Of a stretch of DNA of 64,000 nt, positions 1 through 64,000 are shown one piece after another. The position numbers and the translations under genes were made by a program. Each line of letters begins with the position of its first letter. The first letter of the stretch is position 1. The notes under the pieces are model-generated. The model had not been told where the DNA came from. It saw only the letters and a program-made list of their open reading frames with translations, and did not search any database. The DNA is from Bryobacterales bacterium (GTDB lineage Bacteria; Acidobacteriota; Terriglobia; Bryobacterales; UBA6623), in assembly GCA_965218555.1 (NCBI GenBank), contig OZ244625.1, positions 4,412,968 to 4,476,967 of the forward strand, given 5' to 3'.

Positions 1-964
1 AGTTTGCCGGCCGGCCGGCGGACGGCAGATCGTCAACCTGCAGCGAGACCGGATTCGCCGGAACGACGATGGTTTCGAGAGTATCGCGACGTCTCATCCC
101 GAACGGGTCTCCGAAGAAGTCGTCAAACAGGCTGCGCCTCCGGCCCCTGCGGAAGTTTCTTGCCTGACAGGACACGGTCGCCTGTGGGAATACGATGCGG
201 CCCGCCTGCTTCGGAATGAGCACTTTCTGGAAACGCAAGGTGGTGAAGGTGCGTTCGTCGAGGTCGCCTTGACCTCTTTTGGCGATGGCTTGATCGTCGC
301 CTAGGGCGATGCGAATGAAATCGCCTTGCCGGTTCGGGTCGATCGCCGGATCGAGCGAAGCGATGTGGAAGCGGTCGTCGGCCAATACGGGCACGTTGAA
401 CGCGAACTCGCTGACGTCTTTGCCGACGTACCACGTGACCGTCATCGTGACGTGCTGGCCGACATAGGCTTTGCTATCCGACAGGCTGACGCGGAGCTTG
501 AAGTCCTCGGTTTCGCTCGGTGTGCGAGCCTGGATCGTCAGGGGTTGCGTGCGCAGTTCCGTGCCTTCGGCTTTGACGGTAATCGCCGGGATGGTGAGAG
601 AGCCGGCGCGCTTCGGCGTAAGGCGATACGAAAAGACGTAGCCCTTGCTGGAGACGCGGTTCATGCGGCCGTTGATGATGGTGACGGACTGACTGCTGTT
701 TTGTTGGCCGCCAAGCTCCAGGACATTGAAATCGGAGAGACCGGTAAGCGAGGGTTTCTCTGGGGTCTCGCTTCCCTTGATTTGGATTTGCAGCACGAAC
801 GATTCGCCGACGAAGACCTGCAGTTTTTCGACCACGGCCTCGGCGCGGAGCGCCTGTGCGGGAGATGGATCAGGTAATAGCGCGAGGTACAGCACGGCCA
901 CGAGACCAACAAGCAAGGTGCTCGGGCGGATGTGCATGGCTCGACTACCTGTGCTGCTGCTCAT
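1..964 (-). CDS. batD: BatD-like oxygen-tolerance protein, partial (C-terminus beyond left edge)
   Basis: Not in the ORF track because it is open to the window edge. My translation of the minus strand from ATG 964 (in-frame alternative ATG 937) gives MSSSTGSRAMHIRPSTLLVGLVAVLYLALLPDPSPAQA (signal peptide) ... VSSKGYVFSYRLTPKRAGSLTIPAITVKAEGTELRTQPLTIQ ..., with no stop down to position 1. It starts 3 nt after the TPR gene stop (967-969), the usual BatD position in Bat/MoxR operons. Confidence 0.75.
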   Translation of the reverse strand, partial: MSSSTGSRAMHIRPSTLLVGLVAVLYLALLPDPSPAQALRAEAVVEKLQVFVGESFVLQIQIKGSETPEKPSLTGLSDFNVLELGGQQNSSQSVTIINGRMNRVSSKGYVFSYRLTPKRAGSLTIPAITVKAEGTELRTQPLTIQARTPSETEDFKLRVSLSDSKAYVGQHVTMTVTWYVGKDVSEFAFNVPVLADDRFHIASLDPAIDPNRQGDFIRIALGDDQAIAKRGQGDLDERTFTTLRFQKVLIPKQAGRIVFPQATVSCQARNFRRGRRRSLFDDFFGDPFGMRRRDTLETIVVPANPVSLQVDDLPSAGRPAN

Positions 965-966
965 CG

Positions 967-2106
967 CTACCAATCTTTTTCGGCTGGGCGAATGCGGACC
1001 ATGGCGCGTTGTGCGCGCTGCTGTTTGTTCGCGCGCTCTTCACTGAGAATGTCCTCGGAGTCTTTGAGCGCCTGCTCGCGCTGCCGTAGATCTTCGGGGG
1101 ACGGTTGCTGTCGAGATTGCTGTTGCTCTTCATTGTCCTCTTGCGCTGAACCAGACATGGACTGTAGCGCCTTATCGAGCTCCTCACGCGCCTCTTCCTG
1201 CGACTGCTGTGCGCCGGCGATCTGCTGGCCGTGTAACTGCTCCTCGGCCTCTTCCTGCTTGGCGGCGGCATTTTCGAGGTGTTGCTGAGCCTGCTCGGCG
1301 GACTGCTGCTGCTCGGCTGGTTGCGATTGAGAGTCCATCCGATCGGCGAGCTGCTGGGTCTGCTCGTTGAGCTTCTGCTGCTGTTCGGCGAGGGCCTGTG
1401 ATTGTTGCCGGACTTGTTGTGAGTTGCCTTGCGACTGTTGCTGATCGGCCAGGTCTTTGCTCTGTTCGGCGGCCTGTTGCTGTCGCTGGATGAGGTCTGC
1501 GAGTTGCTCTTGTGGGTCCTGCTGCTCCGATTTGTCGTCTTGCTGTTGCTGGCCGGGTTGCCGGGGCTGATTCTGCATCTGCTCGATCATGGCTCTCATC
1601 ACACGGCGGGCGACCTCGACGTTGTGACGGGCGTCGTTAAGAGTCGGGTCGAGCTTCAGCGTGTCTTGATACAGACGAACGCCTTTTTCGATGGAAGAGA
1701 GGGCTTGGCGGGGATCTTGCTGTTGGCGATTGACGCCCTCGCGGAAGGACGCGTTGCCTTGATTGAATTTGCTGCGGGCCTCCAGAAACGGGTCTTGGCT
1801 GCGCAGCGCAGCCTGTTCATAGGCATCGATCGCCTTCTCGAATTCGCCCTGCTGGTAGAGAGCATCGCCCTTGTTGAACCAGATACGGGGCGAATCCGGA
1901 TCCACCTCGGCGGCTTGCTCATAGGCTTCGAGGGCGTCTTGGTAGTTTTCTTGCCGGTAGGCTTCGTTGCCCTGTTGTACGAACTGCCGTGCGGATTGGG
2001 CATGAGCAAGGAAACTGCCCGCTACAAGAAGCAGAGCAAGGGCGCACAGTCGCTTCGGGGTCGTCCGGAGACGGGTCTCTTGAGTCTGGCGGTGACTTGA
2101 CCTCAT
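967..2106 (-). CDS. TPR-repeat protein (BatC/BatE-like) with Gln/Glu-rich C-terminal half
   Basis: 379-aa ORF with a signal-like N-terminus (LCALALLLVAGSFLAHAQ). TPR-like repeats are present (AYRQENYQDALEAYEQA, GDALYQQGEFEKAIDAYEQA). It sits between batB and batD. Confidence 0.7.
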   Translation of the reverse strand: MRSSHRQTQETRLRTTPKRLCALALLLVAGSFLAHAQSARQFVQQGNEAYRQENYQDALEAYEQAAEVDPDSPRIWFNKGDALYQQGEFEKAIDAYEQAALRSQDPFLEARSKFNQGNASFREGVNRQQQDPRQALSSIEKGVRLYQDTLKLDPTLNDARHNVEVARRVMRAMIEQMQNQPRQPGQQQQDDKSEQQDPQEQLADLIQRQQQAAEQSKDLADQQQSQGNSQQVRQQSQALAEQQQKLNEQTQQLADRMDSQSQPAEQQQSAEQAQQHLENAAAKQEEAEEQLHGQQIAGAQQSQEEAREELDKALQSMSGSAQEDNEEQQQSRQQPSPEDLRQREQALKDSEDILSEERANKQQRAQRAMVRIRPAEKDW

Positions 2107-2109
2107 GGT

Positions 2110-3141
2110 TCAGTTGCTTCGCCCGGGTAGCCGACGGCGGTCATGCAGCATCGTTTCGACGCAGAAAAGAAGAAAAGCCATCGTGAGTGGGATTTGAAAC
2201 TTTTCCTCGTAGCGCTCGATGGTCGTCGAGCCGAGGTCGGTCTTCTCTGCTCCCGCTATCAATTTGACGTAAACATCCCCGAAATCGATGGCCCCGGTTG
2301 CGACATTCAGGTAGCGGCCGCCGGGGGTGGCGTTGACCATTTGACGCAGCGTATTGGCGTCGAGTCGGCTCCAGACTTCCCGGCCGTTGTATTTGATGTA
2401 CGCGCGCCGTCCTTGGCGATTGGTGATGGGAATGCGGCGGCCTTCATTCTCGTCACCCAAACCGATCGCGATGAGCCGTACGCCTCGCTTGCCGAGTTCC
2501 TGCGCCGCCTCGACGGGGAAGCTTTCGTGGTCTTCGCCGTCGGTGATCAGGATGAGGTCCTTGTATTTCTTCTCCTGGTCGTTGAAGACGTCAGCCATCG
2601 CCTTGCGGAGCGCGTCTCCGATGAGCGTGCCGCCGCGAGTGACGCTGTTCGGAGAGATGTCCTCGAGCGTCATGCGGAAGAAGCCGTAGTCGAGCGTGAG
2701 CGGACACTTGACGACCGCTGTCCCAGCAAATGCGATGAGAGCGACACGGTCGCCCTGGAGGCGTTGGATGCCGTCGAGGATGGCAAGCTTCGCGCGCTCG
2801 AGGCGGTTCGGGACGAGATCTTCGGCGAGCATGCTCTTCGACACGTCGAGCAGAAAGACGATGTCTCGTCCTTGTCTTTGGATTTCGGTTTCGACGGGGT
2901 TCCAAGCCGGTCTCGCCAAGGCCAGGACGACGAGAGCGAAGCCCGTCAACACGAGAACCGCCTTCCAGCGGCGGCGTCCGACACTGACCGCCGGGTTGAT
3001 GTGGGAAAGCAGGCTCGCATCGGCGAAGCGCTCCAGCGCGGCGCGTCTGCGTCGGGACGCATAGAAGTACACTGCAATGAGCAACGGGATCGCCCAGAGC
3101 AGATAGAGCATGTCAACCGCCAGCAGCCGCGTTTCGCTCAT
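2110..3141 (-). CDS. batB: VWA-domain membrane protein BatB
   Basis: 343-aa ORF with N-terminal TM helices. VWA/MIDAS-like DVSKSM motif (IVFLLDVSKSMLAEDLVPNRLERAK) and LITDGEDHE. A 4-nt overlap with batA (3138-3141). Confidence 0.8.
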   Translation of the reverse strand: MSETRLLAVDMLYLLWAIPLLIAVYFYASRRRRAALERFADASLLSHINPAVSVGRRRWKAVLVLTGFALVVLALARPAWNPVETEIQRQGRDIVFLLDVSKSMLAEDLVPNRLERAKLAILDGIQRLQGDRVALIAFAGTAVVKCPLTLDYGFFRMTLEDISPNSVTRGGTLIGDALRKAMADVFNDQEKKYKDLILITDGEDHESFPVEAAQELGKRGVRLIAIGLGDENEGRRIPITNRQGRRAYIKYNGREVWSRLDANTLRQMVNATPGGRYLNVATGAIDFGDVYVKLIAGAEKTDLGSTTIERYEEKFQIPLTMAFLLFCVETMLHDRRRLPGRSN

Positions 3142-4193
3142 GGAATCCTCCGGAACACGGTACTGCTCAGGATGATTTCGAAAACGAGAAACCCGAGTCC
3201 GGCCAGAAGGAACGGCGGGAAGAACTCGCGATAGTCGACGAAGCGCATGGATTCGATTTCGCTCTTCTCTAACTCATCGATCTCTTCGTAGACGGCCCTG
3301 AGCGTCTCGGCGTCGGCGGCGGCTCGATAGAGGCCGCCGGTGGTTTCGGCAAGTGTCTTGAGGGCTTCCTCGTCGACACCGCGGCCGAAGGGCACCGAGA
3401 AGTTTCCCAAGGGTGTTCGGATGGTCGATGAGCCGGAGCCGCCGACGCCGATGGCGTAGATTTTGATGTCCCACGCAGCGGCGATATCCGCTGCTTCCTG
3501 AACGGTCCTCTCACCCGCATTGTTCTCACCGTCAGTGAGCAGAATGATGACCTTGCTCTTGATCTCGTAGTCGTTCTGTTCGCCGATTTGACGCGCCAGC
3601 GTTTCCTCAGCGGTTTGCAGTCGGGCGGCGGCGAGTGCGACGGCATCGCCGATCGCCGTGCCGTCTTCGCTTTCCTGATCGACTAGCTTGACCGTTGGGA
3701 GGAAGGCGGAAAGTGCGCCGTGGGCCAGGGTGAGCGGGCAGATCGTGTCGGCGTAACGCGCGAAAGTGATCATCCCGATGAGGTCGGCCGGTCGGCCGGA
3801 AAGGTTGGCGCCGTCCCCCTTCACAAACTCTTCGAAGATCTGATTCGCGATGTCGAGACGGGTCTGTCTCCTGCCGCGAAAGCGCAGTTCGGCCGACATG
3901 CTGCTCGAACGGTCGATTACCATTTCTATGGCGATGCCCCGGCTGACATCGTGAACCTTCTCGGTGCCTATCTGAGGCCGCGCGAGCGCCAGGGCCAGCA
4001 GCAGCATTACCACGACGCGCAAGACGACCGGCAGCCCCATCAGTCTTTGTCGGAGGGATACTCCGGCCTCGCGGACAAGCAGTATCGAAGAAAAGCGCAG
4101 GGATGCTCGGGAACCCCGCCGGAACACAACGAAGAGCGCCAGGGCAGGGAGGATCAGAAGCAAGAGCATCCAGGGGGATTCAAAGTGCAGCAT
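3138..4193 (-). CDS. batA: VWA-domain membrane protein BatA
   Basis: 351-aa ORF. N-terminal FESPWMLLLLILPALAL, typical of BatA. VWA motifs DRSSSM and LLTDGENNAG. C-terminal TM helix. Confidence 0.8.
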   Translation of the reverse strand: MLHFESPWMLLLLILPALALFVVFRRGSRASLRFSSILLVREAGVSLRQRLMGLPVVLRVVVMLLLALALARPQIGTEKVHDVSRGIAIEMVIDRSSSMSAELRFRGRRQTRLDIANQIFEEFVKGDGANLSGRPADLIGMITFARYADTICPLTLAHGALSAFLPTVKLVDQESEDGTAIGDAVALAAARLQTAEETLARQIGEQNDYEIKSKVIILLTDGENNAGERTVQEAADIAAAWDIKIYAIGVGGSGSSTIRTPLGNFSVPFGRGVDEEALKTLAETTGGLYRAAADAETLRAVYEEIDELEKSEIESMRFVDYREFFPPFLLAGLGFLVFEIILSSTVFRRIP

Positions 4194-4499
4194 TTCGGTC
4201 CGACTGGAAGGCAGGTTACTGACCGGAGCTTTCTCTCATTTTAGCGATTGGGACGAAGCGGACGGAGTTGTCGACGTACGACGGGCCGTTACAGGGCGGG
4301 CCGGTCGATCCAGGCGGGGCGGTGGTTCGGTTGTCGCACGAAGCCAGGAAGTCGCTTTCCGGAGGGCCATCATCCGTCAAGCGCCGGCAAAGGGTTGTGT
4401 GACATCTGCCGCAGGGTGTGTCCCCCTCGCAAGAACCGGTGCTGTTTCGCTGATCAGTGCCCGTGGTCCGAGCAGATGGAGACTACGGGGTGGTCGCAC

Positions 4500-5540
4500 T
4501 TAGCTGTTTTGCGGGGAGGTTGCCGCAGGTTCTGACACGGCAGGTTCCGGCAGAAGCTTGGTTTCGTCGATAAAGCTGCGACAGGTTTCCACGGCTTGGT
4601 CGCTCTCGGTCTGTGTGGGAGCATGCTTGGCGAATTTGACCAGGTCGCAATGCTCGAGAAAGAGCCGGAGCAAAGATTTCTGTTCCGAGCTGAAGTCGTC
4701 GCCGGCGCGTAGGTCGATCAGGAATTCCTCAGTCGTACGCTCGGGAGCTTGGAGGCCGAAGCGGTCTTCGATGTAGTGGCGGAGGATGTTGGAAAGCCTC
4801 AGGTAGAAGGTCTTGACCTTACCCTTGGCGAGGAGGTCATCGCGGAGCAGTTGTTCGAGTGCTTCGTAGGCGCGCTCGTGAGGCGGAATGGGTGGGGAGG
4901 CTTCCTCCTTGCTTCTACGGCGGCGTTTCCAGAAGTATAAGATGACGGCTGCCAATGCGAGCACGGCCAGGGCGATCGCAACGTACACCCATGGCGGAGT
5001 TCCCGGAAGTTCGAAAGGAGGCGCGATTTCCTTGATATCGGGGTCGGCTTCCGACTCGGGCAGGACCGACACAACCTTGATGGTGATTTCCTCGGTTTCC
5101 AACGCTTCTCGCTCGTCGCCTTCACCCGAGCCATGCTCGATCTTGAGCGGCGGAATGGCATAGTTGCCGGGGAGGAATGGCTCCAACTGAATAGACTGCG
5201 TGACAAGGACACGTCCCTCGTCGACGAGTCGGGGAGCGGAGCGTCGTGAGTCGACGATCTGGAACTCGCCGAGCTTCTCTTCGAATTCGGGGAAGTCGAT
5301 CTCTTCATTTTCGGGCGAGATGGCTTCGAGCTCGACGACGACTGGGTCGGAGGCGGTGACTTCATTCGCGCTCACGCGCAGGGTCAACTCGACGCTATCC
5401 GAGTTGTATTGTTTTTCAATGGCGAAGGTCGGAGAGGACTCGGCGAGCTCATCCGCGGTGCAGGAGGTCAGCAATGCCGTTGCTGCCGTGAAGGCCATGC
5501 ACGGCAGCAACGTGCCCGTAAGTATCACAAGAGCCTTCAT
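4500..5540 (-). CDS. Lipoprotein/TM protein with DUF4381-like C-terminal domain (Bat-operon accessory)
   Basis: 346-aa ORF. Lipobox-like LLTSC, a central TM helix (WVYVAIALAVLALAAVILYFW KRRRR), then FYLRLSNILRHYIEDRFGLQAPERTTEEF...CDLVKFAKH, which I recall as the DUF4381 pattern found between DUF58 and batA genes. Confidence 0.6.
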   Translation of the reverse strand: MKALVILTGTLLPCMAFTAATALLTSCTADELAESSPTFAIEKQYNSDSVELTLRVSANEVTASDPVVVELEAISPENEEIDFPEFEEKLGEFQIVDSRRSAPRLVDEGRVLVTQSIQLEPFLPGNYAIPPLKIEHGSGEGDEREALETEEITIKVVSVLPESEADPDIKEIAPPFELPGTPPWVYVAIALAVLALAAVILYFWKRRRRSKEEASPPIPPHERAYEALEQLLRDDLLAKGKVKTFYLRLSNILRHYIEDRFGLQAPERTTEEFLIDLRAGDDFSSEQKSLLRLFLEHCDLVKFAKHAPTQTESDQAVETCRSFIDETKLLPEPAVSEPAATSPQNS

Positions 5541-6412
5541 ATCCGTCTCTCGCGTACACGGAAGAATTTGACGAGATCGCGGACATAGTCTTCGCCTGTG
5601 ACGACGGGGATCTGATCGATGCTCATCGAGCGTAGCGACGCGGCGAGATTCTCCGAGCGCGCACGCGTGAGCGCCTCATAGCGCCGGCGTATGGCCGCGT
5701 TGCTGCTATCGATGACGACGCTCTCACCGGTCTCGGCGTCTTCGAGCTCAATCAAGCCGGCTGCTGGGAGCGCGGCTTCGCGCGGGTCCGTGAGAGAGAC
5801 GGCGATGAGGTCGTGGCGTCGGGCGGCGATGCGTAGCCGCTTCTCGTAGCCGGAGGCCTGAAAGTCTGAGACCAGAAAAACGACGGTGCGCCGGTGCGTG
5901 ACACGGCCAAGGAAGTCCAGCGCTTGCGTGATGTCGGTCCGGGAACGGCGCGGCTGGACGTTGAGCAGATCGCGAATCACGCGCAGCACGTGTGAGACAC
6001 CTTTCTTGGGCGGGATATACAGCTCGACTTGGTCGGTGAAAACGATCAGGCCGACCTTGTCGTTGTTCTTGATCGCCGAGAATGCGAGCAACGCGCACAA
6101 CTCGGCGGCCACTTCGTTCTTGAGCTTTTCCTTGGCGCCGAAACTGCCTGAAGCAGACAGATCGACTACGAACAACACCGTCAGCTCGCGCTCTTCGACA
6201 AAGCGTTTGACGTAGGGGTGACCCGTTCGCGCCGTGACGTTCCAGTCAATCGTGCGAATGTCGTCACCGGGAGCGTATTCGCGGATCTCGTCGAACTCCA
6301 TGCCGCGGCCTTTGAACACGCTGTGATACTCACCCGCGAGAACGTCGTTGACGGCCTTGCTGGTGTGGATCTGGATGAGCCGGATCTTCTTGGCGAGTTC
6401 CTTGGGAATCAT
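5537..6412 (-). CDS. DUF58-domain protein (MoxR-associated)
   Basis: The track ORF is 5537..6739, but its first 109 aa are Arg-rich junk overlapping the moxR coding region. I trimmed it to ATG 6412 (MIPKELAKKIRLIQIHTSKAV...). DUF58 hallmark GEYHSVFKGRGMEFDEIREYAPGDDIRTIDWNVTAR. Confidence 0.85.
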   Translation of the reverse strand: MIPKELAKKIRLIQIHTSKAVNDVLAGEYHSVFKGRGMEFDEIREYAPGDDIRTIDWNVTARTGHPYVKRFVEERELTVLFVVDLSASGSFGAKEKLKNEVAAELCALLAFSAIKNNDKVGLIVFTDQVELYIPPKKGVSHVLRVIRDLLNVQPRRSRTDITQALDFLGRVTHRRTVVFLVSDFQASGYEKRLRIAARRHDLIAVSLTDPREAALPAAGLIELEDAETGESVVIDSSNAAIRRRYEALTRARSENLAASLRSMSIDQIPVVTGEDYVRDLVKFFRVRERRI

Positions 6413-6471
6413 GGCGGCGGTGAAGAGCTTGGAACGGACGACCGCGCCGGCCGACACGGCGCGGCGAGTTG

Positions 6472-7461
6472 CTACGGGACTTCCACGCTGTCGAAGATCT
6501 GCTGCACCACGTCTTCCGAAGTCTTTTCTTCGGCTTCCGCTTCGTAGCTGACGATGACTCGATGTCGTAGAACGTCCATACCGACGGATTTCACGTCCTG
6601 CGGCGTGACATACCCACGGCCTTCGATCAACGCCTGGGTCTTGGCGGCCATAGCGAGGAAGATCGTTGCGCGAGGCGACCCGCCGTAGCGGATCAGATCG
6701 CTCATGTCGAGCCCGTACCGCTCCGGGTCGCGCGTGCACTCGACGACGTTGAGGATGTACTCCTCGATCTTCTCGTCCATGTAGATCTCGTCTGCCAATC
6801 CGCGCAACCGGATGACGTCAGCCGGTTCCAGGATCGGCTCGACATCGAGCCGCGGCGAGGATCGCGCCATCCGCTTGAGGATCTGGTGCTCTTCGGCTTT
6901 CGTGGGGTAAGAGACCCTGAGCTTCAGCATGAAGCGATCGACCTGCGCCTCGGGCAGAGGGTACGTGCCTTCCTGCTCGATGGGGTTCTGTGTGGCGAGC
7001 ACCATGAAGGGCTCTTCGAGTCGGTAGCTTTCGTCGCCGATGGTGACTTGCCGCTCTTGCATCGCTTCAAGCAGCGCACTTTGGACCTTGGCGGGTGCGC
7101 GGTTGATCTCGTCCGCCAGGATGATGTTCGCGAAGATCGGCCCTTTCTTCGTCGTGAAGCCGCCGGTCTTGGGGTTGTAGATGAGCGTCCCGATCAGGTC
7201 GGCGGGAAGCAAATCAGGTGTGAACTGGATGCGCTGAAAGGCCGCCCGCACAGACTTGGCGAGCGTCGTCACCGAGAGGGTCTTGGCGAGCCCGGGTACT
7301 CCTTCGATCAGGACGTGGTTGTTGGCCAGCAGTGCTAGCAACAGGCGGTCGACCAAATAGGATTGGCCGACAATGACACGCCCGATCTCTTCGCGAACCC
7401 GCGCCAGCAGCACGCCCTCGCGTTGTACCTTTCCGGCAATTTGTTTGACGTCTACTGCCAT
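6472..7461 (-). CDS. moxR: MoxR-family AAA+ ATPase
   Basis: 329-aa ORF. Walker A GVPGLAKT, Walker B ILADEINRAPAKVQSALLEAMQE, and a C-terminal YGGSPRA motif typical of MoxR. Confidence 0.9.
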   Translation of the reverse strand: MAVDVKQIAGKVQREGVLLARVREEIGRVIVGQSYLVDRLLLALLANNHVLIEGVPGLAKTLSVTTLAKSVRAAFQRIQFTPDLLPADLIGTLIYNPKTGGFTTKKGPIFANIILADEINRAPAKVQSALLEAMQERQVTIGDESYRLEEPFMVLATQNPIEQEGTYPLPEAQVDRFMLKLRVSYPTKAEEHQILKRMARSSPRLDVEPILEPADVIRLRGLADEIYMDEKIEEYILNVVECTRDPERYGLDMSDLIRYGGSPRATIFLAMAAKTQALIEGRGYVTPQDVKSVGMDVLRHRVIVSYEAEAEEKTSEDVVQQIFDSVEVP

Positions 7462-7861
7462 GCGGATTGCTGCTCCTTCGATGAATATTTAGTCTAATGT
7501 TTTGTGATTTCCGCGAGCGTATCATGCCGTTGCCTGTCGCTGGGCAATACCGCAGGATTGGCCGGCTTCATCGCTACGTACCCAAGCATGTCCCTTGGGC
7601 AGCAGGCAAGGCCGAAACCGGCGGCAAGGCAAATGATGACCAACGCCGCGGTCGCCCGGATCGCCGCGGAAAGCCTGATGCGCGCCCGGCTTTCAAGCGA
7701 CGAAGCCCGTCTGCAACAGATCGCGGTCTTGCCGGAGGTCGAATAGACAAGACCACGGGCTCTTGAGAATCAATGGACGCCCTCTTCCAACGATGCGTCG
7801 GGGTTCGTCCCGCACCGACCTTCCGGGAATTTTGGCTGTCCCTCGGCCGCATGCTCGGGGA

Positions 7862-8290
7862 TCAGGTCGCCTGGTCCTGTTCCCGATAGAGCCAACCGCC
7901 CGCGAGCCCGGCCACGATCATTTCTGCCAAGCCCCAAAGGATCACGGTGATCAACGCGTCGAGCGGCCACAGATCCATCGCCATCTGGCCGATGGTCGGC
8001 AGCGCGTAGGCAAGAAACCACACGGTCGCTCCGGCGCACATTGCCGTCTTCGAGCCGGCGCCGTAGCGCGGACGGACCGCCGCGTAGAGCCAGACCAACG
8101 CTATGCCGGTCATAAACCCCATGACGTTAAACATCGCGATCTGGCCGCCGCTGAACTCACCTGTCTTGCCGAGGGCCTGCATGGCGGTCGCCCAAGTGTC
8201 TTTCAGCACCCCTTCATGCAGGGCTCCTTGTGACATATTGATGATCAGTCCGGCAACAAGGCCGCCGAGGATGATTCTTTTCCAGTTCAT
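7862..8290 (-). CDS. Small integral membrane protein, unknown function
   Basis: 142-aa ORF with about four hydrophobic helices. No recognisable family. Confidence 0.5.
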   Translation of the reverse strand: MNWKRIILGGLVAGLIINMSQGALHEGVLKDTWATAMQALGKTGEFSGGQIAMFNVMGFMTGIALVWLYAAVRPRYGAGSKTAMCAGATVWFLAYALPTIGQMAMDLWPLDALITVILWGLAEMIVAGLAGGWLYREQDQAT

Positions 8291-8682
8291 GCTTTCTCCT
8301 GCGCTCTTGGCCTCTCGATTCTACCACTGCGGTGACATGAACATGGGGCGTACGTTCCGTGGATTCTCGTAACGGTTCCATGGGTGCGACTCCTGTGGTG
8401 AGGGCTGAGAGGCTTTCTTTCACGGGCTCATCCAGGCCGCTGAAGATTTCCCCGCTGGAGACCAATCTGTCCGTTCAGGCAACATGGCTTTCCTTCCTTT
8501 TTCCCCCATCCCCGAGATAAGGACCAAGGGGGGCCGACGCATTCCTGGCTGTAGTCATCAATGAAGTTCGAGATGAGCCGGCGCTGTCTCGTTGCTAACG
8601 GCTCCGAAAGCAAGTCCGGCGGCCCTCGCCGTTTCGGTTGCCCGGCATCGTTAGGACAGCCCGGTGGAACGCCGGACGGCGT

Positions 8683-10245
8683 TTACGCCTTCTGTGCCGG
8701 ACCGAACCCTCCTCCGCCGGGGGTTTTAATGGTCAGGCGGTCTTCTGCGCCGGCGGTGAAGTGGCCTTTGGCGGGCAAGGGGCTTCCGTTAAGAAGGTTC
8801 AGGCCGGGTTGGCCGGGTTGACCTCCTTGGGAGCCGTAGGGTCGGGTTTGGCGGCGGTCGGAGAGGAGGGCGAAGTCAGTGTCGGTGAGAAACTCGAACT
8901 CGCGAATGACTCCGTCGCCGCCTCGATGCCTGCCCTCGCCTCCTGAGCCGCGACGGACGGCATAGCGTCTCATGAGGAGCGGGTAGAGATGCTCTAAGGC
9001 CTCGACGGGAGTGTTGAGGCTGTTGGTCATGTGGTTCTGGACGGCGTCCATGCCGTCTGCTGTGGGGCGTGCGCCCATGCCTCCGGCGATGGTTTCGTAG
9101 TATGCGAAGGGGAGTCCGGTGGCGGGGTCGATGCCACCCAAGGAGAGGTTGTTCATCGTCCCGGCGCTGGCGGCGGGGATCTGCTCCGGGAGAGCTTTCT
9201 GTAGCGCGCCGAGAAGGGTGTCGGTGATGCGCTGGGATGTCTCGACGTTGCCTGCGGCGACGCTGGCGGGCGGTTGGGCGTCGAGGATGCTGCCGGGTTT
9301 GGTGAGCACCTTGATGGGGCGCAGCAGACCGGCGTTGAACGGCGCGTCGTCGTCGATGAGGCAGCGGAAGCAGTACATCGTGGCGGCGACGGTGATGGAG
9401 AGATTGGCGTTGACGCCGCCGCGCTGTTGCGGGGCGGAGCCGGTGTAGTCGACAACTGCCCGGTCGCCGCTGATGGTGAGGCGGCAGTGGATGCGGACGG
9501 GCTGTGAGCCGAAGCCGTCGTCGTCCAAGAAGTCTTCGAAGTCGTATTCGCCGTCGGGGATTCCGTGCAGCCGGACGCGCATCATGCGTTCGGTGTAGTC
9601 CTTGAGGGCATCCATCTGACAGGCGATGCGGGCGCGGCCGTATTTCTCCGTGGCGGCGAGCAGGCGGCGTTCGCCGATGCGATGGGAGGCGACCTGGGCG
9701 GTGAGGTCGCCCCGGCGTTCGTGCGGCGTGCGGACGTTGGCGAGGATCAGGTCGAGGACTTCGTTTTGGATCTCGCTGCGCCGAAAAAGCTTGACCGGAG
9801 GGATCCGGAGGCCTTCCTGGTAGATCTCGCGGGCGAGGGGCATCGAGCCGGGTGACATGCCGCCGACGTCAGCGTGATGGGCGCGGGTAGCGAGGTAGTA
9901 GGCGGGTTCGGGGTCTTCGGCAGTGAAGACAGCAGAGACGGATGTGATGTCGGGCAGGTGCGTGCCGCCGCGGAAGGGGTCATTGAGAATGACGATGTCT
10001 CCGGGGTCGATCGCATGGGAACGCAGGGCTTCGGCGACCGAGAAGGGCATGGCGCCGAGATGGACCGGCATGTGGTCGCCCATGGCGATGGTTTCGGCGT
10101 GCCGGTCGTAGACGGCGCAGGAAAAGTCGAGCCGCTCCTTGATGTTGACCGAAAAGGCCGTGCGCCGAAGGACGATGCCCATTTCGTCGGCGATGGAAAG
10201 AAAGATGTTCCGAAAAACTTCGAGTTCGAGGTTGAGTCCGCTCAT
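8683..10245 (-). CDS. hyuB: Hydantoinase B/oxoprolinase family protein
   Basis: 520-aa ORF. N-terminal EVFRNIFLSIADEMG, and later NDPFRGGTHLPD, both characteristic of HyuB/OplaH B subunits. Confidence 0.85.
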   Translation of the reverse strand: MSGLNLELEVFRNIFLSIADEMGIVLRRTAFSVNIKERLDFSCAVYDRHAETIAMGDHMPVHLGAMPFSVAEALRSHAIDPGDIVILNDPFRGGTHLPDITSVSAVFTAEDPEPAYYLATRAHHADVGGMSPGSMPLAREIYQEGLRIPPVKLFRRSEIQNEVLDLILANVRTPHERRGDLTAQVASHRIGERRLLAATEKYGRARIACQMDALKDYTERMMRVRLHGIPDGEYDFEDFLDDDGFGSQPVRIHCRLTISGDRAVVDYTGSAPQQRGGVNANLSITVAATMYCFRCLIDDDAPFNAGLLRPIKVLTKPGSILDAQPPASVAAGNVETSQRITDTLLGALQKALPEQIPAASAGTMNNLSLGGIDPATGLPFAYYETIAGGMGARPTADGMDAVQNHMTNSLNTPVEALEHLYPLLMRRYAVRRGSGGEGRHRGGDGVIREFEFLTDTDFALLSDRRQTRPYGSQGGQPGQPGLNLLNGSPLPAKGHFTAGAEDRLTIKTPGGGGFGPAQKA

Positions 10246-10255
10246 GGGGTGTGGA

Positions 10256-12055
10256 TCAGGGCCTAGTCAGGATGAGGTTGCCGGCGGCGTCGCCGCGCGA
10301 AGTCCAGCCGGGCGGGATGTAGACGCTTGAGAAGGCCTCGGCCTGGGTGGGTGCGGCCAGGTCGATCTTGTCAAGCGGCGCAACGGCTCGGATGCGGGCG
10401 GTGACGGCCTCGAAGGCGAGGCCGGGATGGTCGTAGCCGTAGCGTTTGCGGTGGGCGTCGTGGAAGCGGTCGCGGTCTGCGGCAGGGACGGTGATTTCGA
10501 AGGACTGACCTTCGTAGCGCAGGTCGATCTGGCGTTCGAAGTGCACTTGGGGGAGGCCTTCGGCGTCGAACTCCCGGGCGGCACGGGCTTCGAGTTCGGT
10601 GAACACCTCGTTGACATCGCGGCCGAGTGTGGATTGCGAGAAGTCGCGCACGCAGTCGGCGGCGAGCATGCCCAAGGCGGAGAGGACGCCGGCATGCTGC
10701 GGCACGATAACGGTTTTCATTTCGAGGCGCGCGGCAAGCTCGCAAGCGTGCTGCGGGCCCGCGCCACCGAAGCTGAGCAGGGCGAAGTCACGGGGGTCGT
10801 AACCGCGCTCAACGGAGATGGCGCGGATGGCGCGCTCCATGTTGGAGTTGGCGACCTGAATGATGGCCTCGGCGAGTGTGTCCGGAGACGCGCCGACGGC
10901 TTCGGCGAAGCTCGTCATGTGTCTGAGGGTGCGTTCAATGTCCAACGGCATGCGGCCGCCGAGGAACTGCTCGGGGTCGAGGCGGCCAAGCATGAGGTTG
11001 GCGTCGGTGACGGTGATTTCGTCGCCTTCGCCGTAGCAGACCGGGCCGGGGCGGGCGCCGGCGCTGCGGGGTCCGACGCGCAGGGCGCCGGCGGAATCGA
11101 GATAGGTGATCGAGCCACCCCCGGCGCCGACGCTGTGGATGTCGAGCATCGGCACACGGATGGGGAAATCGCCGATCTTCGATTCGGTGGTGTAGGTGAA
11201 GCCGTTGTCATAGAGGGAGACGTCGGTAGAGGTGCCCCCCATGTCGAAGCTGATGATCTTTTCGAAACCCGCCGATCGTGCAACCGCTGCGGCCCCAAGC
11301 ACGCCGCCGGCCGGACCGGAGAGGACGGTGTGGATGGCGCTGCGGCCAGCGGCCCGAGTGGAAATGGAGCCGCCGTTCGATTGAAAGACGCGGAGGCGGC
11401 TGGCGGCAAGTTGCTGATCGAGGCGGCGGAGATAGCGGTCCATCAGCGGCGAGACGTAGGCATTCACGACGGTGGTCGACGCGCGCTCGTATTCACGGTA
11501 TTCCGGAAGGATTTTGTGCGAGAGGGATACGAAGAGGCGCTCCAGCTTTTCACCGAGCAGCCGTTCGTGGGCAGGGTTCACGTAGGAGTGCAGCAGGCAG
11601 ACGGCGACGGACTCGGCGCCGGAGTCGCGAATTCGGCGGGCAAGAGTCTCGGCGGCGTCGGCCGTCAACTCGCGTTCGACGGAGCCGTCATGGAGGATGC
11701 GTTCGGGAGCGCCGAAAGTGAGGTCCCGAGGGATGAGCCGGGCTCGGGCGGCGGCGAAAAAGTTGTAGAGTTCCGGGCGGTTCTGGCGACCGATTTCGAG
11801 GATGTCCTCGAAGCCTTCGGTGGTCACGAAGGCGGTGCGGGAGCCGTTGCGTTCGAGGAGGGCGTTGGTTGCGACGGTCGAGCCGTGGACGATCTCGTCG
11901 GCTACGATGTCGGCGAGTTCCTTGATGATGGCACGCGCGGGGTCGTCGGGCGTGGAGCGGGTTTTACGGGCGAAGTAGCGTTCACCGTCCCAGATGAGGA
12001 AGTCGGTGAACGTGCCGCCGGTGTCGACGCCGACCTGGATGTGAGGGGTTGGCAC
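10256..12055 (-). CDS. hyuA: Hydantoinase A/oxoprolinase family protein
   Basis: 599-aa ORF. VGVDTGGTFTDF N-terminal ATPase motif and FDMGGTSTDV second phosphate-binding motif. Adjacent to hyuB. Confidence 0.85.
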   Translation of the reverse strand: MPTPHIQVGVDTGGTFTDFLIWDGERYFARKTRSTPDDPARAIIKELADIVADEIVHGSTVATNALLERNGSRTAFVTTEGFEDILEIGRQNRPELYNFFAAARARLIPRDLTFGAPERILHDGSVERELTADAAETLARRIRDSGAESVAVCLLHSYVNPAHERLLGEKLERLFVSLSHKILPEYREYERASTTVVNAYVSPLMDRYLRRLDQQLAASRLRVFQSNGGSISTRAAGRSAIHTVLSGPAGGVLGAAAVARSAGFEKIISFDMGGTSTDVSLYDNGFTYTTESKIGDFPIRVPMLDIHSVGAGGGSITYLDSAGALRVGPRSAGARPGPVCYGEGDEITVTDANLMLGRLDPEQFLGGRMPLDIERTLRHMTSFAEAVGASPDTLAEAIIQVANSNMERAIRAISVERGYDPRDFALLSFGGAGPQHACELAARLEMKTVIVPQHAGVLSALGMLAADCVRDFSQSTLGRDVNEVFTELEARAAREFDAEGLPQVHFERQIDLRYEGQSFEITVPAADRDRFHDAHRKRYGYDHPGLAFEAVTARIRAVAPLDKIDLAAPTQAEAFSSVYIPPGWTSRGDAAGNLILTRP

Positions 12056-12205
12056 TCGCTAAAACCTGAATTGTAGGATACGGGTGATTCGGGCTTCAGA
12101 AGGGGCCGAAGCTGCGCTTGGCGCGCAGGGTAGCAACGAAGGCGCTCCATCCGCGATCCATGGCTGATGGGCGTGTCGGATCGTTCTTCCAGACTTTGTC
12201 CGGCG

Positions 12206-13183
12206 CTAACGCCCCGGTCCCGATGGGACTTGGCGGTCGGGTTTGGGCTTGGCGCGGATCAGGCGCCAGGGCCTCTGCCGCAATTCATCCGTTAGTTCCT
12301 CGACATTCCGGGAAGCGACGCGGAAGTTCTCGATCGATTCGTTGACGTTCTCCTCGTTCACTGCGACCAGGGCCTGAATCTGGTCCAGCAGTTCACGGGC
12401 TTCGCGGAGGGTCAATTCCAACTCTTCGAGGTCGCGCTTGAGAGGCTCACGAGCATCCTGGATCATTCCGTTGAAGTTGGTGACAGTTACATCGGCATTC
12501 TTAGCCAGCTTGGTGAATTCGTCGGTCATTCCCTGCGCTTTTTCGAGAGTCTCGCTAATGTCGTCGGTAACCTGATCGATCTTGGGGCGGAGTTCTTCGA
12601 CGAGCAGGTTCGTGTTTTCGAGCATCTTCTCGACGTTGCGCTGGTTATTGTCGCCGGTCAGTTCTTGGAGGTTGGTCAGGAGCACATGGGCGTCTTCGGC
12701 GACCATGCGGAAGTCGCGCTGGACAACCTTCATCACATCCTGTGCGGTGTCGGTAACGTCAGATATTTTCTTGGTGAGGTCGTCAAGGGTTACGGTTTCC
12801 ATCGAATCAATGGTGCCGCCGGGCTCGACGCGCGGGGCGTTCATTTCGCCCGGCGTCACCTCCAGGTAGTTGTTGCCCAACGCGCTGAGAGAAGCGATCC
12901 TGGCGACGGACTTGGCGTTGACGGGCACATCTCCGCGCATCTCCAGCAGGACCTCGATGCGTGTCGGGTCTTCTTTCCAAGGCCGAATGTCGGTAACGAC
13001 GCCGGCCTTGAGTCCGCCGAAACGGACCGTGTGTCCGGACTCCAACCCACCGGCGTAGTCGAAGTAGGTTTTGTAGCTGACCTTCTCTCCGGCTAACTCT
13101 ACGTTTGCCACGGAGATGAAGGTCGCCACGAAGATGATCAGGGCAACGATGACGAAGGCGCCGACTTTGGCTTCATTGCTCAT
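12206..13183 (-). CDS. mlaD: MlaD/MCE-domain protein with long helical C-terminus
   Basis: 325-aa ORF. N-terminal TM helix (VGAFVIVALIIFVATFISV), MCE-like beta domain (VRFGGLKAGVVTDI), then a coiled-coil tail. Follows mlaE-mlaF. Confidence 0.8.
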   Translation of the reverse strand: MSNEAKVGAFVIVALIIFVATFISVANVELAGEKVSYKTYFDYAGGLESGHTVRFGGLKAGVVTDIRPWKEDPTRIEVLLEMRGDVPVNAKSVARIASLSALGNNYLEVTPGEMNAPRVEPGGTIDSMETVTLDDLTKKISDVTDTAQDVMKVVQRDFRMVAEDAHVLLTNLQELTGDNNQRNVEKMLENTNLLVEELRPKIDQVTDDISETLEKAQGMTDEFTKLAKNADVTVTNFNGMIQDAREPLKRDLEELELTLREARELLDQIQALVAVNEENVNESIENFRVASRNVEELTDELRQRPWRLIRAKPKPDRQVPSGPGR

Positions 13184-13191
13184 GAGGAATC

Positions 13192-14022
13192 CTAGATTTT
13201 CGTAAGCGTCTGGAGATAGTCGTCTTGACCGCCCACGGCCTTATCGGGGACGCGGTCGAGGAACTGGCGGATGCGAGGGTGAGTGCTCTGGCGAATCTCA
13301 GCGGTAGTGCCTACAGCAAGAATCTTCCCATGCCGCAGCATGCACATGCGATCGGCAATCAGAAAAGCGCTGGCGAGTTCGTGTGTTACGACGACGATGG
13401 TCATCTTGAAGGCGCTCTTGAGTTTCAGAATGAGGCCGTCAATTTCAGCGGCAATGATGGGGTCCAGGCCCGCAGAGGGCTCATCGAAGAGCAGGATCTC
13501 GGGATCCATCGCAATGGCGCGGGCGACCGATGCGCGTTTGCGCATTCCGCCCGACAGTTGCGCCGGGTAGAGATTCTCGGCGTCTCCGAGACCGACCTGA
13601 GAGAGTTTCATCCGAGTCATGAGCCGGATGGTCGACTCGGCCAGATTGGTGTGCTCGCGCAGCGGCAAAGCGACGTTGTCGGCCAATGTCATCGAGTTGA
13701 ACAGTGCCGCGCTTTGGAACGAAATGCCCATGATACGGCGGATGTCGTTGACTTCATCCTCGGAAGCGCGTGTGATATCAACGTTCTTGATAAAAACGTG
13801 ACCGGAAGTGGGCTTTTCGAGTCCCATGATCCGTCGGAGCAGAGTGCTCTTGCCGGATCCGGACCCGCCCATGATGACCATGGTTTCACCGGCGAAGATG
13901 TCAAGGTTGACGCCGTCGAGAACCTTCTTGTCGCCATAGCGAACCGCCAAATCGCACACCGAGATGATCGGTGCGCCGGCGGCCCCATGCGCGCGGCTGG
14001 TAGGGGGTTTCGGTTCGCTCAT
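13192..14022 (-). CDS. mlaF: ABC transporter ATP-binding protein MlaF
   Basis: The track ORF is 13192..14157. I trimmed it to ATG 14022, which forms an ATGA overlap with the mlaE stop (14019-14021). Walker A GGSGSGKST, signature LSGGMRKR, Walker B LLFDEP. Confidence 0.85.
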   Translation of the reverse strand: MSEPKPPTSRAHGAAGAPIISVCDLAVRYGDKKVLDGVNLDIFAGETMVIMGGSGSGKSTLLRRIMGLEKPTSGHVFIKNVDITRASEDEVNDIRRIMGISFQSAALFNSMTLADNVALPLREHTNLAESTIRLMTRMKLSQVGLGDAENLYPAQLSGGMRKRASVARAIAMDPEILLFDEPSAGLDPIIAAEIDGLILKLKSAFKMTIVVVTHELASAFLIADRMCMLRHGKILAVGTTAEIRQSTHPRIRQFLDRVPDKAVGGQDDYLQTLTKI

Positions 14023-14816
14023 CGCCAGAAGAAGTAGAAGAACGCCGTAAACAAAAGGTCGGCCAGGATAATCAGAAAGATCGACTTCACGACGGCGGCA
14101 GTGGTCGAGCGGCCGACGCCGACGGGTCCTCCCGTGACGTGAAAGCCTTCGTAGCAACCGACATGGACGATGATCGTTCCGAAAGCAATGCTCTTGATGA
14201 GTCCGGATACGATATCACGGAGCAAGAGCGCTTCCAACATGGCTCGAATGTAAAGAGGAAATCCCATATCGAGCGTGAAATATATGAAGATGCCTCCGGC
14301 GAGAATACCCGCCGTATTGGCGGCGATGGTCAGGCAAGGGAGCATGAGGAGCATCGCGATGTATTTGGGCACCAGCAGGAACTCGATGGGGTCGAGGGCC
14401 ATCGAGCGGAGAGCGTCGACCTCTTCGGTGACGACCATGGTGCCGATTTCGGCCGAGAAGGCGGATCCGGAGCGGCCCACGACGACAATCGCGGTGATCA
14501 GAGGACCGAGTTCCCGCGTCATGCTTACGGCAACGAGGTTGATCACAAGCTGTATGGCCCCGAGTCGCCGCAGCTCCGCTCCTCCTTGAAGGGCCATGAT
14601 CAATCCAGTGCAGGCGGCAATCAAGCAGACGACGGGAAGAGCATTGACGCCGACGACTGCCATTTGCTGGATGGTGCTGGTCCAGCGGAGTCGACTGCCG
14701 GAGATGGGGTTGGCGCGCCAGGCAGCGGCGACGCCGCGATAGAACTGAATGGTCAGTCCCCCGATATACTCGGCGCGCTGGATGGTGCCTCTGCCGACGG
14801 ATGCAAAGAGCGACAT
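14019..14816 (-). CDS. mlaE: ABC transporter permease MlaE
   Basis: 265-aa polytopic ORF with the MlaE-like pattern (GAIQLVINLVAVSMTRELGPLITAIVVVGRSGSAFSAEIGTM). Confidence 0.85.
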   Translation of the reverse strand: MSLFASVGRGTIQRAEYIGGLTIQFYRGVAAAWRANPISGSRLRWTSTIQQMAVVGVNALPVVCLIAACTGLIMALQGGAELRRLGAIQLVINLVAVSMTRELGPLITAIVVVGRSGSAFSAEIGTMVVTEEVDALRSMALDPIEFLLVPKYIAMLLMLPCLTIAANTAGILAGGIFIYFTLDMGFPLYIRAMLEALLLRDIVSGLIKSIAFGTIIVHVGCYEGFHVTGGPVGVGRSTTAAVVKSIFLIILADLLFTAFFYFFWR

Positions 14817-14877
14817 GAATGTGGGCGAATCGGTGAGTCGTCCGTTGAGTGGCGGCGTCTGTACGACGCCGGGTCGT

Positions 14878-15204
14878 TCAGGTTACGGCATCCTCCGTTT
14901 CGGCGATCTCGAAGACGTTCAGCAGGCGAGTCAACTCGAGCACATGCCGCGGTCCCTCTCGCAGGCCGACAAGGACAAAACGGCGGTTCTGCTTTCTGGC
15001 CTCTTGCAACCCCTCGACCAGGCTGGCGATGCCGGAACTATCGATATAAGGCACTTCGGCCAGGCTGACGATGATCTGCTCCTGTTGGCGGTTGCGGAAG
15101 AGATCCAAAACCGTCTCGCGCAGCTCAGGCGAAGAGTGGAGGTCGATGTCGCCTTCCACGTGCACTACTGACCGTGTTCCGACCCGTCTGACGTTCAAGT
15201 CCAT
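14878..15204 (-). CDS. STAS-domain anti-sigma-factor antagonist (SpoIIAA/RsbV-like)
   Basis: 108-aa ORF. Conserved phosphorylatable-serine motif YIDSSGIASLVE. Confidence 0.85.
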   Translation of the reverse strand: MDLNVRRVGTRSVVHVEGDIDLHSSPELRETVLDLFRNRQQEQIIVSLAEVPYIDSSGIASLVEGLQEARKQNRRFVLVGLREGPRHVLELTRLLNVFEIAETEDAVT

Positions 15205-15213
15205 GGCTCAAAT

Positions 15214-15630
15214 TCACTTGGCGTGCGCCTTGATTCGTTTCCTCATGCGCACACAGTTCTTGCCCTCCCGGCGTTCGTACTCGATTTCGTCCATGACCGT
15301 TTGCATCAGAAACATGCCGCGCCCGCCCGCGCGCAACTCGTCGGGGGGAGGGATCGGCTGGCTGATGGGGTTGAACGGATCGCCGTTGTCCTGGATTTCC
15401 ACCTCGATGCCGTCTTCGCTATGTAGGGCGGAAACGGTGAGGCGTTGCTCGTACTCCCCCTGATAAGAGTGCTTGATCACGTTGGCGGACGCTTCGTCGA
15501 CCGCCAAGACTACCTCGCGCGCCGATTGTGCGTCCAGACCCTTCAACTCGGCGTACTCCGTATCGACGCGTCGAATCAGGCAAAGCCAGCGCGGATGGCT
15601 GGCAACTGTGATCTCGACCTCGGCGGCCAT
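15214..15630 (-). CDS. Anti-sigma regulatory factor, HATPase_c Ser/Thr kinase (RsbW/SpoIIAB-like)
   Basis: 138-aa ORF. N-box EASANVIKH, G1 DNG and G2 GGRGMFLM. Confidence 0.8.
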   Translation of the reverse strand: MAAEVEITVASHPRWLCLIRRVDTEYAELKGLDAQSAREVVLAVDEASANVIKHSYQGEYEQRLTVSALHSEDGIEVEIQDNGDPFNPISQPIPPPDELRAGGRGMFLMQTVMDEIEYERREGKNCVRMRKRIKAHAK

Positions 15631-15779
15631 TCAGTTCGTTGGGAGCTCTCGGGGACGCCAGGGACGCGTGTTTCAGGCGCAATTATAACATGCGGTCCCG
15701 GGACCAACGGGGCCGTCGTCGGCCGTGTGTTCATTGTAGAAATCGGCGGAATTGCTATCGTGAGTCGGTGCCGGATCGG

Positions 15780-17021
15780 GTGTCACCGGCGCGCCGCGGC
15801 GCCTTCCAAACTCTCCTCCGCGTCGAGGCGGAGGATTCCTTCGCGTCCGATACGATCCATGCCGACTCGCAGTTTGCAGTGATGTCGGAGCGTGACCGGG
15901 CGCTCGCTCAAGAAATCACTCTGGGATGTCTGCGATGGCAGGGGGCGATCGACGCAATGCTGGCGGAGGTGGCTCGCCGGCCGGTCGGAAGACTGGATCG
16001 AGAGGTTCGAATCGCTCTGCGCATGGGTTGTTATCAGATGCGTTTTCTGGATCGGATACCGGATCGTGCGGCCGTTTCGGAGAGCGTGGAGTTGGTCAAG
16101 ACATCCGGGAAGCGGTCCGCTGCCGGGTTTGTGAACGCCGTTCTGCGTACGTTGCCTCGGCGCGCCGGGGAAAAGGTCGAGCTGAAACGGACCCATCCGC
16201 GGTGGCTCGTCGATCGATGGACTGAATGTTTCGATGAAGAGACGGTTGCGGGCATCCTCAAGGCGAACCAGACGCCTCCAAGCACGTATCTTCGATTGAA
16301 CACGCAGTATCCGCTGGAGGAGACTCTGCAGCAACTTCATCAGGAAGGCGTTGAGACGGGAGCGACGGAACTACTTCACGCGCGCCTGCTCGGAAGAGGC
16401 AAACCGATGATGACGGTGTGCTGGCGCGACGGGCGAGTCCGCATCCAGGATCTGAGTTCGCAAATGATCGTTCCGCTGCTCAATCTGTCTCGGGAACACC
16501 GGTTTCTCGACCTTTGTGCGGCGCCCGGGGGGAAAACCGTGCAAGCAGTGGAGGCAATCGGCTCGAGTTCGAGAACTGTCGCGGCGGACCGCCATCTTCA
16601 CCGCCTTCGCACCCTCGGGCAACTGGCGGCGACTCCCGTCAAGAAGGTAGCTCTCGATGCCACGGCTCCACTTCCTTTCCGAACGAAGTTTGATCGCATT
16701 CTCGTGGATGTGCCGTGCTCCGGCACCGGAACCCTGGCCCGGAACCCTGAGATCAAGTGGCGTTTGAGGCCGCAAGACCTGAGAGACCTCGTCCTGAAGC
16801 AGGAGAGCATTCTTACCTGCGCGCTTGGCGCCCTGGAGCCCTCCGGAGTCTTGGTCTACTCCACTTGCTCGCTGGAGCCGGAGGAGAATCGGGGTGTTGT
16901 CCAAGCTGTGCTTGACGAGAGAACCGAATTTCGGGCTGACGCGTATCTGGAAAGAGTGCCCGGTCGGGACCCGGGAGACGGATTCTTCGCCTGTCGGATC
17001 GTGCGATTGCGTGATTCGTGA
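15780..17021 (+). CDS. rsmB: 16S rRNA (cytosine-C5) methyltransferase RsmB/Sun
   Basis: The track ORF starts at TTG 15639; I favour GTG 15780 ([15 protein letters not shown]), and the start is uncertain. NusB-like N-domain, SAM motif [10 protein letters not shown], catalytic DVPCSGTG and YSTCS motifs. Confidence 0.85.
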
Positions 17022-17098
17022 CCCGCAGAAAATCACAGCTCCGCGATAGAATGAGAATCAGTTACCCTCCTGTCCGTCTCACCTTAGCCTCGCAAACC

Positions 17099-17773
17099 AT
17101 GGTTGAGATCGCTCCTTCGATTCTGTCTGCGGATTTTGCCCACCTTGCCCGCGATGTGGAAGCGGTCGAGCGGTCCGGTGTTTCGATGATCCACGTGGAT
17201 GTGATGGACGGGCATTTTGTGCCCAACATCACCATCGGCCCGCCGGTCGTTCGCTCGCTGCGCAAGGCGACCGGTCTCTTGCTGGACTGCCATTTGATGG
17301 TCGAGAATCCGGATCTGCATATACCGCAGTTCGCGGTATCGGGCGCGCAGATGATTTCGGTTCATCAAGAAGCATGTCCTCATCTGGACCGAACGATTCA
17401 GCTCATCAAGGAAAACGGCGCGGCGGCGGGCGTCGTGCTGAATCCGGCAACGCCGGTGCAAACGCTTTCGACGATACTCGGGGCGGTGGACTTCGTCTTG
17501 GTTATGAGCGTCAATCCCGGATTTGGCGGCCAGAAGTTCATAGATTATGCGCTGGACAAGATCCGAGAATTGGATCGGCTGCGGCGAGAGCTGCGGTTTT
17601 CGTATCGGATTGAGGTTGACGGCGGGGTCTCAGAAGACAATGTCGGCGAGATTGTGAACGCCGGATGCGATATCATCGTGGCAGGATCGAGCATCTTCGG
17701 TAGGGACGATCCGGCTGCGGCTGTCGCCGGATTGCGCCGTAAGATAGAGGAGCAAGCACTTCTCCGAGCTTAG
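17099..17773 (+). CDS. rpe: Ribulose-phosphate 3-epimerase
   Basis: Trimmed to ATG 17099 ([13 protein letters not shown]). Motifs [22 protein letters not shown] and VDGG. Confidence 0.9.
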
Positions 17774-17800
17774 AGTACGTAGGGTTGGATAGGTAACGAA

Positions 17801-18919
17801 ATGAAACGAAACATATTGATCATTGCTGTTTGCAGTCTGGCGCTGAGCTTTCTCACAGGGTGTGGCCGCAAGGCCTACGAGAATCCGATTGCCACAAACT
17901 CACAGCAGCCGGACAAGATCCTTTTCGACAAAGCCATCAATGATCTCGAGAAGCGGCGTTATGAGTTGACGCGTCTGACACTCAATACGTTGATCAATAC
18001 CTATCCCGACAGTGAGTACATCGCCAAGGCCAAGCTGGCCATTGCCGACAGTTGGTATCGCGAGGGGACACGCCACGCCCTGGCCCAAGCGGAAGCGGAA
18101 TACAAAGATTTCATGACGTTCTTCCCGACGATGGAAGAGTCGGCGGAGTCGCAGATGAAGATCTGCAAGATCCACTACGACCAAATGCACAGCGCCGACC
18201 GTGACCAAACGCATGTAGCCAAAGCGGACCAGGAATGCCGGCAGATGCTGATGCAATACCCCAACAGCCGCCATGCCGATGGGGCGCGGCAGATGTTGCG
18301 TGAAGTCCAGGAAATATTGGCGGACGGCGAGTTTCGGGTCGGCGCGTTCTACTCGTTCAAGGGCAGCTACCGCGCCGGAGCGAATCGTCTGCAGGCTGTG
18401 ACGGACCACTATCCGCTGTTCAGCCGCAGCGACGAAGCGCTATGGACGCTCGCCGATACGTACCAGAAGTTGGGCGACGAGTACATGGAGCAAAGGGCTG
18501 ACGCTCTAGCCCGGCTGGTGCGGGACTATCCCCTGAGCGAGTACCTCGATCGCGCGAAACAGGAGTTGGTGGCGATGAATCGGCCGGTGCCTGAGGCGGA
18601 CCCGGCGCGCTTCGAGTTGATGAAGTACAACCTGGATCATCGTACGAAGAAAAGCATCTACGGCAAGATGTTTGGATTTTTCGGAACCGGCCCGAACCTC
18701 CGTAATGCCGCCAAGGCGGGCGACCCGGTGATGACGGCTCTGACGCCGACAACGCCGGTCGGAGTGGGGCAAACCCGCGTCGAAGCCGATGGAACCGCGG
18801 GCGTCACCGTCGAGACCATCTCGGGTGAAAGCAAGTTGGACACCGAGCCCGACGCTCGCCGGGGGGCGCAACAGAACGAGGCGGAAGACGAACAAGAGTC
18901 CGATCAGCAGGAACAATAA
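17801..18919 (+). CDS. bamD: Outer-membrane assembly lipoprotein BamD/YfiO-like (TPR) with long C-terminal extension
   Basis: 372-aa ORF. Lipobox LSFLTGC. TPR pattern with YPDSEYIAKAKLAIADSWY, YPNSRHADGARQ and YPLSEY. Confidence 0.75.
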   Translation: MKRNILIIAVCSLALSFLTGCGRKAYENPIATNSQQPDKILFDKAINDLEKRRYELTRLTLNTLINTYPDSEYIAKAKLAIADSWYREGTRHALAQAEAEYKDFMTFFPTMEESAESQMKICKIHYDQMHSADRDQTHVAKADQECRQMLMQYPNSRHADGARQMLREVQEILADGEFRVGAFYSFKGSYRAGANRLQAVTDHYPLFSRSDEALWTLADTYQKLGDEYMEQRADALARLVRDYPLSEYLDRAKQELVAMNRPVPEADPARFELMKYNLDHRTKKSIYGKMFGFFGTGPNLRNAAKAGDPVMTALTPTTPVGVGQTRVEADGTAGVTVETISGESKLDTEPDARRGAQQNEAEDEQESDQQEQ

Positions 18920-19032
18920 GCGTCCTCCGGGCCGCGCTACCCGGCGGTGCGGTCGATGGAGTGGGCTGAGTGCAAGGTTGCGGATCTCTATGCCGAAATC
19001 TTCGCTACGGGTTTAGAGTCCCATCTGCTAGC

Positions 19033-19206
19033 CTGCATATCTCACCAAGTGGCGATGCGAAGTGCGTGAGAGGGCCGTCAGGACGAGGCGCTAGCCGCTT
19101 GGCGCTCGCAGGTGTACTTGACCGTACATCGAGCACGGCAAGCCAGCGCAACGAAGTCATGGCGGTCGTATGGTGTGCTTCGGCCGTCAGGTGGTGAGAA
19201 ATGCAG
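19033..19206. repeat. Copy A of a ~175-nt intergenic element with complementary termini (MITE or structured RNA candidate)
   Basis: Aligns almost base-for-base with 22595..22769. The termini CTGCATATCTCACC / GGTGAGAAATGCAG are inverted complements. It lies between bamD and the receiver gene. Confidence 0.75.
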
Positions 19207-19220
19207 ACTAGTTGCAATGA

Positions 19221-19859
19221 GTGTGTTTCGTGAGCACGATCCTGTTGGCTGACGACAACCCCCATGCACGCCGTATGGGAAGTGAGATCTTGGGAGAAGA
19301 AGGTCACCAAGTCGTTACCGTCGAGAACGGCGACGAGGCGGTTGCCTATCTCAACTCTCATCGGCCGGACCTTGTTTTGGCGGACACGGAAATGCCCGGT
19401 GCGAGCGGCTACGAACTTTGTGGATTCGTTCGGTCGCAACCGGCGTTCGGGAACGTGAAAGTCGTGTTGCTGCATCCTCCGCTGGAACGATTCAACGAGC
19501 GTCTGGCAGCGAAAGTCGGCACGGATGGCATGTTGCAAAAGCCCCTGGACGCGGCGGCCCTTATCGACACCGTTTCGTCGTTGCTTGAGAACAACGGCGC
19601 TGCTGTGCCCTCAAAGGAGCAACCCGGATTGGAAAACTTGGCCACGGCCGGAATAAGCGAGCCTGCGGCAGGCGATTCGGAAGGCCGGACTGCCGATCCG
19701 TTTGCCGAGGCCGTCGAACAAGTGCTATCGGAGCCGAATTCTGAACGTGAGCTTCGTGACCGCGTTTATTCCGCTGTGGCGGAAGTGATGGAGGACGTCA
19801 TTCCGGCTTTGGTCGATCGGATCACCGAACGGATCCTCCAGACAATGCGCAAGGGATGA
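19221..19859 (+). CDS. Single-domain response regulator (CheY-like receiver) with acidic C-terminal tail
   Basis: 212-aa ORF starting at GTG 19221 or GTG 19230. ILLADDN, phospho-acceptor context LVLADTEMPG, and K in MLQKPLD. Confidence 0.8.
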   Translation: MCFVSTILLADDNPHARRMGSEILGEEGHQVVTVENGDEAVAYLNSHRPDLVLADTEMPGASGYELCGFVRSQPAFGNVKVVLLHPPLERFNERLAAKVGTDGMLQKPLDAAALIDTVSSLLENNGAAVPSKEQPGLENLATAGISEPAAGDSEGRTADPFAEAVEQVLSEPNSERELRDRVYSAVAEVMEDVIPALVDRITERILQTMRKG

Positions 19860-19878
19860 CAATCTCAGGGACGCAGCG

Positions 19879-20379
19879 ATGGCAATGAACAGCTTCGACA
19901 TTGTCTGCCACATCGACATCGAGGAGGTCAGCAACGCCGTCAATCAGACAATGAAGGAAGTACGGAATCGTTACGATTTGAAGAAGACCAAGAGCACGAT
20001 CGTAGTAGATCGGGCGAGCAGTAAGATCGTCGTCCGTAGTGACGACGATTTTACGGTCAAGCAAGTGCTCGACGTGTTGGACCAGAAGCTCGTTCGCCGG
20101 GGTGTTCCCCTCAAGGCTCTCACATACGGGCCGGTACGGGAAGCGGGCGGCTCGACGGTGATGCTGGAAATCGCCACGCAACAGGGCATTCCGATCGAGA
20201 AGGCGCGCGAGATGGTCAAGCTGATCAAGCAGCAGAAGCGCAAGGTGCAGTCCTCGATTCAGGGAGATCAGGTGCGGGTGAGCGGCAAGAAGCGGGACGA
20301 TTTGCAAGCTGTGATGGCGATGCTGAAGGAGAAAGACTTCGGAATCGACATGCAGTTCACGAATTACCGGAGCAATTAG
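19879..20379 (+). CDS. yajQ: YajQ-family nucleotide/c-di-GMP-binding protein (UPF0234)
   Basis: 166-aa ORF. SFDIVCHIDIEEVSNAVNQTMKEVRNRYDLK matches the YajQ N-terminus. Confidence 0.85.
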   Translation: MAMNSFDIVCHIDIEEVSNAVNQTMKEVRNRYDLKKTKSTIVVDRASSKIVVRSDDDFTVKQVLDVLDQKLVRRGVPLKALTYGPVREAGGSTVMLEIATQQGIPIEKAREMVKLIKQQKRKVQSSIQGDQVRVSGKKRDDLQAVMAMLKEKDFGIDMQFTNYRSN

Positions 20380-20411
20380 CTCATTCCAGAGTTCTTCCGC
20401 AGGGAAGCCGC

Positions 20412-21062
20412 ATGGCGCGATTGGTGAAATCCACGTTCATCCAGGGACCCGTGGGCCGTCTTGAGGCGCTCCAAGAGGAGCCGGACGAGGGCACGCGCCT
20501 TGATCGGGCTGTCGTCGTGTGTCATCCCCACCCGCTGTACGGTGGTACGCTCCACAACAAAGTGGTCTTCCGGTTGGCGCGGGCGGCCCGGCGGGCTCAC
20601 TCGGCGGTGCTGCGATTCAACTTTCGGGGCGTCGGGCAAAGCGCCGGCTCCTACGACGAAGGCGAAGGAGAGCAGGATGACCTGCGTGCGGCATTGGCCT
20701 ACATGAATGACTGTTACCTCGGGTTGCCGTTGGTTGTCGCTGGATTCTCTTTTGGGGCGAGGGTGGCGCTGCGACTGGCTTGCCGCGATGCTCGGATCGA
20801 GCGGATCGTGGCCGCGGGCACACCGGTCGTGAAACACGATTGGACCTATCTGGCTCAATGCGGCTGCACGCAGATCTTCTTGCACAGCACGAACGACGAG
20901 TATGGATCAAGAGAGAGGATGAAGAGTGTCTTCGCTACGGCGTCGGAGCCCAAGCGAATCAACTGGATCGAGTCAATCGATCATTTTTTCAGCGACAATC
21001 TCGATGGCTTTGAAGAGGCGGCGTATGAGGCGATTTGGACGCCCGTCGCGACCTCAACGTGA
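20412..21062 (+). CDS. Alpha/beta hydrolase
   Basis: 216-aa ORF. HPHPLYGGTLHNKVV and nucleophile elbow GFSFG. Confidence 0.7.
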   Translation: MARLVKSTFIQGPVGRLEALQEEPDEGTRLDRAVVVCHPHPLYGGTLHNKVVFRLARAARRAHSAVLRFNFRGVGQSAGSYDEGEGEQDDLRAALAYMNDCYLGLPLVVAGFSFGARVALRLACRDARIERIVAAGTPVVKHDWTYLAQCGCTQIFLHSTNDEYGSRERMKSVFATASEPKRINWIESIDHFFSDNLDGFEEAAYEAIWTPVATST

Positions 21063-21239
21063 ACCTGACGAGCGGGCAGCATGCGCTCTGGTGACAATCA
21101 GTCTTTTTTTGCGCAGGGGCTCTTGGTGGGTGGTTGATGTCGCGGTGGCAAAAAAGTGACAGCCACGGAAGAGAGGCCATGATGCCGTCTCGGGAATGAC
21201 TGTCCAAATACGACTGCTGATCTCTTGCGCTGGTTTCGG

Positions 21240-22511
21240 CTAGCGTTTTCGTATGTCTTCTGGCTCGTCTTCCCAATCGCCTTCCGCTGCGGCGTGTGGT
21301 TGAACGCGGACATGGGTTGCACGGCCCGCTTGCACTTCGACGACTTCCGCATCGGCCCCCTCAAACTTGACGGCATCGCCGACCTTGAGTAGGCGGCCCA
21401 ATTTGCTGACGAGCAGCCCCGAGACCGTATCGGCCTTGGAGTCGTCAAAGTCGAGCTTGAGCTCGCGGTTGATGCGCTCGATGGGCAATTGACCCGCAAC
21501 GAGATAGCGCCCTTCGCCCTCCGGGACGATCTCGGGCATTTCAGTGTCGAACTCATCCTGCACGGCGCCGACGATCTGCTCCAGCACGTTTTCGAGTGTG
21601 ACGATTCCTACTGCGGTTCCGAACTCATCGATCACGGTGGCCATGTGCTGGTGAGTGCTCTGCATCTGCCGCAGCAGGCGGCTGATGGGCATGGTTTCCG
21701 GGACGGTTCGCAGTGGCCGCACGACGCTGTCAACTTGGAACGGTTGGTCCTGGGGAACGCCCAGTAGATCCTTGATGTGCACCAGGCCGAGAGAGTCATC
21801 GAGGTTGCCTTCGCACAACGGATAACGCGTGTGTTTCGTCCGCTGGGCTATTTCTATGCAACGAGATAGTTGCCATGTGCGGTCGAAGATGACGACCTCG
21901 CGGCGCGGCACCATGATTTGCCGCACGACGAGCTCGTCGAAATGGAACACGGCGCTCAGAAGTTGCAGTTCAGCAGGTGTGATCTCGCCGGACCTGCCGC
22001 CCACCTGGATCATGGCCTGGATTTCGTCCTCGGTCACGGAGGGGGTTGATGTCCTCGCGGTGAAGATTTTCGCGAAACCTTGCGTCACCTTGATGATGGG
22101 GTAAAGCCCCTGCTGCATCAGCGTCACCGGCCACACGATGAGGTGCCAAACGCCTTTCCAATGGACGGCGCCGTAGGTCTTGGGCAGGATCTCCCCGAGA
22201 AACAGGATCGCGACTGTCAGCAACGCCGAGAAGGCAGGCACCCATGCTGCCCCGAACACGGTGGTGGCATACATGCCCGCGATTGTGGCCCCCGCGGTGT
22301 TGGCGATCGTATTGAGGATGAGGATGGCGGAAGTCGGCCTCGCGATGTCCTTCTTCATGTCGATGAAGCGCGTCGCAAGCCGGCGGTGCTTCCCGACGGT
22401 TCGTGCCGACTCGAGCGCGGCCATGCGGGTCGAGTAGAGCGTCGACTCGAAGAGGGAACACATGCCCGAGATAATGACGGTCAGCGCCGCCACCAAGAGA
22501 AGGATGGTCAT
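21240..22511 (-). CDS. CNNM/TlyC/CorC-family transporter (DUF21-CBS pair-CorC_HlyC)
   Basis: 423-aa ORF. DUF21 membrane part (LFLGEILPKTYG), CBS region (MVPRREVV...) and a CorC_HlyC C-terminus. Confidence 0.85.
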   Translation of the reverse strand: MTILLLVAALTVIISGMCSLFESTLYSTRMAALESARTVGKHRRLATRFIDMKKDIARPTSAILILNTIANTAGATIAGMYATTVFGAAWVPAFSALLTVAILFLGEILPKTYGAVHWKGVWHLIVWPVTLMQQGLYPIIKVTQGFAKIFTARTSTPSVTEDEIQAMIQVGGRSGEITPAELQLLSAVFHFDELVVRQIMVPRREVVIFDRTWQLSRCIEIAQRTKHTRYPLCEGNLDDSLGLVHIKDLLGVPQDQPFQVDSVVRPLRTVPETMPISRLLRQMQSTHQHMATVIDEFGTAVGIVTLENVLEQIVGAVQDEFDTEMPEIVPEGEGRYLVAGQLPIERINRELKLDFDDSKADTVSGLLVSKLGRLLKVGDAVKFEGADAEVVEVQAGRATHVRVQPHAAAEGDWEDEPEDIRKR

Positions 22512-22594
22512 TCTAAGGTCTCCTTATGCGGAGTGCTGAAGGGTTGTGCACGCGCTTAAAGCCGCCCGCGTGACTTTCACCACGGGCTGCTGAC

Positions 22595-22769
22595 CTGCAT
22601 ATCTCCCCACGTGGGGAGGCGAAGTGCGTGAGAGGGCCGGCAGGGCGAGGCGCGAGCCGCTGGGCGCGCGCAGGTGTACTTGACCCTACATCGAGCACGG
22701 CAAGCAAGAGCAACGAAGTCATGGCGGTCTTATCGCCTGGTTTCGACCGTCAGGTGGTGGGATATGCAG
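22595..22769. repeat. Copy B of the ~175-nt element
   Basis: Same orientation as copy A. The extended inverted termini TGACCTGCATATC / GATATGCAGGTCA (22591..22773) include the TGA stop of the channel gene (22771-22773). Confidence 0.75.
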
Positions 22770-22770
22770 G

Positions 22771-23844
22771 TCAGGGTGTCTCGCCAAACCACTTTTCGTA
22801 GAGTCTGCGGTAGGTTCCATTCTCTTGCAGATCAAGGAGGGCACGGTTGACCTCCTCGCGTAGAGGGCTTCCGTTCGGGAACGCCATTCCGTACGACTCG
22901 GTATTGAGCAGCGGCCCGACCAAAGCAACCTGGCTTTCAGTGTTTTCTTTCACGTATTGAAAGAGCGGCGGTGCATCGAAGACGATGGCGGCCACTTCTC
23001 CCGCCTCGAGAAGGTCATAGGCATCCTCGATTTCTTGGACTTCGACGAGGTGGGCCCCGAAACCGCGAATCACATCCGTGCTGGTGGAACCGGCCACCGT
23101 CGCCACACGACACCGGCGCAGGTCTTCGGGCCCGCTGATGTCGGAACTGAGTTGCGCGAGCGTGAGGCCCGCTGACAGCTCTGCGATGATGATCCCGAAC
23201 AGCGCGATGCCGGTGACCATGACTAGGAGTGCGACGAATCGCCCGATCCAGCGCTGAGGCGTGATGTCGCCGTAGCCGACGGTCGTCACCGTAGCAAGGA
23301 TGCACCAAGCGGCCTCGAAGATGCCCGGGAAGTAACCTCGGCTGATCGATTTGCTGCCTCGCTCGGCAAAGAACAGAATGTGGGAACAGATGAGCATGAA
23401 GCCAAGCAGGTAGCCGAGGGGCTTCACGATGCCGGACTCGGTCACTCCCCGCAGCAGGCGGGAAAGGCTCGACTCTTCGTTATTGACGCCCGCCAGAATA
23501 CGCAAGCCCGAACGCATGTAGGGATGGCTGAAATCCATCTCGCGTTCTCGTTGCCCGTTGATGGTGATGCCTGCGATCGCAGCGTCCACTTCTCCTTCCT
23601 TCACGGCTTTCAGTAATTGCTCGAAGGGAAGCAGCTTGAAGTTGCTCTCGATTTCAGCGACGCGGCGAACTTCTTCCCAGAGTTCGATGTCGAAACCGGT
23701 GTAGGAATCCTGTCCGGCGCCACCCTCCATCACGTTGGGGGGGAACAGGGCTATTCCAACAGTTGTTTCGGAATCTGCGCCGGAGAGCGGTGTCGTGGAT
23801 ACAGCGAAAAGGAAGAGCCCAAGCAGCCACGGGGGCTGTCGCAT
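22771..23844 (-). CDS. GluR0-type ligand-gated K+ channel (periplasmic-binding-protein lobes split by a P-loop pore)
   Basis: The track ORF reaches 24309. I trimmed it to ATG 23844 (MRQPPWLLGLFLFAV, signal). S1 lobe (FDIELWEEV...DAAIAGITING), M1-P-M2 with selectivity filter TVGYGD, then the S2 lobe (YGMAFPNGSPLREEVNRALLDLQENG). Confidence 0.8.
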   Translation of the reverse strand: MRQPPWLLGLFLFAVSTTPLSGADSETTVGIALFPPNVMEGGAGQDSYTGFDIELWEEVRRVAEIESNFKLLPFEQLLKAVKEGEVDAAIAGITINGQREREMDFSHPYMRSGLRILAGVNNEESSLSRLLRGVTESGIVKPLGYLLGFMLICSHILFFAERGSKSISRGYFPGIFEAAWCILATVTTVGYGDITPQRWIGRFVALLVMVTGIALFGIIIAELSAGLTLAQLSSDISGPEDLRRCRVATVAGSTSTDVIRGFGAHLVEVQEIEDAYDLLEAGEVAAIVFDAPPLFQYVKENTESQVALVGPLLNTESYGMAFPNGSPLREEVNRALLDLQENGTYRRLYEKWFGETP

Positions 23845-24161
23845 GAAAGGGATTGTAGCAAGCCCATCGGCGACACCGGAATGAAGTCGCCCAGTGTCGA
23901 TGAGGAAGAGCTGAGGCTGAGCACGGTGCGAAATTCTTTCATGGGTGTGCATATGGTTCATACCGCCGTCACCTACTCTCATGCTGGCCGTTCGCCCGGA
24001 CGAAAGAGCTGAAAGTACTGAATTCCAAGGGGTTGCGGGTTCCTGTCCAGGACACGGGAAAGGTTTGGAACCCTTATTGCACTGGCTATGGAAAGGATGC
24101 GATTGAGCGTAGCCGCCATCAGCGCCAATCGAACCGACACCGTTACCCAAAGGAGAGCCTG

Positions 24162-25046
24162 ATGAGCATAACGACAACCCAACCTCAACCCGAGAAGAAA
24201 TCCACTTCCGGGCAGATGATCGCATTGGCGCTTGTAATCGTGTTCGCCGCAGCGACGAATGTCTATCTTTTTTCGCGTATGAAGAGCCTGGAAGTCGAAG
24301 CGCACACATTGCGGACGCAGATCGAGACGGAGATCACCAAGGTGCACGAGTCTTCCGCCTATCGCAACGTTCAGGCGCGGCGCGAGTTTGAAGACTTGCG
24401 CGAGGAGGTCAAGAAGACCCGATCGCAGATCACCAAGCAGACCGACGCGAACACACGGGCGCGCGCCCGGCGGCTTGCCGACAACGTTGCCAAGAAACAG
24501 CGCGAGCAACAGGAAATGTTGCTGGGCGAAATCCGAGTGGTCTCCGGCAAGGCTGGTGAGGTCCAACAGGGCGTCGACGAAGTGCGCACCGACGTCCAGG
24601 CGATGCAGTCCGACGCCGAAAAGACGCGCGTGCAACTCAATGAGACAGGGGCGATGCTCCGCTCCACGCACAATCATGTTATGGATCTCGATGGGCAGGT
24701 GAGCGGCAATGCCGCCGGCATCGAGAATCTCCGCAAACTGGGCGAGCGTGAGCGGATCGGCTTCGCCCTCAAGAAGACGGACCGCATGCAGCGGGTCGGC
24801 GGGATCTATCTGCGCCTGAAGAACACCAGCCCCAAAAACAATCGCTTCACGCTCGAAGTGATGGCCGACGACAAGAAGGTCGAGCAGAGGAAAAAGCATA
24901 TCCACGAGGCGATGCGCTTCTATCTGCCGGACTCGGCGCAGCCGTATGACATCGTGATCACAGCGGTCCGCAAGGACCAAGTGAATGGTTACGTGAGCAG
25001 GCCGAAACTGCACGCCAACCGCATTGCCGCGATGGCGTCACGCTAA
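24162..25046 (+). CDS. Membrane-anchored coiled-coil protein, unknown function
   Basis: Trimmed to ATG 24162, preceded by AAGGAGAG. One TM helix (MIALALVIVFAAATNVYLF), a ~170-aa heptad-like K/E/Q-rich region and a beta-rich C-terminal ~90 aa. The antisense 344-aa ORF looks like GC-rich antisense noise. Confidence 0.6.
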   Translation: MSITTTQPQPEKKSTSGQMIALALVIVFAAATNVYLFSRMKSLEVEAHTLRTQIETEITKVHESSAYRNVQARREFEDLREEVKKTRSQITKQTDANTRARARRLADNVAKKQREQQEMLLGEIRVVSGKAGEVQQGVDEVRTDVQAMQSDAEKTRVQLNETGAMLRSTHNHVMDLDGQVSGNAAGIENLRKLGERERIGFALKKTDRMQRVGGIYLRLKNTSPKNNRFTLEVMADDKKVEQRKKHIHEAMRFYLPDSAQPYDIVITAVRKDQVNGYVSRPKLHANRIAAMASR

Positions 25047-25061
25047 GTCGAACGTGAGTGC

Positions 25062-25086
25062 CGGCCCCGCTGACGAGGCGGGGCCG
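25062..25086 (+). terminator. Stem-loop terminator of the 24162..25046 gene; also the target motif of the group IIC intron
   Basis: CGGCCCCGC-tgacgag-GCGGGGCCG: a perfect 9-bp GC stem 16 nt after the stop codon, followed by TAATGTTG. Confidence 0.6.
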
Positions 25087-25094
25087 TAATGTTG

Positions 25095-26970
25095 GTGTGC
25101 CGAGCATGGTCGACAGCTTGGAGGTGCAAGTCCTCTATCCAGCCCGATGGCGGCGAAGGATTAGCGAAGCGCAAGGGCGTCGTCGTGAGGCGGGGTCTGA
25201 AGGAAGCGTGGAGCAAAGCTGCGACCCGATGGACAAGAACCGGATAGGAGGCCTACCCGGCCGGACGAGCGAGCCAATGATCGCGAAGTCCATAGCCATC
25301 AAGGGCCGGGGTGGTAAATCCGGCGGGTGCGCGGTGAAGGCGGTCGGTCTTACCTCGGGAGGTCTGCGTCGTGTCCGGAACCCCCGGACTGAGCGGGACC
25401 GCAAGGCCCGTGATCGCGGCGCAGAAGTCAGCAGAGGGAATAGTAGTCGGTTCGCCGATGAAGGCCCGAACGATGGACAGGGTTAGAAGGACGGTACGCT
25501 CATGCGGGCCAAGCGGCGGAACATCCAGTTGGAACTGGTCTTGGAGCCGGAGGCGAAGGGTGAAGCCCGGAGCGCCGGAGCCCAAGGGACCGAAGCCCGC
25601 AGGGCGCGTGCCGGACCCGAACGCCCGGCGGCTGAGCAGGGACCGTCGATGGAGACGGTCGTCGAGCCCGGCAATCTGAAGAAGGCGCTGGCGCGTGTCC
25701 GGCGCAACAAGGGGGCGCCCGGCATCGACGGCATGAGCGTCGATGATTTGGGCGATCACCTGAAGGACCACTGGACCGAGATCAGGACCCGGCTTCTTGA
25801 CGGCAGCTACACACCGCAGCCGGTACGGCGCGTGGAGATACCGAAGGCGTCGGGCGGCGTTCGTCCGCTCGGCGTGCCCACGGTGCTCGACCGCTTCATC
25901 CAGCAAGCGGTGATGCAGGTGTTACAGGGGGACTGGGACCGCAGTTTCTCGGATGCGAGTTACGGGTTCCGGCCCGGACGCTCGGCCCATCAGGCGGTGG
26001 AGCGCGCACAGGACCACTCCGAGCGGGCTTCCCCATCGTGGTCGATCTCGATCTGGAGAAATTCTTCGACCGGGTCAATCACGACATCCTGATGGGTCTG
26101 GTGGTCAAGCGGGTGGCAGACAAACGCCTGCTCAGGCTGATCCGTGGCTTTCTGACCGCGGGCGTGCTGGAGGGTGGGCTGGTCGGCCCGACCACCAAGG
26201 GGACGCCGCAGGGTGGGCCGCTCTCGCCCTTGCTGTCGAATCTGATGCTGGATGTGCTGGACAAGGAACTGGAGAAGCGCTGCCATCGCTTTGTCCGCTA
26301 TGCCGACGACTGCAATATCTATGTGCGGTCGCGGCGGGCGGACGAGCGGGTCATGGCGAGCGTGACCCGCTTCCTCGTCCGGCGGCTGAAGCTGACGGTG
26401 AACGCAGACAAGAGCGCGGTGGACCGTCCGGCGGTGCGGGCCTTCCTGGGCTTCAGCTTCATAGCCGGACCGACAGCCAAGCGGCGCATTGCGCCGCAGG
26501 CGCTCGCCCGGCTCAAGGCTCGGGTCCGGGAACTGACGCGCTGCACGAAGAGCGTCAGCCTCACCCATCTCGTCACGGAACTGTCCCGTTACCTTGTCGG
26601 GTGGCGGGGATACTTTGGTTTCTGCGAGACCCCCTCGGTACTGCGCAGCATCGAGCAGTGGATCAGGCGGCGGCTCCGTGCCGTCGTCTGGCGGCAGTGG
26701 AAGCGTGGGCGTACCCGCTTTGCGGCATTGCGTCGCCTCGGCGTCGGCAAGGGCTTGGCGGCCCAAACCGCCGGGACCTCTTGCGGCCCGTGGCGGATCA
26801 GCAATAGTCCCGCGCTCGCCATCGCCCTATCCAACGCCTTCTTCGCGCGGCTCGGCCTCGTCTCTCTCGAAGCCCGTGCAGACGCTTAAATCCATCGAAC
26901 TGCCGTGTACGGACCCTTATGCACGGTGGTGTGGGAGGGGCGGAGCCGCGAGGCTCCCCCCTATCCCGAT
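25095..26970 (+). mobile_element. Group II intron, bacterial class C (IIC), full-length RNA
   Basis: The 5' end GTGTGCCGAGCATGG..., CTGAAGGAAGCG and GAAGTCAGCAGA closely parallel the Oceanobacillus iheyensis IIC intron as I remember it. Domain V is at about 26901-26928 and aligns position-for-position with that intron. Domain VI hairpin (26933-26967) has a GCGA loop and a bulged A at 26963, 7 nt before a terminal AT at 26969-26970. The RT/maturase ORF lies in domain IV. Confidence 0.85.
25502..26889 (+). pseudogene. Group II intron reverse transcriptase/maturase, interrupted by a frameshift near 26011-26030
   Basis: Two track ORFs (25502..26092 and 26038..26889) together give RT domains 0-7 (GAPGIDGMS, RRVEIPKASGGVRPLGVPTVLDRFIQQA, TPQGGPLSPLLSN, RYADDCNIY) plus the X/maturase region (YLVGWRGYFGF). 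The reading frame switches within ...AVERAQDH / LRAGFPIVVDLDLEKFFD. No endonuclease domain. Confidence 0.85.
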
Positions 26971-27096
26971 TGCGGTCCCGGTAGAGGTCTTTACGGTTTA
27001 CACGAGATAAGCCCCGGCAGGGCATCGGCAGCGAGGGTAGTCGGTGAGAGCCGCTCCGTGAACTGCTGCTTTGTCGGGGTTTTGACCTTTGTTAGT

Positions 27097-28371
27097 TCAG
27101 GCCAGGAACGGACCCGTCACCTCGAAAGTCATGCCGTCTTCGGATTCACCTGTTGCGCCGCGCTGCGAACTGAAATACAGCCGCGTCCCGGATGGATCAA
27201 AGACGGGCCCGGTGATCTCGGACTTATCGTGGCCGACGACTCGGAGCAGGGGCGCCGTTTTCCGGTCGGGTAGAACGGCGATGATCTGGTTGTCGCCGCC
27301 GTCTTCCGCCACAATGACATCCCCGCCGGCGGATACGGTGATGTTGTCGACGCCGGTCAGCTCGGGCTCCGCGTGGTCGTCATCGTCATAAATGACGGTG
27401 ATGGTGCTCGCTGAGATGTCATATGCCCAGACGCGCCCGTCTTGCGTTGTTGTGAAGTAGATGACTTGGTCGTGATGCCAGGCGCCCTCGCCGCCTTTGA
27501 AGAGAGTGGCCTGCGGAACCTGCATGCGCGTGGGCTGCACGACTCCACTGGGGTCTTTCACGCGATGCCACACCACTTTGCCGCCTTCCATGACTTCCGC
27601 CGCTTCGAGCCTCCCGGCCGACAGGTCAGGCTCCCTGCTCCCCGGGCGAAAGCGGTAGAACAGGCCGTCACCAGTGTCCTCGGTAAGGTAGATATCGTTC
27701 TGAACGGGATCGACCGCTGCGGCTTCGTGTTTGAACACGCCCAGGGCGGGGCGAACGATCGCCTGCTTCTTGCCAAGCGGATCGCACTCCCACACACGTC
27801 CCTGATCGAACTCTTCGCAGGAAAGCCAAGTGCCCCAAGGCGTAGGACCGCCGGCGCAGTTGGTGCTTGTACCGTCGAGGATAGAGTAGGAATCGATCAC
27901 CCGGCCCTGGAGGTCGAACCGTAAAGCGCCCACTCCGCCTTGGTTGCCGCCGACCTCGCTATTGGAAACGTAGATCCAACCGTCGTCGGTGGTGAAGACG
28001 GCCGCTCCGTCGGGCGCTGCATGCCAGCGATACCCGCAACCCGGAACCGGTTCCTCGCTCGACCGCGCCACCACGCGTGATGTGAAGCCCTCGGGCAACC
28101 GCACGCCGTTTTCGTCCGGTGGCTGTAAAGGGCCCAGCTTGCCCAAGCGGTCTCCGAGGGTCCGGCTCGGCGACTCTCCTGTTGCGCCGACGGGGTTCGA
28201 TTCCCGGCAGTGCGAGAGCATCGACCCGGTGGCCAATACCCCCATGCCCACAAGACCACGCCGCAGGAATTCGCGGCGGCCTCGGTGGTCTCGCTGTTTT
28301 TCCGTTTTTGAACTGAATAGTGGCATTTCGATGCCCCCCGATGTGTTGGACTCCCAACCTTGGTTTTTCAT
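27097..28371 (-). CDS. DUF839/PhoX-like secreted beta-propeller protein (TAT signal)
   Basis: 424-aa ORF. Twin-arginine RREFLRRGLVGMGVLATG and hallmark NCAGGPTPWGTWLSCEE. The start may be the internal ATG at 28326. Confidence 0.8.
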   Translation of the reverse strand: MKNQGWESNTSGGIEMPLFSSKTEKQRDHRGRREFLRRGLVGMGVLATGSMLSHCRESNPVGATGESPSRTLGDRLGKLGPLQPPDENGVRLPEGFTSRVVARSSEEPVPGCGYRWHAAPDGAAVFTTDDGWIYVSNSEVGGNQGGVGALRFDLQGRVIDSYSILDGTSTNCAGGPTPWGTWLSCEEFDQGRVWECDPLGKKQAIVRPALGVFKHEAAAVDPVQNDIYLTEDTGDGLFYRFRPGSREPDLSAGRLEAAEVMEGGKVVWHRVKDPSGVVQPTRMQVPQATLFKGGEGAWHHDQVIYFTTTQDGRVWAYDISASTITVIYDDDDHAEPELTGVDNITVSAGGDVIVAEDGGDNQIIAVLPDRKTAPLLRVVGHDKSEITGPVFDPSGTRLYFSSQRGATGESEDGMTFEVTGPFLA

Positions 28372-28399
28372 ACTACCGGACGGAGCATCCGACCCGCGT

Positions 28400-29716
28400 T
28401 CACGCCTGCCAATAAGTTCCCTGGATCGTAGTCACTCCGTCGGAATCTTCTCCCCAGTAGACCGTGAAGAGCCCACCGTCTTCCTGGACGATCGACGTCG
28501 GATACCCTAGGTTCGAGCTTCCCAAATCGTCACGCAGGATGATCTCGTTTTCGATGTCCCAGGTTTCCCCTTGGTCAGAGCTCAGACAAGCCCGAATGCC
28601 GAACGGTTCGCGGCGATGGCCGTAGACGGTGACGACGCGTTCGTCAGGAAGTTGGACGATGTGCGCCGGATAACCCCAGATCGGAAGTCTTTTGGGCTGT
28701 GACCAGGTGCGGCCGTTGTCGTCGGACACTACTTGATACAGATATCGTCCGCCGCTCTTCTCGGAGGTGCGCATGTGGGAGATCAGCCGCCCGCTTTTGA
28801 GCCGAGCCAGGCTGGGCTCGAAAAAGTTGACGCCGGGATCGCGGGCGATTTCACGGGTCTCGCTCCAACTGTGGCCGCGATCCTTCGACACGGCCACGAA
28901 GGCTACGCTTTTCCCCGGCTTGATCTCGCCGCGTTCATCCCGCTCGTTGCCGAGCGGCTCCAGATCCGGAACCCCACGCGAGTCAAAATACTCGTCGAAG
29001 AAGGGGTCGCCGGCAGCCAGCGGCAAAAGAACGGTGCCGTCTTCTAATTCGACCGCCCCCTTCGGGCTATAGCCGCTGATGAACGGACCCGTATCGACCT
29101 CGACCGTTTCGTCCCACGTACGCCCACCGTCGCTCGAACGATGCACGTACGTCCCGCGGTGCGTGCTGACCCAGGGATAGGGGTCGCGCGGGACGGCTCC
29201 TAGCAGGTCGGGCATCTTGTCCGCGGTCTCCTTGGGATAGAACTGCCGGACGTAGACACTCGCGAGCAGAGTTCCATCGGATAGCACGGCCAAGCCGGGA
29301 CATTCAGCGCTGGTCCAGTTGAAGCCGGGATAGACGCGCGGGACGTCCCAGGTTTTCCCCAGATTGTCCGAACGTGTGAGGACGTTTTGGAAGCTCGGGT
29401 CGCTGGGTGGGTGCTTCCACCCGTCGGGTAGGCGGTCGGTCACTTCACGCATTACCCCGAGCGAAAAGGCCACGACCCATTCTCCCTTTTGCGTAACGGC
29501 GATCGAAGGGCCGAGCACGTAACGGTACTTGTCGCGAAAGACCGTGATATTGCGAAACGGGGAACCTCCTTTGCCGGGCGTTTCCTCGGTCAGCGTCTGG
29601 CAGCCGGGGATCGAAGCGCTCAAGACCGTGGCGATTCCCACACCGAAGTATTCGTTGAAGTCTCGTCTCGTGTGTCTATTGGTTCCTTGTGCCGGCGTAC
29701 GGTTCAGGCTGCGCAT
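28400..29716 (-). CDS. BNR/Asp-box repeat protein (sialidase-like beta-propeller)
   Basis: 438-aa ORF with five Asp-boxes: SDNLGKTW, SSDGGRTW, SKDRGHSW, SDDNGRTW, SSDQGETW. Confidence 0.8.
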   Translation of the reverse strand: MRSLNRTPAQGTNRHTRRDFNEYFGVGIATVLSASIPGCQTLTEETPGKGGSPFRNITVFRDKYRYVLGPSIAVTQKGEWVVAFSLGVMREVTDRLPDGWKHPPSDPSFQNVLTRSDNLGKTWDVPRVYPGFNWTSAECPGLAVLSDGTLLASVYVRQFYPKETADKMPDLLGAVPRDPYPWVSTHRGTYVHRSSDGGRTWDETVEVDTGPFISGYSPKGAVELEDGTVLLPLAAGDPFFDEYFDSRGVPDLEPLGNERDERGEIKPGKSVAFVAVSKDRGHSWSETREIARDPGVNFFEPSLARLKSGRLISHMRTSEKSGGRYLYQVVSDDNGRTWSQPKRLPIWGYPAHIVQLPDERVVTVYGHRREPFGIRACLSSDQGETWDIENEIILRDDLGSSNLGYPTSIVQEDGGLFTVYWGEDSDGVTTIQGTYWQA

Positions 29717-30083
29717 GATGACTTACCGTTGACGCCCTTTCTCCTTGAGGTCGTTGTCGCGCCGCCTTCCCATTGTGATTTCCGGCTTCAAAGCGGAATC
29801 AGCGGCGTCAAACATTCGCCTGCGGATCTTCCCGGAGCCGCGTCAACAACCGCTCGGCACTGCCTTTCACATGGCTGGACTCAATGTTAGCAATCCCCCT
29901 GAGAGGATACACTGTCGTCGGGCTTCCTCGTCAAGCCGTCTGAATAAGCTCGGCTGATTTTGAGTCTGGATCAACGGACGGGAGCGCTTGCGCGCATCTC
30001 GAGACGCGTTGCAGAAAACGCAATGATGCGCCACCACCCGAATGTGAGGTATAGTTATACTGCGTTACTAGGGAAAGGGTTGT

Positions 30084-32117
30084 TTGCCGATGAGTACAGT
30101 CGCTAAGTTACCGCCGCAATACGAAGGGCTCAAAGAAGCCCAGGAAATCAAGTTCCCCTTCCCAGGAATACCAACGACCTCGGATGGCGCCGGAACAGTG
30201 GTGTGGGTGGAGACCCACATCTGCCAGGGGGCATGCGCGTATCCGATAACGTCATCCACGACGATGGGTGGTGGTTTCGAGTCGGCTGTCGCCAACGGCA
30301 AGAAGAATCTGTGGGGCGAGGATTTGGTGTTCATCGAGCCTGAATCCGAGCACAGCGCCGCCACTACCTGCGAGGGGTTTGCCGTCAGCGGCGGACGCGT
30401 CACGAACTTCACTTCCGGTCAGGGCCTGATTCTGATGAAGGAAGTCCTCTACACGATCTCCGGCAAACGCCTGCCGATCGTGTTTCACATCGGCTCCCGC
30501 GCGGTTACCTCTCATTCGTTGAACGTCCACGCCGGCCATGATGATGTCTATGGCGTCGCCGACTGCGGCTGGGGCGTCATCTATGGGCGAAACGCGCAGG
30601 AGTCGGGCGACTTGGCGCTTATCTGCCGCCGAGTTGCTGAGGATTCCGACACGCCGTTCCTGAATGTGCAGGACGGCTTCCTCACGACCCACACGATCGA
30701 GAACGTCCGCTTGCCCGAACCCGAAATGATGAAGCTCTTCGTTGGGGATCCGAACCGGCGGCTGCGTAATCTGATGGACCCCAAGATCCCTCTCATGTCG
30801 GGCGTCGTGCAAAATCAAGACTCCTACATGAAGGGCAAGATCGCTCAGCGGACGTTCTACGACAAGGTCCTCGGCGCTGTCCGCCATGCGATGGATGAGT
30901 TCTTTGAACTCACGGGCCGCCGCTACGATCCGGTCATGCCCTATCGCCTCGACGACGCCGAGTACGCCATCGTCGGGTCCGGGTGCATGATGGAGACGGC
31001 CGAAGCCGCCGTCGATTGGATCCGGGAAAACATGGGGGTGAAAGTCGGCCTGCTGCACATCAGTCTTTTCCGCCCCTGGCCTTCGTACGACATCGTCGAC
31101 GCGCTCAAGAACGTGAGAGGCATTTCGGTCATCGAACGCCTCGACATCCCAATGCAGCAGTCGAATCCGCAGCTTTGCGAGCTGAAGAGCTCGTTTGCCG
31201 ACGCACTGAGCGGGACGCCCGGCTATCCGATGGTCGAGCGCTTGCCGAAGTTGTATGGCGGCTCGGCCGGCCTCGGCAGCCGCGACGTGCGCGCCGGTGA
31301 TTTCATCGCCGTGACGGAAAACATGCTGAGCGCTGACCCGCGCTATTACTTCAGCTTGGGGATCAAGCACCAGACCGCGCTGGTTCCCGCGGTGGATCCG
31401 GACGTTCGCTCGCCGGGGTCGTTCTCGATGCGGGGCCATTCGGTGGGCGGCTATGGTTCGGTCACCACGAACAAGGTGATTGCGACGATCGCGGGCGAGG
31501 CGTTCGGTATGGACGTACAGGCCTATCCGAAGTACGGTTCGGAAAAGAAGGGCCTGCCGACCACCTATTACCTGACGATCGCCAAAGAGCATATTCGCTC
31601 GCACTCCGAGTTGGAGAACGTAGAGTTCATTCCGCTCAACGACGTGAACGCCTTTAACGTCGGCGATCCGCTGGTGGGGTTGGCCGAGGACGGCATCGTC
31701 TTTGCGCAAAGCCATGACACGGATCCGGCTGCGATTTGGAAATCAGTCCCGGCATGGGCCCGGAATCGTATTCGCGACAAGCAGGCGCGCTTCTTCGCTC
31801 TCGATACGGTGTCGATTGCCCGTGAAGTCGCTTCGGTAGCGGACCTGCAGCAGCGCATGCAGGGCATCGTTCTGCTGGGTGTCTTCCTCAAGGTGACGCC
31901 GTTCTGCGAAGAGTCGAAGATCAGCCACGAGGATCTGTTCCGGGGCGTGGAGAAGTCTCTGCGCAAGTATTTCGGTAAGCGTGGCGAGCAGGTGGTTCAA
32001 GACAACCTGACTTGCGTACGCCGCGGTTTCACGGAAGTTATCGAAGTTCCGTCTGAAGTCATGCAGGCGACTGCTGTATTCGACAAAGCCGAGGGCAGTT
32101 TGAGGATCATTCAATGA
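30084..32117 (+). CDS. Pyruvate/2-oxoacid:ferredoxin oxidoreductase, fused alpha-gamma subunit
   Basis: 677-aa ORF. N-terminal PorA-like domains (TSDGAGTVVWVETHICQGACAYPITSST) and a C-terminal PorC-like domain (GHSVGGYGSVTTNKVIATIAG...YGSEKKGLPT). Confidence 0.85.
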   Translation: MPMSTVAKLPPQYEGLKEAQEIKFPFPGIPTTSDGAGTVVWVETHICQGACAYPITSSTTMGGGFESAVANGKKNLWGEDLVFIEPESEHSAATTCEGFAVSGGRVTNFTSGQGLILMKEVLYTISGKRLPIVFHIGSRAVTSHSLNVHAGHDDVYGVADCGWGVIYGRNAQESGDLALICRRVAEDSDTPFLNVQDGFLTTHTIENVRLPEPEMMKLFVGDPNRRLRNLMDPKIPLMSGVVQNQDSYMKGKIAQRTFYDKVLGAVRHAMDEFFELTGRRYDPVMPYRLDDAEYAIVGSGCMMETAEAAVDWIRENMGVKVGLLHISLFRPWPSYDIVDALKNVRGISVIERLDIPMQQSNPQLCELKSSFADALSGTPGYPMVERLPKLYGGSAGLGSRDVRAGDFIAVTENMLSADPRYYFSLGIKHQTALVPAVDPDVRSPGSFSMRGHSVGGYGSVTTNKVIATIAGEAFGMDVQAYPKYGSEKKGLPTTYYLTIAKEHIRSHSELENVEFIPLNDVNAFNVGDPLVGLAEDGIVFAQSHDTDPAAIWKSVPAWARNRIRDKQARFFALDTVSIAREVASVADLQQRMQGIVLLGVFLKVTPFCEESKISHEDLFRGVEKSLRKYFGKRGEQVVQDNLTCVRRGFTEVIEVPSEVMQATAVFDKAEGSLRIIQ

Positions 32118-33709
32118 GCACACAGGTCGATCCCATACATCAAGCAAGACTGGCGGATTTCAACGCGAACATTGTTGACGTCGCCGACTTCAACGAGCGT
32201 GTCGTCGGCGCCTACAACAACGGCACGGCCGAGATCGGACTCGAGGCGGACGACCAGGTCGCCCGCAGCGTGATCCCCTCCGGCACTGGTGCGCTGCGCG
32301 ATTTCAGCTACATTGCCCCGGACATTCCGGAGTTCCTTTCCGATCAATGCGTGGGTTGCATGGACTGCGTGACGCAGTGTCCCGACACGGCCATCCTCGC
32401 CAAGGTGATCGAGCCCGAAACGCTCGATGCGAAGCTCGAGGGCATCAACGACGAGGGCAAGCGCGAGAAGATGTGCGAGCAGTGGACCGAGACCAACAAG
32501 TATTGGAAGGTTCGCGAGCGGAAGGGTCTCGGCGGCGGCAAGTTCGGCATCTTCATCGACCCGACGAAGTGCAAGGGCTGCGCCGAATGCGTCGACGCCT
32601 GCGGCGATCACGACGCGCTGAAGATGATTCGCAAGGACGACGAGAACATGGAGTGGTACAAAGCCGCGTTCTCCTTCTTCAATGAAGCGCCCCCGACGCC
32701 GAAGAAGTTCATCAACGAGAGGGCGCTCGCCGACATGATGCTGTCCGACGACTCGCTGCTCTACGTGGGCGGTGCGGGGTCATGCATGGGTTGCGGCGAA
32801 GCGACGGTGCTGCGCATGATGCTGGCCGCGACCGGATTCGTCTACGGACCGGAGAATATCGGCATCGTTGCGGCCACCGGCTGCAACACGGTATACACCT
32901 CCACGTATCCCTACAATCCGTATCTCGTTTCATGGACCAACTCGCTTTTCGAGAACGCACCGGCCGACGCGATGGGGGTGCGGGCGCGCTGGGATCAGAT
33001 GGGCTGGCAGAACAAGCGGCTGTGGGTGATCGGCGGCGACGGCGCGATGCTCGACATTGGTTTTCAATCGTTGTCGCGCATGATGGCCTCGGGGATGGAT
33101 ATCAAAGTTCTTGTTCTCGATACTCAGGTGTACTCCAACACCGGCGGTCAGGCGTCGACCGGGTCCTACCTGGGACAGAACGCCAAAATGTCGACCCACG
33201 GCAAGGTGATTCATGGCAAGAAGGAGCACCGCAAGGAGCTGGCGAACATCTGCATGATGCACAAGGATGTCTACGTTGCTCAGACGACCGCCGCTCACAC
33301 GAACCATTTGTATCGCGCGATTCTCGACGCCAATGAGTTTCCGGGTCCGGCGATCGTGAACACCTTCACGACCTGCCAGCCCGAGCACGGCGTGGCTGAT
33401 GACATGGCCTATCACCAAGCCAAGCTGGCAGCGGATTCGCGGACGTTCCCTGTCTTCATCTACGACCCGCGCAAGGGGCCGCGCATCAAGGATCGCCTGA
33501 AGCTGACCGGCAATCCGAACCAGAAGGAAGACTGGTACGTGAACCCGAAGACGGGCGAGCAGATCGACTTCATCACCTTCGCCCGATCGGAGGGCCGCTT
33601 CTCCAAGCACTTCGATAAGGATGGGAGTCCGTCGCCCGAGATGCTTGCCGCCCGGCAGGACCGCCTCGAGAACTGGCAGTTGCTGCAGGAACTCGCGGGC
33701 GTGAAGTAA
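32114..33709 (+). CDS. Pyruvate/2-oxoacid:ferredoxin oxidoreductase, fused delta(2x[4Fe-4S])-beta(TPP) subunit
   Basis: 531-aa ORF. CVGCMDCVTQCP and CKGCAECVDACG cluster motifs; TPP-binding GGDGAMLDIGFQSL...NTGGQ. A 4-nt overlap with the upstream gene. Confidence 0.85.
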   Translation: MSTQVDPIHQARLADFNANIVDVADFNERVVGAYNNGTAEIGLEADDQVARSVIPSGTGALRDFSYIAPDIPEFLSDQCVGCMDCVTQCPDTAILAKVIEPETLDAKLEGINDEGKREKMCEQWTETNKYWKVRERKGLGGGKFGIFIDPTKCKGCAECVDACGDHDALKMIRKDDENMEWYKAAFSFFNEAPPTPKKFINERALADMMLSDDSLLYVGGAGSCMGCGEATVLRMMLAATGFVYGPENIGIVAATGCNTVYTSTYPYNPYLVSWTNSLFENAPADAMGVRARWDQMGWQNKRLWVIGGDGAMLDIGFQSLSRMMASGMDIKVLVLDTQVYSNTGGQASTGSYLGQNAKMSTHGKVIHGKKEHRKELANICMMHKDVYVAQTTAAHTNHLYRAILDANEFPGPAIVNTFTTCQPEHGVADDMAYHQAKLAADSRTFPVFIYDPRKGPRIKDRLKLTGNPNQKEDWYVNPKTGEQIDFITFARSEGRFSKHFDKDGSPSPEMLAARQDRLENWQLLQELAGVK

Positions 33710-33854
33710 TCGCTGCCGGTCGTTCCCGAAACGGTAAAGACTCGTTGTCGCGCGGACCTGAATGAGCCCTTCGCCGGTGGCCGGTCTGGCGTAGTTCTCG
33801 GCATTCCTTTCTTTGCCCCCGAAAATCCCGGGATTCGCACCGGCCTTCAGGTGC

Positions 33855-33898
33855 AAGTCGACATCAGGTTTGCGACAAATCGACATCAGAATTGCGAC
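33855..33898. repeat. 2 x 22-bp tandem direct repeat
   Basis: AAGTCGACATCAGGTTTGCGAC / AAATCGACATCAGAATTGCGAC, 19 of 22 identical, in non-coding DNA. Confidence 0.8.
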
Positions 33899-34951
33899 TC
33901 AAGCCCATTCAAAGGGACGCTCAAAGGACCACTAAAAGGTGTACCAGCGCGCTGACGCTCCATTTTGCGCCGGGCGTTCACCATCTCGCTGACCGCAACT
34001 CGCGACTGTGATGCATGATCCTCATCCACATGCGCCAGCAGTCCGCAACTACCTTAGCGCCTGCCGCGTCCGGTGATTCGCCGCGCTCCAGCTTCTCGGC
34101 GGCCTGCACGGCCCGGTCCAGTAGCTCGTGATCCAGCAAGGTGTCCATGAGCGAGGCTCGAACTCAAGCCCTCACAAGGGTAGAACTTCGCAGCTCTTCG
34201 CTACAGTTGCTTTGCAACACGGTTGTTTCAGGACATCGGACGCTCGGCCTCGACTTGTGTGGTGTAGCCGCTGCCGCTGATCTCGTGGCTTACGCGGGTG
34301 GCGATCCAATGGCCGTGGACGACTCTGCGGAAGCCACTCGGGGTGAGCGAGCTTTCGGTCCGGACAGATCAAGACCAATCGAGAACTGGAGCAGTACGCG
34401 CCGTCCCGCTACTCCTACTTCGAGAAGCTGCAGTTCCAGCGCTACCTCGACGAGAAGCAATGGAGGTGCAACAGCCCGGACGGCGGTGAGTGGCCGGGAT
34501 GTGCGAGGCGGCCGCCAAGCGACGGGCTTCTTTCTCACCCCGGTGATTCCTACGCTCGCTGCCCTGCATGCGAAGATCATCGACATTGCCGGCGAGAACA
34601 CTTACGAGAACTGGCAGGCAGGTCTACACCTGCGCATCTGAGCCAGTTCGCAGGAAGGCCGGCCCGTCATCATCAGCCGTCGATCCACGCAGAACAAGAG
34701 GTGCTCTTCGGAGGATCAGGATGAGCACCGGCACTGTCCAGTACGATGGTCGCTGGCCGATGCAGTGGGAGTGACGCATGCTCGCCGGCCGAATCGGCCC
34801 GTTGGTTCGAGCGGGTGGATCGCGACCACCGGAGATGGCTCAGTCCGGTGCCGGTGTCGATTCAGGAGGGAGATCGATGAGCGATCGTTGGTGGATCGGT
34901 TCAGGCTTCTCGCTGACTTCCGGTCGGTGTGCAGACATGATTCGTTGACCA

Positions 34952-35712
34952 ATGCCTCTTCTCGCGCGTTGGCGCCCGAGCCTCCGGAGCTTCATTCATC
35001 TAAAAACCGGCGAAACGTCGTACCCGCTGTTTAAATCTCCGATCGTAAGGACCGGACAGGCCCTGCACGTTGAAAGCCGCCAGCCCTTTGCGTGCCTGGA
35101 GATCACGCGTCACCCGACTCGACCCGGCGCGCTCGTACGCATCTGTGACGGGACCGATCCTACCATGCAGCCCTGGTGGTGACAACAGCCCCAAAACCCG
35201 TCCTTGGAGTGCTGATGCTGATGCGTACCAACGTCGGAAGGCTCTTCCAAAGCATCTCCAAAGACGGTGGGGCCCATTGGACGCTGGGACGGCCCACAGA
35301 TCTCGCGTCGGTCGATTTGAAATGTTATCTGGGCCGGATGCAAACGACGGGCCACCTGGTGGTGGCCTGGAATCAATCGACGACTGAAGAAATCCTCAAC
35401 GGCTATTCTTGAGGTCGGCTCTCGCTGGCCATCTCAAAGGATGAAGGCAAGAGTTGGGAAAACTTCCGGACCCTCGAACGCAGCCCGGGCATGCAGCCCA
35501 TCGACCGTGTCGAGCCGCCGCCGGTGAAGCACGTGCGTCCTCGCGAGAACCTGGGCAACTTCCCGGAAGGGTATCGCCGAAACCATTACCCAACCCTTGT
35601 GCCCAGGCCAGGCAAACCACTCATTGCTGACCGTTTAGATAGTTGGTCCGGCGGAAAGCCGCAGCGGAAGATCAAATTTAGAGTGATCCCGGAGAGGGAT
35701 ATCAATCTCTGA
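34952..35712 (+). pseudogene. BNR/sialidase-like gene remnant (frame change plus in-frame TGA at 35410-35412)
   Basis: Frame-1 translation 35149..35712 reads ...RTNVGRLFQSISKDGGAHWT...HLVVAWNQSTTEEILNGYS*GRLSLAISKDEGKSWENF...KIKFRVIPERDINL. It has two Asp-boxes separated by a stop. The upstream part is only open in another frame (34952..35182). Confidence 0.55.
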
Positions 35713-35939
35713 TCAAAAGCCACTGAAGCTCGAAGCCAGACGGAACGGGTGAAGTGTCCCTTTTGAACGAAACGGGACCGGTTGGTGAGTCAGTGGAGGC
35801 CGATGATGGTAGGCAGGGGCTTCTCATCGACGTTAGATCGGCCACGTTGGTAAATGTGTCTGCAGACCGTGCCTCGGTCCGACGGGGAGTTGAGCGGCTC
35901 GTCTGTTAGCATGTTCCTTGAGTTGAGGATGCCCGCGGG

Positions 35940-37229
35940 ATGAAAGTAACACTCGCTTTCGACAAGACGGGCGCGGAGATCGAGCTGCCCGCGCGGCTGT
36001 CCGTTGATGTCTTGGAGTCACGCTTCGCTGAGGTCCTTGACGACCCTGAGCCGGAGCTGGAAGCGGCGCTCAGGGACCTGATCGGATGCCCGCCACTCGA
36101 GCAAATGGCGTCCGGCAAGCGCTCGGCGGCGATCTCCGTCTGCGACATCACTCGCCCCGCTCCAAACCGTACCGTCCTGCCTGTCGTTATCAACGCCCTC
36201 GAGCGGGCCGGGATACCCTCCTCGGAGATCCGCATCCTCATTGCCACCGGGCTCCACCGTGAGGCGACCGAAAGCGAGCTCAACGAGATCGTCGGACCCG
36301 AGATCCTTGCCCGCCACCCGGTCGATTCCCATCGCGCGAAGCGGGAAGACGAACAGGCCTATCTGGGTGAAACCGCTACGGGCACGCCCGTCTACACGGA
36401 CCGCCGATTTGTTGAAGCCGACCTGCACATCACCCTCGGATTCATTGAGCCGCATCTGATGGCCGGCTTTTCGGGTGGGCGCAAGCTGATCTCGATCGGC
36501 TTGGCCGGTGAGAAGACGATCAAGCGGCTCCACAGCCCGCTGTTCATGCGAGATCCTCAGGCGGTGGAGGGATCGTTTCCCGAGAACCCACTGCATCGCG
36601 AGCTCATGGAAATCGCGGCCATGGCCCGTCACGATTTCATGATCGATGTGGCGTTGACCCGTGATCGCGGCATCGCCGCCGTCTTCGCGGGAGATCCGGA
36701 GGCGGCCTTCGGGCGCGGCGTCGAATTCGTGCGCGCATCAACGTTGGCGACCCTGGACGAGCCGGCCGACGCGGTGATCACCACGTCCGGAGGATATCCG
36801 CTGGATCTGACGTTCTATCAGGCGGTCAAGGGCATCACGGCGGCTTCCCACATCGTCAAGCCCGACGGCGCGATCCTGCTCGCCGCCGCCTGCCGCGAGG
36901 GCGTCGGCAGCCCGGAGTTCACCTCGCTCGTGCGGCGCGGGTTGCACTGGGAAGATCTACTGGACGAGTTGTCGAACGTGCCCGTCACCGTCGACCAATG
37001 GCAGGCGGAAAAGCTGGCGATGGTGGCGCGCAATACGAATCTCTCATTCTGCGTGCCGGGTGTCGCCGTAGAAGACCGGTCGCATCTGTGGGGGCCGGCC
37101 TTCGCCGATCCCCAACAAGCGGTCGATGACCTCACCGCCCGCCTGCCCGACGGCAGCTCGCTAGTGGTTATCCCCGAAGGCCCTTACGTCTTCTCCCAGG
37201 TCATGCCCGAGCCTGCCCTGGTTGGCTAG
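35940..37229 (+). CDS. larA: LarA-like lactate racemase family protein (DUF2088)
   Basis: 429-aa ORF. DITRPAPN, IATGLHR and GFIEPHLMAGFSGGRK motifs as I recall for LarA. Confidence 0.8.
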   Translation: MKVTLAFDKTGAEIELPARLSVDVLESRFAEVLDDPEPELEAALRDLIGCPPLEQMASGKRSAAISVCDITRPAPNRTVLPVVINALERAGIPSSEIRILIATGLHREATESELNEIVGPEILARHPVDSHRAKREDEQAYLGETATGTPVYTDRRFVEADLHITLGFIEPHLMAGFSGGRKLISIGLAGEKTIKRLHSPLFMRDPQAVEGSFPENPLHRELMEIAAMARHDFMIDVALTRDRGIAAVFAGDPEAAFGRGVEFVRASTLATLDEPADAVITTSGGYPLDLTFYQAVKGITAASHIVKPDGAILLAAACREGVGSPEFTSLVRRGLHWEDLLDELSNVPVTVDQWQAEKLAMVARNTNLSFCVPGVAVEDRSHLWGPAFADPQQAVDDLTARLPDGSSLVVIPEGPYVFSQVMPEPALVG

Positions 37230-37285
37230 CCCCCTGAGCCGGGAAGACTTGACAACCTGTTGTAGTACGCCAGGCAGACGGTAAC

Positions 37286-37576
37286 TTACGGAGGGTGGTG
37301 TGGCCGCGCAAGCGGCAGCCCGGATTGGGTGCAATCCACCGCCTGGATCAGGCTCTTTTCGCCGAGCGAAAGCGCCGCCGTGTTTTCGGGAGGATGCAGT
37401 TAGAGACCTGCGTAGCCCTTCTGTTTCTCGGCGAACTGTGGATCGTCGCTGAGTTTGTAGGTGGCCACGCGATGGGGTTGCAAGCCCTGCGTTTTCCAGA
37501 TGCGCCGCATCGACTTTTCACTGATGCCTGCTGCTTGCGCCATCGCTCGCGTGCTCCAGTGGGTGGCGTGGGAGAA
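37286..37576 (-). mobile_element. IS630-family transposase remnant (N-terminal fragment with internal stop)
   Basis: Minus-strand translation: ATHWSTRAMAQAAGISEKSMRRIWKTQGLQPHRVATYKLSDDPQFAEKQKGYAGL*LHPPENTAALSLGEKSLIQAVDCTQSGLPL. This matches the IS630 pattern THWS.R..A...G.S...V.RIW...GL.PH...FK.S.DP.F..K...PPE...L..DEKS.IQALDRTQP.LP. Stop at 37400-37402; no DDE domain. Confidence 0.65.
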
Positions 37577-37754
37577 TTAGCCTTGGAGCGAGAAAGAGAC
37601 GGGATGGTTTCCATCGGGGAAACCTTCTCCGGTCCGACGGGCCGGTGATAATAACCCCCGGCTGGGTCTATTTCTTTCGGAGGCAAGTTTTGGATCAAGC
37701 CCACAGGTCTGCCGTGAGTGCCGGCCCTTTGGGGTCGCATGCCGGAGCGACCAA

Positions 37755-40700
37755 GTGATGAGCATGAAGCCACGGAACCGACCAAGACCCCGCACCAGCA
37801 TCCGTCCAGTTTTCAATCTCGTCGCCCTGTCCTTGATCCTGATTGGCTCGGCCTCGACGGCCCTGCCCCAGGGATACTCGCTGGAAACCGCGGCTCAGAA
37901 GATGGACGTGGCCGCGGGCCTTCGCGTGAAGCTCTTCGCTGCAGAGCCCGAAGTGCGGCAGCCGAGTCTGGTCAAGTGCGACGAGCGCGGCCGCCTGTGG
38001 GTCATTCAATACCTGCAGTACCCCAATCCCGCCGGTCTGAAGAGAGCGAAGATCGACCGTTGGTCACGCACGGTATACGACCGCGTCCCTGAGCCCCCTC
38101 CCGACGGCCCGCGCGGCGCGGACCGCATCACCATTCTGGAGGACACCGACGGCCACGGCCGGGCCGACCAGTTCAAGGACTTTGTCAGTGGACTCAACAT
38201 CGCCACCGGGCTCGCTTTCGGCCATGGCGGTGTATTCGTCCTGCAGCTTCCCTATCTGCTTTTTTACCCGGATCGCAACCGCGACGACGTACCGGACTCC
38301 GACCCCGTGATCTTGCTCGAAGGCTTCGGGATGCAGGATACACAGTCAGTTGCAAACCACCTCACCTGGGGGCCGGACGGGTGGCTCTACGGCCTCAACG
38401 GCAGCACCAGCACGTGTAACATTCGCGGGATCGAGTTTCAGCAGGGCGTATGGCGCTACCATCCACTCACCAAAGAGTTCGAACTGTTCGCGGAAGGAGG
38501 AGGGAACCTCTACGGACTGACCTTCGACCGCAAGGGTAACCTCTTCTACAGCTCCAACGGTGGAGCCCTGTTTTGGCATGCGGTCCAGGGCGGCTATTAC
38601 CGTAAGAGCTTCGGCAAGCACGGGCCGCTGCACAACCTCTATACATACGGATTCTTCGGGCATGTCAAGCACAGCGGCGTCACCGGCGGCCATCTCGTTG
38701 TGGGTGGAACGATCTACGATGCCGACGCTTTCCCTCAGACGTTCCATCAAAGTTTCATTGCAGCCAACTTCCTGGGCCACTCCGCTTCGTGGTGGCGTGT
38801 GAAGCCGCGCGGGTCGACGTTCGAAGCCCTGCAGGTCGGGACGCTGATCGACTCCAACGACACCTGGTTCTCGCCTACGGATTTGGCGCTCGGCCCAGAT
38901 GGCTCGATGTACATCAGTGATTTCCATGACAAGCGGACCGCTCACCCCGATCCGGATGCCGAGTGGGACCGCTCCAACGGGCGGGTTTACAAGATCGAGG
39001 CAAAGAACGCGAAGCCCGCAAAGAATTTTGATTTGGAACGGCTGTCGAGCGCCGAACTGGTCGATCACCTGAAAAATCCGAATGGCTGGTTCGCCTACCA
39101 GGCGCGCCGAATACTGGCTCACCGCCGCGACAAAATCATTCACGAAGACTTGCGAAACGGCATCGTTGAGGCCGGGAACGAAGACTTGGCACTCCAATAT
39201 CTGTGGGCGCTCCATGTTAGTGGCGGCTTGGGCGACGAGGTGGCTGTGGACCTCCTGGGCCACCCGGCGGAATATGTCCGCGCCTGGACAGTGCGACTGC
39301 TTGGTGACCGACGTGCAACTGCGCCACCGCTTGCGGAACAACTCTCCGTGCTCGCCAGGAGGGACCCGAGCGTGGTGGTTCGGAGTCAGCTTGCCGCCAG
39401 CGCCAAGCGGCTCCAATGGCGTGTCGCCTTGCCCGTTCTTTCGGCTCTGCTCGACCGTGATCTCGACGCCCGGGACCCGCACGTGCCGTTGCTGATCTGG
39501 TGGGCGATTGAAAGCAAAGCCCTATCTGACAGCGGAGAGATGGTCAGGCTCTTTACGCAGCCTGGGACGTGGGACACCTCGATGAAGCGGGACAACGTGC
39601 TGCGGCTCATCCGCCGCTACGCCACAGAGGGAACGGCCGCAGGGTACGCCGCCACCCTGCAACTGGCGCGTGCCGCTCCCACTACCCATCTCGAAACCGC
39701 CGTGCAGGCACTCGATCAGGGCCTCGCCGAGCGGGACGTCACGTTGCCCGGGCTAGGGCAGGGCGGACTGTACGAAGAGGTCGCCGCAGTGAAGGGGGAC
39801 CCCGTTTTTGGGCCGAGACGGCCATATGAGGTCATCGCCTCCCCGCTGAGGCGCTGGATTCGCGAGACCTGGAGCGCCAAGCCGCAGAACCTCGATCGCA
39901 CCCGTCTTGCCGTCCGGGCCGGCATTGACGAGGCATATCGGACGATCTTGAGCAGCCTGAAGGACTCCGAAACCTATGAAGATCGCCTCATGGCGCTGCT
40001 CGATCTTCTGCGCGAGCTCGGTCGCCCCGATTGCATCCCCGCCGTCTTGACCCACTTCGATCTCCGACACAATGCCACCGTTCGTCTGCGGGCACTCGAT
40101 GTCTTGGCCCGTTTCGAGTCGGACGAGGTTTCGGCGCGCCTGCTGGATACCTACTCGCAAGTGTCGTCGGCGGAGAAGCGAAAGATTCGTGGTATTCTCC
40201 TGAGCCGGCGCTCCACCGCCCGCGCGTTTCTCGAGGCCGTTGACCAAGGCCTCTTTCCCGCTACCGACGTCGCGGTTACGGAGCTGCGCCAGCTTCCTCT
40301 CTACCGCGACGACGAGATCGACACCCTCGTCCGCAGGCACTGGGGCAACATCCGGCTAGGCAGCACGGAAGAGAAACTAGCCGTGATGCGGCGCCACCGA
40401 AACGACCTCAATACAGGCGAGGGCGACCTGCGGCGCGGCCATCTGCTCTTCATCGAGCACTGCGCGAGCTGCCACCGCCTGTTCGGCGAAGGAGGCACGC
40501 TCGGTAACGACCTGACCGACGCCAACCGCAGCGACCGAGCCGCTTTGCTCGCGGCGCTTGTTGATCCCAGCGCCACAGTACGGACGGGATACTTGACCTA
40601 TATCGTCCGTACGCAGAGTGGCCGTACCGTTCGCGGTATCGTGGAGCACGAAGATGCGGCAGGCGTTACCCTTATCGACAGCGCTCACCAGAAGACCCGG

Positions 40701-40829
40701 ATCGCTCGAAGCGACATCAGATCGATGGGGGTTTCGCCCGAGTCGATCATGCCCGAAAATCTGCTCGACCGGCTCAACACGCAAGAGGTACGAGATTTGT
40801 TCAGCTATCTCCAGAAGGATGCCCCCTGA
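37755..40829 (+). CDS. PVC-type membrane-bound dehydrogenase-like domain / HEAT repeats / C-terminal CxxCH heme-binding domain protein
   Basis: 1024-aa ORF with a signal peptide. N-terminal motif FAAEPEVRQP...WVIQY, a central helical-repeat region and a C-terminal CASCHRLFGEGG cytochrome c motif. Confidence 0.8.
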   Translation: MMSMKPRNRPRPRTSIRPVFNLVALSLILIGSASTALPQGYSLETAAQKMDVAAGLRVKLFAAEPEVRQPSLVKCDERGRLWVIQYLQYPNPAGLKRAKIDRWSRTVYDRVPEPPPDGPRGADRITILEDTDGHGRADQFKDFVSGLNIATGLAFGHGGVFVLQLPYLLFYPDRNRDDVPDSDPVILLEGFGMQDTQSVANHLTWGPDGWLYGLNGSTSTCNIRGIEFQQGVWRYHPLTKEFELFAEGGGNLYGLTFDRKGNLFYSSNGGALFWHAVQGGYYRKSFGKHGPLHNLYTYGFFGHVKHSGVTGGHLVVGGTIYDADAFPQTFHQSFIAANFLGHSASWWRVKPRGSTFEALQVGTLIDSNDTWFSPTDLALGPDGSMYISDFHDKRTAHPDPDAEWDRSNGRVYKIEAKNAKPAKNFDLERLSSAELVDHLKNPNGWFAYQARRILAHRRDKIIHEDLRNGIVEAGNEDLALQYLWALHVSGGLGDEVAVDLLGHPAEYVRAWTVRLLGDRRATAPPLAEQLSVLARRDPSVVVRSQLAASAKRLQWRVALPVLSALLDRDLDARDPHVPLLIWWAIESKALSDSGEMVRLFTQPGTWDTSMKRDNVLRLIRRYATEGTAAGYAATLQLARAAPTTHLETAVQALDQGLAERDVTLPGLGQGGLYEEVAAVKGDPVFGPRRPYEVIASPLRRWIRETWSAKPQNLDRTRLAVRAGIDEAYRTILSSLKDSETYEDRLMALLDLLRELGRPDCIPAVLTHFDLRHNATVRLRALDVLARFESDEVSARLLDTYSQVSSAEKRKIRGILLSRRSTARAFLEAVDQGLFPATDVAVTELRQLPLYRDDEIDTLVRRHWGNIRLGSTEEKLAVMRRHRNDLNTGEGDLRRGHLLFIEHCASCHRLFGEGGTLGNDLTDANRSDRAALLAALVDPSATVRTGYLTYIVRTQSGRTVRGIVEHEDAAGVTLIDSAHQKTRIARSDIRSMGVSPESIMPENLLDRLNTQEVRDLFSYLQKDAP

Positions 40830-40833
40830 TTCC

Positions 40834-41859
40834 ATGACTCTCGCCGATCCCGAACACCGAGCCTACGGCCTCAGCCGGCGCAAGTTTCTCGTGGGTGCGG
40901 CTGCCGGCGCTACCGCCTCGCTTCGAGCCGCTGAGAAGGACCGCGAACTCCAAGACAAAGCTCTTGTCGCCATCACCCTTGATCTCGAGATGCTGCGTAA
41001 CTTTCCGACTTGGGAGACGACGCACTGGGACTACGAGAAGGGCAACCTCAACGACGAAGCCAAACGTTATGCTGTCGAGGCTTGCCGCCGGGTGAAATCC
41101 TACGGCGGCGTTCTGCACAACTTCGCCGTTGGGCAGGTCTTCGAACATGAAAGCGTCGAGTGGCTGCAAGGGATCGTCGCCGCGGGTCACCCCGTCGGCA
41201 ACCATACCTACGACCATGTCTATGTCCTGGCGCGCAAGCACGAGGATGTCCAGTTTCGCTTTCGGCGCGCGCCGTGGCTGATCGAAGACCGCGCGGTCCG
41301 GGACGTCATTCGCGACAACATCAGCAAGTGTTCAAAGGCCATGAAAGCCCGACTCGGCATTGTGCCCGATGGTTTTCGCACGCCCGGAGGCTTCGCCAAC
41401 GGACTCACCGGTCGTCCCGACGTGCAACGTTTGCTTCTTGACCTCGGCTTCCGATGGGTCAGCGGCAAGTACCCTCGGCACGCGATGGGGGAAGTCGGCG
41501 CGGAACCCGGCCAATCGGTCTACGATGCTATCGTGGCCGCCCAAGCGGAAGCGCAGCCGTTTGTCTACCCGACAGGACTGGTGGAGATCCCGATGAGTCC
41601 CGTCAGCGATGTCTGGGCCTTCCGCAATGGACGCTGGAAATTGGATTGGTTTCTCGAAGCCATTCGGCTTGCAGTCACTTGGGCGATCGAGAATCGCGCC
41701 GTATTCGACTTCCTCAGCCACCCGTCCTGCCTGTACACCATGGACCCGGAGTTCCGCGCCGTCGAGCTGATCTGCGAACTCGTTCGCAAGGCCGGTAACC
41801 GCGCTGCCCTGGTCGACCTCAACCAGATTGCTCGGCGCGTCCGAGCACGATCAGCTTGA
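40834..41859 (+). CDS. Polysaccharide deacetylase (NodB/CE4-like), TAT-exported
   Basis: Trimmed to ATG 40834 (MTLADPEH...). TAT motif SRRKFLVGAAAGA. HPVGNHTYDH metal-binding motif. Confidence 0.8.
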   Translation: MTLADPEHRAYGLSRRKFLVGAAAGATASLRAAEKDRELQDKALVAITLDLEMLRNFPTWETTHWDYEKGNLNDEAKRYAVEACRRVKSYGGVLHNFAVGQVFEHESVEWLQGIVAAGHPVGNHTYDHVYVLARKHEDVQFRFRRAPWLIEDRAVRDVIRDNISKCSKAMKARLGIVPDGFRTPGGFANGLTGRPDVQRLLLDLGFRWVSGKYPRHAMGEVGAEPGQSVYDAIVAAQAEAQPFVYPTGLVEIPMSPVSDVWAFRNGRWKLDWFLEAIRLAVTWAIENRAVFDFLSHPSCLYTMDPEFRAVELICELVRKAGNRAALVDLNQIARRVRARSA

Positions 41860-44247
41860 ATGACATTGGCGATGAAGAGACCGCTGTCCCCCTCTGTGCT
41901 ATGCATGGCTCCACTGCTGGCGATCCTTGGCCATCTCGCGGCGGACCTGGGACTCGCTCAGACCGTCACCCTCGAAAACACGCAGCCTCTCGATTGGCAA
42001 GGGCCGCTGGATGAGAAGATGCTCGACGGCCTGCACGTCTTCATCGACCGCAAGCTGGCTGCGTCGATCGAGACCCGCACCCGGCATTGGTCTCGTGACT
42101 TCTCCTCGACGGCTGCGTACGAAACCTCCGTCGAGCCGAACCGCCGCCGATTTCGTACGATCATCGGCCTCGTCGACGAACGACTCCCGCCGTCGATGGA
42201 GCGCTATGGAGACGACGACAACCCGGAGCTTGTCGCCGAGACCTCGTTGTTCCGCGTATTCCAGGTTCGTTGGCCGGTAGTCGAAGGTGTTACCGGCGAA
42301 GGGCTGCTCATCGAACCCCGCCGTGAGCCGGTTGGACACGTCATCGCGATCCCCGATGCCGATCAGATCCCGGAAATGATCGTCGGTCTCGCGTCAGGTC
42401 TCCCGTCGGAAGGGCAATTCGCCCGCAGTCTTGCCGAGAACGGCTTCGAAGTCGTCGTACCACTGCTCATCAACCGGGCTGCCGAAGTTTCGGGTCACCG
42501 CGATGTCAATTTCACCAACCTGCCGCATCGCGAGTGGATCTATCGCCAGGCGTTCGTCATGGGCCGTCACATCATCGGCTACGACGTGCAAAAAGTCCTC
42601 TCGGCCATCGACTGGTTCGAGCAGCGGCGTAACGCCTCCAAGGTGGGTCTCGCCGGCTACGGGGAAGGGGGCCTCGTTGCTTTGTACGCAGCCGCGGTCG
42701 ATCCCCGCATCGATGCCACGCTCGTCAGCGGCTACTTCGCGTCACGTCAGCAAGTCTGGGAAGAGCCTCTCGATCGCACCGTGTGGGGACTCTTGCGAGA
42801 GTTTGGCGACGCAGAGATTGCCAGCCTGATCGCTCCGCGGGGTCTCGTGGTTGAACACGCCGCCGCTCCCGTCTTCGATGGGCCGCCCGAGGTGCCCGAA
42901 GGCTGGCGCAAAGCCGCTGCGCCGGGCGCGATCACGACGCCCTCGTTTCGTTCGGTGGACGCCGAGTTCAACCGTATTGAAACCCTCGTCCCCGACGGTT
43001 TCCAGCCCAGGAGCTTGATCACCGGCCGCAACGGCGCGGTCACAGGGCCGGGCTCCTCGGATGCCCTCAACGAGTTCGCATCCTTGCTCGGTGTTCGATC
43101 GCCCCTTCACCGGTCAACCGAAGCCCCGACGGATCGACGCAGTGGCTTCGACCCGAAAACAAGACAGCACCGTCAGGTGAAGGAACTGGAAACGAGGCTA
43201 CAGGAACTCGTTGCCGCTTCGGGATATGTTCGCGACCGCTTCTACATGAACGCAGCGATGCCCGAGTTGGCTCAAATACCGCCCTCCCGTGTTCTGCGTG
43301 CCGACACATTGTCAGCCGATCAGTTCGCGAAGGCGTCTCAGCGGTTTCGCGACCATCTCTACGACGAAGTCAAGGGCCGCCTCGAGGATCCTCTGCTGCC
43401 GCCCAACCCGCGCTCGCGGCAAATCCACGACAAAGAGAGCTGGACCGGCCACGAGGTCGTTCTCGACGTTCTGCCGGATGTCTTTGCCTGGGGCATCCTC
43501 CTGGTGCCGAAGAACCTCAAGCCCGGCGAACGGCGCCCCGTCGTCGTCACTCAGCACGGCTACAACGGGCTGCCGAGGCACGTCGTCGAAGGCAACGACC
43601 CCTACTACCACAACTTCGCGGCCCGACTGGCCGAACGCGGCTTTGTCGTTTTCGCGCCGCACAATTTCTACCGCAACACCGACCGCTTTCGCTGGCTCGA
43701 CAAGAAAGCCAAAGCCCTGAAGCTGACGATGTTCTCGTTCATCACCGCGCAGCACCAGCAGATTCTGAACTGGCTCGGCTCGCTGCCGTTTGTCGACGCG
43801 ACGAGAGTCGGATTTTACGGCCTCAGCTACGGCGGAACAACGGCAATGATCGTCCCTCCGCTGCTCGAAGGCTACGCGCTGTCGATCTGCTCCGCCAACT
43901 TCAACGAAGACATTCACAAGCTGACGGCCGTCGACCGCGGCTACAGCTACATGTATCATCCGACCTGGGAGGTGCCCTACTTCAATCTCGGAAACACCTT
44001 CGGCCACGCCGAAAAGGCTTATCTGATGGTCCCCCGGCCCTTCATGGTCGAGCGCGGCCACCACGACGGCGTGGGCATGGACCGTTGGATTGCGGGTGAG
44101 TACGCCAAGGTCCGCCGTCTCTACGCCCAGTTGGGCATCGCCGACCGAGCCCACATCCAATTCTTCAACGGCGGACATACCATCCTCGGAGACGACACCT
44201 TCCGTTTCCTTCACAAGCACCTCAACTGGCCCGAGCCGCCCCACTGA
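41860..44247 (+). CDS. Large secreted alpha/beta-hydrolase (esterase/dienelactone-hydrolase-like, two hydrolase-like halves)
   Basis: 795-aa ORF whose ATG directly abuts the upstream TGA. GLAGYGEGG in the first half and a GXSXG elbow, GLSYGG, in the second. Confidence 0.65.
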   Translation: MTLAMKRPLSPSVLCMAPLLAILGHLAADLGLAQTVTLENTQPLDWQGPLDEKMLDGLHVFIDRKLAASIETRTRHWSRDFSSTAAYETSVEPNRRRFRTIIGLVDERLPPSMERYGDDDNPELVAETSLFRVFQVRWPVVEGVTGEGLLIEPRREPVGHVIAIPDADQIPEMIVGLASGLPSEGQFARSLAENGFEVVVPLLINRAAEVSGHRDVNFTNLPHREWIYRQAFVMGRHIIGYDVQKVLSAIDWFEQRRNASKVGLAGYGEGGLVALYAAAVDPRIDATLVSGYFASRQQVWEEPLDRTVWGLLREFGDAEIASLIAPRGLVVEHAAAPVFDGPPEVPEGWRKAAAPGAITTPSFRSVDAEFNRIETLVPDGFQPRSLITGRNGAVTGPGSSDALNEFASLLGVRSPLHRSTEAPTDRRSGFDPKTRQHRQVKELETRLQELVAASGYVRDRFYMNAAMPELAQIPPSRVLRADTLSADQFAKASQRFRDHLYDEVKGRLEDPLLPPNPRSRQIHDKESWTGHEVVLDVLPDVFAWGILLVPKNLKPGERRPVVVTQHGYNGLPRHVVEGNDPYYHNFAARLAERGFVVFAPHNFYRNTDRFRWLDKKAKALKLTMFSFITAQHQQILNWLGSLPFVDATRVGFYGLSYGGTTAMIVPPLLEGYALSICSANFNEDIHKLTAVDRGYSYMYHPTWEVPYFNLGNTFGHAEKAYLMVPRPFMVERGHHDGVGMDRWIAGEYAKVRRLYAQLGIADRAHIQFFNGGHTILGDDTFRFLHKHLNWPEPPH

Positions 44248-44293
44248 AGCTGTTCGAGCTTCGACCGACTCAGTTCTGGCGGGAGAAAACGTC

Positions 44294-45996
44294 ATGAACC
44301 AGAACCGATTCTCGCGGCGAGACTGGTTACAATCCACGAGTCTCCTGGGGCTCGCCGCGCTCGGAGCGCCCGCCGCCGCCGGCGGGACCGGCGAGGGCGC
44401 CGGGAATCAGAAGGCCATCCAGCTCAGACCCGGCCTGAAGCAACTTTTCATGGACGACCGATTCTTCGCGGACCGGCGGGGAATCGAGTTGACCGTCAAT
44501 CCGCCGCTGAAGGCCGGCCAAATCCTCTCTCCGGAGACCCCCTGGGAAAAGCGTGGGCTCGGATACGCCACCGTCCTCCAGGAAGGCGACATCTACAAGA
44601 TGTGGTACAGCGGTTACGTCGGGTTTTACGACAAGCAGACTCGCTCCACGCCGTTCAATCTGTGCTATGCGACCAACGCGAGGACGGAATCCGCTGGAAA
44701 CGAGAAAACGTCAATCTGTTCGACTGGCACGGCCACAATGAGAACAACGTTGTGATGCCGGGGACGACCGCCTCGGTCATGCTCGATCCCCGGGCTGCTC
44801 CCGAGCACCGTTATAAAGCGCTCGGGCTTATCTGGAGCAATGACCTTTGGAGCGAATCAGCCTCGGGCTTGGCGGGGCCTGCCAGCGGTCTGCAGCTATT
44901 CACCAGTCCGGACGGAATTCGTTGGAAGCGGCTCCCCAGGACCGTCTCGCCGTTCTTCCACGATTCGCTGAATCACCTGCTGTATGACGAGCGCATTGAG
45001 AAGTATGTCGCATACCTTCGCCTCTCCAGTCAGAATGCGCCCCGCGACAGCCCGATGTGGTTCAACGACCGGGAGATGTTCGTAGATAAGGCCAGCAAGC
45101 TCTATGAGGCCGACCCAAGCGGCAGAGTTGCCTACTTCGATCCCGGCCGAGCCGTCGGCCGCATCGAACTCGACGATCCGATGCAGGCGCCTTGGCCGTA
45201 TCGCGAAATCAAGACCAAATCCGAAAAGCCTCTCATCTACCGCCAACATGAAGCGTATGACGTGGTTATGGCTTGCGATGAGAACGACCCGCCGCACACC
45301 GACGTGCAGATGGCTCCCGTGATCAAGTTCCCCTACGCCCAGGATGCTTACTTCGCATTGTGGACAAACTACCGCCACTGGGGCTATCCGCCCGACGCGA
45401 AGAACCTGGACTTTCCTGGTGGGACCAGGAAGAATGATGGCATCCAGGATGTGTCGCTGGCCGTCAGCCGTGACGGGATTCACTGGATGCGCCCGAACCG
45501 CTGCCCCTACATCTCTCTGGGCCTTGTCGGCAGCGCCGAGTCGTCGCTGCAATGGCCCGTGCTTGGCCTCCTGCGGAGAGAGGATGAACTGTACCAGTAT
45601 TACGGCGGGGCGGCTCGCACGCATGGAGAGCCCGCGAATCTGCCCCAGGGCGGCCTGTTTCGTCTCGTTCAGCGACTGGATGGTTTTGTCTCGGCCAACG
45701 CCGGTCCGCAAGGCGGAACGTTCACGACGCCGCCCCTGGTGTTCTCGGGCAAGCACCTCGAATTCAACCTGAACGCCTCGGCCCTCGGATACTTGACCGT
45801 CGAGTTGCAGGACGCGCAAGGCAAGGCCCTGCCCGGCTACTCACTCGCCGAATCTCTCCCCATCGATCGCAACCGCCTTGCCGCCGCTGCGCGCTGGAGT
45901 TCCGGGAAGAACGTAGGCCGGCTGACGGGCACTCCCGTTCGTCTTCATATCGCCATGCGGTCATCGAAACTCTACTCGTTTCAATTCACGGGATGA
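44294..45996 (+). pseudogene. TAT-exported beta-propeller glycosidase-like protein, frameshifted near 44672-44682
   Basis: ATG 44294 (MNQNRFSRRDWLQSTSLLGLAALGAPAAA). Frame A reads ...YKMWYSGYVGFYDKQTRSTPFNLCYATNA and frame B continues EDGIRWKRENVNLFDW... to 45996. Together they form one ~567-aa protein related to 54959..56041 (shared MWY.G...YA.S.DG..W pattern). Confidence 0.65.
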
Positions 45997-46005
45997 CAGC
46001 AACCA

Positions 46006-46218
46006 TCAGGCGCCCGCTCCAACGTGAAGAAGTTGCCGTTTTCGCCGCAGAGGTCCCACCACAGCTCGGCCTGTCCCAAGAAAGCGGTCGGCGAGCAGGT
46101 CCAGTGTAGTCTTCCCGGACTGGCGCGGCCTGGTCAGGACCACGGCGGGGAACTTGGAGGCCGCCTTCTTGGGTACTGGCTCCAGCGACGAGGCAGGGAT
46201 GACGACTGAGGGCGGCAA
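46006..46218 (-). pseudogene. Truncated AAA ATPase N-terminal fragment (DUF4143-type P-loop)
   Basis: 70-aa ORF containing FPAVVLTRPRQSGKTTL (Walker A) followed by non-homologous tail. It ends 10 nt from the convergent neighbouring gene. Confidence 0.45.
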
Positions 46219-46249
46219 GGATCATGGCCGGGATAGACATTATCCTGCC

Positions 46250-46957
46250 TTAGCTCGTTTGGCTCTCGTAGGCCTTCGCACTTGGTGTTGCTCCGATTCG
46301 CAGTGCCGTTGCCTTCCACAGCGGTCCATGGCCTGCCTCGGGTCCCGCGATCGCGTGTGCGATCTCGTGCAGCACGGTGTCCCGAATCTGCTCATTGCTT
46401 CCCTCCAGGGCATGGGTGCGGCTGATCCGGATCACGCGGTCTCGGAAGTGACAGTCGCCGAGGCGCCTCTTGGCCTCGACGAACGCGAGGCTCCAGCCCC
46501 TGAGCCCATGCTCTTCCATCAGCCGCCGGGCCATTCCCGCAACGCCGTTCAGCCGCTCCACGCCGTTCCTTGCGTTTTCCCCTCCCGCCCTGTGGAGCAG
46601 ACCATAGGGGACGTTCCAGCATGTCTCTTCGCAGCGTACCTTCGCTCTCTTCGGGTTGAGCTTCACAATCTCGCCACGTCTCGGTCCGTCGGGGCTTGTG
46701 AACGTCACCTCGTCCCCCACGCGGTAGTCAGATCGCGCTTTGTCGTGCCGTGTGACTATCGTGGCTCGCCGCGCTCCTCCCGAGTGCTTCAACGCCGCCT
46801 CCAGGACTTTCCAGGTCCGCTCCTCGGTGTCGATTACCTTCGCGAAGCGGCGCCGTCCCTGCCGTTGGAGGAGATGACCGTGGATCGTTTCCCCCTTGTG
46901 AGTGAACTGTACGGCAGACCCGATGGATAGCGGGCGCTCCTCCTGCTGACCGGGCAT
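46250..46957 (-). CDS. SprT-like zinc metalloprotease with two N-terminal SH3/Tudor-like repeats
   Basis: 235-aa ORF with RBS AGGAGAAGG upstream. C-terminal RRLGDCHFRDRVIRISRTHAL...TVLHEIAHAI...HGPLW (HExxH) matches the SprT pattern. The N-terminus holds two similar ~45-aa segments (IGSAVQFTHKGETIHGHLL...; VGDEVTFTSPDGPRRGEIV...). Confidence 0.7.
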   Translation of the reverse strand: MPGQQEERPLSIGSAVQFTHKGETIHGHLLQRQGRRRFAKVIDTEERTWKVLEAALKHSGGARRATIVTRHDKARSDYRVGDEVTFTSPDGPRRGEIVKLNPKRAKVRCEETCWNVPYGLLHRAGGENARNGVERLNGVAGMARRLMEEHGLRGWSLAFVEAKRRLGDCHFRDRVIRISRTHALEGSNEQIRDTVLHEIAHAIAGPEAGHGPLWKATALRIGATPSAKAYESQTS

Positions 46958-46993
46958 TCGACCTTCTCCTCTGCCTATATCTGATGCTATGCC

Positions 46994-49772
46994 TCAGCCG
47001 TCGAGGATATCCTTCAACGTCTTGTCGGCTGGCGGTTCGTCCGCCCCAGTTATGAACTCCGGAGGGGTAAACAGGGGGTTGCCCGGCGACCACAGTTCCA
47101 GGCTTTCGGCGTGTTCTTCGAAATACTCCGGGTCGGTGGTCACTCGCAGTCGCTCGATCATGCCGGGGGCCAACAGTCCGTATTCTTGATGTCCCAAGGG
47201 CTGGACATCGGTCCCCGGCGGCATCACATCGGTTAACCGGATAATCCTGTCGAGATCCCGCATGGTGACAGAGGATGGCGCTCGCTCCGGCACGGCGAGG
47301 TCGCTCTCCGTCACCGCATCGATATCGAAACCTCGCTCCTTGGCTTCGTGCGCCTGCTGCTCGATCGTTTCCACGATACGGGTGCGCTCTGCGCCTTCGC
47401 GCCCTCGTCCCGACAACACGGCATCGGATATGGCGCGCGGCGCTCGCGCCAGAATCGGCTGCAAGCGGCCGACCACGGATTCGAAAAGGCCGATGCGGCT
47501 CCTGAGCGCCCGGTAAACGTCAGTTTCTACCGTGCCCTCGTAGTGCAGGTTGACGATTCGAATGATCCAATGCTGCTGGCCGAGGCGGTCGATGCGGCCG
47601 ATGCGCTGTTCCACCCGCATGGGGTTCCACGGCATGTCGTAGTTGATCAAGGCTCCGCAGAACTGGAAATTCAAACCCTCGGCGGCGGCGTCGGTGCACA
47701 GTAGAACGTCGGCTTCGCCCTCCCGGAACCGACGTTTGGCATCGTCACGCCCGATCCTGCGCCAGGAGCCGTCGGCGGAGGGTATTTCCCCGCCGCGTCC
47801 CGAGAAGCACATCAATCTATGATCGCCGGCCTTCAGAAGTTCTCCACGCAGGAAATCCATGGTGTCGGTGTACTGGGTGAAGACCATTGCTTGGCGGTAG
47901 TCGCCCTGGAGCAGCTCATGGAGGGCGCTCTTCAGGCTTGCGAGCTTGCTGTCCGGCGGCAGTCTGCCGATGCGGTCAAGCAGGTTTTCGACTTCGGCCT
48001 TCTCCTCGGCGGCGAGGGCCTTGCGCTCAAGCAGTGTCAACTCATCGGTATCCAGGACGTCATCCATGGTTTCATCGTCGGGTGCGTCTTCGTCCAGGTT
48101 CATCCATGGCGCCTTGTTATCGGAGGCAACAGTATCGAGATGCCTCTGGAGGGTCTTGCGCAGGGCGCTGAAACTGCTGGCGAGCCGGCGGCGATAGATG
48201 GTCATGACGAAACCCACCGCCGTGCGCTCGTCGAGGCTGGCCTGGTTGTAGGTGCTGGCGATGTAGTCCTCGACAGCTTCATAGAGCGCCCGCTCTTCGG
48301 CTGTCATCTCAAGGAAGCGGTCCTCGACCCGGCGGTCGGCAATCGGCGTGGTCAACATTCCCGCTTTGAAATATCCTCGCAATAACTTACGGGTGTGCCG
48401 CGAGACCAGCCTGCGGACTGGCGTGTGTGCCCTCATGATGGTGAGCGCCGCCCGGCGCTCTGTCGTTTCCAGTCTTCGGCGCGGGATGCCGGCAACGTCG
48501 CGCAATGCACGGAGGATCTTGTTGGCTTTCAGGCGCGACAGGTCGACGAGGCGTTGCGCCTGCTCGGTCTGAACCGTGCCGTAAGCGCGCTCGGCCGACT
48601 GAAACAGCCGGGCCATGCGATCCAACGCATCCGATGAGGGGTTCGGTTGCTCCAGGTCCTGGAAAAAGCCGAGAAACGCCTGGGCCGTCCACTCCGGCGG
48701 CAGGCCGAGCAGGTTCAGCAGGTCCCAAACCTCGATGGGATGAACCTGCATCGGCGTCGCTGTCAGCAATATCAAGCCTTGGGTGCGGTCCTTCAATCCT
48801 TGCATAAGCCTGAGGAGCAAGTTCGGTCCGCCTTCCTGCAGGCTTCCCGCGGCCCGCCGCCGGGCATGGTGGGCTTCGTCAAGCACCACCAGGTCCCATG
48901 GTTCGGCCCCCTCCAGCAGGGCCGCCGCGCGGTCACGCCGACGCATCAGGTGACTCGACGCAATCACCACGGGTTCACGATGCCAGCGATCGCGGTCGAC
49001 ATCGCGCTCGTTCCGCCCGCGCCATGCCGGCGAGGGATACCAGACCAGCTTCCGGCCGTCGTAGATCGGCCAGTTGAGATTGAACTTCTCGCGCAGCTCG
49101 ATCTGCCATTGTTGGAGGACGGCTTTGGGGGCCAAAACGAGGACCCGTTTCGCCCGCCCGGCAAGCCAGGCTTGGCGCAACAGCATGCCCGCCTGGATGG
49201 TCTTGCCGAGGCCGACCTCGTCGGCGATCAGAAGCTTCGGCGGCCAATCGCGGTTGAGGCGCTCAAAAGCCCTCACCTGATGGGGCCACGGGATGACCGC
49301 CGAGGTTGCTTCGCCTACGCGCTCACCCCCATGCGGGCGTGAAGGCGCATGTTGAATGAAAGACCAGACACGGCTTCTCAGATCGCCGGGTGGGAGTTCC
49401 GCCGGCTTTACGGATTCGATCGCCTCGCGCTCCGGCTTCTTCGGAGAAGGCTTTGCAGGCTTTTTGGGAGTCTCCTTGAGGCGGGAGGGCATGTCGCTTG
49501 ACGGCATGAAGCGCATCAAGTCCCGGCGCACGGCGGCGGGCACATCGAGCACGATCACGCGCTGCGACTTGCCGGCACACATTGGCGAGCAGGTTTTTGA
49601 GGCCCCTTGTGGGATAGGTATTGGCGAAGAAGCGTCCCGGATCGAGGTACTCCTCGTTTCCCTTGCCGACAATGACCTGGGCCAGATCCGCAGCGAAGTC
49701 GGCCTCGCTAATCGCTCCCTTGAGAACATCCGAGCGTGGCCGGCATGTCTCGAATATCGTCGGGATGGTCAT
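46994..49772 (-). pseudogene. SNF2-family helicase with DUF499-like N-terminal module; frameshift near 49570-49585 (or a sequencing error)
   Basis: Frame A from ATG 49772: MTIPTIFETCRPRSDVLKGAISEADFAADLAQVIVGKGNEEYLDPGRFFANTYPTRGLKNLLANV. Frame B continues AGKSQRVIVLDV... into SNF2 motifs ADEVGLGKT, VLDEAHHARR and the helicase-C motifs NYDMPWNPMRVEQRIGRIDRLGQ. The ATG overlaps the HTH gene stop (ATGA). Confidence 0.75.
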
Positions 49773-49981
49773 GGTTGCCGTCCCACCTGCTTTCCCGGGC
49801 CATCCGGCCCGACCGCGTTCGCTTCGGTCCATTGGTCGATCTCGCTTTTTCTGAACCGCCAGGAGCCACCCACCTTGAAACTCGGGATCTCTCTATTGGC
49901 AACCAACCGGTAAATAGTGCGGGCCTTCACCTTGAGGTATTCCGCTACCTCTCGCACGGTCATGACCTCGGTTTCGGTCAT
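49769..49981 (-). CDS. Excisionase-family helix-turn-helix DNA-binding protein
   Basis: Trimmed to ATG 49981: MTETEVMTVREVAEYLKVKARTIYRLVANREIPSFKVGGSWRFRKSEIDQW, the classic excisionase/MerR-like HTH pattern. Confidence 0.8.
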   Translation of the reverse strand: MTETEVMTVREVAEYLKVKARTIYRLVANREIPSFKVGGSWRFRKSEIDQWTEANAVGPDGPGKQVGRQP

Positions 49982-50101
49982 CGGCGCCCTGCCCTTTGAT
50001 GGATCAAGTCCGGAAAGACCAGCCTGTAGAATGTAACAAAATCGGCAAAGCAACGAGAGAGAAGTCAAAGCTTGCCGGAACCCACCAGCGGAAGAGTTCG
50101 A

Positions 50102-50117
50102 ACTCCCGCGCGGGAGT
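50102..50117 (-). terminator. Palindromic GC hairpin directly after the oxidoreductase stop codon
   Basis: ACTCCCGCGCGGGAGT, a perfect palindrome overlapping the stop (50117-50119). On the minus-strand RNA it is followed by UUCGAACUCUU. Confidence 0.5.
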
Positions 50118-51658
50118 CAGCGGCGCCAGCGCAGTAGGGCATCGAAGAGCTTCTTCACGCGCGGCGTAAGGCGCGTGCGGTTGTACGCGTCGGCCGCCTT
50201 CTTGATCACTTCCGCCTGGGTCGGATAGGGATGGATCGTCTTCGCGATCGTTCCGAGCCCCACCCCCGCCGTCATCGCAAGGGATATCTCCGAGATCATA
50301 TCCCCGGCATTGCGGGCCACAAGGCTTGCGCCAAGAATATGATCCGTGCCTTTCTTGACGTGAACCTTGAGGAAACCGTCGTCCTCACCCTCGAGAATGG
50401 CCCGGTCAACCGATGACATTGCGATGGTGAAAGTCTGAATCTCGATACCCTTCTTCGCGGCCTCATGGGGATAGAGGCCGACATGGGCGATCTCGGGGTC
50501 AGTGTACGTGCACCAGGGGATCGTGAGAGCGCTCGTGCGGCCGCGTCCGAAGAACAGCGCGTTGCCGATGATAAGCCGCGCCATCGCATCGGCCGTATGC
50601 GTGAACTTGTAAGGAAAGCAAATGTCGCCCGCCGCGTAGACGTTTCCGTTCGTCGTGCGGAGGAAGTCATCGACTTTGATGCCTGTCCGCTTGTCGTACT
50701 CGACGCCCGCCGTCTCCAAGCCCAGGCCGTCGACATTCGGCGCGCGTCCGGCGCCGACGATGATCTGGTCGACGCGCAACTCTTCTCGCCCGGCGGCGCC
50801 GTCGATCTCGAGAATCTTTTCCTCGTCCTCGCTACGCACGCCGGTGATCTTCGCGCTGCAGCGAATCTTGAGACCGTCTCGAAGCAAGGCCGCCTCGACA
50901 CGCAGGGCGGCGTCTTGATCTTCGCGGCTCAAAATGTGCGACGCCACCTCGAACAGAGTCACTTCCGACCCGAAGCGCGTGAACGCCTGCGACATTTCGC
51001 AACCGATCGGCCCTGCGCCAATAACGGCGATATGAGCCGGCAGCCTGGTCAGCGAGAACACCGTTTCGTTGGTCAAATACCCTGCCTCAGCCAATCCCGG
51101 GATCGGCGGGGCCGCCGCCCGCGCTCCGGTTGCAATACAGGCTTTCGAAAACACCAGTTTCTTACCGCCGACAGTGACCGTGTTGCGTCCGGTGAACTCT
51201 GCGCCGCCAATGAACACGTCGACACCCAGATCGCGAAACCGGGCGGCTGAATCGTGATGGCTGATGCCGGCGCGAAGCCGCCGCATGCGCTCCATGACCG
51301 CCGGGAAGTCCACAGTGAAGCCTCGGGGGACGTCCACTCCGAATTTGTGCGCGTCGCGCACGTCCGCGTAGGCGTGGGCGCAACGCAGTAGAGCCTTCGA
51401 CGGCACACATCCGACATTCAGACAATCGCCGCCCATCAGGGCGCGTTCGATGAGAGCGACCTTCGCTCCAAGGCCGGCCGCGCCCGCCGCCGTCACCAGG
51501 CCCGCGGTTCCTGCCCCGATCACGACCAAGTTGTAGCGGCCCGACGGCTTGGGGTTCACCCAGTTCGGCGGATGCACGTTCTGCACGAGCCGCTTGTTGT
51601 GTTCGTCCAGCGGCAGGGTCTGCGGTAATGTTTCAGCGATCGTCTTGAGTTCTGTCAT
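50117..51658 (-). CDS. FAD-dependent pyridine nucleotide-disulfide oxidoreductase (mercuric-reductase/dihydrolipoamide-dehydrogenase-like)
   Basis: 513-aa ORF. GAGTAG FAD motif and redox-active GGDCLNVGCVPSK. Confidence 0.85.
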   Translation of the reverse strand: MTELKTIAETLPQTLPLDEHNKRLVQNVHPPNWVNPKPSGRYNLVVIGAGTAGLVTAAGAAGLGAKVALIERALMGGDCLNVGCVPSKALLRCAHAYADVRDAHKFGVDVPRGFTVDFPAVMERMRRLRAGISHHDSAARFRDLGVDVFIGGAEFTGRNTVTVGGKKLVFSKACIATGARAAAPPIPGLAEAGYLTNETVFSLTRLPAHIAVIGAGPIGCEMSQAFTRFGSEVTLFEVASHILSREDQDAALRVEAALLRDGLKIRCSAKITGVRSEDEEKILEIDGAAGREELRVDQIIVGAGRAPNVDGLGLETAGVEYDKRTGIKVDDFLRTTNGNVYAAGDICFPYKFTHTADAMARLIIGNALFFGRGRTSALTIPWCTYTDPEIAHVGLYPHEAAKKGIEIQTFTIAMSSVDRAILEGEDDGFLKVHVKKGTDHILGASLVARNAGDMISEISLAMTAGVGLGTIAKTIHPYPTQAEVIKKAADAYNRTRLTPRVKKLFDALLRWRR

Positions 51659-51720
51659 CGGGCATCGGGAGAAGGGGAGAGAGCTGTGGAACAGCCCCGA
51701 AGGGCGAGGATGGCGCTGCT

Positions 51721-52971
51721 TCAGGTAGCGCCGGTCGCCAGGGGGCCGCGGTTGAGCGGCCCATCATCGTGCAGCCAGCGAATATTCGGCTCGGCGTCCG
51801 GGATATCCAGGATCGAGTTGACCGGACCATGGTCCAGTATCAGCCGCTGCGTGAAGGCATTGTATGAGTTGATCAACAAAGCGAGCTTTTCGTCACAACT
51901 CATTTGATCAAAAGGAACGTCCGCGATCGAACGAATGTACTTGTTCAGATTACCCGCGTCCGCGCGAACGCCGTCGTAGTCGCCCCAGCCTTCATCGTCG
52001 ACGTGATTTCGGAGCAGCGTGTCGAGGAGCGAGTGATCGGAGGTCGCCCCGTCGGCACTGGCTCCGTATGCCTCGTCGCGCACGACCGGCGGCGGCCCCA
52101 ACAGGCGTTCGAGGCTCGTCCGAACCTGGCCGGCATAGAGCGCCAAGGAGAACAACACCATTGCCACGACGGCTGTGGCGATCACGCTCCAGGGCATGCC
52201 CTGGGGTAGCGCTTGCTCAGAGGCTGCTGCTTCTTCTTGGGGTTGCTCAGCGGCGATGGCCGTCTGCTTTTTGATCGCGTTGTTGGCGAGGCGCGTGACG
52301 TAAACGGTGACCGCAATCGTCGCCAGCAAGCCCACCACCAACAGAGCCCATTGCCCGGCGGTCCTGCCGGTTCCACCGCCGACGGCCGCCGCGAGCCCCT
52401 GGCCTCCCAAATGCCCGAGGTAAACGTACATGAACGTTCCCGGCAGCATGAACAGCGCACTCGCCCCGACACAGGGCCAAAAACGAATCGCCGTCAGGCC
52501 GTACAGGTAGTTCTGCAGGTTGAACGGTACTGCGGGCGACAGGCGCAGCAGTGCGACAATCTTCCAGCCACCCTCTCCGATCGCCGAGTCGATCGCGCTG
52601 AACTTGGGGTTTCGCGAAGCGATCTCGGCCACCTTCCCGCGGGCCACGTAGCGAGCGATCAGGAACGACAGCGCCACCACCGTCGTTGCCGCAAGCCAAA
52701 CTGTCAGCGTTCCGACGGTCAGACCGAAGATGGCTCCGCCTGCCAGTGTCAACGCCGAAGCGGGTATAAGCAGCGTCGCGGCAATCGCATAGACTACGCC
52801 GAAAATCAGGGGTGCCCAAGCGCCCAGGTCAGAGATCCGACTCTGCAATGCCTGTACGCCGCTGTCCACCGGGAGGGCGCGCGCGAGCAGAATCACCGCC
52901 GCCACGATGAGGAGCAGCGAAACACCCCGGATGATGTTGGCGTATCGATGAATCGAACGGGAAAAGCTCAT
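51721..52971 (-). CDS. TVP38/TMEM64 (DedA-related) membrane protein fused to a truncated DUF547-like C-terminus
   Basis: Trimmed to ATG 52971 (MSFSRSIHRY...). TVP38 core (LLRLSPAVPFNLQNYLYGLT). The C-terminal EKLALLINSYNAFTQRLILDHGPVNSILDI resembles the start of DUF547 but ends about 40 aa into the domain. Confidence 0.75.
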   Translation of the reverse strand: MSFSRSIHRYANIIRGVSLLLIVAAVILLARALPVDSGVQALQSRISDLGAWAPLIFGVVYAIAATLLIPASALTLAGGAIFGLTVGTLTVWLAATTVVALSFLIARYVARGKVAEIASRNPKFSAIDSAIGEGGWKIVALLRLSPAVPFNLQNYLYGLTAIRFWPCVGASALFMLPGTFMYVYLGHLGGQGLAAAVGGGTGRTAGQWALLVVGLLATIAVTVYVTRLANNAIKKQTAIAAEQPQEEAAASEQALPQGMPWSVIATAVVAMVLFSLALYAGQVRTSLERLLGPPPVVRDEAYGASADGATSDHSLLDTLLRNHVDDEGWGDYDGVRADAGNLNKYIRSIADVPFDQMSCDEKLALLINSYNAFTQRLILDHGPVNSILDIPDAEPNIRWLHDDGPLNRGPLATGAT

Positions 52972-53230
52972 AACCGTGGTTGGCGGCCGACACTTCCAAG
53001 GATGATTGCTGCACCCAAGAAACGCAAGCGGCCTGTCAACGCAGTATAGAAAGTATCCCTGTTTGTGCAATCTAGAACGTTCCCCATTCTCAGCATGGGT
53101 TCATGTTGCGTTCGCCGCAGCGGAACGAGCCCGGAGGGCGACGGGAGCCGCGGCGAACGGCGCTCGTCGTGAGGCCGACCGAGAACGGCGGACGGTGCGC
53201 GAACACTGGCTCAGGGGCAATATGTTTGCC

Positions 53231-53277
53231 GAGCAATTCCGGGCAATTCCGGGCAATTCCGGGCAATTCTGGGCAGG
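53231..53277. repeat. 10-bp tandem repeat, about 4.6 copies (GGGCAATTCC)
   Basis: gagcaattcc gggcaattcc gggcaattcc gggcaattct gggcagg, read directly from the sequence. Confidence 0.9.
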
Positions 53278-53746
53278 CAAGTAGTGACTGGGCGGCAAGA
53301 AAGCCGCGCAATGCCGCGCGAACGTGCGCCGGGAAGCCGTGACTGGGCGGCGGGAGCGGCGGTCCGGGCTGGCCGGCGCTACAAAGAACAAACTTCGTCG
53401 CAGACGCATGGGTGTGATCTCACCTCCTCGATTTTTTCTCCGCTTTTTTCTTCGCGAGAGCCAGGATGCCCGCCTCGCTGTCCTCATGCTATGCAAGCCG
53501 GGGCGGCTAAACAAGACTGAAGGGCTTCAGTACCTCGAGCCGAAGGGGAACGTTCTGCTTGGCTCACCAGGGGAATGTCTCCCATTGCGCCGACAAAAAC
53601 GCAAGCGGCTCTGGCGGTTCCGTTCGAGCACTACGGACGCGAAGTTACCAACGCTAACGCACGGCCCATGCCAGATAAGGTGAGCCTATCGCGATCCCGC
53701 CGGGGTAGGGGTTGTTGTTGTCTTGGTTTGTGGGGAACGTAAGCGG

Positions 53747-54268
53747 TTACCAGATCGTCAGGGACACTTCGGTGTCGGGTTCGTCGACATGAACCATCAG
53801 CCCGGACGAGTGTTTCAGGGCGCTCAGCGCACCGGCTGCATCGAACCGTCCGTCCTCGAAGCTGTCGACAATACCCTGTAGCGTTCGCATCGCGAGACGT
53901 ACCTTCACCTCTTCGCGATCCGTTTGGACGTTGATTTCGATATCCGCGCCTGCCTTCCGGATCACGACCGTTTGGTCCCCTTCGCTGACTCGCACGAGCT
54001 CGACCTCGTCAGCGTCCTCCAACCCTTCCAAAAGGGCTTGCGCAAGCGGACGGTACTGCTCGATCTGCGCGGTGTCGGTGTCGAAGTGCTCTTCGTAGTC
54101 CGGGACGAACCACAGGGCGGCCTGCGCCAGCTCGATCGGCAGCGGCAGCCAGATCTTCATACCGTCGGGTCCGCGCTCATGGACCCGGACGACTACGAAG
54201 TGCAGGCTCGCCAGCAGCAGCAGGACAACGGCGACCGCGGCGAGCAGCGCTTGTTGCAGGCGACTCAT
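53747..54268 (-). CDS. Membrane-anchored protein, unknown family (paralogue 2)
   Basis: 173-aa ORF with an N-terminal TM helix. ATGA overlap with the upstream paralogue. Similar along its length to 54265..54834. Confidence 0.6.
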   Translation of the reverse strand: MSRLQQALLAAVAVVLLLLASLHFVVVRVHERGPDGMKIWLPLPIELAQAALWFVPDYEEHFDTDTAQIEQYRPLAQALLEGLEDADEVELVRVSEGDQTVVIRKAGADIEINVQTDREEVKVRLAMRTLQGIVDSFEDGRFDAAGALSALKHSSGLMVHVDEPDTEVSLTIW

Positions 54269-54834
54269 GACGATGAACCGCTCTCGTCAATCCAAATACG
54301 GACGTTCGTATCGCCGTCGATCACGCGGATGATGTCGCCGCGCTCGCTCCGGAGCCGGTCCAGCGCCCCCGCGATGTCGAGATCCTCGCCTTCTGCCGCA
54401 AACAGGGCGTCAACCACTTTGACGGGAATCTCGACCCGCACCTCGGCTTCCTTGCCGTCCTTGAAATCGTCGATCTTGATGAGCACCAGGTCGGCTTCGC
54501 GCACGATGCTGACGTACTGGTTGCCGTCTTCGACATTCACAAACTCGCTGTCGCCCGCATTCCGCAGCGCGGTCCACACCCGCCTCATATCCGCGATCGA
54601 GATGTCGGCGTTCATCAGCTTCACGCGGCCCTTCTCGACGATCTTCTCCGGCGCGACTTCCAGCGCCACGCCGACCACCGACAGGGGCAGGTTCACGCGG
54701 ATATTCTTGGGGCTGTCGGCTCCTTCCGTGACGTGAACGTGAATCCATGGCTTGGCTTCCTGAGCGGCGGCAGGCAGCACAGCGAGACAAAGCGAAGCAG
54801 CTACCGCTGCGTGGATACAAAGGCGTCTTTTCAT
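54265..54834 (-). CDS. Secreted protein, unknown family (paralogue 1)
   Basis: Trimmed to ATG 54834 (RBS GAGGA): MKRRLCIHAAVAASLCLAVLPAAAQE signal peptide. The C-terminal ...DIIRVIDGDTNVRIWID parallels ...LMVHVDEPDTEVSLTIW of the next gene. Confidence 0.6.
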   Translation of the reverse strand: MKRRLCIHAAVAASLCLAVLPAAAQEAKPWIHVHVTEGADSPKNIRVNLPLSVVGVALEVAPEKIVEKGRVKLMNADISIADMRRVWTALRNAGDSEFVNVEDGNQYVSIVREADLVLIKIDDFKDGKEAEVRVEIPVKVVDALFAAEGEDLDIAGALDRLRSERGDIIRVIDGDTNVRIWIDESGSSS

Positions 54835-54958
54835 TGCTGAAATCCTCACAACCGAATCGGGCACTTCGGTGTGCCTCGTCTCGGGTATACGGAAGAGATG
54901 CAGGAAAGTTCAGGGGTTTTCGGGGCGTCTTTTTGCCGTCGGAAGTGGCTTGCCTTTC

Positions 54959-56041
54959 TCACTTGTCGAGCAAGGCCACTCCGATGTGTGCGTAGACTCC
55001 GGCCTTGTCGGTACGATTGCGGCCCTGGCTGTCGATGTAATCGTTGTTCCAATCGCGGGCGGAGTAGTAGAGCAGGCGGCGGTCTCGTAGGCTCACGATG
55101 CAGGGCGTGGAGGTGTAGCGGCCGTCGAATCGTTGTTTATCCTTGGTCGATGGGAAAGCGATGTTTTCATGGTCAGTGCGCCAGGTTGAGCCGTCGTCGG
55201 AAGTGGCGTAGAAGATTTCGAAGGTGCCCCCTTCGATGTGGCCGCCGTACCACATGCGGTATTCGCCGTCCTCCTTGACAACAAAGGGATAGATCGTCGA
55301 GTTCGCCTTGCCGGAGGGCCGGATCAAGGGCGGTTCGAGCCGCTCCCAGTTGAGGCCGTCGGTCGAGGTGAATTCATAGATATTGAGGTAGAGTTCTCGC
55401 GCCGGTACCTCCATGCTCGGCCGCGAGTTCATCCACATGCGGTAACGGTTCGGCCCTTCCTTGATCACAGACGGTGAGCGCCCGGATTCGTAGACGGGTT
55501 CGGGGTGGACGTCCCACTTGATGCCGTCGGCGCTGGTGGCGTAGCCGAGTTTCTGCGTCATCTCGGTCATGGCGCCGTCGGCGTCGCGCTCCAGGATCGG
55601 AGCAGAGACGAACCACAGCTTGTAGAGCCGCTCCTGATCGTCGAACAGAACAAACGGCGTTTGGAAGTTCGGGCCCCAGGGAATGTCGTCGCCGGTGAGG
55701 ATCGGGTTCTCGTCGTGTTCCCGCCAATGGAAGCCGTCGTCGGATTCGGCGTACCCCAGAGAGATGTCGTTCGACCGCGAGCCGGTCGACGTGCCGAGGT
55801 ACCACATCTTGAACTTGCCGTCGATGTGCAGGACGTGCGGATTGTAGACGACCACCTTTGACCAGGATTGTTTGGTGGTGTAGGCCGAAAGGACGGGTTC
55901 GGGGCGGCGCTGCCAGGGTTGTGGACGCTGGTCGAGGGCGCTGGTCTCCTCTGGTCCGCCTGAAGGCGGGGTGCCGCAAGCGGCAAATACCACAAGCGCA
56001 AGAAGGAGCGCGAACGGTCGGAAGCTTCTGGTAAGTCGCAT
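54959..56041 (-). CDS. Lipoprotein, five-bladed beta-propeller glycosidase-like (GH43/GH130-like fold family)
   Basis: 360-aa ORF with lipobox VVFAACG. Repeated blade motif: KMWYLG...GYAESDDGFHW, GYATSADGIKW, FTSTDGLNW, YATSDDGSTW. Confidence 0.65.
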   Translation of the reverse strand: MRLTRSFRPFALLLALVVFAACGTPPSGGPEETSALDQRPQPWQRRPEPVLSAYTTKQSWSKVVVYNPHVLHIDGKFKMWYLGTSTGSRSNDISLGYAESDDGFHWREHDENPILTGDDIPWGPNFQTPFVLFDDQERLYKLWFVSAPILERDADGAMTEMTQKLGYATSADGIKWDVHPEPVYESGRSPSVIKEGPNRYRMWMNSRPSMEVPARELYLNIYEFTSTDGLNWERLEPPLIRPSGKANSTIYPFVVKEDGEYRMWYGGHIEGGTFEIFYATSDDGSTWRTDHENIAFPSTKDKQRFDGRYTSTPCIVSLRDRRLLYYSARDWNNDYIDSQGRNRTDKAGVYAHIGVALLDK

Positions 56042-56043
56042 GG

Positions 56044-58530
56044 TTATTCCGTGTAGGTAACAAAAAACGGCGAGACCCAGGCCAATTCGGAATCGCCCGC
56101 GGGGTTCTCGGGGTCGCGTTGGAAAACCCTTAGGTAGTAGTAGCTCTTGCCGGGGGACGCGTCGAGATCACGATAGCTGATGCGGGCTGTCTTGCCCTCG
56201 GGGTCAGCCGTGTAGATGTACTCGCCGTTGCGGATGACGTCGATGCGGCGAATCTCGTCGGGCGCTTCTATGGTCGCCTCGATCGACGGCGGGTCGGCCG
56301 TAGAGGTGGTGAATTCCTCCCCGGGCATATGGCCGGCGGCGGTGACTTTCACGACAATTTCGTCGCTGGCGGCGTAAGTACGCCGGGCCAGCATGCCGTC
56401 GAGAATCCCTTTGCGATCTTCCTGCTCCGCCCAGACGGCGGCCCAACTGTTGTGGGTCGAAAAGTGGTCGCTGAAGGACACGAAGCCGTATAGATTCCCT
56501 TTGTCCAAGGCATCGCGCGCGAAGTGGCCGGGCTCGTCGGTCTGGGTTGGGCCGCGCTTTTCTTTATCAGGCAGCCGCCAGGCTTCATAGCTGCCCCGGA
56601 ACGCCTGATAGATTTCGAGCACGGAATCGTAATAAGGGTTCTGCCAGTTCCAGTCCGCCAGCGGGCCCGACCCAAAGGTGTGCGGCACGGCGACTACCTT
56701 CTGTCCCGGTTGCGTGAGCACGTTACCCTCGATCCACTTCCAGAAGTTGGGCGGCTGGTTGTCGGCTTCGTTGCGGCGGCGATCGATCAGGCGCATGGGC
56801 GCGCCGCGCTTGAGGAACAGCAGATTGCGGTGTCCGCCGGGACGCTCCATGCTGTGCTCGTAGCTGTAGATGCCCATGAAGTGCGGGACGTGCGTCATCA
56901 GGTCGACGGCCTTTTGCGTCCACCACCACTGATAGTCGCGCAAGCCCTCGGGGTTGCGGCCGGCGAGCGTGTCGGTGTGGTCGGCGGTGCCGACGAAGTC
57001 CATCTGCGCGGCGTCAATGGCGTAGCGGTAGGTGTCGAGGATTGAGGCATCCGGGCCGCGGTGCGGCTCGATGTCGGTGTGGCGATGGCAGTCGCCGAGC
57101 AGCAAATGGTAGGTGCGGCCGTCCACCGTCATTGTCTCGCGCGGACGACGTGGGAGCGCCTGTGCCGGCGGCGGCAGGCGGGCCTCCTGCAACGCGGGCG
57201 CGGCTGGTTCGCCGTCCTTGAGCTCCGTAACCCAGACGCCATAATGCAATGCGTGATGTTGATCCCGTGGGCCGTAGTCCTTCCGGCGGGCATCGGACGA
57301 ATAGGCGACATAGAGCGCGCCGCCCGGTGACGAGGCGAGCGAGGCGAGTTGCGTGGCGCGGCCTGTGCTGCGGGTCAGCCGGTAGGGAAGCGTCCACGTA
57401 TCACCTGAAAGGCGCGCTACGAAAAACTGATGGACCGTGACGGGTTCGGACTCGGTCCAGTGGCGGAACACCAGCCATAGCGCGCCGTTCTTGTCGAATG
57501 CGATGTGCGGCAGCGCGGCGTAGCGCGTCATACCTCCGGAGAGCACCCCGGAAAGATCGGCCTGCGGTTCGAGTAAACGTCCACCGGCCCAGACGCGCAA
57601 TCCGATGGAGCGTTTGTTGTAGAGGCCCCGGCTGCCGGGCGCGGCGCTCGCACGGGAAAAGTCTTTGCCCCAGTTCTCGCCGCCGTCGTCCCAGGCCACC
57701 CAAACTCGATCTTGCGAATCGACCGCGATGCTTGAGTGGAACTGTGCCGTCGACTCCGTGGTTATGGGGGTCACATCGCCCGCTTCAACGCCGTCGAACG
57801 AGCGCAGGAAAACGTCATAGTTGCCGTGCTTGTAGGAATCCCAACTGATCCACGCCTTGCCGCTCGAATCGAGCGCGACTGCGGGATCCCAATCACCGGC
57901 GGTGCTCGTCGAGATGCGCGTTTCGGGACCCCAGCGGCCGTCGCTGAAACGCCGCGCATAGACGTCTGCATTGCCGTCGCGAAATGACTGCCACACAATC
58001 GTCACGGCGCCGGACGGGTCGGCCACCGCGCGCACGTTGAAGTCGCCGTGGGGCGCCCGGGTGAGGCGCTGCGGAAGCGTTGCTAAGCCCTCTGCCGAGA
58101 GTTCACAGGTGAAAAGCTCGAAATTGTCCTCGATTCGTGACGGCCAGACGACGAGCACACCCCCGGGAGTCGGCGCGATGGCCGGGGTATAGTGATCTCC
58201 GCGGCCGGATAAGTCGAACGGCTTGACCCACTTCCCGTCCGGTTTCTTCGTGCGAACGACGACACGGTCGGCAACGCCCGCGATCCACTCGACGTACGCG
58301 ACATGCAGGGAGCCATCGCGCGTGGTGGCGATGGCGGGCCAATCCGACGTGTATCCGGCTGTCGAGACGCGGTCTCCCGGCAGCTCGCCTGCGAGTTTCA
58401 GTGGCGACGGTTTGTAACGCGTCTCCCGCACCCACTCGCGCTCCGGCTCCTGAGCTTTGAGGAATGCCGGTGTGAGCAGGAGGACCGCGGCGATCCACGA
58501 GGAATATGCTCGCAGTCTGCGGTTTTGCAC
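56044..58530 (-). CDS. Secreted repeat (propeller-like) protein with C-terminal PHP/CehA-like metallohydrolase domain
   Basis: 828-aa ORF with a signal peptide. N-terminal repeated units (VVWPS..., IVWQSFRDGNADVY, ISWDSYKHGNYDVF, VAWDDGGENW). C-terminal GDCHRHTDI...GTADHTD histidine motifs. Confidence 0.6.
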   Translation of the reverse strand: MQNRRLRAYSSWIAAVLLLTPAFLKAQEPEREWVRETRYKPSPLKLAGELPGDRVSTAGYTSDWPAIATTRDGSLHVAYVEWIAGVADRVVVRTKKPDGKWVKPFDLSGRGDHYTPAIAPTPGGVLVVWPSRIEDNFELFTCELSAEGLATLPQRLTRAPHGDFNVRAVADPSGAVTIVWQSFRDGNADVYARRFSDGRWGPETRISTSTAGDWDPAVALDSSGKAWISWDSYKHGNYDVFLRSFDGVEAGDVTPITTESTAQFHSSIAVDSQDRVWVAWDDGGENWGKDFSRASAAPGSRGLYNKRSIGLRVWAGGRLLEPQADLSGVLSGGMTRYAALPHIAFDKNGALWLVFRHWTESEPVTVHQFFVARLSGDTWTLPYRLTRSTGRATQLASLASSPGGALYVAYSSDARRKDYGPRDQHHALHYGVWVTELKDGEPAAPALQEARLPPPAQALPRRPRETMTVDGRTYHLLLGDCHRHTDIEPHRGPDASILDTYRYAIDAAQMDFVGTADHTDTLAGRNPEGLRDYQWWWTQKAVDLMTHVPHFMGIYSYEHSMERPGGHRNLLFLKRGAPMRLIDRRRNEADNQPPNFWKWIEGNVLTQPGQKVVAVPHTFGSGPLADWNWQNPYYDSVLEIYQAFRGSYEAWRLPDKEKRGPTQTDEPGHFARDALDKGNLYGFVSFSDHFSTHNSWAAVWAEQEDRKGILDGMLARRTYAASDEIVVKVTAAGHMPGEEFTTSTADPPSIEATIEAPDEIRRIDVIRNGEYIYTADPEGKTARISYRDLDASPGKSYYYLRVFQRDPENPAGDSELAWVSPFFVTYTE

Positions 58531-58536
58531 AGTGGC

Positions 58537-59274
58537 TTAGTCTCCGTGGGCGTCACGCCAGGCAGCGATGCGGTAAGGCGAGATGCCTAACAGATACGCC
58601 AGGATGCAGACTTGATTGCTCCACGTTGCGCGCAGAACGCCAAGTTGCCGCCAGCGCCGCGCTGAAGTCCTGACTGCAACCGGGGCGAGTTCGATCCGAC
58701 CTAGTTTGCAGAGGCGGCGCATCAGTTCGAAGTCTTCCATCAGGGGGATCTCCGCGAATCCTCCGGCGCGGCGGAAGGTTTCAGCCTTCACGAAGATCGC
58801 CTGGTCGCCATAGGGCAGTTGGCAGTAAAGCGATCGCCAGTTCGCCATGTTTTCGACCCAGCGCAGCATGCGTCCGGGCCCGTCGACGCCCAGTCGAAAG
58901 GCGCCGGCGCTGACGCCTTCACGGGAAAGCAGCTTGTCGATGTGCTCGAGAAAATCCAGCGGGAGAAGCGTATCGGCGTGAAGGAACAGCAGCACGTCGC
59001 CCTGAGCTTCAGCCGCGCCCCGGTTTTGTTGCGTGCCGCGCCCCAGAGCGGATTCGATCACTGTCGCCCCCGCCGCTCGGGCCCTACGGCAGGTCTGATC
59101 TCGGCTCCCTCCATCGACGACGATGACCTCGCAGACGCCGCTATCACGGAGCTGCTCGATCACTGCACCGATCGAGTTTTCTTCGTTGCGCGTCGGAATG
59201 ATGACCGAAACGCGCAGACCCACCTCCGGGAGAGGACGCACCTCGTCGGGCAGAGTTGCAACGCGAACCTGCAT
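58537..59274 (-). CDS. Family-2 glycosyltransferase (TIGR04283-like)
   Basis: 245-aa ORF. VSVIIPTRNEE, VVDGGSRD, LFLHADT and PYGDQAIF motifs. Confidence 0.85.
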   Translation of the reverse strand: MQVRVATLPDEVRPLPEVGLRVSVIIPTRNEENSIGAVIEQLRDSGVCEVIVVDGGSRDQTCRRARAAGATVIESALGRGTQQNRGAAEAQGDVLLFLHADTLLPLDFLEHIDKLLSREGVSAGAFRLGVDGPGRMLRWVENMANWRSLYCQLPYGDQAIFVKAETFRRAGGFAEIPLMEDFELMRRLCKLGRIELAPVAVRTSARRWRQLGVLRATWSNQVCILAYLLGISPYRIAAWRDAHGD

Positions 59275-59346
59275 GCCGCCGGGAAGGGAAGTTACGAGAA
59301 TACCACGCGGGACGCTGTTCGCCCATCGAACGGTGGTGGAAGGCGG

Positions 59347-62300
59347 CTACCGTTGGACCGGTATGACCACGGCGTTGCTCCGGATGCCGTTGCAGATCAC
59401 AACCAGCAGAAGGTTGCCGCTGGGCAGGTCTGCGGGCAGCGTGATGTTGATTTGATATAACCCGACGGATCCCGGTGTCAATCCTGAAAAGAGCACGGTG
59501 GACTCTTGGCCGTTGACCTCTACTGAGGGCGTTTGGCGAGTTCGTATCGGGTTGCCGAACGACGCAGGCTCACCGGTTACCTGCGTGTCCGTGACCGGAC
59601 CGATGCCCGTGCCGTAGACGATGACCGTTTCACCAGGTCGGGCCGGATTGCCCGGAGTAGCCGCGCTGCCGTCAAGATGAGTGATCACTCCCTGCACACG
59701 CCCCTCGTACGCGAACTCGAACACACTTGGTGAATAGTCGGACAAATCAGCGACAAACGGCTCGCTGACGCTGTCTTCGATCCGCATCTTGACAAAGACG
59801 GAGTTGAGGCCGGCAAACTCCCAGGGGATTTGCAGGTTCGCCTGTGTGTCGCTTACGAAGTAGAACCGTCCGGGCAGGCTGAGGTCGGCCTCCGGGAAGT
59901 CGAAGCTCACGCTGGCGTGCTTAAGCGCAATCGACAGGGGTACGTCGCTGTTCGATCCGAGAAACTCGCTGAGGTTCTCTCCGTAGATCGATATGATCGA
60001 GCCCGCGCTGATCGGCTGATCGCTGCCAGGATCGCCTGCGTTCACGACGGCGGTAATCACGGGCTTGGCGCGTGCTGCGTTGTAAAAGGGCACTCGCAAT
60101 CCACCGGCGAACGCCTCATAATCTTGCGGGCCCAGATTCGGTCCCATGTCGACGTCGGCGGCCGCGATGCCGAAGAGATCCGTAGAGTTGTCCGCCTCGT
60201 AGATCGCGCCACCACCGTCGACGACGTTGAAGGTCACGTCAAGGTTCGGCACCGGTTGACCATGAACGTCAACCACGCGGAAGATCAGCAACTCGGGATG
60301 CGGCTCATTCGCTGTCCCAATGACGCCCGTTCCGGCGATGGCGAACGTATTGAACGGTGCCCCGTCACCGACAACGTAGTAAAAGGGGATGAACAAGTCG
60401 AGCCCGCCGGCCAACCGCACGACACGAACGATGCCCTCGTAACTGCCCGCGGTCGGTCGCTCGCCCTCGAGAGTGACTCGCAGATCGACCCATTGGCCGC
60501 CCCGGAGTTCGAACTCGACCGCTTCGAAGCCTTCTACCAGAACCGAGGCTGTTGGGTCCGTGTCCCTCGGCGCGACGATTACCTGGTAAATATGCGTCGC
60601 GATTTCGGGGTTACGAATCGTCAGCGTACGTTCCACCGGAAGGGTCACATCGTTCAAGGCGCCGAAGCTGATCGTTGAAGGAATCGCCGTCGCCACCGGA
60701 TCCAACGCTTCTTCAACGTCGAGAATTCCCGCTCCGACCGAGGTGACCCGTGCCAACTCGCCATTCTCGAAGATCTCCGTGGCGGCAGTATTGACGATCG
60801 CTGACTTGATCTCGTCGACGGAGAACTCCGGATGGCGTTGCATCACCAGCGCCGCCGCTCCCGCCACCAGCGGCGCAGAGAAGCTCGTGCCGTCCACGGA
60901 AGTGAATCCAGTGTTGTCGAAAGTGTCGCCATTGCGGTCGAATCGCTGTGCGGCGGAGTAGATGAAGACCCCCGGCGCGACGACTTCGGGTTTGATGTCG
61001 TTGCTCGGACTCGGCCCCCGCGAGCTGAAGGGAGCCACTTGGTCGGGCGTGATGGCGCGGGGCCGCAGTGTCGGATCAAGCGTGACTTCAACGTCGGCTT
61101 CCGCCAGTCGGCTGCGGAGGTCCGAGCCGGCGGCGGCTCCGATCATGTAGGCCGGAATATCCGTGGTTTCCAACCCGAACATGACGAAGGGCTCATCCTC
61201 TCCCTGCGTGTTTGCAACGAGAACCGCCATCGCCCCCGCTTCGGCCGCAAAAGCCACTTTGAACTCGAACTCGCAGAACCCGCGCTCAACGACTGCGATG
61301 CGATCCTGTAGCGCGTCGGCTGTATAGGGCGTACAGCCTGTGCCGTCGCCGAACGAAGCCGCGTCCGCTGCAAGCGCTGTCAGCGATGAGGAAAGTTCGG
61401 GGCCCGTACCTGACAAGGCGGTGTAGCTCTGGCCGCCGAATCGAACCTCTTGCACGAACTGCCGTGAGTTGGCGGACGCGCCGACGGTGATCACGTCCGG
61501 AGCCGATCCAGGCGTCGAGATCGAGTTGAGTGCCGGAAAGTGCTGTTCTCCAAAAGCCCCGGCGTTGCCCGCCGCGGCGACGACCACGACCCCGAAGTCC
61601 CGGACGGCGCTCTGGGCGGCGATCGCCACAGGGTCGCACAAGACCTGTGGATCATCGGAACAGGCGTTCCCTTGCTCGTCGAAAGGGAACTGTGCAACAG
61701 CGCCGAAGCTGATGCTGATGACGTCCATGCCGTCGAGCACCGCATCGTCAATCGCTCGGATGACGGCTTCGGCGTTGCTGAATTCGTTGATATCCGCCGA
61801 GCCAAAGATCTTGTAGTTGCCGAGGAAGGCCTTTGGGGCGATCCCGGTGAGCGTGCCCACTGGCGAGTCGACCTGTCGCCCGGCGGCGATCATGGCGACG
61901 GACGTGCCGTGGCCGACGCGGTCGCGTGGCGAGAAGTCGTCCGGCCGCGAGAACGCCGGCTGATCTGAGCTCAGCAAATTGACGTAGCTGCGCGCCACGA
62001 TGACTTTGTTGTTCGTGAACACCTGATCCTCGGGGCGCCCTTTGGGGAAACCGGGCGGTGGGACCAGGGACTGGTCGATCATTCCGGGGTGCTCAATGTC
62101 GATTCCGCTATCGATAATGCCGATCTTGATGCCCGCACCCGCTTGGCTGACGCCACCCACCGCTTCCCAAGCTTGTGACGCTCGAATCAGATCATCGGCC
62201 TCGTTGAGCAATTTCTTGAAACGCGGCGTGCGGACGACTTGCTTCACTCCTCCGAGTTGCCGAATCTGTTCGGCTTGGGCTCGCGTAGCACGAATGAATA

Positions 62301-62616
62301 CGGCGTTCACCGTGTGGCAGGCCGATGTGGTGACCTTCGCGCCGATCGCCGAGATCGCGGTCTTCACCGGCTCCTGCCTGGCGAGTAAGCGGCGTGTCAA
62401 CTCGCCATAGTCCTTGCTGCCGGTACGCACTCGGCCCTTCGCACCTCTGAGGTTTTTCGGAACTTGGCCGCCGACGGGATTCTCCTTGAGGATTACGGCG
62501 TAGCTGCGCGCCGTTTCGGCGGCGGCGAAAGGCGCCCAAAGCGTGATGCACAGCAGAAAGCTAAGCTGCAGCGGCCTTAACAGCCGGAATCCTCTATGCC
62601 AGCGGAGCAGGGTCAT
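59347..62616 (-). CDS. Subtilisin-like S8 serine protease with PA domain, Ig-like repeats and Solibacter-type C-terminal domain
   Basis: 1089-aa ORF. Catalytic D (GIIDSGID), H (HGTSVA) and S (GTSFSAP). C-terminal ...FSGLTPGSVGLYQINITLP... resembles the TIGR03437-type tail as I recall it. Confidence 0.85.
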   Translation of the reverse strand: MTLLRWHRGFRLLRPLQLSFLLCITLWAPFAAAETARSYAVILKENPVGGQVPKNLRGAKGRVRTGSKDYGELTRRLLARQEPVKTAISAIGAKVTTSACHTVNAVFIRATRAQAEQIRQLGGVKQVVRTPRFKKLLNEADDLIRASQAWEAVGGVSQAGAGIKIGIIDSGIDIEHPGMIDQSLVPPPGFPKGRPEDQVFTNNKVIVARSYVNLLSSDQPAFSRPDDFSPRDRVGHGTSVAMIAAGRQVDSPVGTLTGIAPKAFLGNYKIFGSADINEFSNAEAVIRAIDDAVLDGMDVISISFGAVAQFPFDEQGNACSDDPQVLCDPVAIAAQSAVRDFGVVVVAAAGNAGAFGEQHFPALNSISTPGSAPDVITVGASANSRQFVQEVRFGGQSYTALSGTGPELSSSLTALAADAASFGDGTGCTPYTADALQDRIAVVERGFCEFEFKVAFAAEAGAMAVLVANTQGEDEPFVMFGLETTDIPAYMIGAAAGSDLRSRLAEADVEVTLDPTLRPRAITPDQVAPFSSRGPSPSNDIKPEVVAPGVFIYSAAQRFDRNGDTFDNTGFTSVDGTSFSAPLVAGAAALVMQRHPEFSVDEIKSAIVNTAATEIFENGELARVTSVGAGILDVEEALDPVATAIPSTISFGALNDVTLPVERTLTIRNPEIATHIYQVIVAPRDTDPTASVLVEGFEAVEFELRGGQWVDLRVTLEGERPTAGSYEGIVRVVRLAGGLDLFIPFYYVVGDGAPFNTFAIAGTGVIGTANEPHPELLIFRVVDVHGQPVPNLDVTFNVVDGGGAIYEADNSTDLFGIAAADVDMGPNLGPQDYEAFAGGLRVPFYNAARAKPVITAVVNAGDPGSDQPISAGSIISIYGENLSEFLGSNSDVPLSIALKHASVSFDFPEADLSLPGRFYFVSDTQANLQIPWEFAGLNSVFVKMRIEDSVSEPFVADLSDYSPSVFEFAYEGRVQGVITHLDGSAATPGNPARPGETVIVYGTGIGPVTDTQVTGEPASFGNPIRTRQTPSVEVNGQESTVLFSGLTPGSVGLYQINITLPADLPSGNLLLVVICNGIRSNAVVIPVQR

Positions 62617-62829
62617 TGGCAGTGGTCAGTCTTTCGACGTGCCCCCGCAAGCACCCGTTTCTGGCCGATTTCACGCAGTGACGAAACACAAAAATGGCTG
62701 TTATGCACCGGCATAGCTCGAACATCTGCCGGGTCGCGCAACGCCCCGTGAACGCAATGCCAACTTCCCGATCCGAATCCCTGCGTCATGCTACGCTAAG
62801 AACAGCCTCCTAGAAGGACCCCGGAAACC

Positions 62830-63048
62830 ATGAAAAGAGGAATTCATCCGGTCTATGAGCCGGTCAAGGTGACCTGTGCGTGCGGTGCAGAGTGGGAGAC
62901 CCGCTCGACCCACAAGGGCGGCATCCACCTGGAGATCTGTTCGGCTTGCCATCCCTTTTTCACGGGCAAGCAAAAGCTCATCGATACCGCCGGCCGCGTC
63001 GAGCGCTTCCGACGGAAATACGCCAAATCCAAGGCTTTGAAGAATTAA
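62830..63048 (+). CDS. rpmE: 50S ribosomal protein L31
   Basis: 72-aa ORF: MKRGIHPVY...CxC...[13 protein letters not shown]...[10 protein letters not shown]. Confidence 0.95.
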
Positions 63049-63059
63049 CCTACGCCCGA

Positions 63060-63076
63060 GCGGCTTGACGAGCCGC
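63060..63076. terminator. Hairpin between convergent rpmE and ligase genes
   Basis: GCGGCT-tgacg-AGCCGC, a 6-bp stem located between the two stop codons. Confidence 0.45.
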
Positions 63077-63078
63077 CA

Positions 63079-64000
63079 TTACACCTTCATCCGTAGCATT
63101 TCGGATGCCAAGCTGCGCAAGCGCGCCAGGTCAAGCTTCCCCGATCCGAGTAGAGGGATTTCCTCCACCGGCACGATATGCTCTCGTTTCGGGATCCATA
63201 GCTTCGGCAACTCCGTGTGGCTGAGCTGCTTCCAGAGGTCATCCGGCGTGACCGATTCGTGTTGATAGAGTACGACGATCCGCTCGCCCTTGCGCTCATC
63301 CGCCACGGCCGTCACCGCGCAAGATTGCGTACCGAGCAGCTCGGATACCGTCTCTTCGATCTTGACATGCGGCACCATTTCCCCGCCGATCTTGCTGAAG
63401 CGTGAAAGTCGGTCGGTAATACGGATAAAGCCGTCGTCGTCGATCTGGGCGACGTCCCCGGTTTTATACCAGCCGTCCGCCAGAACCTCCCGTGTCTTGT
63501 CAGGACTCCCGAGATAGCCCTGCATGCAGTTCGGTCCTTTGACGAGCAGCAATCCCTCCTCGTTCGGCGCGATCGGTTCCCCGGACTCGAGATCCACCAC
63601 TTTCGCCGCGACGGCCGGCAGGGGATGGCCGACAGTACCCTCCTTGTGCCCCGGTTGACGGTAGTGCCTTGTCTCGAATCCCGGTGTGTTGACGGCAACG
63701 ACGGGGGCCATCTCGGTACAGCCGTAACCTTCTAGCAGCTCGATCCCGAACTTCTCGCGGAACTGCTCCGACAAGTAGTCCCGCAGCTTCTCGGCGCCGA
63801 CGATCACATGACGTAACGACGCGAATTGTTCCGGCGTGCACTGGCGGGCGTAATTCGCAAGGAAGGTGGGCGTCGCCAACAGGAACGTAGCACCATACTT
63901 CAGCGTCAGATTGCCGATCGTTTTTGCGTCCAGCGGATTGGTGTGGTAGACAACCGGGAAACCTGTCAGCAACGGCAGCCACAGAGTGACCGTGAATCCA
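63079..64000 (-). CDS. AMP-dependent acyl-CoA/acyl-ACP synthetase, C-terminal part (N-terminus beyond right edge)
   Basis: The frame stays open to position 64000 (upstream residues ...GFTVTLWLPLLTGFPVV). Motifs GYGCTEMAP, WYKTGD and PLLGSGKLD. Confidence 0.8.
   Translation of the reverse strand, partial: GFTVTLWLPLLTGFPVVYHTNPLDAKTIGNLTLKYGATFLLATPTFLANYARQCTPEQFASLRHVIVGAEKLRDYLSEQFREKFGIELLEGYGCTEMAPVVAVNTPGFETRHYRQPGHKEGTVGHPLPAVAAKVVDLESGEPIAPNEEGLLLVKGPNCMQGYLGSPDKTREVLADGWYKTGDVAQIDDDGFIRITDRLSRFSKIGGEMVPHVKIEETVSELLGTQSCAVTAVADERKGERIVVLYQHESVTPDDLWKQLSHTELPKLWIPKREHIVPVEEIPLLGSGKLDLARLRSLASEMLRMKV

Follow-up and report, generated by a model that had tools for sequence, protein, structure and literature searches.

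The window, a 64-kb stretch of Bryobacterales DNA, contains two look-alike segments of about 175 nt whose ends are complementary to each other. This leads to the question whether the pair is a mobile repeat or a structured RNA. The original prediction favoured a MITE-like repeat and offered a stand-alone, novel structured RNA as the other option. MITEs are non-coding, non-autonomous DNA transposons. According to the analysis described here, the two segments, designated copies A and B, are very probably old copies of a MITE family in sponge-associated Acidobacteria.

Copies A and B and their surroundings

Alignment of positions 19025-19206 with 22587-22769 by blastn gave 87.4% identity across 183 nt, confirming that the predicted resemblance is real, and a blastn search yielded no third copy of the element within the 64-kb window. 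The two copies differ at 23 positions in total, and the predicted count of eight differences inside the central core of ~110 nt is correct (19078, 19083, 19092, 19100, 19106, 19124, 19144, and 19147). Applying nhmmer and blastn, with limits taken from the 164-copy consensus, copy A was assigned to 19032-19207 (176 nt) and copy B to 22594-22770 (177 nt), both on the plus strand, which is the family consensus orientation. The limits given earlier, 19033-19206 and 22595-22769, had the location right but were one base too narrow at each end when judged by consensuses of 116-164 copies.

The complementary ends and the internal hairpin that had been described for each copy are both present. In copy A, the left terminal inverted repeat CCTGCATATCTCACCAA (19032-19048, plus strand) matches the reverse complement of 19191-19207 at 14 of 17 positions, the right repeat reading TCTGCATTTCTCACCAC as its reverse complement on the minus strand. 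In copy B the corresponding match is 15 of 17, between CCTGCATATCTCCCCAC (22594-22610, plus strand) and the reverse complement CCTGCATATCCCACCAC of the right repeat (22754-22770, minus strand). The apex hairpin GTGTAC-TTGACC-GTACAT occupies 19112-19129 (plus strand) in A and recurs with one mismatch at 22674-22691 in B. Copy A is bordered by the target-site duplication CTAG, at 19028-19031 and with the same letters at 19208-19211, whereas copy B lies between CTGA (22590-22593) and TCAG (22771-22774), the latter overlapping the TGA stop of a minus-strand channel gene. Because these flanks are not a direct repeat, the duplication of B is either decayed or atypical; the same CTGA/TCAG pair was found twice among metagenome copies. 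The terminal helix, which had been regarded as kept although its sequence differs, proved to consist of the inverted repeat plus a palindromic target sequence (CTAG/CTAG in A, CTGA/TCAG in B). The outermost "compensatory" pairs are thus flanking target sequence, and the apparent covariation of the terminal helix is not RNA covariation.

Both copies are intergenic and lie beside genes on opposite strands, in agreement with the prediction. Upstream of A, the plus-strand genes encode RsmB, Rpe, and BamD/YfiO (17801-18919), and downstream, on the same strand, a response regulator (19221-19859), DUF520, and a hydrolase. Copy B sits among minus-strand genes, with a CNNM/CorC gene (21240-22511) on one side and a GluR0-like channel gene (22771-24309) on the other, whose stop codon (22771-22773) it abuts. 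The start of the response regulator lies 10-19 nt downstream of A, and B directly follows a stop codon. These neighbours are housekeeping genes, and the two copies have opposite orientations relative to their own operons. Their shared absolute orientation, which had been used as an argument, carries no information with two copies alone. In read-through transcripts across A or B a long hairpin could form, and any effect on the neighbours would be a by-product.

Other repeats were noticed in the window. A REP-like hairpin repeat of ~38 nt, GCGCGTAACGCCGCCCGCGTGACTTTTGCCACCGGCTG, lies directly upstream of B (22552-22589, plus strand). It also precedes two MITE copies in another MAG (L008 ~4207-4244 and L019 ~7616-7653) and occurs alone, apart from any MITE, in chunks L090, L004, L110, L076, and L029; its position beside MITEs suggests that such sites are favoured for insertion or that repeat and MITE form a composite unit. 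Other dispersed repeats were seen at 53034-53296 and 53461-53596, common to the Bryobacterales chunks L088, L072, L028, L073, L057, and L003, with a tandem of four GGGCAATTCC units at about 53230-53275. Group II intron RNA domains were located on the plus strand at 25179-25466, with matches to RF02001 D1-D4-3 (25179-25348, 138 bits) and RF01998 D1-D4-1 (25391-25466, 42.5 bits), and the ORFs downstream may encode the intron protein.

A dispersed family with a 4-bp target-site duplication

The original prediction called for a count of further copies. A search of GTDB genomes, one for each species, with the core 21-mer GCGAAGTGCGTGAGAGGGCCG, which A and B have in common, matched at least 112 8-kb chunks; among the matches listed, almost all came from four Bryobacterales MAGs, namely OZ241991.1 and OZ242366.1 (complete chromosomes of ~6 Mb), APA_bin_29, and RHO3_bin_12. 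An nhmmer profile of A and B gave 448 hits in the 879 kb of matching chunks, of which 367 were non-redundant after reverse-strand echoes of the palindrome had been dropped and 164 were full length. In OZ242366.1 there were at least 166 hits in 360 kb, i.e. in 6% of its chromosome. The hit rate was roughly one per 2-4 kb in the sampled chunks, a density that is biased upward and overstates the genome-wide rate, because only chunks with a copy entered the sample. When the left-end 21-mer CCTGCATTTCTCACCACGYGG was searched in metagenome contigs from JGI and other sources, it matched at least 120 stretches, which hold 112 full-length copies. Stretches of MKWU01, the metagenome that Slaby et al. 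(PMC5649159) described from the sponge Aplysina aerophoba, are among them; none of the metagenome contigs listed was syntenic with the window. Thus, hundreds of copies are dispersed in unrelated contexts in relatives and metagenomes, and the family is very abundant in uncultured sponge-associated Bryobacterales.

The sole listed match outside Bryobacterales was L043 (JAAXGO010000265.1, 1232 nt), a contig assigned to Rhodothermales as part of a "Plut" MAG. The ORF that flanks the element there has a homologue in APA_bin_29 of the Bryobacterales (L003 3434-4117), so the binning is probably an error and not a sign of horizontal spread. Four scans of viral contigs, with three core blocks and the inverted repeat, returned a single match, which lies in coding sequence and is due to chance (L001). 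The family seems not to have been reported before, and the inverted-repeat sequence CCTGCATTTCTCACCAC was in no paper of the literature searched.

A consensus was built from the full-length copies with 50-nt flanks. It has perfect 17-bp terminal inverted repeats, CCTGCATTTCTCACCAC at the left end and GTGGTGAGAAATGCAGG at the right, enclosing ~140 nt that are themselves an imperfect palindrome, so that the whole element can fold as one hairpin of ~85 bp with an energy of -116.8 kcal/mol. Information content is high in CCTGCAT...ATGCAGG, intermediate in the flanking YTAR on each side, and zero beyond. The flanking tetranucleotides are a 4-bp direct target-site duplication at YTAR and do not belong to the inverted repeat. 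In a set of 108 clean copies, identical flanking 4-mers other than CTAG were found 25 times against 6.9 expected (permutation P<1e-4), whereas inverted-only flank pairs numbered 5 against 3.6 expected (P=0.29). Position by position, L-4 agrees directly with R+1 and L-1 with R+4 (P<1e-4), a correlation that also removes from consideration an IS630-type model with a TA duplication inside a CTAG target. The metagenome copies replicate the duplication: 20 of 57 have identical flanks, where 12.6 would be expected (P=0.0012). In roughly half of the copies overall the two flanking 4-mers differ, putatively through decay, and B and a few others carry inverted (CTGA/TCAG) instead of direct flanks.

Several size classes have these inverted repeats in common: palindromes of ~40 nt that consist of two joined repeats, the main class of 176-177 nt, and forms of ~200 and ~265-300 nt. 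The ~40-nt variants, although reduced to the two inverted repeats, still carry flanking YTAR. A chimeric subfamily was also observed in which the right-centre is replaced by a TTTTCACGAATCACGAGACACGAAACACGAATCACGG module (L111 2257-2439, L106 1340-1523, L022, L086, L030, L043, and L098), and the same module occurs in arrays elsewhere (L011, L017, and L025).

The prediction had further proposed a search for empty sites and target-site duplications. Collinearity with the window, at ~90% identity, was found for the comparison chunk L071 (OZ241991.1:6224001-6232000). At 4088-4271 this chunk contains a MITE flanked by TTGG...CTAG; the corresponding point of the window, between rsmB and rpe, is unoccupied and shows TTAG just once (17084-17087). 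The two loci compare as an empty and a filled site with a 4-bp duplication. An ortholog of A occupies the same site in L071 (6214-6399 in the alignment, with the element placed at 6218-6395) and is identical to it at 161 of 186 positions (87%). This is no better than the ~90% of the flanking genes, which argues for an old insertion evolving about neutrally. Hairpin energies were -116.8 kcal/mol for the consensus, -88.1 for A, -82.1 for B, -80.8 for the ortholog of A, and -75.5 for the copy L071_4092; relative to the consensus, the hairpins of the old copies are less stable by 29-41 kcal/mol. We infer that A and B are inert relics, that A predates the split from the ~90%-identical genome, and that B has lost its direct repeat.

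Beside the ortholog of A the two genomes diverge. A TTTTCACGAATCACGAGACACGAAACACGAATCACGG module directly follows the ortholog in L071 (~6400-6700) and is absent there in the window. The response-regulator region of the window (19212-19876) gave no alignment at E<=1e-20 with L071 6400-7361, a segment ~300 nt longer, and the locus is thus locally divergent or rearranged next to the MITE.

Structured RNA, interrupting elements, and rival readings

The proposal of a novel structured RNA reads the rod-like fold as functional and the copies as gene duplicates or retro-copies of an sRNA or cis-acting hairpin. Folding is indeed far better than in dinucleotide shuffles for A and B on both strands (z -3.7 to -5.6), and the consensus reaches z -11.5 on its own strand (-116.8 kcal/mol) and z -8.1 on the reverse strand (-89.8 kcal/mol). 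Searches for a known family agreed with the earlier statement that the element is not a recognised RNA: Rfam gave no hit on it at the gathering score, and at E<=10 the only overlap was a chance match to whalefall-1 (20.6 bits against a gathering score of 37). For 116 copies, RNAalifold retained, besides the terminal helix, just a few short hairpins, and its covariation term was -1.1 kcal/mol; the statistical power of this test is limited because the copies are very similar. Within the terminal helix, more than two sequences were changed on both sides only at columns 3/207 and 4/206, which belong to the target duplication. Two internal pairs of a short hairpin, 121/133 and 122/132, were changed on both sides in seven and nine sequences, and these changes are due to rows of the chimeric subfamily with its replaced right-centre module. 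Three other pairs showed isolated double changes in one or two sequences.

No coding function was indicated either. Each of the eight core positions at which A and B differ changes an amino acid of the minus-strand ORF, and a 1-nt indel at the apex, inside the same open frame, is polymorphic (33 versus 82 copies). The ORF is therefore not a gene, in line with the prediction that it encodes no conserved peptide. Scans for sigma-70 promoters and intrinsic terminators around A and B detected none, and orientation relative to co-directional flanking genes was 23 same to 31 opposite (P=0.34, with crude GC3-based gene calls).

One property of the hairpin is not predicted by a pure DNA-level model. 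The fold is stronger on the consensus strand in 116 of 116 copies, and the consensus has nine G.U pairs on that strand against one C.A mismatch. About 12 of the 27 kcal/mol of strand difference are compositional, as judged from shuffle means, and richness in G+U explains a part only. Since all copies derive from few masters, the asymmetry is essentially a single observation with a binomial p of about 0.02. It is conceivable, though improbable, that master copies are selected as transcribed RNA hairpins, e.g. as RNase III substrates or mRNA-stability modulators, and that the expanded MITE population further serves as the natural, genome-wide landing pad to which a bridge-RNA-guided IS1111 element has adapted its recognition. 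If the landing-pad reading were true, bursts of MITEs would set where RNA-guided recombinases go in symbiont genomes.

In six copies, the MITE halves (model positions 1-95 and 91-189) are split by 1,437-1,439 bp at an identical point each time. The insert is an IS1111-group element of 1.44 kb at the MITE apex (L069 4935-6371, L069 2599-4035, L054, L059, L016, and L080), which encodes a 357-aa protein with DEDD_Tnp_IS110 and Transposase_20 domains. It starts with ATGGGATGGTTCGCTCCC and ends with GGGAGCGAACCATATATT. Subterminal inverted repeats of 13 bp, a left end of only ~100 nt, and a right end as long as ~260 nt are features that it shares with the IS1111 group (PMC11208160). Removal of the insert restores the uninterrupted apex, GGCGTACTT joined to GAACAGTACG, with the TT core duplicated by the insertion. 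Two stretches in the right end of the IS match the target: GGCGTACTT repeats the left flank and core in the same sense, and TACTGTTCA is the reverse complement of core and right flank, as would be predicted if they were the left and right target guides of a bridge RNA. The minimum free energy fold of this right end was no better than that of shuffles (z 0.3), so the guide assignment is drawn from sequence matches only. Copy A, whose apex hairpin (19112-19129) corresponds to this site, differs from the joined target by one mismatch and one indel; both window copies deviate in this way and carry no IS.

Two further insertion sequences lie within MITE copies (L040 6554-7978 and L092 4801-6748). 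One belongs, as a second such element, to the IS110 family and has a transposase of 318 aa, and the other, inserted at MITE position ~62, encodes a 487-aa DDE transposase. MITEs seem to serve as sinks for insertions.

These observations bear on the choice between the readings. Stable and strand-biased folds, together with the retention of A at one site in two ~90%-identical genomes, are what a structured RNA would lead one to expect. Against it stand the missing Rfam family even at E<=10, double changes in more than two sequences that, within the terminal helix, are confined to the target duplication, no orientation bias, with A and B opposed relative to their operons, and no promoter- or terminator-like sites. 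Old copies moreover lose their stability uncompensated, variants with nothing but the inverted repeats retain flanking YTAR, the 4-bp duplications and the empty site point to DNA transposition, and part of the strand asymmetry is compositional. This reading was accordingly judged very unlikely. That the element is instead an internally deleted IS110/IS1111 element, whose halves are IS ends moved by a bridge-RNA-guided recombinase, was prompted by the split hits flanking the DEDD_Tnp_IS110 and Transposase_20 segment in relatives. The junction sequences contradict it and leave it hardly any probability: the IS has ends, subterminal repeats, and a duplicated core of its own, its excision restores the MITE consensus, and all six insertions share one point. 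Its own ends, the restored apex, and the guide-like matches make the MITE a target of the IS and not a derivative. The MITE flanks, moreover, have no conserved target of ~14 nt, only YTAR and a 4-bp duplication, which is not expected of IS110 elements (PMC11208160).

A purely local segmental duplication with no wider family would account for two copies 3.4 kb apart in the same orientation and for their being the only two in the window. With hundreds of copies elsewhere, unrelated flanks of A and B, and an orthologous A in another genome, it can be dismissed. REP sequences are about 20-40 nt long, lack duplications, and have a conserved GTAG-type head. A REP/BIME palindrome, spread on single-stranded hairpins by a RAYT transposase (Y1, IS200/IS605-like), would likewise be palindromic, intergenic, high-copy, and strand-biased in its hairpin, and REPs too are targeted by IS110-family elements (PMC11208160, PMC12288879). 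The size of 176 nt, with 17-bp terminal inverted repeats, and the 4-bp direct duplication are incompatible with such an origin, which is extremely unlikely, and no RAYT gene was noticed in the loci examined. The MITE reading, by comparison, is backed by the following features: the elements are short (main class 176-177 nt) and have no coding capacity, and they combine terminal inverted repeats and a direct duplication with size variants and dispersed copies that are polymorphic for presence and absence. The repeat option favoured originally is thus upheld. The family is ordinary selfish DNA, a new MITE family of a well-known kind.

Proposed mobilisation and known systems

The combination of perfect inverted repeats and a YTAR duplication of 4 bp is the hallmark of DDE transposition in which the target is cut with a 4-bp stagger. 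In the proposed mechanism, a DDE transposase supplied in trans would bind the two inverted repeats, excise or copy the element, and integrate it at YTAR by a 4-bp staggered cut, the repair of which would duplicate the tetranucleotide. An autonomous partner was sought through inverted-repeat pairs 0.3-10 kb apart, solitary repeats, and clustering of multi-copy ORFs; the 1.66 Mb of DNA examined yielded no element that combines these inverted repeats with a DDE transposase. Each long inverted-repeat pair resolved into one of three arrangements: ordinary genes between two separate MITEs, a MITE split by an inserted IS110-family or different DDE element, or other repeats in an array. A known partner is lacking in many accepted MITE families too.

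For the window, A and B are relics to be masked as repeats and not to be pursued as a new RNA. MAG annotation would gain from a model of the family, since spurious ORFs of ~60 aa across the copies are to be expected from gene callers; such a model would also help to explain assembly fragmentation. MITE presence or absence at given sites would provide markers for strain tracking.

Classic bacterial MITE-like repeats are Correia in Neisseria and ERIC/IRU in enterobacteria, for which the autonomous partner is unknown or absent. The family resembles them in being non-coding, in its terminal inverted repeats, in tens to hundreds of intergenic copies with sizes in the range of 100-200 nt, and in forming long hairpins if transcribed. 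It is unrelated to them in sequence and host and duplicates the four bases of YTAR, where Correia duplicates TA, and promoter, IHF-site, or RNase III functions are not in evidence here. The IS5 group, with IS5 of E. coli, and its MITE derivatives share the 4-bp duplication with the motif 5'-YTAR-3' (PMC5009759), inverted repeats of ~16-20 bp, and the logic of DDE cut-and-paste, whereas no transposase gene with the present inverted repeats was found and the host is an uncultured Bryobacterales lineage. Elements of the IS701 family have highly conserved duplications of exactly 4 bp, as here (PMC2266710), while the MITE ends do not evidently follow the published end consensus ---YACT-Y--YR and no such transposase was found. 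With both groups documented to make 4-bp duplications, the mobilising transposase is probably of the IS5-group or IS701-like DDE type, an assignment that follows from the duplication.

IS621 of E. coli and ISPpu9 of P. putida are IS110-family elements that use an RNA guide and insert in REP elements (PMC11208160, PMC12288879). The target here is a transposon-derived MITE, unlike a REP, and the pairing of the guides is deduced from matching letters. In both situations, a high-copy palindromic repeat is the specific target, here of an IS1111-type element at the MITE apex, and the family thus offers a clean natural example of IS1111-type, guide-like RNA segments that match a defined multi-copy target.
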